Source: Planctomycetota bacterium (GTDB lineage Bacteria > Planctomycetota > Planctomycetia > Gemmatales > Gemmataceae). From it: a stretch of DNA of 12,660 nt. Within the stretch, counting starts at the first letter, position 1. Each line of letters opens with the position of its first letter. The position numbers and the translations under genes are program-made. The stretch lies in NCBI GenBank assembly GCA_021809185.1, contig JAKBAI010000168.1:1-12660 (forward strand). Reading direction: 5' to 3'. This document shows positions 1 to 12,660 of the stretch, in pieces. The notes under the pieces were generated by a model. That model saw nothing but the letters and a program-made list of their open reading frames with translations, was not told the origin of the DNA and did not search any database.

Positions 1-652
1 CCTCTTTATCGACATCTGCTGCGTTATAGCCTGCGCGCCTCATGATAATTTTTGCTAGATCATTGGGGCGATATGATGGCAATGGATGATTCGGATTTCC
101 TGAAGGCATGTGAGTCTGTTTAGCGATTTTAGCAGCTTGTGCTTGGTTGAATGCCTCCATACCGACACCATCCCGGTAATCTTTGGCGTTGATTCCGCCC
201 GGATTCTGAACGTAGCTATTCGATAACTTTCTTGAAGTGCGAACATCCTCTTCAATTGCCATATTGGCTAGTTCCAGGCTCAAAATTGCTGCTAGTTCGC
301 TATCATTATTACACTTATTGACAAGAGATTCTGTGATAACAACCTGATCACTCAACTGGTGGAATACAGAATCGAGATTGGCATTTTGGCCACGGTATAT
401 ATTGCCATTCGCTTCGCGCGCCAATCCGATGGTCACAAATTGCGTATATTGGAGATTGAGATCCGGATTTTTGGCTATTAAACTTCTCCCAACCGAATCA
501 ACTCGGCTCGATACTTCCGTATTTGCTTTTGGAAATCGGCTAAGATCGATCACCGGTTCATTGCGCAAGCCACGATACTGCGATCGATCATTCGTACAGC
601 TCGCTAGGGATATTGCCATCAACCCTACCAAGTAAATCCAACTCGTTTTCAT
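1..652 (-). CDS. Lipoprotein, M48-peptidase-like with degenerate HExxH; 5' end complete, 3' end runs off the window (>=217 aa)
   Basis: A manual reverse-complement translation from the ATG at 652 to position 2 is open with no stop (frame 652 mod 3 = 1), and continues off the window edge. The ORF track omits it for that reason. The N-terminus MKTSWIYLVGLMAISLASC is a signal peptide with lipobox L-A-S-C. A GGAG sits 7 nt upstream of the ATG. An internal ...NKCNNDSELAAILSLELANMAIEE... aligns to the M48 motif (S/D)ELAAVLAHE(I/L)GH, with both His replaced (L and N). The downstream IIMRRAGYNAADV resembles the M48 'LARAGYDP' region. Confidence 0.6.
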   Translation of the reverse strand, partial: MKTSWIYLVGLMAISLASCTNDRSQYRGLRNEPVIDLSRFPKANTEVSSRVDSVGRSLIAKNPDLNLQYTQFVTIGLAREANGNIYRGQNANLDSVFHQLSDQVVITESLVNKCNNDSELAAILSLELANMAIEEDVRTSRKLSNSYVQNPGGINAKDYRDGVGMEAFNQAQAAKIAKQTHMPSGNPNHPLPSYRPNDLAKIIMRRAGYNAADVDKE

Positions 653-1206
653 AGGAATTCTCCACATCTATTTCTGAAGCTCGGCATGATCCTATCATTC
701 TTCTTGAACAAATCGGAAATCCATCGATTTCACCATCTTGAATACTGATCCATTCCACTTTTTGGAAATATATTCCAGGTACCTTACTGTCAAGAGCAGA
801 TAAGATTGGCAAAATTGTGGTATTTCTTCCTATGAAAATAAGATAGGGAATCTTAATTCTTAAGGGGACCGATTGAATCTCTCGCCAAAAATATTACAAT
901 AACCTATACAATATAGATAAAATGAATGAAATTAGATTGTTGAACCTATTTAGCGATCTATCGTGAATAGATAGTTCAAAAGATTAAGATTGTTAGCGAA
1001 TCAGCAAACTACCAGTTAATCAGAAAATGTAAAATCGAAACTTCACAAGAAGTTCCGTAAATATTCTTCAAACTGATTGATTAATGATGCCCAGAGTAGA
1101 CCACCTGCATCAAGAAAGGTACTTCTACTTTGAATCCTACTTTTTTTCCTAAAAGTGATTGAATTCTCAGAATTTGAACTTCCAATTAAAAGGAGTATAT
1201 TTGGGA

Positions 1207-1239
1207 AGTTGAATAAGAAAGTTGAATAAGAAAGTTGAG
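1207..1239 (+). repeat. 13-bp tandem direct repeat AGTTGAATAAGAA x2 plus partial third copy (AGTTGAG), ending 12 bp upstream of the start codon at 1252
   Basis: Read directly: agttgaataagaa (1207-1219), agttgaataagaa (1220-1232), agttgag (1233-1239). It lies in an AT-rich 600-bp divergent intergenic region. Confidence 0.85.
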
Positions 1240-1251
1240 TTAAAAATTTAA

Positions 1252-2178
1252 ATGATGAAAGATTCCGCAATTCCCAGCACTTCAGTTATCTCTCAAAATA
1301 TTATTCAGGATTCAACGAGTACTGAAGAACTTCAAGACCAATTGGCCTCCTTATTAAGTGAACAGCAAGAAAGTGAACAAGAACTAGAATTAGAAGATCG
1401 TAAAACTGGCAAACTTAAAGAAAGCTGGCAACAAATACGCAACATTCCTTGCCACCGTTGTCAAAAATTGTATTGTGGTCATGAAGCCCTTTTAAGTATC
1501 GCTCTAGGGTTCAAGAATACCCCCTATTGCTTAATTTGTCTGGCCAGTGGGCTAAATCGTTCGGTAAGCGAATTGATGGAACAATTAAGTTTATATATCC
1601 AGAGACACACCTGTTTTCGCACCGTCTGGATGATCGCCTCGAGAGAAGAACAGATCGAGGATATGCTTATCCCCATTTGTATTCAATCGCTTCTGGCCAC
1701 TGAAAAGAGTAAGATAGTCATGAATACTAGCAATAATAGCTTACGACAGTCTAACGACCAATCTGATTCCCGTCGATATCCGAGCACAAATCAATCAGAG
1801 TCAAATTCGCAATTTTGCCAAAGTCAGCAATCTCAAAGTGAACAATCTCAAAGTCAGCAATCGGAGAATTTGACACAATCTTGTTCAAGTAACCGTGGCA
1901 ATCCGATGAAAACTACTCCAGACTCAGATTTAAAAGAGCCAGCAGATCAGCTTACAACTGCCATCCAATCGGAAGTTTTTGATGCAGGAAACATGGGTTG
2001 TGGAAATCTCGTTTTGGCATTACGATTAAAATTAAAATCGTTACCCCCCGGAACTCTTTTAACGGTAATCGCTCAAGACCCCGCTGCGCCACAAGATCTG
2101 CCTGCATGGTGCCGTATGACTGGTCACCGTTTACTCGAAACTCAGCACCCTAATTATCTTATTCAACGAAAGGATTAA
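1252..2178 (+). CDS. Two-domain protein: N-terminal Cys/His-rich domain (C-x2-C-x5-C-x-H ... C-x2-C), Q/S/N-rich linker, C-terminal TusA-like sulfur-carrier domain with atypical C-G-N active-site motif
   Basis: 308-aa ORF. The C-terminal ...FDAGNMGCGNLVLALRLKLKSLPPGTLLTVIAQDPAAPQDLPAWCRMTGHRLLETQHPNYLIQRKD aligns to E. coli TusA (LRCPEPVMMVRKTV...[26 protein letters not shown]...YLIRKG), with the active Cys conserved but CPxP replaced by CGN. The N-terminal CHRCQKLYCGHE...YCLICL cluster is probably a metal-binding module. The gene ends 6 bp before the next gene, suggesting an operon. Confidence 0.8.
   Translation: MMKDSAIPSTSVISQNIIQDSTSTEELQDQLASLLSEQQESEQELELEDRKTGKLKESWQQIRNIPCHRCQKLYCGHEALLSIALGFKNTPYCLICLASGLNRSVSELMEQLSLYIQRHTCFRTVWMIASREEQIEDMLIPICIQSLLATEKSKIVMNTSNNSLRQSNDQSDSRRYPSTNQSESNSQFCQSQQSQSEQSQSQQSENLTQSCSSNRGNPMKTTPDSDLKEPADQLTTAIQSEVFDAGNMGCGNLVLALRLKLKSLPPGTLLTVIAQDPAAPQDLPAWCRMTGHRLLETQHPNYLIQRKD
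1819..1863 (+). repeat. In-frame 15-bp tandem repeat x3 (CAAAGTCAGCAATCT / CAAAGTGAACAATCT / CAAAGTCAGCAATCG) encoding QSQQS-QSEQS-QSQQS within the linker of the 1252..2178 CDS
   Basis: Read directly from the sequence. The first and third units differ by 1 nt. The unit length is a multiple of 3, so copy-number change would keep the frame. Confidence 0.85.
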
Positions 2179-2184
2179 CTTGTT

Positions 2185-2547
2185 ATGTCGAATAAATTTT
2201 GTTTGGTTTTAACTCATGCCAAGGACAATGTCGATCGAGCCACAGTCGCCTTTGTGGTTGCCAATGCAGCATTAGCATCGGACAAAGAGACCGTAGTCTT
2301 TTTAACCGTGGAGGGGGTCCATCTAAGCCAAGTTGGGTACGCGAACGATCTTCACGAACCCGGTTTTGCACCCCTCAAAGATTTAATTGCGCAGTTCACC
2401 GGCTCTGGCGGGCAGATCTGGGTCTGTTCCCCATGCTTCAAAAAACGCAAGTTAGAAGAAAATAAACTGGTTCAGGGGGCCATTCTAGTTGGCGGTGCCA
2501 AACTGGTAGAATTTCTATCGGATGGTGCCCCCTGTGTCTCCTATTGA
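2185..2547 (+). CDS. DsrE/DsrF-like (YchN-fold) sulfur-relay family protein
   Basis: 120 aa. The pattern is typical of the family. The N-terminus KFCLVLTHAKDN...ATVAFVVANAALASDKETVVFLTVEGVHL resembles the DsrE start (LIIVTSGPYG...AL..AL..GHEV.VFF..DGV). There is a conserved Cys in ...QIWVCSPC... (DsrE 'VCS' active-site region). The C-terminus LVQGAILVGGAKLVEFLSDGAPCVSY matches the family end. The gene starts 6 bp after the previous stop. Confidence 0.8.
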   Translation: MSNKFCLVLTHAKDNVDRATVAFVVANAALASDKETVVFLTVEGVHLSQVGYANDLHEPGFAPLKDLIAQFTGSGGQIWVCSPCFKKRKLEENKLVQGAILVGGAKLVEFLSDGAPCVSY

Positions 2548-2763
2548 CATTTAAACTCGAACGAGGATCGGCAAATTCAAACCGATTTTGGTTATTGTGT
2601 TGTTTATTCTCGTTTTTTCCTCGTCTTATTCTCCGTGCAAATGGAATGAGACGATCAAAATTCGTTCCTTATTCTTTCAGCTTATTCAACAAGTGGATTC
2701 TCTGCAAAGGTCGATTCTTTGTTTTGATTAGTCAGGAAAAATCCGAATTAGAAGGGTAATATC

Positions 2764-4434
2764 ATGAACGATTCAACCCATCCTCCAGAGACAGCAAAAA
2801 CTGAATTACCTGCAAAGGAGAATCAGCAATCTTCAGCTCTTCCATGGCAAGCGGACAGTGTTTTTCATGGTGGGGATATGGACTGCGGCAACGGATTGCT
2901 GTTAATGATTCGTAAACATCTCGATACATTGAGCGCAGGTCAGTTTTTAGAAATAACTTCAACGGAATCATCGGTCGAAGTCGATCTACCTGCCTGGTGT
3001 CAACTAACGAACAACGAGTTAATTGCGAAAAGGATATTACAAACTGCCGAAGCAACACCAAAAACAACCTGTTATCTCATTCGCAAAGGGGAGAAAGCAC
3101 GAAAGTTGACCTCATCTCCACCTAAATCTGAAATCTCAAGCGGTATATCTAGTGGAACATCCACTGGAACATTCACTACAGAAGAGTTAATCTCCCGTAA
3201 CGAAGAATCTCGAGAGACATACTCTGAAAAATCATCTAAAAGAAGTAGTTCAGGAAAAATCGTTAGGTCAACAGAATATCCTTGGTCAGAGTTACCTCTT
3301 CTACCCGTGATGGGGATCGGTTCTTGGCCGAGACCCCCTTGGCTCCTCACAGCTTTAGAAGAATATGTTTCCAATCGCATGCCCGATCCGGTCTTCCAAG
3401 CTTTGGCCAATCACGCTGTCCAAGAAGCGGTGCGAATGCAAACCGATGCAGGGGTTGACATCATTACCGATGGGGAACAGCGCCGGGATAGCTATGCAAG
3501 TTTTGTCGGCTTACGACTGCAGGGTTGCCAGCTAATTCCATTAGCGGATCTAGCCATTTATTCTCAACACCCAAACGAATTTACGCAAAGCCTGAAGGCA
3601 CTAGATGTTCCTCGAGATCAGCGGCACCCTGCGGTTATTCATCAACTTCAGCGAACTCGCTCGTTAGCTGTCGATGAATATCGCTTTGCTCGCCAACAAA
3701 CCGATCTACCTATTAAAATAGCACTGCCTGGCCCCTATCTTTTACAACGTACTCTCTGGCTCGATTGTATCCCGAATCAGATCTACCAAAACCGAGAGAC
3801 TCTTGCGGATGATCTTGTCAAAATTTTACGAGAAGAGATTGCCGATTTACTCGCGGCGGGGGTTGCCCTTATCCAATTCGATGAACCGGTCTTGACCGAG
3901 GTCGTCTATGGGAAAAAATCAGCGGATCGTTCTTTTATGTGCGGTGCTCTTGCCGAGGCCAGTTCCCCTGCCGAAGAATTGGCTAGAGCAGAAAATTTAT
4001 TGCTCCGAGTGATTGAAGGCTTCCCTCCCCAGCGCCTTGGCTTGCATATCTGCCGCGGTAACTGGTCGCGCGATGAATCGGTAGCCTTGACTGGAAATTA
4101 CCAACCCCTTTTACCACTTTTAACGAAACTCCCTTTTGGCACTCTCTTTTTAGAACTTTGTACACCGAGAGCAGGCGAAATGGCGATTCTAAGCGATCTC
4201 CCTAGCTACCAAAAAATTGGTATCGGTATCGTCAATCCGAAACAGATACGGGTTGAAACCGTTGATGAAATCAAACAAAAAATCGATCGAGCAATCGCCA
4301 CATTTGGCATCGATCGCATTCTGCTCACTCCGGATTGTGGCTTTGCCACTTTTGCCTTGCATCCCCTCTCAAGTAGCCAAATCGCTCAACAGAAACTCGC
4401 CAACATAGTCCGAGCTGCAACACAATACCGCTGA
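2764..4434 (+). CDS. Fusion protein: N-terminal TusA-like domain (C-G-N motif), S/T-rich linker, C-terminal cobalamin-independent methionine synthase (MetE) catalytic-domain-like Zn-dependent thiol methyltransferase domain
   Basis: 556 aa. Residues ~35-110, GGDMDCGNGLLLMIRKHL...VEVDLPAWCQLTNNELIAKRI...TTCYLIRKG, align to TusA including the C-terminal YLIRKG. A low-complexity S/T linker spans ~3106-3300. From ~3301 the sequence shows MetE C-terminal-domain hallmarks. MGIGSWPRP matches the TIGSFPRT motif. DIITDGEQRRDSYASFVG matches DVLVHGEFERNDMVEYFG. GLHICRGN matches the H-x-C zinc ligands (E. coli His641/Cys643). LLTPDCGFAT matches VNPDCGLKTR (Cys726). Confidence 0.85.
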   Translation: MNDSTHPPETAKTELPAKENQQSSALPWQADSVFHGGDMDCGNGLLLMIRKHLDTLSAGQFLEITSTESSVEVDLPAWCQLTNNELIAKRILQTAEATPKTTCYLIRKGEKARKLTSSPPKSEISSGISSGTSTGTFTTEELISRNEESRETYSEKSSKRSSSGKIVRSTEYPWSELPLLPVMGIGSWPRPPWLLTALEEYVSNRMPDPVFQALANHAVQEAVRMQTDAGVDIITDGEQRRDSYASFVGLRLQGCQLIPLADLAIYSQHPNEFTQSLKALDVPRDQRHPAVIHQLQRTRSLAVDEYRFARQQTDLPIKIALPGPYLLQRTLWLDCIPNQIYQNRETLADDLVKILREEIADLLAAGVALIQFDEPVLTEVVYGKKSADRSFMCGALAEASSPAEELARAENLLLRVIEGFPPQRLGLHICRGNWSRDESVALTGNYQPLLPLLTKLPFGTLFLELCTPRAGEMAILSDLPSYQKIGIGIVNPKQIRVETVDEIKQKIDRAIATFGIDRILLTPDCGFATFALHPLSSSQIAQQKLANIVRAATQYR

Positions 4435-4577
4435 CCGCCGTTACGATGTATTCTTAAAAGTGAAATTCAAGCGTCAGAAAAAAATGTCATTTACAAGCTC
4501 TTCGCCAAAAGATCCGACCTTCCGAAAAGTGATAGATAATCGATTTTTGAGCTTGACAAATCAATTCAACCTCGCTA

Positions 4578-5417
4578 ATGACAATCATTTCAAGCATAGA
4601 AAGCGGGAGAGATGAATTGCAACGGTATCAGGTAACTTTACCTATTTTTTACGGCCCGCTCGATCTGTTATTATTCCTAGTCAAGCGGAACGAAATTAAC
4701 CTTCTCGATATTTCCATCGCGCAAATTACAGATCAATTTTTGCAATATCTCGCCGTTATCGAATTCATCGATGTCGATAGTGCTGGGGAATTTCTCATTG
4801 TTGCTGCCACGTTGCTGGAAATGAAAAGCCGATTATTGTTGCCGGTTAGCATCGATGAATCTGAGGAAGAAACCGGGGAAGACCCCCGCCGAGAGCTGAT
4901 TCGCCAATTGATGGAGTATCGCAAATTCAAAGATGCTTCCGGAAAAATCGATCAGCTTGTGCAGGAACAGGAAAAATATCTTACTCGAAAACCGCTCGGC
5001 TCAAACCAACTATCCGGGGAGTCGACCGAATTGAAATCGGTTGAAATCTGGGATCTGGTCGCTGCTTTTGGTCGATTAGTTCGCCAAGTCAAGATTGCTC
5101 AACCCCAAACAACGATTATCGATGAAACCCCGCAAGTGGTTTATGAAAATCTGATTATCGACAAGCTGCACATCGAACATCGGTTCCCTTTTGAAAGTCT
5201 ATTTATTCCCCCTTTCCAGAAAACCAAAATGATTGGGCTTTTCCTAGCTTTACTGGAACTGATTAAACGAAGATTCGTCCATTTGGAACAACAGGAACCT
5301 TTCGGGACCATCTGGATCGAGCTGGCCCCCTCTGCCGAAGAATCGTCACCAATGGCCCATGAAAATGCGAACGAAATTGCCACAGATTCTCCCATCAACT
5401 ATGAAGATTCCATGTAA
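4578..5417 (+). CDS. scpA: Segregation and condensation protein A (ScpA, kleisin of the SMC-ScpAB complex)
   Basis: 279 aa. ...RYQVTLPIFYGPLDLLLFLVKRNEINLLDISIAQITDQFLQY... matches the ScpA N-terminal signature (B. subtilis [22 protein letters not shown]...). The C-terminal ...LFLALLELIKRRFVHLEQQEPFGTIWIEL is the ScpA winged-helix end. An alternative start is the in-frame TTG at 4617, which is preceded by GGGAGA with a 6-nt spacer and would give M-QRYQV. Confidence 0.85.
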   Translation: MTIISSIESGRDELQRYQVTLPIFYGPLDLLLFLVKRNEINLLDISIAQITDQFLQYLAVIEFIDVDSAGEFLIVAATLLEMKSRLLLPVSIDESEEETGEDPRRELIRQLMEYRKFKDASGKIDQLVQEQEKYLTRKPLGSNQLSGESTELKSVEIWDLVAAFGRLVRQVKIAQPQTTIIDETPQVVYENLIIDKLHIEHRFPFESLFIPPFQKTKMIGLFLALLELIKRRFVHLEQQEPFGTIWIELAPSAEESSPMAHENANEIATDSPINYEDSM

Positions 5418-5530
5418 ATGATGTTGTTATAAACAATAGCTTATTTTCCAAATTTCCTCTGACAGAATCAGCAAAAAAATTCAATCAATGATCATCATTT
5501 GATCAAATGAAGTATTTCTAGAGACTAAAA

Positions 5531-5580
5531 TCTATCCCTCTCTCTACTCTTAATTTCCTATCTTTCCTCTTTTCTCTACC
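5531..5580 (+). other. Polypyrimidine (CT-rich) tract in the scpA–ATPase intergenic region
   Basis: tctatccctctctctactcttaatttcctatctttcctcttttctctacc is almost entirely pyrimidines on the plus strand. Confidence 0.6.
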
Positions 5581-5591
5581 GATCTGATTTC

Positions 5592-5597
5592 TATAAT
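5592..5597 (+). promoter_or_regulatory. Candidate -10 hexamer TATAAT 38 bp upstream of the ATPase start codon; no convincing -35 element
   Basis: Exact TATAAT at 5592-5597, downstream of the CT-rich tract. The sequence 17 bp upstream (cttttc) matches TTGACA poorly. Confidence 0.25.
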
Positions 5598-5635
5598 AGG
5601 CAATCGATAGATAAACCTAAATACGATCAATCGTT

Positions 5636-8600
5636 ATGCACCGAGAAATATCTCACACCGATTTACTAGGACCACGTAAAAGCAACACCTCTTTATACGT
5701 GTTTTCATTATTTGTTGGATTTTTACTCGCTCGTGATCTACTCCCCAAATTGCAAGAAGGGTTTCGCTATTTCGGGATCGAAACGGGTCAAAGTACGCGA
5801 TTCCTGTTTGATTATCGATATGCTCTCCTGGCCGCTATCGTTGGTGGAGCACGAGTATTATTTTACTCACTGGAAAAATTGTTGGAAGGCAAGCTCGTCG
5901 CCGATCTAGCGATAGCGATTGCTTGTCTAGCCGCTATTGCCATGAAAGAGCCGCTGGTAGCTAGCGAAGTTGTTTTTATTGGCTTATTGGGCGAATGCCT
6001 GGAAGCTTACACCATGCAGCGGGGCCAGAGTGGAATTGCTCAATTAATTGAACTATTTCCACTCCGGACATGGGTTTTACGCAACGGTAGCGAAGTTCGC
6101 ATCTTGACTACCGAGCTTGTGCGCGGGGATGAAGTGGTTGTCAAACCGGGTGGAAAAATCCCGGTGGATGGCACGATTATGAGCGGTTCGAGCTGCATCG
6201 ATTTTAGCGCTTTGACAGGAGAGAGTATTCCCCAAGATAAATCGGTAGGGGATAAAGTATTTGCCGGTGGAATCAACCAGCAAGGCCAAATAACAATTCG
6301 AGCGGAAGCTGTTTACCAACAGACGGTTGCTGGCAAAGTAATCGATTATACCGTACAAGCCTTACAAGATAAAACGAAACAGGAACGAATTGTAGATCGC
6401 TATGCCCGCTATTTCTTGCCGGTGGTGCTTCTCATTGCTCTATTAACTCTGCTGGGCAATCTTTTCGCCTATATGGGACCGTTTCGACCAGCTAGCCAAC
6501 GGCTGAACTTCGTCCCTGCTCTGTATCTGGGTCTCTACCCGACGCTATCGGTATTAGTGGTCGCGTGCCCCTGTGCGCTGATTTTGGCAACCCCTGCTGC
6601 AATGGTTGCTGCCTTGGGTCGACTTGCTGGAACAGGTATCCTCATAAAAGGAGTATCGGTTCTGGAGAAACTCACGCAAGTGAACGCGATCGCTTTTGAT
6701 AAAACAGGTACACTCACCGAAGGGAAATTGGCTCTCTCATCTATTTTACCCGAACCGGGCTATCAAGAACTCGCTATCTTGCAAATCATGAGTAGTATCG
6801 AACAGAGCAGCGACCATCCTATTGCGCAATGCTTCCAGCGTGAACGGGAATCTCGCCAGCTACCCCTGCTGGCTATGTCGAATTATCAAACCGTTCCTGG
6901 CCAAGGAATGAGTGCCGAGTATAATCAGGAGTTCTACTGGGCAGGTAGCTCACGCTGGCTTGCCACGCAAGGCATTATTTTAAGTGAAGAACAAACGCAA
7001 ACTCTGAACCGATTGCATCAGCAAAGCGAAACCGTTATCTTTCTAGGTAAAAACAAAGATGTGATCGGCTTTTTTGGCGTTAAAGATACCATTCGCGCGG
7101 ATGCCGAACATACACTTATCGAATTGAGAAAATCGGGAATTGAAAAAATCCTTATTCTGAGTGGCGATCAACAAAATATCGTTGAACATGTTGCGGAAAC
7201 CCTTGCCATCAAAGAGTATTATGGAAATTGTCTTCCCCTCGAAAAGGCCGAGAAAATAAAAGAATTTAGCACGGCAGCGATCGTAAACCCCGCTTTGGCT
7301 AGCAACGATACTACTCATCGTTCAAATCCAAGCGACGATTCTATCGCCTTTTCTATCGGCTATCCTATCAGCTCAACAACGAAGGGGAGCACACCCCCCT
7401 CCTATCGGTTTGCCTTTGTTGGAGATGGTATCAACGACGCTCCAGCTCTGGTTGCTGCCGAAGTTGGTATTGCCGTGGGAAGTGGTAGCGACCTCGCGCG
7501 GCATGCCGGCTCTATTGTTTTATTAGGGTCTCCTTTATCTTCGTTACCGTTGTTGTTTCGCTTGTCCCGCGAAACAATGCGAATCATCCAGCAAAATCTG
7601 ATCTTGTTTGCCTTTGGCGCGAACATCCTTGGAATTATTATCACGGCCTGGCTTTGGCCGCTCTTATCCCCTTCCTCCTTATGGTATGAACAGTCCCCCC
7701 TTGCTGCGGCCATATATCATCAATTTGGGTCGTTAGCAGTCTTATTGAATTCGATGCGGCTCCTATTTTTTGAAAACACCAAAGTAGCGAAAAGCTGGCA
7801 AAAGATTCAACAGCTATTCGAATCTCTACAAAAAAGCACCTTCCTTCCGTTTGATCTCGATCAGTTTTTACACACCCTTTTTGATTGGCGCAAACCGATC
7901 ATGACCGCCTGCGCGGGTTTAGCACTATTAGCATACTGCGGCACGGGCATTGTTATCATCCAAGCTAATGAAATTGGCATTGTGCAAACATTAGGACGTT
8001 GGTCGCGTGATCTTCCCCCAGGATGGCATTGGTGCTGGCCGATAGGGATCGATCAAATTACCAAACTAAAACCAGAGACCGAACAGATTGTCGAAATCGG
8101 GTTTCGCACTTTACCTAGTTCGAATCTAGACCAATCCCCTTTGCAGATTGATAGCCGGGTCCGAAATCAGCTAAGGGTGCGTGGACTAATCTGGGCCAGC
8201 GCCCATGGGGACAATATCCAGCGCTTAACCGATGAAGCGATCATGATAACCGGAGATGGCGACCTGATCGAGTTACTAGCCACTTTACGCTATACAATCC
8301 GCGACCCCCACCAATATCTATTCCAAGCCAACGATATACCGCAGATCGTGCAACAGATTACGGAGACGGTTTTCCGTGAACAGCTCGCGGGTCGATCGTT
8401 TCTGGATTTATTGACGACTCAACGGCTGGATCTCCAACGCCGAGCAGAATCGATTACCCAATTTCGCTGTGATACTATAATCCCTGGCGGACTCGGTATC
8501 ACGATTAAGGGTATCAGTATAGGAGACTTGCACCCACCGCAGGAGGTTGTCCCTGCCTATCATGAAGTGGCTCGCGCGATTCAACTAAGAGATCAACAGG

Positions 8601-9076
8601 TTAACAATGCAAAAGCGGACGCCATTCGTAAAGTTCGCTTGGCTCAAGAATCATCTTTACAAATGATCCGTACCGCCGAAGCTAAAAGCCATGAAAAGAT
8701 TGCCCAAGCTCAGGCCGATCGGGATAACTTTCTAGCTTGGCATCTCTATCGGTCCGAATTAACTTCAGAAGAAGAGAATCGGCTCAAAGCGTTAATGGCA
8801 AAATGGCAGCAAGATGGGTTCAACATTCAGGAAATACAAAGCCGACGAATTCAGGAACGATTATTGATGCTCCAGACCAAACAAAATCTCTCCGAATCGC
8901 AATTAATGTGGACTATGCTCACTTCCGTATTAAAAAATCGTGATAAAATTATCATCGATGCCGATAACCTACCGGGGAAAAGACAACTATTTTTGGTTGA
9001 TCCGAATTCGCTTCGCCCGAATCTCCTTTTGCCACCGGATTCCCTCAAACAGGCTATGCCGGAACGTAAAGATTAG
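5636..9076 (+). CDS. Fusion: P1B-type heavy-metal-translocating P-type ATPase (no N-terminal metal-binding domain) fused to a C-terminal HflK-like SPFH/band-7 domain with its own TM anchor and coiled-coil tail
   Basis: Single 1146-aa ORF. ATPase motifs: TGES actuator motif (ALTGESIP), TM6 [10 protein letters not shown] (Cys at 6566-6574), DKTGTLT (6698-), SxHP (SSDHPIAQ) and [10 protein letters not shown] (7421-). The ATPase part ends ~[10 protein letters not shown] (7742-7771). After a ~45-aa linker comes the TM helix [21 protein letters not shown] (7898-). From there the sequence aligns to HflK. [27 protein letters not shown] matches [59 protein letters not shown] matches the LLTADENIVDVDFAVQYRIVDPEKYLF region. 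[21 protein letters not shown] matches PPEEVKAAFDDVIKARED. A coiled-coil tail follows. Confidence 0.85.
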   Translation: [1146 protein letters not shown]

Positions 9077-9157
9077 TTTCTTATCGTTTGATTGTGCTCA
9101 ATAAATATAAACTGATCAATAATCTAGATTACGAAATGACTATCTCGAATAGAATCA

Positions 9158-9175
9158 GGGGGGCTTACGCCCCCC
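9158..9175. terminator. Perfect GC hairpin (GGGGGGC-TTAC-GCCCCCC) between convergent genes; candidate bidirectional intrinsic terminator
   Basis: Read directly: 7-bp perfect stem made only of G and C, with a 4-nt loop, in an otherwise AT-rich 165-bp gap between the + gene ending at 9076 and the - gene ending at 9242. The flanking U-runs are poor, so confidence is moderate. Confidence 0.5.
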
Positions 9176-9241
9176 GCTCGACTTGGTTGAAGGATAACGA
9201 CCCCAGCAAGAGATCTAAATAAGCTTTTGACTCGTGGACAA

Positions 9242-10363
9242 TTACTTTAATTTTTTCTTTGGTGTTGCTTCGTGAGCGTTCAGGTTATTTAGGACTTCTT
9301 TCAATTTAGCCTGAGCTGTGCTATTTTCTGGTAACGGTTTTTCCTGAATCGCTGGTAAAAGTTTCTCCCAGATCGCATTCAGTTGACCTTGCATATTATT
9401 GGTTTTTGCGGTGATGGCGATAACAGCATCTAATTCGGGAAGAACAATACAGAATTGCCCATCCTTTCCATCGCCGCGAAAAGCATGATGACGACAACGC
9501 CAGAATTGATAGCAGTAGCCCTGATCCCAATCGCTATTAGGATTACTTCCATTCGATGTTTGTTTGGTGGTGGCCATGGAGACCCAAGATTCCGGAATGA
9601 GTTGTTTTCCTTGCCATTTCCCTTTTTGGAGATATAGTTGACCAAACTTAGCGATATCTTCGGTACGAATAAATAAGCCATAGCCACCGATACTAATTCC
9701 TTGGGGGCTGGCATCCCAGACCGGATCGTCGATACGCAGAGGGTCGAAAAGTCGTGGTTTCAGATAATCTAAAACAGTATTCCCTGTTGTTTTTTGCACA
9801 ATAGCGGAAAGCATGTAGGTAGCTGGGGTATTGTACATAAAGTGTGTGCCGGGTTTAAAAGGAACGGGGTGAGCGAGGAACGACTTTACCCAAGGAACAT
9901 CTTTCTGAAATCGCACTTCGCTGGTATGACCAGCAGACATGCAGAGCAGATCGCGGACACGCATATTGCGAAGATTGGCCGATGGGTTCTCTGGAGCCAT
10001 ATCGGGAAAGAACTTCAATACTTCATCATCCAGGGAAAATTTCCCTTCATGAATTGCTAACCCAACAGCGGTGGATGTAAAACTTTTGCTCAAAGAGAAC
10101 ATAACGTGCTTCGTTTCGGGGGTTTGTGGTTTCCACCAACCTTCGGCAACCACTTTCCCATGGCGAACGAGCATAAAACTATGCATGGTATTGATTTTCT
10201 TGTCTATCGTTTCGATAAATTCGATTATTCCCTGAGAAGATATTCCCTCCGCTTCTGGAGTGGAACGCGGTAAGGGAAAGGCCTTTTTATCCTCGCTGTA
10301 TAACGAGAATGGAGAGAAAAGACAGATAAAAGCAATTAGATAATTGGAACTTAAAAAACGCAT
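9242..10363 (-). CDS. Secreted beta-lactamase-family serine hydrolase (class C beta-lactamase / esterase-like)
   Basis: 373 aa. There is an N-terminal signal peptide (MRFLSSNYLIAFICLFSPFSLYS). The S-x-x-K active-site motif appears in FSLSKSFTSTAVGLAI, ~25 aa after a Gly/Trp-rich region typical of the family (LVRHGKVVAEGWW). Length and layout are consistent with the AmpC/EstB-like fold. A GAGG lies 9 nt upstream of the ATG. Confidence 0.75.
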   Translation of the reverse strand: MRFLSSNYLIAFICLFSPFSLYSEDKKAFPLPRSTPEAEGISSQGIIEFIETIDKKINTMHSFMLVRHGKVVAEGWWKPQTPETKHVMFSLSKSFTSTAVGLAIHEGKFSLDDEVLKFFPDMAPENPSANLRNMRVRDLLCMSAGHTSEVRFQKDVPWVKSFLAHPVPFKPGTHFMYNTPATYMLSAIVQKTTGNTVLDYLKPRLFDPLRIDDPVWDASPQGISIGGYGLFIRTEDIAKFGQLYLQKGKWQGKQLIPESWVSMATTKQTSNGSNPNSDWDQGYCYQFWRCRHHAFRGDGKDGQFCIVLPELDAVIAITAKTNNMQGQLNAIWEKLLPAIQEKPLPENSTAQAKLKEVLNNLNAHEATPKKKLK

Positions 10364-10389
10364 TTTTTTTTACCTCATTTATCAAGAGT

Positions 10390-10433
10390 GTAATAAGAGA
10401 GTAACAAGCATGTAACAAGCATGTATCAAGGCG
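10390..10433. repeat. 11-bp tandem direct repeat x4 (GTAATAAGAGA / GTAACAAGCAT / GTAACAAGCAT / GTATCAAGGCG), 27-70 bp upstream of the minus-strand start at 10363
   Basis: Read directly. The two central copies are identical and the outer ones are degenerate. Confidence 0.8.
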
Positions 10434-10460
10434 ATCGTTTGCGAAATTCCCCTTTCGGGT

Positions 10461-10533
10461 TCTCTAGACAGTATCTCTAGTCAGTATCTCTAGACAGTAT
10501 CTCTAGACAATATATAGACAGAGTATAGACAAT
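10461..10533. repeat. 13-bp tandem direct repeat TCTCTAGACAGTA x4 (single mismatches) plus ~1.5 degenerate copies (TATAGACAGAGTA TAGACAAT); each unit contains the palindrome TCTAGA
   Basis: Read directly: units at 10461-10473, 10474-10486 (A to T), 10487-10499 and 10500-10512 (G to A), then a degenerate tail to 10533. The array lies between the transglutaminase-like gene stop (10570) and the serine-hydrolase start (10363). Confidence 0.85.
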
Positions 10534-10569
10534 CAACCAAATAACAAATATTCTAATTTAACGGTTCGC

Positions 10570-12087
10570 TTATTTCGAAACAGCTTTCAGTTCTCGCGTC
10601 AAATCGATCATTTTGGGCGGAGCGTTCCCTCCCACATCAATTTCAAACTTATAGGGTAAACGGTTCACCTCGCGCGATACGGTTTTGATTGGTCCATACT
10701 GGATCCCTTTGCCATCCCATCGGGATCTTTTTTGAGGATTGGCAATATTCGATTCTTGATAACGATAGGTTACCACCAGTTTAGAATTATCTGGGAGTTT
10801 ATTGTTGTTACAGCTTACGGTAATCTTATTTTTGCCGGGAATTAGATAGGGCAAAGCGTTTCGATTGTGTTCGACCTGGGCTTTTAATTGGAGATTCTGA
10901 ATATTCCCTTGAAATTCCAGTTTGAAAGAGAGATGATATTTTTGTTTTGCCAGTTTAGAAATATCTTCCCAACGGCAGAGTTGCCACGATTTACCTCGAT
11001 TGGTAGAAACCGCAATAACATCATCTTTGCGATTGGAATCGGTCGATATATTTACAGATACGAAGGGATACGCAGAAGGGAGTTGCAAAATCAAAACCCC
11101 TTTGCCATTATTTTTGTTAGGATCCTGAACCGTTAGGCCATGTTGAGTAACCATGGCATTTTGAAATTCCAGATAATCGAAGGGCTGATCGGGTTGAAAA
11201 TGGACTTGATAAAGAAAGGTGCCATTCGACCAGTTTCGCGGGCCGTAATGTTCCAAACGTGGTCCGAGAACTTTGTCATGGATAAAATCTTTGATTCCAC
11301 AAGAATGTTGTGGAGGTTTTCCAGAAACAGCAAACCCAAAAGGATCCCCTTTCCAGGCTAAGGTCAATGAACTATGGAGGGGTAAATGAACCAATGGTTG
11401 GTAATCTTGGTCACGCCAGGTAACGGAGGCCCAGCCTTTGGCATTTCCTTCAATATGCCGATGTTGACAGCCTTGGATAACATCCTGAGGCGCATCTCCA
11501 CAACATAAATTTTGCCGAGCGGCTCGATTTTCTTTCATAGCATCCAGCACAATCGAAGGATCTTTGGCAATCTCTTCTTGAGAAACAATATGCGTTTTAT
11601 CTTTCGACCAATAATAGCACTTGAGAAAGACATCAAAATAGTGCCAACGATTATCGTATTTCACTTCGATCGTGGTGTGTCCGGGCCAACCCACATAGCG
11701 GCATTCCCAACCCGCGGTTTCAAAAAGTGCTTTGAGGACCGTATGCTGACCTCCGCAAAGCCCCCACCCATACACATTAATTATCTTTAACGGCCCAACC
11801 GATTGCGGAGCCGATTCCACCGGATAAGCCCAATGAAAGATCGTGTTATGAAGATATTCGTAAATCGCAATTGCTTTTTCATCATTGGTTTTCGCCTGCG
11901 CTCGTTGGATTGCTTGTTGAACAATCGTTTCCAGCGATGAAGAATCGATGGTTTGATCGGTTGTTATTTTCACCCCTTTGACATCTGCCCTTAGCTGATG
12001 GCACATAAATAAATCAGAATGGATTATCATCAATAAAGACCATGTCCAAACTGAGAAATATGTTCGTAAACGGTGCATGGTTGTCAT
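10570..12087 (-). CDS. Secreted transglutaminase-like (Cys-His-Asp papain-fold) domain protein with beta-rich C-terminal region
   Basis: 505 aa. The core GLCGGQHTVLKALFETAGWECRYVGWPGHTTIEVKYDNRWHYFD matches the transglutaminase-like pattern G.C...A.L...LR..GIPAR.V.G....HAW.EV.....W..FD (Cys, then His, then Asp). The signal-peptide-like N-terminus is MHRLRTYFSVWTWSLLMIIHS. The more likely start is the second ATG at 12078, which has a GAGG 9 nt upstream. The first ATG at 12087 abuts the GAGG with no spacer. Confidence 0.75.
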   Translation of the reverse strand: MTTMHRLRTYFSVWTWSLLMIIHSDLFMCHQLRADVKGVKITTDQTIDSSSLETIVQQAIQRAQAKTNDEKAIAIYEYLHNTIFHWAYPVESAPQSVGPLKIINVYGWGLCGGQHTVLKALFETAGWECRYVGWPGHTTIEVKYDNRWHYFDVFLKCYYWSKDKTHIVSQEEIAKDPSIVLDAMKENRAARQNLCCGDAPQDVIQGCQHRHIEGNAKGWASVTWRDQDYQPLVHLPLHSSLTLAWKGDPFGFAVSGKPPQHSCGIKDFIHDKVLGPRLEHYGPRNWSNGTFLYQVHFQPDQPFDYLEFQNAMVTQHGLTVQDPNKNNGKGVLILQLPSAYPFVSVNISTDSNRKDDVIAVSTNRGKSWQLCRWEDISKLAKQKYHLSFKLEFQGNIQNLQLKAQVEHNRNALPYLIPGKNKITVSCNNNKLPDNSKLVVTYRYQESNIANPQKRSRWDGKGIQYGPIKTVSREVNRLPYKFEIDVGGNAPPKMIDLTRELKAVSK

Positions 12088-12138
12088 CCTCGATTGAAAA
12101 TCGATGCTCGTTGAAATTCGTTCGTTGGCTTTTTATAT

Positions 12139-12180
12139 AGCTTGCTAATTAAAGCTTGCTAATTAAAGCTTGCTAATTAA
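12139..12180. repeat. 14-bp perfect tandem direct repeat AGCTTGCTAATTAA x3, 52-93 bp upstream of the minus-strand transglutaminase-like start
   Basis: Read directly: three identical units at 12139-12152, 12153-12166 and 12167-12180, followed by a partial agaatga. Confidence 0.9.
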
Positions 12181-12459
12181 AGAATGATAAATGGAGCGGT
12201 TGCTATCATCCCAATCTTATTCTAATGAATTTAAATAAGAGTAATTCGAGCAGTAATCTAGATTTTAGGATAGGAGCTTAGATTAGACAAGCCAATTCAA
12301 TTGGAAAAATCGAATAGATCCCCGTTCATGAATCATCTGAAATTGGTAATCTGATGATCAACCGCAAATAAAAGTTGGGATTTCGATAAAAATCTGTTCC
12401 AACAGAAAAATGAAAATCGAGGAGAAAGTGAGAAAAGAGGGGAAAGAGTAGTTGAATTA

Positions 12460-12660
12460 TTAATGCAAAAAAACAAATGAGGACTCTTTGAGTCCCCATT
12501 TGGCAAGATTATTATCGATTTCGATTGATTGAAGAGAACTATTCACTTCTGGTGGAGGGTAAACCGGGGAGATTGAACCCAGCACCGCCTTTGAGAAGCT
12601 GTTGTCGCGCTTGGGTTTGCTGGCCCAGACCATGAATTTTGATAAATCCTTGCGCAGCAT
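12460..12660 (-). CDS. Probable 3' end of a minus-strand gene extending beyond the window (unknown product)
   Basis: The open frame reaches the window edge, and the M at 12660 may be internal. It ends exactly at a hairpin plus U-run terminator, which supports a real gene end. No recognisable motifs. Confidence 0.3.
   Translation of the reverse strand: MLRKDLSKFMVWASKPKRDNSFSKAVLGSISPVYPPPEVNSSLQSIEIDNNLAKWGLKESSFVFLH
12466..12496 (-). terminator. Intrinsic terminator on the minus strand: stem GGACUC-AAA-GAGUCC followed by a U-run (UCAUUUGUUUUUUU)
   Basis: Plus strand 12481-12495 ggactctttgagtcc is a perfect 6-bp inverted repeat with a 3-nt loop. On the minus strand it is followed immediately by a T-rich run (complement of 12466-12478 aaaaaaacaaatg). 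It overlaps the last codons and stop of the minus ORF at 12460..12660. Confidence 0.55.

Follow-up and report, generated by a model that had tools for sequence, protein, structure and literature searches.

TusA and DsrE proteins form sulfur relays, such as E. coli TusA/TusBCD, DsrEFH/DsrC and archaeal DsrE3A-TusA. The terminal acceptors in these relays are DsrC, MnmA/TusE, the Moco pathway or sHdr. Small carrier proteins also bring sulfur to amino-acid-forming steps, avoiding free sulfide, in CysO-CysM and HcyS-MetY (Wolinella). The carriers in both cases resemble ubiquitin and are thiocarboxylates activated by adenylation. In YeeE/YeeD (TsuA/TsuB; PDB 8J4C/8K1R), a thiosulfate uptake system, a sulfur-oxyanion transporter is paired with a cytoplasmic TusA-like protein. 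Canonical MetE (E. coli b3829; T. maritima 1T7L/1XPG) has an N-terminal barrel and a catalytic (beta/alpha)8 barrel. The T. maritima enzyme contacts pterin and folate through Trp539, Glu583 and Arg496 (PMC539065). The core methionine synthases MesA-MesD have a single barrel without the folate-binding N-domain, and depend on accessory proteins (Price et al. 2021, PMC7857596). Archaeal split MetE catalytic subunits ('cobalamin-independent methionine synthase II family', NF003317/PRK04326) are also single barrels, with predicted methyl-pterin use. The original prediction for the locus described here knew of no system coupling TusA to MetE. Consistent with this, full-text literature searches found no published description of such a coupling or cassette.

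We focused on positions 1252-4434 of the window, which is the whole 12,660-nucleotide stretch of DNA analysed. As predicted, three tightly linked genes lie here on the + strand, separated by 6 and 216 bp. In an independent annotation of the parent contig, neither gap holds a gene and the opposite strand has none, in agreement with the earlier view. The features are as follows.

1252..2178, + strand: gene 1, 308 aa; Cys-rich helical N-domain, low-complexity insert and C-terminal TusA
~1414-1732, + strand: gene 1 Cys-rich helical N-domain, with conserved C67, C70, C75, H77, C93, C96, C121 and C143
Gene 1 residues ~165-235, + strand: low-complexity insert, Q/S/E-rich, between the Cys-rich domain and TusA
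1969-2166, + strand: gene 1 TusA domain (residues 240-305), with carrier Cys250 (1999-2001) in motif NMGCGNLV
2185..2547, + strand: gene 2, 120 aa, DsrE family
2425-2427, + strand: gene 2 active-site Cys81, within conserved motif VCSPCFKxR
2548..2763, no strand: 216 bp spacer between gene 2 and the fusion gene
2764..4434, + strand: gene 3, 556 aa, TusA::MetE-catalytic-barrel fusion
2854..3093, + strand: TusA-type carrier domain of the fusion (residues 31-110), with Cys41 (2884-2886) in motif GGDMDCGNGLLL
3097..3270, + strand: disordered S/T/E-rich linker of the fusion (residues 112-169), pLDDT <50
3289..4434, + strand: single MetE-type (beta/alpha)8 barrel (residues 176-556, including stop codon), from Pfam and structure comparison
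3322, 3475 and 3880, + strand: predicted homocysteine triad S187, E238 and D373, by alignment to MetE
4045, 4051, 4153 and 4336, + strand: predicted Zn ligands H428, C430, E464 and C525, by alignment to MetE/MesD
3622, 3757 and 3898, + strand: pterin/folate-contact equivalents R287, W332 and E379, by alignment to MetE
3940-3942, + strand: C393, in mobile loop RSFMCGAL; clade-specific, as are C255 and C335

The 216 bp spacer contained no Rfam match, gene call or significant terminator. In most other genomes, the DsrE and fusion genes are ~10-100 bp apart or overlap. Searches of the window and of 16 related loci found no SAM or cobalamin riboswitch ahead of the cassette.

Gene 1 had been called TusA-like. 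Pfam matched residues 244-298 to TusA (PF01206; E 1.5e-10, 41.2 bits against a cutoff of 28.6), so this part of the description stands. However, the protein has more than TusA: an additional helical domain, confidently folded and with seven conserved cysteines and one histidine, spans residues ~55-160. Gene 2 belongs to the DsrE family, as expected (PF02635; E 4.4e-15). Its Cys81 aligns with E. coli TusD Cys78, and the surrounding motif is conserved, as assessed in 70 loci. The homologue search gave 4494 proteins; across phyla, DsrE homologues share 70-76% identity. The corresponding value for the fusion enzyme is ~50%; hence, DsrE is the more conserved. In place of the classical CPxP, the two TusA modules have a C-G motif (GCGxL or DCGxG). 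E. coli TusA Cys19 aligns with gene 1 C250 and with fusion C41, which is kept in 77/78 fused proteins. Judged by alignment, the cysteines predicted to carry persulfide are kept in both TusA modules and in DsrE, consistent with the carrier function originally proposed.

The TusA match in gene 3 is weaker. Pfam placed residues 46-89 slightly under the 28.6 cutoff (E 1.1e-5, 25.7 bits). The call was confirmed by a match between the family profile and the E. coli TusA structure 3LVJ (E 1.3e-5), by alignment of C41 with Cys19 and by an alpha/beta domain at residues 32-107 of an AlphaFold model. In the model, this domain is followed by the disordered linker, which varies from 25 to 77 aa across the family (median 40). 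Hence, Pfam, profile and model agree with the predicted joining of a TusA-like domain, through an S/T linker, to a MetE-type domain.

The remainder of gene 3 matches Meth_synt_2 (PF01717; E 5.8e-28, 98.6 bits, cutoff 21). All three anticipated families were thus found. MesD is the closest PDB sequence match (3RPD; E 4.8e-23, or 2.4e-34 with a profile). Foldseek identified T. maritima MetE and MesD (E ~6e-22), which, with the Pfam match, upholds the MetE-like assignment. The best NCBIfam matches are all methionine synthases, every one under cutoff; the highest score is 168.6 against a cutoff of 406 (NF003317/PRK04326, E 2e-49). The expected IGSxPR, DGExxR and His-x-Cys...Cys motifs are present as IGSWPRP (S187), DGEQRR (E238), H428-I-C430 and C525. 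The zinc set had been described as full. The ligands listed were correct, but a fourth, E464, must be added. The functional residues correspond to E. coli MetE S433/E484/D599/E665/C726 and to the H-I-C of MesD. Conservation was counted over the fused proteins of 78 loci; all four Zn ligands survived careful alignment and, like the three homocysteine-binding residues, are invariant (78/78). Price et al. defined methionine synthases using these same Zn and homocysteine residues (PMC7857596). Alignment and structural matches show the C-terminal domain to be a MetE catalytic barrel, with an intact Zn site and homocysteine alpha-amino/alpha-carboxylate pocket.

Equivalents of T. maritima Trp539, Glu583 and Arg496 are also kept: W332 in 77/78 proteins, E379 in 76/78 (Asp in the other two) and R287 in 75/78. 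At these positions MesD, which is folate-independent, has a gap, Val and Ser. The fusion thereby keeps the MetE residues for pterin stacking and hydrogen bonding, and for binding the first glutamate of methyl-tetrahydrofolate. The N-terminal MetE barrel, with its Lys104/Arg15/Arg18-type folate contacts, is absent and the DMV motif is replaced by S-Y-A. Hence, methyl-folate use by the fusion is not assured.

Of the invariant clade-specific cysteines, C393 sits in a mobile loop beside the active site. It occurs in all three sulfurtransferase-linked architectures (TusA/DsrE, TusA::OsmC and rhodanese), and relatives bearing it always adjoin one of these sulfurtransferases. Three relatives lacking C393 were examined, and none (3/3) had a sulfurtransferase neighbour.

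Three independent assemblies give an identical fusion, and at least 588 species-level genomes contain the fused ORF. Hence, the fusion is not an assembly artefact, a possibility that had been considered. Of 65 informative loci, 62 have DsrE upstream of the fusion, 54 have TusA and 52 have both. This recurrence across phyla, in hundreds of bacterial species, exceeds chance. We conclude that the three genes are a real, conserved module, and a large family rather than a peculiarity of the source genome. Existing pipelines name it 'methionine synthase' or 'TusA family protein'. Hosts are mostly aerobes. One variant architecture is TusA-DsrE-TusA::OsmC followed by an unfused MetE-like gene; another is rhodanese, MetE-like and OsmC. 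The OsmC-like domains are without the canonical Cys pair. At all Binatia loci, metY (Cys_Met_Meta_PP), metX (Abhydrolase_1) and metW are divergent from the cassette; elsewhere, flanks are heterogeneous. In Burkholderiales and Alphaproteobacteria, the operon includes a PhnC/PhnE/PhnD-like ABC importer, whose binding proteins carry signal peptides and an STSG oxyanion motif. One locus (L089) has glutaredoxin and rhodanese nearby. No dsr, hdr or sox genes were found in the neighbourhood.

The cassette probably links carrier-bound sulfur to homocysteine or methionine formation. Our preferred reading, held tentatively at a probability of roughly 0.45, is that a relay for sulfane sulfur is coupled to a single-barrel MetE-type homocysteine methyltransferase or zinc alkyltransferase, most likely in assimilatory homocysteine/methionine formation. 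Sulfane sulfur would pass from DsrE to TusA and then to Cys41 of the tethered TusA domain, on its flexible arm of 25-77 residues. In Proteobacteria, it might derive from an oxyanion, such as thiosulfate, via the co-encoded importer. Relay sulfur would end up as the homocysteine thiol; in one possible route, the carrier persulfide would react with O-acyl-homoserine on MetY/MetZ, giving a carrier-S-S-homocysteine adduct. The arm would bring this adduct into the barrel, where C393 would resolve the disulfide and place homocysteine thiolate on Zn. A methyl-pterin donor would then yield methionine. In a simpler version, homocysteine is made elsewhere with sulfur from the relay, and the fusion serves co-localisation; sulfur passage and methylation would be as above. 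In support are the fold and family matches, the 78/78 functional residues, the pterin contacts, the carrier cysteines, cassette conservation, the Rosetta-stone variants, the association of C393 with sulfurtransferase neighbours, metY-metX-metW in Binatia and the oxyanion-type importer. Against it are scores far under every NCBIfam methionine synthase cutoff, the lack of an upstream riboswitch, metXY adjacency limited to one lineage, the missing N-terminal barrel and the unconserved DMV motif. Nor is there an obvious need, in a plain methionine synthase, for a dedicated relay with DsrE conserved above the enzyme. Some hosts (Bordetella) presumably have MetH/MetE already; hence, the cassette may be a specialised rather than housekeeping route.

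An invariant cysteine adjoining the active site would also suit a PLP-independent homocysteine synthase, or other C-S bond-forming enzyme, with no methyl transfer. We consider this unlikely, though ahead of the other alternatives. The pocket would hold O-acetyl-, O-succinyl- or O-phospho-homoserine, which the amino-acid triad could bind equally well. A Zn-activated persulfide on C393 or Cys41 would attack C-gamma, and the protein-S-S-homocysteine formed would be resolved to free homocysteine. A sulfane-sulfur donor, either TusA/DsrE or rhodanese, accompanies every C393-clade architecture, the O-acetylhomoserine makers metX/metW are adjacent in Binatia, and enzymes with the MetE fold can accept other electrophiles, one example being epoxyalkane:CoM transferase. 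However, the chemistry has no known precedent in the family and leaves near-invariant W332, E379 and R287 unexplained. The normal sulfhydrylase, MetY, is also adjacent in Binatia, so a second homocysteine synthase would be redundant there. Placed next, and also unlikely, is an ordinary single-barrel methionine synthase with TusA/DsrE/OsmC partners that protect or regulate it, rather than feed it substrate. Reversible persulfidation of C393 or the Zn cysteines could guard against oxidation, or the partners could sense sulfane-sulfur supply. E. coli MetE is notoriously oxidation-sensitive, the hosts are mostly aerobic, the catalytic domain appears self-sufficient and OsmC-fold domains, of a family including thiol peroxidases, occur in two architectures. 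T. maritima MetE also has an oxidised disulfide form (PMC539065). Conversely, the canonical Cys pair is missing from the OsmC-like domains, DsrE is conserved above the enzyme, and a relay of three proteins plus an embedded ABC importer is elaborate for protection.

Physical fusion of a carrier to a methyltransferase-type domain that keeps pterin-contact residues could point to methylation of sulfane sulfur itself. Zn would bind the terminal sulfur of a TusA, C393 or free cysteine persulfide, the last being isosteric with homocysteine. The resulting methyl-disulfide would give methanethiol and then methionine via MetY. Persulfides are good nucleophiles, and MetY/MetX adjacency in Binatia suits methanethiol-dependent methionine synthesis. 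However, the 78/78 invariant alpha-amino/alpha-carboxylate-binding residues would be superfluous for a protein-bound persulfide, an objection sparing only the cysteine-persulfide sub-variant. These aerobic heterotrophs also have no known physiological need for methanethiol. We find this doubtful, and rank it below both preceding alternatives. The alignment thus discriminates among the three roles originally proposed: with an invariant triad for alpha-amino-acid binding and conserved MetE pterin contacts, it favours bound homocysteine as the methyl acceptor and sulfur delivery as an earlier step, rather than a methylated persulfide on the carrier, the first role proposed. Very improbable is a pocket acting on some other imported homocysteine look-alike, such as a phosphonate or phosphinate amino-acid analogue, a thiophosphate or a selenium species. 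PhnC and PhnE exceed NCBIfam phosphonate-transporter cutoffs, and the binding proteins exceed a phosphate/phosphite/phosphonate subfamily cutoff and weakly match a 'putative selenate' model. Roles in selenium handling are also suggested for TusA-like and DsrE-like proteins. Yet the importer is restricted to proteobacterial versions, identity between its binding proteins from different lineages is just 24%, the selenium-specific families YedF and SelD were not matched, and the flanks contained no phosphonate catabolic genes.

Compared with canonical MetE, the fusion shares the catalytic barrel, the His-x-Cys...Glu...Cys Zn ligands, the Ser/Glu/Asp homocysteine triad and equivalents of the pterin and folate-tail contacts. 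It differs in having a TusA domain and disordered linker in place of Meth_synt_1, ~18-24% identity, no DMV motif, extra invariant Cys255, Cys335 and Cys393, and an obligatory link to sulfurtransferases. MesA-MesD resemble the fusion in their single barrel, conserved Zn/homocysteine residues and accessory-protein dependence, and MesD, like the fusion, is found in aerobes. However, identity to MesD is ~25%, under the ~30% separating Mes families, and the fusion keeps pterin contacts that MesD lacks. The accessory proteins also differ, being TusA/DsrE/rhodanese here and corrinoid proteins or MesX for MesA-D; no MesX/DUF1852 neighbour was found beside cassette loci. The archaeal split MetE subunit, also a single barrel, is the best NCBIfam match but far under its cutoff, and no Meth_synt_1 partner was seen nearby. 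This family name is also given to the nearest unfused relatives (32-38% identity, 365-395 aa), which, unlike the fusion, have neither the C393 loop nor sulfurtransferase neighbours. Known TusA-DsrE relays share the Cys19/Cys78 carriers and adjacent TusA and DsrE genes. The cassette instead has C-G rather than CPxP, a single 120-aa DsrE subunit type with VCSPCF, and a MetE-fold enzyme as terminal acceptor. YeeD is among the top structural matches for the cassette TusA modules, and the embedded oxyanion-type importer of proteobacterial cassettes recalls YeeE/YeeD. However, that importer is a PhnCDE-like ABC system, not YeeE, and DsrE and a MetE-like enzyme are added. Compared with CysO-CysM and HcyS-MetY, the cassette carriers are Cys-persulfide proteins, one of them fused to a methyltransferase-type enzyme.

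The cassette consists of three co-directional genes, with gaps of 6 bp between genes 1 and 2 and 216 bp between genes 2 and 3. The ORF calls are as follows.

1252-2178, + strand: gene 1, 308 aa, Cys-rich domain and TusA
2185-2547, + strand: gene 2, 120 aa, DsrE
2764-4434, + strand: gene 3, 556 aa, TusA::MetE-barrel fusion

Independent gene calls on the 211 kb parent contig (GCA_027459385.1, DAIDIK010000011.1) returned the same three genes with none between, bearing out the original prediction of a tightly linked module. The prediction had allowed that the fusion could be an assembly artefact. However, the 556-aa protein is identical in the NCBI MAG, the ENA assembly and, from a separate run, a Logan assembly, and a fused ORF is present in 78 of 80 related loci. 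This rules out mis-assembly or a frameshift, and the fusion is genuine.

A protein search with the fusion gave more than 7,000 matches. The best 120 were all ~500-550 aa long and ~50% identical, and the majority carry TusA and Meth_synt_2 in the precomputed Pfam column. The cassette is no curiosity; a genome scan, sampling one genome per species, identified the same domain architecture at a minimum of 588 species-level loci in several phyla. Hosts include Planctomycetota, Binatia, Burkholderiales, Alphaproteobacteria, Rokubacteriota and Acidobacteriota from soil and freshwater. The scan added Terriglobia, Dehalococcoidia, Melainabacteria, Myxococcota and Hyphomicrobiales; a few of its MAG taxon labels are probably binning errors. 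Burkholderiales carriers include an isolate, Bordetella genomosp. 12. The neighbourhood is also conserved. At 65 loci the upstream sequence extends for 1.5 kb or more; there, the fusion is preceded on the same strand by DsrE in 62, by stand-alone TusA in 54 and by both in 52. Binatia cassettes have no stand-alone TusA. Public annotations name the fusion 'methionine synthase' or 'TusA family protein', and the cassette is mis-annotated or under-annotated everywhere.

Gene 1 had been described simply as TusA-like. The TusA domain is real (PF01206, residues 244-298, E = 1.5e-10, 41.2 bits against a cutoff of 28.6) but the description overlooked a Cys-rich helical N-terminal domain and a Cys-Gly motif. 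For gene 3, the Pfam TusA match (residues 46-89, 25.7 bits) is below the same cutoff of 28.6. We consider it real because a 32-sequence family profile matches the E. coli TusA structure 3LVJ (E = 1.3e-5), both C41 of the fusion and C250 of gene 1 line up with Cys19 of E. coli TusA, and the AlphaFold model contains a compact alpha/beta domain (residues 32-107) with helix 1 beginning at C41. Precomputed Pfam lists PF01206 for most homologues of the fusion, and C41 is kept in 77 of 78 fused proteins. At all loci the cysteine motif reads D-C-G-N/S-G in the fused TusA domain and G-C-G-D/E/N-L in stand-alone TusA. The classical CPxP motif is thus absent from both modules across all loci aligned, and is replaced by Cys-Gly.

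Gene 2 encodes a DsrE protein, as proposed (PF02635, E = 4.4e-15, 56.3 bits against a cutoff of 22.7). The active-site cysteine is kept; C81 aligns with Cys78 of E. coli TusD. The surrounding VCSPCF motif (within VCSPCFKxR) is at least 90% conserved across 70 loci. Cassette DsrE has a constant length of ~120 aa, and its identity across distant phyla is 70-76%, compared with ~50% for the enzyme partner. Such sequence conservation suggests multiple constrained interaction surfaces. We conclude that the carriers are genuine members of the TusA and DsrE families with a variant motif. In the AlphaFold model of the fusion, a disordered linker of 58 residues separates TusA from the barrel; this argues that Cys41 could get to the Zn site.

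The additional domain of gene 1 (residues ~55-160, window 1414-1732) is modelled by AlphaFold as helical with pLDDT >90. Its conserved residues C67, C70, C75, H77, C93, C96, C121 and C143 form the pattern CxxCxxxxCGHE...CxxC...C...C. The domain has no counterpart in Pfam, NCBIfam or the PDB. It is accessory, occurring in 16 of 81 cassettes, mostly in Planctomycetota, and is probably metal- or Fe-S-binding. Separately, a low-complexity insert rich in Q, S and E (residues ~165-235, window ~1745-1955) extends gene 1 to 308 aa, compared with ~200 aa for homologues.

The C-terminal part of the fusion is MetE-like, as the original prediction held. The match to Meth_synt_2 (PF01717, E = 5.8e-28) scores 98.6 bits against a cutoff of 21. 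By sequence, the nearest solved structures are the 'core' methionine synthase MesD (3RPD; E = 4.8e-23, improving to 2.4e-34 when the profile is used), together with MetE proteins. Foldseek ranked Thermotoga maritima MetE (1T7L) and 3RPD highest (E ~6e-22; TM 0.8 on 3RPD), with UroD and MtaA-type methyltransferases more distant. All NCBIfam matches are methionine synthases far under their cutoffs, the best being archaeal PRK04326 (168.6 against 406 bits). No curated family covers the fusion. Pfam and the AlphaFold model show TusA and linker at residues 1-170, and the N-terminal Meth_synt_1 barrel is missing.

In E. coli MetE, zinc is bound by H641, C643, E665 and C726 and homocysteine by S433, E484 and D599. 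Price et al. argued from these residues that MesA-D are methionine synthases (PMC7857596). In a family-profile alignment, S433, E484, D599, E665 and C726 correspond to S187, E238, D373, E464 and C525 of the fusion; H428 and C430 align with the H-I-C of MesD. The zinc-ligand set is therefore complete (H428, C430, E464 and C525); the Glu ligand, E464, comes in addition to the His-x-Cys and Cys ligands of the original prediction. Each ligand, like each of S187, E238 and D373, is conserved in 78 of 78 fused proteins. This conservation gives good support to a barrel built to hold, on zinc, an alpha-amino acid with the geometry of homocysteine. One fused representative, P0170 (503 aa, 41% identity), has lost both the His-x-Cys motif and the loop around C393; this member may be degenerate or a pseudo-enzyme.

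T. maritima MetE stacks the pterin on Trp539 and holds it with Glu583; its Arg496 binds the first glutamate (PMC539065). Mapping by motif spacing through E. coli MetE placed the equivalents at W332, E379 and R287. These are conserved in 77, 76 (with Asp in the other two) and 75 of 78 fused proteins, respectively. At the same positions MesD, which experimentally has no need of methyl-folate, has a gap, Val and Ser. The DMV motif of MetE is S-Y-A in the fusion. The barrel may use a methyl-pterin donor.

Three further cysteines, C255, C335 and C393, are invariant in the fused family. Of these, C393 belongs to the RSFMCGAL loop that follows the FDEP strand. Residues 390-397 are the sole low-confidence stretch within the barrel model (pLDDT <50) and so probably form a mobile active-site loop. 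We compared this loop with the nearest unfused relatives (32-44% identity), found by exhaustive search with the catalytic domain alone. Alphaproteobacterial and other loci encode TusA, DsrE, a TusA::OsmC-like protein and then an unfused MetE-like enzyme. There, the TusA of the OsmC fusion carries the same DGGDLDCGSGLLL motif as the fused TusA domain of the window, and the enzyme retains an RTFMC loop. Relatives with 43-44% identity also keep a C393-type loop; on two independent contigs their gene stands after a rhodanese gene and before an OsmC-like one. Conversely, none of three relatives without the loop cysteine (32-38% identity, named 'cobalamin-independent methionine synthase II') is beside a sulfurtransferase. 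Since sulfurtransferase neighbours recur in three different architectures, the C393-bearing clade is tied to a sulfane-sulfur donor and the carrier, TusA/DsrE or rhodanese, is exchangeable; the non-C393 comparison is small, comprising three proteins. No other evidence argues as strongly that carrier sulfur is connected to the enzyme functionally rather than accidentally. The distinct OsmC-like subfamily found with the MetE-like enzyme is TusA-fused or stand-alone (related loci L089 8386-9114, L088 8380-9108, L098 2372-2899 and L099 1584-2075) and does not retain both canonical peroxidase cysteines together. An OsmC-like domain was not found in the 80 fused loci.

Outside the cassette, flanks are heterogeneous. 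A census of 284 flanking ORFs identified lineage-specific neighbours only, so a universal fourth partner gene was rejected. In Binatia, at 8 of 8 loci, the cassette is divergent from and adjoins metY (Cys_Met_Meta_PP, E = 1e-129) and metX (an alpha/beta hydrolase whose size fits a homoserine O-acetyltransferase). metW is present at L085, the one Binatia locus with precomputed Pfam, and a cluster of 217-aa ORFs occupies the same position at 7 loci. Together, metY, metX and metW span the steps from homoserine to homocysteine.

Proteobacterial cassettes have an embedded, complete PhnD/PhnE/PhnC-like ABC importer at the following positions.

L023 (Burkholderiales locus) 5452-7967: importer
L089 (alphaproteobacterial locus) 5103-7636: importer

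The Burkholderiales order is DsrE', TusA, DsrE, PhnD-like binding protein, PhnE, PhnC, TusA::MetE, with PhnE and PhnC exceeding NCBIfam equivalog cutoffs. In the alphaproteobacterium it runs glutaredoxin, PhnD-like binding protein, ATPase, permease, TusA, DsrE, TusA::OsmC, MetE-like; genes for a rhodanese and an Rrf2 regulator are close by. The binding proteins have export signals and a conserved STSG oxyanion motif. Their identity between Burkholderiales and Alphaproteobacteria is only 24%, which rules out a single orthologous importer; the Planctomycete neighbour is of another, Rv1680-like family. Thiosulfate or a similar tetrahedral oxyanion is a candidate ligand by analogy with the YeeE/YeeD system, the TusA-like subunit of which ranks among the best structural matches.

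DsrC, DsrAB, Hdr-like proteins, LbpA, TusE and MnmA, the known relay acceptors and partners, did not appear among the 25 most frequent families (of 69 and 103) in the 284 flanking ORFs, nor in gene-by-gene Pfam tables of 7 cassette loci. Rfam scans found no SAM or cobalamin riboswitch in the window (E <= 1) or in 16 related loci (gathering threshold). Promoter and terminator sites in the 216-bp gap were no more numerous than in shuffled sequence. On the parent contig (L081 5305-6582), ~2 kb upstream of window position 1252, is a serine hydroxymethyltransferase gene (glyA), separated from the cassette by one opposite-strand gene without an assigned function. Its position hints weakly at a connection with one-carbon supply.

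The window encodes three further proteins.

5636-9076, + strand: heavy-metal P1B-type ATPase, 1146 aa (TIGR01525, 501 bits; CPC motif)
9242-10363, - strand: beta-lactamase-fold serine hydrolase
10570-12087, - strand: transglutaminase-core protein

The ATPase has a C-terminal SPFH/Band-7 HflK-like domain (PF01145, residues 774-996), an unusual fusion. In NCBIfam, the hydrolase best matches '3-succinylated cholic acid synthase' (E = 5.7e-93), but its 312 bits fall short of the cutoff of 800. A transglutaminase-core protein also lies directly 3' of the MetE-like gene in alphaproteobacterial loci (L089 10602-11765); the recurrence is probably coincidence.

Our preferred interpretation, to which we assign a probability of roughly 45%, is that the fusion is a single-barrel homocysteine methyltransferase of the MetE type, fed by the relay. 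Sulfane sulfur would pass from DsrE to TusA and then to the tethered TusA domain. Carrier sulfur would next become the thiol of homocysteine, most simply by MetY/MetZ acting on the carrier persulfide. C393 would release the homocysteine thiolate onto zinc, and a methyl-pterin donor would finish methionine. The individual transfers, the donor of the methyl group and the origin of the sulfur are all inferred. Should the relay supply the enzyme in this manner, the cassette would show how aerobes move sulfane or thiosulfate sulfur into methionine with free sulfide avoided. It would also represent a fifth 'core' methionine synthase family, served by accessory proteins of a new kind, and would correct genome-scale metabolic reconstructions of poorly cultured phyla.

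A bolder possibility, which we consider less likely than not, is that the MetE-fold Zn enzyme takes carrier-bound sulfane sulfur (from TusA, DsrE or rhodanese) directly as its sulfur substrate. This sulfur would be handed to C393 and then joined to an amino-acid skeleton or methylated in the barrel. This would constitute a widespread unrecognised route from persulfide or thiosulfate sulfur to homocysteine or methionine without free sulfide, and a new reaction type for the MetE/UroD superfamily. We think it unlikely that the protein is a PLP-independent homocysteine synthase with the persulfide as nucleophile. Slightly less probable still is that the enzyme is otherwise an ordinary methionine synthase, persulfidated for protection or regulation. 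About equally improbable, if not marginally more so, is methylation of the persulfide to methanethiol. The invariant amino-acid triad argues to the contrary, unless the substrate is cysteine persulfide. A non-sulfur substrate brought in by the importer seems very improbable.

Returning to the relay-fed methyltransferase, we compared it with known systems. The fusion is homologous to MetE-type methionine synthases and is proposed to work like them. It is not a canonical two-barrel MetE, having no N-terminal barrel and scoring 85.7 bits for TIGR01371 against a cutoff of 929.95. Membership in MesD was also rejected, given ~25% identity to 3RPD and no MesX partner. MesX (DUF1852) is absent from the 25 most frequent of 69 and 103 families among the 284 flanking ORFs, and from the Pfam tables of the same 7 loci. 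The region around the MesD-specific Tyr226 insertion aligns poorly with the fusion, and MesD lacks the putative pterin and folate contacts W332, E379 and R287 of the fusion. The cassette differs from known TusA/DsrE relays in that their terminal acceptors are not nearby in the loci examined. Methionine synthesis and persulfide trafficking are each well studied. Consistent with the original prediction, full-text literature (subscription-only papers not covered) yielded no description of a TusA/DsrE relay coupled to a MetE-type enzyme. The cassette is not categorically new, because each part falls in a known family; it is the coupling for which we found no description. The 'core' methionine synthases are the systems closest in spirit to the fusion.

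Follow-up and report, generated by a model that had tools for sequence, protein, structure and literature searches.

The region described here is predicted to encode a three-protein, cysteine-based relay devoted to a zinc enzyme of the methionine synthase family, a reading that we hold with moderate confidence. Its genes form a module, a same-strand triad of a TusA-like protein, a DsrE3-like protein and a TusA-MetE fusion that is syntenic across many phyla. This three-gene module is widespread and apparently undescribed: no curated family model was found for it, and no description of it was found in open-access papers. Its TusA-like domains belong to a large, phylogenetically broad TusA group in which CPxP has been replaced by conserved Cys-Gly motifs. 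The main client, a MetE-family enzyme with an intact homocysteine/zinc site, bears on a question left open by MesD/MesX, namely the source of the second substrate of the folate-independent methionine synthases of aerobes, and on the path that sulfur takes into homocysteine in Planctomycetota and other bacteria. In the window (the whole 12,660-nucleotide stretch of planctomycete DNA that was analysed), the module comprises the following features.

1252..2178, + strand: ORF1, companion carrier protein, 308 aa; Cys-rich helical N-domain, Q/S-rich disordered linker and C-terminal TusA-like domain
1315..1755, + strand: ORF1 N-terminal all-helical Cys-rich domain, aa 22-168 (from the alignment of homologues and the AlphaFold model)
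1957..2175, + strand: ORF1 TusA-like domain, aa 236-308; Cys250 in GCGNL
2185..2547, + strand: ORF2, DsrE3-like protein, 120 aa; VCSPCF with Cys81-x2-Cys84, nt 2425-2436
2764..4434, + strand: ORF3, TusA-like domain, disordered linker and single-barrel MetE/MesD-like zinc enzyme, 556 aa
2851..3093, + strand: ORF3 N-terminal TusA-like domain, aa 30-110; Cys41 in DCGNG
3289..4431, + strand: ORF3 MetE/MesD-like catalytic barrel, aa 176-556 (from PF01717, the MesD 3rpd alignment and Foldseek)

Cys-Gly motifs in two TusA-like subfamilies

In the literature, TusA-family sulfur carriers are recognised by the CPxP motif, whose cis-proline cap presumably tunes the reactive cysteine. Both domains of the module have the two-layer alpha/beta sandwich fold of the family (beta-alpha-beta-alpha-beta-beta) with the carrier cysteine at the N-terminus of helix 1; CPxP, with the cis Cys-Pro bond that caps this helix, is absent, and CGNL in ORF1 and CGNG in ORF3 stand in its place. 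The C-terminal domain of ORF1 scored 41.2 bits against the PF01206 (TusA/SirA) profile, above the gathering threshold of 28.6, and a gap-free alignment paired Cys19 of E. coli TusA with Cys250 (GCGN at aa 249-252, nt 1996-2007; Cys250 codon at 1999-2001; context GNMGCGNLVLALR). The N-domain of ORF3 (DCGNG at aa 40-44, nt 2881-2895; context MDCGNGLLLMIR) fell narrowly under the same threshold at 25.7 bits, and a precomputed PF01206 match was present in most ORF3 homologues. Its topology is also beta-alpha-beta-alpha-beta-beta, with Cys41 directly before helix 1 and at an unchanged distance of six residues from the strand-1 Asp, and the profile of its family matched a CPxP profile in hhalign with 97.7% probability (E 1.7e-12).

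The replacement motifs are strongly conserved. Cys250 and Gly251 were invariant in 36 ORF1 homologues, in which the motif read CGDL (27/36), CGEL (7/36) or CGNL (2/36); among the 80 genomic loci, CGNL occurred only in copies of the window's own contig. The companion domain matched 1314 protein clusters in a representative library. In the fused domain, G36, G37, C41, G42 and G44 were invariant across 116 fusion homologues, and the motif was CGNG in 75, CGSG in 39 and CGGG in 6 of 120 sequences. The original prediction that a cysteine occupies the catalytic position while both prolines are gone thus held across the relatives, and the invariance of Cys-Gly in 116 and 36 homologues indicates that the pattern is not due to chance. 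Its Gly-Asn proved not to be conserved as such, only Cys-Gly being kept family-wide (CG[D/E]L in companions, CG[N/S/G]G in fused domains). The fold signature that it had listed was recovered for DLPAWC and YLIRKG/YLIQRK; the DDPA-like element is present in ORF1 (QDPAAP) and missing from ORF3 (STESSV).

A phylogenetic tree placed the fused domains in one clade with 100% bootstrap support and split the sampled CPxP domains from all Cys-Gly domains with 75%; the mark shared by the latter is Cys-Gly and not CGN. The fused and companion domains are two related subfamilies nearer to each other than to the sampled CPxP domains, and what had been taken for the same substitution in both copies belongs to two different subfamilies. 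The helix-1 Arg lies at Cys+9 in the fused domain, which has one extra residue after the cysteine, and at Cys+8 in E. coli TusA and ORF1, which puts the fused and companion motifs out of register. The proposal that such domains are a TusA subfamily of their own, suited to the partner that is fused to them or encoded next door, was supported by the family-wide non-CPxP motifs, the tree separation and the conserved gene context. The proline-less domains probably carry a cysteine-bound group and are regarded as predicted carriers.

The architecture of ORF1 was common to the 36 homologues. Its AlphaFold model has pLDDT >90 at aa 22-168 and 240-305 and <50 at aa 172-234. Five cysteines of the N-domain are conserved in the alignment of these homologues (C67, C70, C93, C96 and C121, as CxxC...CxxC...C) and possibly form a metal or Fe-S site. 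Only some of the planctomycete-type companions have such a Cys-rich domain, which was seen in about 15 of 80 loci; it had no Pfam match, and a fold search of ORF1 against the PDB retrieved the TusA domain only, with nothing convincing for the Cys-rich part. Companion ORFs at two loci, L025 (417 aa) and L055 (504 aa), had been considered as radical-SAM fusions; Pfam gave a TusA domain only, and they were set aside as over-extended ORF calls.

The DsrE3-like protein and the MetE/MesD-like barrel

ORF2 matched PF02635 (DsrE) with 56.3 bits (cutoff 22.7) and no NCBIfam model. Its top PDB match was DsrE3A (3mc3), with Cys81 aligned to the DsrE3A active-site cysteine, and the CSPC motif was almost invariant in 74 loci. 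The Cys-x7-Cys signature of DsrE3A is replaced by Cys-x2-Cys, and no sHdr, lipoamide dehydrogenase, lipoate-binding or Dsr genes were found near ORF2 in the window or the loci. A partner other than TusBCD/DsrEFH had been expected: the partner is indeed a dedicated one, yet it is itself a DsrE-family protein, so the relay resembles the TusA-TusD and DsrE3-TusA pairings and does not replace them.

A disordered linker of about 50 residues joins the TusA-like domain of ORF3 to its barrel, which scored 98.6 bits against PF01717 (cutoff 21). MesD (3rpd) is the closest solved relative of the barrel, with a residue-level alignment at E 4.8e-23 and about 25-28% identity; Foldseek gave 1.9e-22 for 1t7l and a target TM-score of 0.81 for 3rpd. 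The putative zinc ligands H428, C430, E464 and C525 and the putative homocysteine-binding residues S187, E238 and D373 were invariant in 116 sequences; the assignments follow PMC7857596, in which His-x-Cys, Glu and Cys bind zinc while Ser, Glu and Asp bind homocysteine. Against the NCBIfam methionine-synthase equivalogs, the best score of ORF3 was 168.6 bits for NF003317, under the cutoff of 406. On these alignments, the barrel is a methionine-synthase-family zinc enzyme with an intact predicted active site. Among its other cysteines, C335 and C393 were invariant and C255 occurred in at least 90% of the 116 sequences; aligned to 3rpd, C255 faces Val, C335 a gap and C393 a Cys. C335 and C255, having no counterpart Cys in MesD, could join in thiol exchange.

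Distribution and genetic context of the module

Relatives of the fusion were identified in at least 591 species-level genomes, including Planctomycetota, Binatia, Burkholderiales, Alphaproteobacteria, Bdellovibrionales and others; cultured carriers of the module are Paracoccus versutus, Paracoccus ferrooxidans, Saltatorellus ferox Poly30, Bordetella genomosp. 12 and Paraburkholderia sp. J67. The neighbourhood is highly conserved: TusA-like, then DsrE-like, then TusA-MetE fusion. In the 72 informative loci, defined as those with at least 900 bp upstream of the fusion, a DsrE gene lay upstream on the same strand in 65 and directly adjacent in 52, the companion TusA was found in 58, and both occurred in 56; several loci missing either gene are ORF-calling artefacts. 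Eight Binatia-type loci carry metY-metX-metW, usually with an MTAP-like phosphorylase, divergently beside DsrE and the fusion. No companion TusA was found within 5 kb in the Binatia loci, so a three-step order is not universal.

In Paracoccus, the module is flanked upstream by a divergent gene for a SufS-type cysteine desulfurase and has trxB downstream; on the P. ferrooxidans chromid, a same-strand selA (TIGR00474, 565 bits) follows the module, and its stop overlaps trxB. As neighbours, selA, trxB and SufS occurred in 1 of 85 loci, in Paracoccus only, and were rejected as general companions of the module. A tRNA-Sec near locus L012 was likewise judged incidental, its neighbours being hydrolases, SDRs and a B12-radical-SAM gene. 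Proteobacterial modules have a membrane protein or ABC transporter inserted between DsrE and the fusion. Several Burkholderiales loci hold a PhnCDE-type ABC transporter within the operon, whose binding protein weakly matched TIGR04553, a family of putative selenate-binding proteins (76 bits; cutoff 250). A similar carrier pair accompanies a TusA-fused radical-SAM/SPASM enzyme (PqqD-radical-SAM-SPASM), and this variant adjoins a TIGR04282-family gene, named arsenosugar-associated by NCBI. An Rfam scan at gathering threshold of the window and 11 loci found no SAM or cobalamin riboswitch upstream of the module.

A proposed relay and alternative explanations

In the proposed relay, the companion TusA would pass a cysteine-bound group to the DsrE-like protein, which would then hand it to the tethered TusA domain of ORF3, a swinging arm that would bring the group to the zinc/homocysteine site. 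This order is modelled on known TusA-to-TusD and DsrE3-to-TusA transfers, the direction of DsrE3/TusA transfer having already been described (PMC4175335, PMC11094781). By analogy, the cargo would most likely be sulfane sulfur carried as a persulfide. Loss of both prolines and of the cis Cys-Pro helix cap may re-shape the cysteine loop for dedicated partners. The physiological role is most likely homocysteine/methionine biosynthesis. The fusion might be a partner-dependent core methionine synthase, as MesD depends on MesX, or its zinc site might use the carrier persulfide as a nucleophile on activated homoserine, yielding homocysteine without free sulfide.

The relay is favoured by the homology of both TusA-like domains to the family in fold and in sequence, cysteines aligned, the homology of ORF2 to DsrE3A, the conserved C41/G42/G44, C250/G251 and CSPC, the synteny, the spread over at least 591 species-level genomes, the known direction of DsrE3/TusA transfer, the intact MetE-like site, the barrel cysteines C335 and C255, the methionine-gene context in Binatia and the SufS-type desulfurase in Paracoccus. 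Several observations weigh against it. None of the conserved partners is obviously able to carry a methyl group, which leaves the methyl donor of the synthase option unexplained; the homocysteine-forming option would be an unprecedented PLP-independent reaction and, in Binatia, would duplicate the role of the neighbouring metY; linkage to methionine genes was seen in that one class and counts in effect as one or a few independent cases; and the window and 11 loci are without a SAM or cobalamin riboswitch. A broader and rather unlikely extension is that a proline-less TusA-like protein and a Cys-x2-Cys DsrE3-like protein constitute a portable protein-bound carrier set, serving enzymes that have their own fused TusA-like docking/carrier domain. 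Paired with the MetE/MesD-like enzyme, such a set, if real, would give a fifth family of core methionine synthases, one that depends on partner proteins, or, more radically, a PLP-independent route to homocysteine/methionine from protein persulfide and not free sulfide; paired with the PqqD-radical-SAM-SPASM enzyme, it would serve another reaction.

Three other explanations were weighed. The TusA-like domains could be degenerate, non-catalytic remnants with only a structural or interaction role, CPxP loss reflecting functional decay, as the absence of both prolines of a family-defining motif and the sub-threshold Pfam score of the ORF3 N-domain would suggest. Decay would not, however, yield strongly conserved replacement motifs with Cys and the adjacent Gly invariant in all 116 fusion and 36 ORF1 homologues, next to a DsrE partner that retains its active-site cysteine; this explanation is highly improbable and already largely refuted by conservation. 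The fusion could instead be a plain core folate-independent methionine synthase whose TusA-like and DsrE-like partners deliver no substrate and serve thiol-disulfide maintenance or regulation, either keeping the oxidation-prone zinc/Cys site or homocysteine reduced or gating by mixed disulfides. The intact zinc and homocysteine sites, MesD as nearest solved relative, the Cys-x2-Cys of ORF2 typical of redox-active dithiols, the downstream trxB in Paracoccus and the Cys-rich, possibly metal- or Fe-S-binding N-domain of ORF1 all fit such a role, and next to metX, metW and metY the fusion would supply the final step that is otherwise missing. A carrier tethered on a long flexible linker together with two more dedicated carriers is elaborate for this purpose, the methyl donor is again left unexplained, and the similar carrier pair serving an unrelated radical-SAM/SPASM enzyme favours a delivered group over MetE-specific repair, so that we consider it unlikely.

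The module could also traffic selenium or another thiophilic metalloid, as a perselenide or an As(III)-type adduct on the carrier cysteines, with the MetE-like domain acting on a seleno-amino acid or on methylated/unmethylated selenium species. A link between TusA-like/DsrE-like pairings and selenium metabolism is well established in comparative genomics (the YedF family). In P. ferrooxidans, a true selA follows the module and a desulfurase of the SufS family, which includes selenocysteine lyases, precedes it; the Burkholderiales binding protein and the TIGR04282-family gene beside the radical-SAM variant point the same way. Yet the selA, trxB and SufS linkage is the single case among 85 loci, the tRNA-Sec at L012 stands without further selenium genes nearby, the window is free of selenium and arsenic genes, and the transporter matches fall far under the specific-family cutoff. 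We regard metalloid trafficking as quite improbable and retain the sulfur relay as the preferred reading.

Comparison with known systems

In the E. coli relay, TusA is fed by IscS and passes sulfur via TusBCD (TusD) to TusE. In contrast, CPxP is absent in the module; a single DsrE3-like protein with Cys-x2-Cys takes the place of the TusBCD heterohexamer; and the end user is not a tRNA thiolase but a MetE-like enzyme with its own fused TusA domain. The module also resembles the DsrE3A/DsrE3B/DsrE3C-TusA pairs of the sulfur oxidisers Metallosphaera cuprina and Hyphomicrobium denitrificans (PMC4175335, PMC11094781), in which DsrE3 and TusA genes are also adjacent; DsrE3A is the best solved relative of ORF2, with the active cysteine aligned. 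Whereas DsrE3A has Cys-x7-Cys and is linked to sHdr, lipoamide dehydrogenase and lipoate-binding genes (PMC4175335), and its TusA partners in sulfur oxidisers carry CPxP (PMC11094781), the context of the module is biosynthetic and not dissimilatory, and its surroundings lack sHdr, lipoate-binding and Dsr genes. The proteobacterial versions combine a TusA-family protein with a transporter, like YeeE/YeeD (TsuA/TsuB) and YedE/YedF; YeeD has an intact CPxP whose Cys-Pro bond is cis (PMC11073785), the transporters of the module are unrelated to YeeE, and the window's own module is without one.

No MesX (DUF1852) was found in a Pfam scan of the window's seven ORFs and of sampled locus neighbours or in precomputed neighbour annotations, most neighbours in the 80 loci having been compared only with window-derived queries. 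Like MesD of the MesD/MesX system (PMC7857596; PDB 3RPD), ORF3 is a single-barrel MetE homologue without the folate-binding N-barrel, has the same zinc ligands and the same Ser/Glu/Asp set for homocysteine binding, and appears to rely on dedicated partner proteins. In contrast to MesX, these partners are TusA-like and DsrE-like, and an N-terminal TusA-like domain is fused to the enzyme itself.

A three-gene module with Cys-Gly TusA-like domains

Three genes on one strand occupied positions 1252-4434 of the window, with a gap of 6 bp between the end of ORF1 and the start of ORF2.

Module genes within the window
1252-2178 (+): ORF1, 308 aa, companion TusA-like carrier; N-terminal region without annotation and C-terminal TusA domain (PF01206, 41.2 bits)
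2185-2547 (+): ORF2, 120 aa, DsrE/DsrF family (PF02635, 56.3 bits)
2764-4434 (+): ORF3, 556 aa, N-terminal TusA-like domain fused to the catalytic domain of a cobalamin-independent methionine synthase (PF01717, 98.6 bits)

The CPxP motif is described as conserved in proteins of the TusA family, with a cis Cys-Pro bond where helix 1 begins (PMC11073785). As originally predicted, both prolines were absent from the TusA-like domains of ORF1 and ORF3, and the sequences on which that prediction was based were found as GNMGCGNLVLALR with Cys250 (ORF1) and GGDMDCGNGLLLMIR with Cys41 (ORF3). The strand-1 Asp-to-Cys spacing was identical; therefore, the Cys is positionally homologous to that of TusA in both domains. 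The match of the ORF3 N-terminal domain to PF01206 was weak (25.7 bits vs the cutoff of 28.6), and a profile of the fused domains matched a CPxP TusA profile with 97.7% probability (E 1.7e-12). In a model of this domain from 116 homologues, strand 32-37, Cys41, helix 45-54, strand 61-66, helix 69-81 and strands 85-92 and 101-107 were followed by a disordered linker (112-158), a predicted element order that is the order of TusA. The fused domain has one additional residue after the Cys; its helix-1 Arg lies at Cys+9, one position further along than in E. coli TusA and ORF1 (Cys+8).

CPxP is replaced by conserved alternative motifs whose common feature is Cys-Gly; the "conserved Gly-Asn" of the original prediction failed on comparison with homologues. 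The best 120 ORF3 homologues read GGxLDCG[N/S/G]GLLL (N in 75, S in 39 and G in 6), and G36, G37, C41, G42 and G44 of ORF3 were invariant in 116 sequences. Homologues of ORF1 (n = 36) read WDAGxMxCG[D/E]L, comprising 27 CGDL, 7 CGEL and 2 CGNL. Across 80 genomic loci, CGEL and CGDL predominated in the companions, and CGNL was found only in copies of the window's contig. The residue after Cys-Gly in companions is acidic, like that of E. coli CPEP. The DDPA-like element, also thought to be retained, was kept in ORF1 (QDPAAP), but ORF3 reads STESSV.

When the ORF1 TusA domain was searched against 1.84 billion representative proteins, 1314 clusters matched at E <= 1e-3, 264 of them at E <= 1e-10, and about 110 of the best 150 matches read CG[D/E]L. 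CPxP proteins among the matches were multi-repeat proteins, which score by summing 3-6 canonical domains. In a neighbour-joining tree of 76 domains, the fused domains formed a clade in 100/100 bootstraps, and the CPxP domains stood apart from all Cys-Gly domains in 75/100. With a narrow CPxP sample (E. coli TusA and repeats from five proteins), a single clade of all Cys-Gly domains is supported but not proved. Mean distances were 1.47 for fused-companion, 2.26 for companion-CPxP and 2.68 for fused-CPxP comparisons.

Tandem proteins of 370-820 aa from this search (P0157, P0160, P0167, P0248 and P0297) carried 3-6 canonical CPxP TusA domains; some repeats had lost the Cys, and a Cys-containing domain lay N-terminal of the repeats. 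Residues 22-168 of ORF1 (window 1315-1755) were confidently modelled as an all-helical Cys-rich domain (CxxCx4C...CxxC...C) that matched neither a Pfam family nor a PDB fold. This domain, possibly a metal or Fe-S site, occurred only in some planctomycete-type companion proteins. The adjoining Q/S/N-rich low-complexity linker (residues 172-234, window 1765-1953, including SQSEQSQSQQSEN) is far longer than that of any homologue, and because of it ORF1 exceeds its relatives by ~100 aa.

The methionine synthase domain of ORF3

The nearest structure to the ORF3 C-terminal domain was MesD from Shewanella (3rpd; E 4.8e-23, target TM-score 0.81), a folate-independent core methionine synthase that requires the partner MesX and oxygen (PMC7857596). 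The folate-binding N-barrel was absent from ORF3. Assignment of residues by the definitions of PMC7857596 and the ORF3/3rpd alignment indicated that the active site, of methionine-synthase type, is intact: Ser, Glu and Asp for homocysteine binding (S187, E238, D373) and the zinc ligands (H428, C430, E464, C525) were all present and invariant in 116 homologues. Among further cysteines of the family, C335 and C393 were invariant and at least 90% of sequences had C255; aligned to 3rpd, C335 lies opposite a gap, C393 opposite Cys and C255 opposite Val. No NCBIfam equivalog cutoff was reached by ORF3, and no DUF1852 (MesX) was found among the Pfam-scanned proteins, namely the window ORFs and a sample of locus neighbours.

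Distribution and synteny of the module

In a scan of one genome per species, a relative of the fusion was encoded by at least 591 genomes. The top 80 loci came from Planctomycetota, Binatia, Burkholderiales, Alphaproteobacteria, Bdellovibrionales, Rokubacteria, Terriglobia and others, with the cultured carriers Saltatorellus ferox Poly30, Paraburkholderia sp. J67 and Bordetella genomosp. 12. Synteny was strong, as counted in the 72 loci whose sequence extended at least 900 bp upstream of the fusion. A DsrE-like gene lay upstream on the same strand in 65/72 loci and was directly adjacent in 52; a companion TusA was found in 58/72 and both genes in 56/72. Several apparent misses were ORF-calling artefacts, and neighbour calls in high-GC loci came from crude six-frame ORFs.

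The DsrE-like proteins of the module carry an almost invariant VCSPCF[K/R], and no NCBIfam model matched ORF2. In alignment, the active Cys of DsrE3A (3mc3) corresponds to the first Cys of CSPC; the motif of DsrE3A is Cys-x7-Cys (PMC4175335).

The representative search also gave PqqD-radical-SAM-SPASM proteins with C-terminal TusA-like domains. On three independent contigs (L092:7001-9523, L094:5001-7571 and L095:5001-8186), the genes directly after such an enzyme encoded a small TusA and a DsrE; DoxD-like, DUF2064/TIGR04282, GT2 glycosyltransferase, second rSAM-SPASM and GT87-like genes came next. In L092, the one locus in which these sequences were read, the fused domain reads C-V-E-M, the small TusA CGML and the DsrE VCSPCF, the last closely resembling ORF2. 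With this second system, the pair of proline-less TusA and CSPC-DsrE therefore looks portable, and by sequence it appears to serve no fewer than two unrelated enzymes that each carry a fused TusA-like domain of their own. Related radical-SAM proteins had a SAM-methyltransferase domain where TusA would be.

Variable neighbours and proposed function

Additions to the module at other loci
L080:2854-4948, L064:2830-4895, L085:4511-6595; also L022, L074, L083: two genes between DsrE and the fusion (six alpha-/betaproteobacterial loci)
L068:2372-4141 and, likewise, L030, L052, L056, L062, L075: PhnC/D/E-type ABC transporter inside the operon (six Burkholderiales loci)
L085:2363-10577: module and flanking genes on the Paracoccus ferrooxidans chromid pFER4

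Of the two genes between DsrE and the fusion, one encodes a ~170-aa membrane protein with CVSCLAP (Cys-x2-Cys) within a transmembrane helix and the other a ~500-aa secreted protein anchored at its C-terminus; no Pfam or NCBIfam match was found for either. The six Burkholderiales operons also contained an additional 134-aa DsrE-like gene. Divergent metY, metX and metW, usually with an MTAP-like phosphorylase, adjoined DsrE and the fusion in eight Binatia-type loci. This linkage, the sole recurrent metabolic one and confined to one class, points to methionine biosynthesis.

Homology and fold are established for all parts of the module and the carrier cysteines are conserved; because of this conservation, a degenerate, non-functional TusA-like domain is effectively excluded. 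By analogy with TusA-to-TusD and DsrE3-to-TusA transfer, the precedents for the proposed relay, we infer that the companion TusA, DsrE and the tethered TusA domain may pass among themselves a group bound to cysteine, with sulfane sulfur the most plausible, and that the tethered domain would offer it to the zinc/homocysteine site. ORF3 could then be a partner-dependent methionine synthase with a second substrate, or a zinc-bound carrier persulfide could attack activated homoserine to yield homocysteine.

Occurrence of such a pair with two unrelated enzymes speaks for delivery of a covalent cargo rather than for an accessory role specific to MetE, and redox maintenance of the enzyme by the DsrE/TusA parts is a weaker explanation than the sulfane sulfur relay. 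Selenium or metalloid trafficking is likewise weaker. The binding protein of the PhnCDE-type transporter weakly matched the putative selenate-binding family TIGR04553 (76 bits vs the cutoff of 250). In L085, a divergent SufS-family cysteine desulfurase precedes the module and a true selA, overlapping trxB at its stop, lies 3' on the same strand, a possible selenium link in Paracoccus only; among the 85 loci examined, SufS, selA and trxB occurred in no other. Chromids of P. versutus (hits H2 and H3) are expected to share the L085 arrangement.

Five Binatia loci (L026, L031, L071, L076, L084) had, as judged by sequence inspection, genes for a Fur/Zur-like regulator and for a putative zinc metallochaperone, a COG0523-type GTPase, a few genes 3' of the zinc-dependent fusion enzyme. 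No SAM or B12 riboswitch was found upstream of the module in 12 sources. In a Planctomycetaceae MAG (L010:10184-11954), 13 copies of the Acido-Lenti-1 RNA motif (RF01687) formed two arrays of opposite orientation 3' of the module. In the window, the triad is followed 3' by scpA, a P-type ATPase-SPFH fusion, a beta-lactamase-fold hydrolase and a transglutaminase-like gene. The ATPase fusion (5636-9076) encodes an 1146-aa protein of unusual architecture, in which a P-type (E1-E2) ATPase is joined to an SPFH/Band-7 domain at the C-terminus. A transglutaminase-like gene lay a few genes from the module in 3/85 loci, possibly by coincidence: window 10570-12087 (-), L085:1127-2233 (Paracoccus) and L015:3238-4395 (a planctomycete MAG).

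Follow-up and report, generated by a model that had tools for sequence, protein, structure and literature searches.

The window, by which we mean the whole 12,660-nucleotide stretch analysed here, carries one open reading frame (ORF) of 1146 codons plus stop at 5636..9076 (+). By the ORF list and translation it begins at an ATG and is free of internal stops, and an in-frame stop lies five codons ahead of the ATG. Pfam assigns three domains to the protein, E1-E2_ATPase at 140-331 (E 2.5e-48), Hydrolase at 350-531 and Band_7 at 774-996, and the AF2 model of the full-length chain has pLDDT 85.1. The gene and the features flanking it are:

5495..5510, no strand: perfect 16-bp palindrome TCATTTGATCAAATGA, candidate operator, about 125 bp upstream of the start codon
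5636..9076, plus strand: whole fusion gene, consisting of P1B-type ATPase, linker, ninth membrane helix (TM9) and HflK-like SPFH/coiled-coil module (ORF, Pfam, NCBIfam, six contigs, AF2)
9158..9175, minus strand: G+C-rich hairpin GGGGGGCGTAAGCCCCCC, terminator-like, between the convergent genes

The palindrome TCATTTGATCAAATGA occurs as a single exact copy in 23 kb and does not match a canonical Fur box. The hairpin GGGGGGCGTAAGCCCCCC looks like a terminator. The convergent gene placed 165 bp downstream in the preliminary description is present, encodes a beta-lactamase-fold protein and has its end at 9242.

The uninterrupted reading frame described earlier is confirmed by six independently assembled contigs that encode an identical 1146-aa protein, and the fusion is therefore not an assembly artefact. 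Two NCBI MAGs, an ENA assembly and a Logan assembly are among the sources of these contigs. At some homologous loci (e.g., L001 and L002) the gene is split in two, as if separate ATPase and hflK genes had been joined elsewhere through sequencing or assembly error, but these splits are frameshifts that differ in position and affect mostly long-read MAGs, with the frame resuming at once. The gene is a single ORF in 60 of 83 related loci and is cut off by the contig end in 13 more, and all three domains are present in 240/240 top matches of two full-length searches. Such an erroneous joining is extremely improbable, being refuted as far as sequence data allow.

The N-terminal part of the protein has the following features:

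5636..5647, plus strand: N-terminal M-H-R-E (at least 90% conserved in 120 homologues)
5687..6049, plus strand: helices MA, MB, TM1 and TM2, aa 18-138 (AF2 helices 18-45, 62-83, 89-102 and 106-138; hydropathy)
6215..6226, plus strand: TGES, A-domain dephosphorylation motif, aa 194-197 (sequence; Pfam E1-E2_ATPase)
6566..6574, plus strand: TM4 metal-site motif C311-P-C313 (invariant in 98 sequences; AF2 helix break at 310-312)
6698..6712, plus strand: DKTGT phosphorylation motif, Asp355 (sequence, conserved columns)
6815..6820, plus strand: His394-Pro395, P1B-typical nucleotide-domain dipeptide (sequence, conservation profile)
7271..7408, plus strand: P-domain low-complexity insertion, aa 546-591 (gap profile; pLDDT <50 at 555-584)
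7421..7444, plus strand: GDGINDAP hinge, aa 596-603 (sequence, conserved columns)
7544..7666, plus strand: TM5, aa 637-677, with invariant Asn663 (HMMER alignment to 3rfu; AF2 helix)
7694..7768, plus strand: TM6, aa 687-711, Y-H695-Q-F-G-S699, with invariant His695 (alignments, conserved columns)

By profile and motifs, residues 1-711 are a P1B-type heavy-metal ATPase with all catalytic motifs intact, in line with the complete pump reported earlier for about aa 1-710. NCBIfam TIGR01525 (P1B heavy-metal ATPase) gives 501.7 bits against a cut-off of 346.25, in agreement with Pfam, and the best Foldseek matches of the AF2 pump model are CopA, ZntA, and sCoaT (target-normalised TM-score at most 0.74). 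TGES and the other motifs named earlier (CPC, DKTGT, GDGINDAP, and HP) are all present and are conserved or invariant in 98-120 homologues. AF2 helices and hydropathy agree on a predicted eight-helix P1B core (MA, MB, TM1-6), in which TM2 carries G119-E-C-L-E123 with invariant G119 and E123 (98 sequences). No HMA-type metal-binding domain is recognized by Pfam after the MHRE peptide; more distant clusters start with MHY(V/I)PES. The insertion at aa 546-591 is specific to the window copy, most homologues having gaps there.

P1B subgroups differ in their membrane motifs. P1B-1 pumps (Cu+/Ag+) are marked by "YN" in TM5 and "MxxSS" in TM6, P1B-2 pumps (Zn2+/Cd2+/Pb2+) by CPC in TM4, a conserved Lys in TM5 and Asp-x-Gly in TM6, and P1B-4 pumps (Co/Zn/Cd/Ni/Fe) by SPC in TM4 and HEGxT in TM6. 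Assignment to P1B-1 is rejected: relative to Legionella pneumophila CopA (3rfu), Tyr688 of TM5 is replaced by Ala and Met717 of TM6 by His695, while Asn689 (here Asn663) and Ser721 are kept, and TIGR01511 (IB1, Cu) reaches 348 bits, below its cut-off of 397. P1B-2 features are the CPC motif and the match to TIGR01512 (IB2, Cd-type; 392 bits, above the cut-off of 313.5), but the TM5 Lys and the TM6 Asp are both absent. P1B-4 is likewise rejected, since TM4 has CPC instead of SPC, and HQFGS in TM6 resembles HEGST without being identical to it. In alignments, His695 is in exact register with the His of HEGST in true P1B-4 pumps, and some distant fusions have HEGSS at this position. Overall similarity of the pump to Cu, Zn, and Co/Cd pumps is almost equal. 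Judged by these motifs, the pump is a distinct P1B clade with CPC in TM4, Asn in TM5, and H-Q-x-G-S in TM6, and its predicted metal site consists of Cys311, Cys313, Asn663, His695, and Ser699. The motif set points to a divalent metal (Zn/Cd/Co/Ni/Fe class) as the exported ion rather than Cu(I).

Beyond the pump, the frame runs on into the following features:

7769..7888, plus strand: predicted cytoplasmic linker, aa 712-751, about 40 residues (family consensus; AF2 helices 719-736 and 741-750)
7889..7960, plus strand: ninth membrane helix TM9, aa 752-775 (phmmer to HflK 80-136; hydropathy 757-775; AF2 helix 752-769)
7955..8623, plus strand: SPFH/Band 7 domain (SPFH1 + SPFH2), aa 774-996 (PF01145; NCBIfam hflK below cut-off; Foldseek HflK 7vhq_E)
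8549..8932, plus strand: coiled coils CC1, aa 972-1040 (69 residues), and CC2, aa 1044-1059 and 1064-1099 (AF2; Foldseek)
8939..9004, plus strand: C-terminal motif R-D-K-x-x-I-D-A-x-x-x-P-G-x-R-x-L-x-L-x-D-P, aa 1102-1123 (conservation)

The linker comprises two short helices and a conserved pattern, D..lH...hrwK. TM9 aligns by phmmer with the N-terminal membrane helix of Escherichia coli HflK and, given a count of eight plus one helices, would lead the chain out of the cytoplasm into the periplasm. The SPFH homology on which the preliminary description hinged is supported by profile search (PF01145 Band_7, 61.9 bits against a cut-off of 23.6, E 1e-16). E. coli HflK is both the closest solved sequence (phmmer E 2e-13) and the closest solved fold (Foldseek E 5e-17; AF2 model pLDDT 84) for the C-terminal part, and the other top Foldseek matches are the QmcA, erlin, stomatin, prohibitin, and flotillin cages, all SPFH with probability 1.00. 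Profiles, comparison with solved structures, predicted fold, and the architecture of relatives thus agree with the earlier account of a linker and a new membrane helix leading into an HflK-like domain. The hflK model TIGR01933 matches aa 772-1033 with 111-116 bits, under its equivalog cut-off of 159.4. Because this cut-off is missed and the module has hallmark residues of its own (see below), it is best described, on sequence criteria, as a distinct HflK-like subfamily rather than as HflK proper. The motif at aa 1102-1123 is confined to fused SPFH modules.

A search for homologues of the same architecture, suggested earlier, returned more than 200 full-length proteins (1000-1200 aa) with the same three Pfam domains; the best 120 are all 1053-1163 aa long with three domains each. 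Carriers are found in Gemmatales, Planctomycetaceae, Verrucomicrobia, Armatimonadetes, and Fervidibacterota. By these matches, the fusion is a large family spread over hundreds of species and several bacterial phyla, which carries the generic database labels "cation-translocating P-type ATPase family protein" or "Cu+-exporting ATPase". No publication on a P1B-ATPase/HflK-like fusion was found in the literature that could be searched; the fusion, first described as unusual, is so with respect to that literature but not with respect to its occurrence in nature.

A gene for HflC lies directly 3' of the fusion gene, usually together with a second hflK, in 38 of 59 informative Gemmatales-type loci and in 4/4 distant members examined. 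The order fusion, hflC, hflK accounts for 32 of the 59 and hflC alone for 6 more. The same three-gene order occurs in Symmachiella, Armatimonadetes, and one further lineage, and the Verrucomicrobia locus has hflC only. All tested HflC partners score above the NCBIfam HflC cut-off, the pump-less HflK (HflK2) scores above its own in two lineages, and the partners bear N-terminal membrane helices of HflK/HflC type. Judged by gene order, the fusion gene heads an operon with hflC and a second, pump-less hflK in most relatives, and this conservation makes co-assembly with HflC/HflK considerably more likely. About one third of the loci, the window among them, are without an adjacent SPFH partner. The earlier remark that no hflC follows is true of the window, where no hflC-like gene was found within the available 10 kb flanks on either side of the fusion, but it describes an atypical locus. 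By sequence comparison the window copy is a divergent, deep-branching orphan lacking adjacent hflC/hflK, and it must use unlinked partners or assemble alone.

The functions suggested earlier, caging or microdomain formation and FtsH-linked control, are hypotheses. To our knowledge, every SPFH protein solved so far is a ring or cage, and by analogy the fused module would oligomerise on the membrane. The explanation that we favor as a whole, and consider reasonably probable, is a pump forming part of an HflK/C-type ring or cage that faces the periplasm. The protein would be a single nine-helix membrane protein, in which an eight-helix pump with cytoplasmic A, P, and N domains is followed by the linker and TM9, and TM9 would set the HflK-type SPFH1-SPFH2-coiled-coil module on the periplasmic face. 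Through the SPFH oligomer, several pump copies would be hard-wired into a single membrane microdomain. In most relatives, co-transcribed HflC and HflK-type subunits would probably alternate in the ring, the pump-less HflK serving as a spacer; at least 12 eight-helix pumps round one cage may be sterically demanding. Likely gains would be pump clustering, stabilisation, and control at the periplasmic exit, and the fusion would represent a scaffold with a known, built-in client.

An overlapping explanation differs in making FtsH the point of the fusion: the fused module, HflC, and HflK would hold FtsH, and the pump would be tethered near this protease, serving either quality control or regulated, metal-dependent degradation or protection. 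E. coli FtsH binds its cage via HflK only, and HflK Arg141, Glu142, and Arg185 have been targeted to break the contact (PMC13220708). Among the FtsH substrates already known is a P-type ATPase, MgtA (PMC13220708 and its references). Coupling to FtsH is thus favored by these precedents, by the true HflC partners, with true HflK in two lineages, and by the contact residues, the equivalents of Arg141 and Arg185 being Arg in 44/60 and 56/60 fusions, respectively. HflK2 has Arg at the Arg141 equivalent in 29/37 and, for Arg185, Arg one alignment column over in 33/37, while HflC partners have Arg at neither position; the Glu142 equivalent is not conserved across fusions. Against it, no ftsH gene was found in any inspected fusion-locus neighbourhood, and in the window protein the two Arg positions are taken by Gln817 and Gln906, the sole such case among 60 fusions. 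With Gln at both positions and no adjacent partners, the window protein may work differently from the typical member. FtsH coupling also leaves unexplained the invariant fusion-specific Trp and His residues, which are absent from E. coli HflK, and we consider it unlikely.

These residues lie in two segments of the module:

8099..8224, plus strand: SPFH1 insertion, aa 822-863, G-F-R ... W853-x-S-x-H857 ... R863 (alignments; low pLDDT at 836-856)
8525..8548, plus strand: D-L-H966-P-P-Q-E-V at the junction of SPFH2 and the first coiled coil (alignments)

Trp853, His857, and His966 are invariant in 64/64 fusions, across phyla, and have no counterpart in partner HflK2/HflC or in E. coli HflK/HflC. 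The position of His966 is occupied by Arg in E. coli HflK, by Asn in E. coli HflC, and by Ala/Leu or Asn/Ser in operon partners. In the window copy, the SPFH1 insertion is longer by about 15 residues. Restriction of the three residues to fused modules, a His at the PPxEV junction, and the third of loci without an adjacent SPFH partner would all suit a module acting in cis within one chain, with no cage, and covering the pump exit as lid, regulator, or metal acceptor. Much as in a tethered periplasmic metallochaperone, the exported ion would then be taken up or gated by His857, His966, and Trp853. However, the cage-building parts of solved SPFH proteins (CC1/CC2, conserved C-terminal motif) are fully kept, and dedicated HflC/HflK partners are conserved across phyla. 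The low confidence of the insertion with Trp853 and His857 persists when the pump is present in the full-length AF2 model, which gives no support for docking onto the pump. A module acting only in cis is distinctly improbable.

For the favored ring or cage, Trp853, His857, and His966 would be a candidate site touching the exported metal or the outer loops of the pump. In an extended form, to which we give very little chance, pumps, HflC, and HflK would enclose a periplasmic metal-handling nanocompartment filled by pumps at the rim and lined or gated by the three residues; the exported divalent metal would be sequestered, buffered, or passed to clients instead of being freely released. If true, this would give SPFH cages a new role in physiology and a defined cargo.

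The FtsH-holding SPFH cage of E. coli, HflK/HflC (PDB 7vhp/7vhq, 7wi3, 9cz2, 9paw), shares its module order with the fusion: an N-in membrane helix (an orientation predicted for the fusion), SPFH1, SPFH2, PPxEV junction, CC1, CC2, and C-terminal tail. Relatives of the fusion also keep an hflK-type gene directly before hflC, with consensus Arg at the Arg141/Arg185 equivalents. In contrast to E. coli HflK, the fusion has a whole eight-helix P1B pump in place of the short cytoplasmic N-terminus, a SPFH1 insertion of about 40 residues, and a His at the PPxEV junction; its CC2 and C-terminal motif are extended. Its operon has a third SPFH gene, and the window copy differs further in having no nearby partner and Gln at both Arg positions.

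P1B-4 ATPases (PDB 7qbz; czc-linked plasmid pumps, loci L092 and L093) align over the full core of the fusion pump with about 30% identity and with the TM6 His in register, but the fusion has CPC instead of SPC, a CopA-type TM5 Asn, and an N-terminus with the MHRE peptide in place of a metal-binding domain. No plasmid-borne P1B pump is more than 34% identical to the fusion pump.

Analogies for scaffolded P1B pumps or for pump-SPFH links may be seen in PacL-Ctp effluxosomes and in flotillin-associated rhodopsin. In the PacL-CtpC/G/V "effluxosomes" of Mycobacterium tuberculosis, the P1B exporters depend on a co-expressed membrane scaffold, by which they are clustered and stabilised in discrete membrane domains (PMC13460109). 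CtpC resembles the fusion pump in having CPC, a TM5 Asn, and His-amide-x-Ser/Thr in TM6, although the TM5-TM6 spacing is N-X18-H in CtpC and N-X31-H in the fusion. PacL proteins are small, separate DUF1490 polypeptides with cytoplasmic Glu/Ala repeats and are not SPFH proteins, whereas the fusion scaffold is covalent, HflK-type, and predicted to be periplasmic. As proposed for the fusion, an SPFH oligomer is paired with a membrane transport protein in stomatin-aquaporin 1 (PDB 9zd2); stomatin also associates with gap junctions (PMC12588285), and flotillin-associated rhodopsin operons pair an SPFH protein with a pump (PMC10308929). These stomatin and flotillin pairings are non-covalent or merely operonic, have SPFH on the cytoplasmic side, and involve no P-type ATPase or HflK/HflC pair, whereas in the fusion the link between pump and SPFH module is covalent.

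The pump-SPFH fusion is real. Six contigs, each assembled independently and including ones from two NCBI MAGs, an ENA assembly and a Logan assembly, encode one and the same 1146-aa protein; on one of them, 211 kb in length, it is flanked by the genes that flank it in the window. With the full-length protein as query, the best 120 matches are all 1053-1163 aa long and all carry PF00122, PF00702 and PF01145; named members among them belong to Gemmata, Fimbriiglobus, Frigoriglobus tundricola and Singulisphaera acidiphila. Continuity across the pump-SPFH junction and the existence of homologues with the same architecture, both proposed for checking in the preliminary description, are thereby established. 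An origin of the fusion by frameshift or misassembly was rejected, given the uninterrupted ORF, the six identical contigs and the three-domain homologues. The features of the gene and of its product are as follows.

5636-9076, + strand: fusion gene, a single ORF of 1146 codons with an ATG start and zero internal stops
aa 140-331: E1-E2_ATPase domain (Pfam)
from aa 350: HAD hydrolase domain (Pfam)
aa 774-996: Band_7/SPFH domain (Pfam, E 1e-16, above the gathering score)
aa 194, 311, 355, 394 and 596: catalytic/metal motifs TGES, CPC, DKTGT, HP and GDGINDAP, respectively
7271-7408: 46-residue low-complexity loop in the P domain, specific to the window protein, low AF2 confidence
about 8141-8185: ~15 extra residues within the SPFH1 insertion, specific to the window protein, low AF2 confidence

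The complete P1B ATPase and the HflK-like SPFH domain described earlier in this ORF are each backed by Pfam and NCBIfam profiles, and every ATPase motif on the earlier list occurs in the 5636-9076 translation. The P1B model TIGR01525 (NCBIfam) gives 501.7 bits against a cut-off of 346; for the hflK model TIGR01933 (NCBIfam), the score over aa 772-1033 is 111 bits and falls short of the equivalog cut-off, 159. SPFH homology, marked beforehand as the point at which profile searches might fail, is recovered by Band_7 at E 1e-16. The stop-to-stop segment of the ORF starts just five codons 5' of the ATG, and the N-terminus M-H-R-E is therefore well defined. This peptide (5636-5647, aa 1-4) is at least 90% conserved in the best 120 homologues, and distant fusion clusters begin with MHY(V/I)PES.

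The fusion gene is a single complete ORF at 60 of 83 non-redundant loci, is truncated by the end of a contig at 13 and is split at 10. Most of the split loci come from long-read MAGs, and the two that were inspected have frameshifts at different positions, with the frame resuming at once. Frameshift-broken fusion genes are found at L001 (7842-8001) and L002 (7940-8000), and also at L013, L031, L054, L064, L071, L073 and L086; gene callers report two or more genes at such loci, and the break positions differ. At L086 the gene is broken up into five or more pieces and could be a genuine pseudogene. When only the C-terminal 446 aa served as query, all matches were at most 781 aa long and resembled stand-alone or truncated SPFH forms. 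These were dismissed as such, two on long contigs being frameshift-split genes and the rest fragments on short contigs.

Relatives are present in 129 species-representative genomes, nearly all of them Gemmatales; the collection scanned does not include the genome of the window. An exhaustive search with aa 701-1146 added, among the best 150 matches, 33 further clusters (50% identity) of about 990-1150 aa, each aligning at its own C-terminal end and one coming from Candidatus Fervidibacterota. CPC is kept in all 33; in the 25 clusters where the pattern located TM6, its motif is H-(Q/E)-x-x-S apart from occasional substitutions. The best 120 matches of a profile built from distant members again have three domains and include the cultured Symmachiella dynata (Planctomycetaceae), Armatimonadetes and Verrucomicrobia. 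The top match of this profile, P0409 (EukProt g8285.t1, 1331 aa), belongs to a eukaryotic proteome set, carries all three domains and could reflect bacterial contamination or horizontal transfer. The window protein itself forms a long, deep branch, with 49% identity to its closest non-self match. Since G+C is uniform at ~44% over the fusion gene and its neighbours, recent transfer from a high-GC Gemmataceae is unlikely.

At L001 and at the locus of the closest relative, L007, two more Band_7 genes lie directly 3' of the fusion gene, the first encoding an HflC above the NCBIfam cut-off and the second an HflK-like protein (HflK2, which has no pump). Both partners follow the fusion gene in 32 of the 59 Gemmatales-type loci having at least 2.5 kb of downstream sequence, hflC only in 6 and neither in 21, the window included. 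The earlier statement that no hflC follows therefore holds for the window, but 38 of the 59 loci do have hflC downstream. On a neighbour-joining tree the orphan state, i.e., the fusion gene with neither partner beside it, is clade-specific (e.g., the Gemmata/Frigoriglobus clade), which suggests that the partners were repeatedly lost or relocated. The order fusion-hflC-hflK also occurs in Symmachiella, Armatimonadetes and one further lineage, and a Verrucomicrobia locus has hflC only beside the fusion gene. At these distant loci HflC exceeds its NCBIfam cut-off in every case; a second partner is present in three of the lineages and passes the HflK cut-off in two of them. Both partners have N-terminal membrane helices of HflK/HflC type. 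The family is thus a multi-phylum one with a conserved three-gene operon and hallmark residues, and the window copy is an atypical orphan member.

All-against-all ORF clustering over the 83 loci, dominated by high-GC shadow ORFs, found no conserved neighbours besides the SPFH genes; FtsH, NfeD, a metallochaperone or a regulator did not recur in annotated neighbourhoods, and the inspected fusion neighbourhoods held no ftsH or nfeD genes. In Symmachiella dynata (L088) a 103-aa ORF with zero family matches lies between the fusion gene and hflC (10327-10638). Futalosine-pathway menaquinone genes (VitK2_biosynth, radical-SAM CofH_C) lie just 3' of the fusion-hflC-hflK operon in two distant planctomycetes (L001 13297-14421; L088 12966-14895). 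One recent study links E. coli HflK/C to aerobic respiration (PMC12005517).

The AF2 model of aa 701-1146 (mean pLDDT 83.9) contains, in order, the last pump helix, a linker helix, the membrane helix, SPFH1, a low-confidence insertion, SPFH2, a 69-residue CC1, CC2 and a tail. In a Foldseek search of the PDB the top match is E. coli HflK (7vhq_E, E 5e-17, ahead of 9cz2 and 9paw); the lower matches are HflC, QmcA, erlin, stomatin, prohibitin, flotillin and major vault protein, all cage or ring formers. The phmmer search of PDB sequences gives HflK at E 2e-13 with the membrane helix covered. Both methods agree with the C-terminal HflK alignment first proposed.

P1B pumps have both ends in the cytoplasm. 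One membrane helix is added in the window protein (hydropathy peak 757-775; AF2 helix H752-769), and with a cytoplasmic pump end before it, the SPFH module is predicted to face the periplasm. This orientation is shared with HflK, HflC and the operon partners, as co-assembly would require. In the best-supported reading, the pump would be hard-wired into an HflK/C-type oligomer, in which HflC would alternate with HflK-type subunits, either pump-bearing or pump-less. The pump-less HflK paralogue would offer a simple means of limiting crowding, and the ~40-residue linker would be compatible with pumps inside or outside the ring.

Coupling of the fused pump to FtsH may compete with or complement such an oligomer. 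E. coli FtsH binds HflK only, Arg141, Glu142 and Arg185 having been targeted to break the contact, and a P-type ATPase, MgtA, is a known FtsH substrate (PMC13220708). The SPFH alignment comprised 60 fusions, 4 distant fusions, 37 HflK2, 54 HflC and E. coli HflK and HflC. Arg occupies the Arg141-equivalent position in 44/60 fusions and the Arg185-equivalent one in 56/60, and neither of them in the HflC partners; HflK2 has Arg at the first position in 29/37 and, at the second, Arg one alignment column over in 33/37. Against this coupling, the window protein alone (1/60) has Gln at both positions, Gln817 (8084-8086) and Gln906 (8351-8353); other orphan fusions have Arg at both.

Trp853, His857 and His966 are invariant in 64/64 fusions and absent from every HflK2, HflC and E. 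coli HflK/HflC aligned. The first two sit in the ~40-residue SPFH1 insertion and His966 in D-L-H-P-P-x-E-V; His976 and a C-terminal motif RDK..IDA...PG.R.L.L.DP are likewise fusion-specific. The Trp/His set may form a candidate periplasmic metal-acceptor or gating site, a reading that again could compete with the hard-wired oligomer or complement it; however, the SPFH1 insertion is still of low confidence in the full-length AF2 model, which brought it no gain over the aa 701-1146 model, and its docking on the pump is thus unsupported.

The full-length model (pLDDT 85.1) shows MA, MB, TM1-6, the TM4 break at CPC that is usual for such pumps, two linker helices and TM9. In fold, its best PDB matches, CopA, ZntA and sCoaT, score almost equally, and no solved chain in this search spans both halves. 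Sequence searches of the PDB likewise rank the three pumps about equally, and only the motif registers are informative on metal subclass. Compared with L. pneumophila CopA, Asn689 (Asn663 in the window protein) and Ser721 (Ser699) are kept, Tyr688 is replaced by Ala and Met717 by His695. Identity to plasmid-borne pumps is at most 34%; those that align over the full core are classic P1B-4 enzymes next to czcA with SPC and HEGST motifs, the His of HEGST aligning exactly with His695 (HEGST vs HQFGS). Of the NCBIfam models, the Cd-type one is above its cut-off and the Cu one below. Judging from the TM5/TM6 registers and from these two model outcomes, the substrate is predicted to be a divalent transition metal. 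The ligand set CPC, Asn, His-Gln/Glu-x-x-Ser appears to fall outside all described P1B subgroups, P1B-4 and the CtpC/P1B-6-like pattern (PMC13460109) being the nearest analogies. The window protein has no HMA domain; conserved in its place are the MHRE peptide and a TM2 motif G-E-x-L-E, and the conserved His2 suggests that the N-terminus may be a minimal peptide for metal binding or regulation.

Family members carry automated names that disagree with one another, namely "putative copper-importing P-type ATPase A", "Cu+-exporting ATPase", "cadmium-translocating P-type ATPase" and, for fragments, "HflK protein"; they occur on L088 (Symmachiella dynata, CP036270.1) and many JGI entries, and none reflects the fusion. 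The labels "Cu+-exporting ATPase" and "copper-importing ATPase" are probably wrong about the metal.

Around the fusion gene the window contains the following features.

1252-4434: three co-directional genes, whose products are a 308-aa protein with C-terminal TusA, a DsrE-like protein of 120 aa and a 556-aa protein in which a TusA-like N-terminus is fused to a cobalamin-independent methionine-synthase catalytic domain
upstream neighbour of the fusion gene: scpA
5495-5510: TCATTTGATCAAATGA, a perfect 16-bp palindrome within the AT-rich spacer (218 bp) 5' of the fusion gene
9158-9175, - strand: G6-C6 hairpin GGGGGGCGTAAGCCCCCC between the fusion gene and the convergent beta-lactamase-fold gene, which lie 165 bp apart
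end at 9242: convergent beta-lactamase-fold gene downstream of the fusion gene

The convergent gene noted 165 bp downstream is this beta-lactamase-fold gene, and the hairpin in the gap is probably a terminator. The palindrome, a candidate operator, is the sole exact copy in 23 kb of the source genome and is not a canonical Fur box; a search for a Fur box was negative. The promoter scan was uninformative, and Rfam and tRNA scans of the window gave no matches. The sulfur-relay module joined to a MetE-like enzyme (1252-4434) is an unusual architecture in its own right.

How SPFH cages (HflK/C, prohibitin, stomatin, flotillin, erlin) act on enclosed membrane proteins and choose their clients is a long-open question, partly because clients tend to be transient and ill-defined. 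In the fusion family one defined client, a metal pump with easily assayed activity, is welded to an HflK-type subunit, and its SPFH partners, a dedicated HflC plus an HflK lacking the pump, are kept beside it in at least four phyla (hflC only at the Verrucomicrobia locus). The family therefore provides a natural system for direct measurement of stoichiometry, of the position of the client inside or outside the ring, and of effects on transport and turnover, with cultured carriers in Symmachiella dynata, Gemmata species, Frigoriglobus tundricola and Singulisphaera acidiphila. It also sets apart a P1B clade whose ligand set is unclassified, and current annotation labels miss half of the protein.

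Many family members are already in databases under generic names. No P-type ATPase-SPFH fusion was found in the full-text literature searched (open-access papers and preprints; an earlier mention elsewhere is possible), and a 2009 survey of prokaryotic SPFH proteins makes no mention of one. The initial view of the covalent fusion as unusual agrees with that literature, but the fusion recurs across a multi-phylum family. A 2023 review of P-type ATPases describes prokaryotic P1B pumps as lacking large terminal domains (PMC10654040), a view that the family contradicts. The parts, a P1B pump and an HflK/C-type scaffold, are known, and their combination is a variant rather than categorically new; its nearest functional precedent as pump plus scaffold is the PacL-Ctp effluxosome of M. 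tuberculosis.
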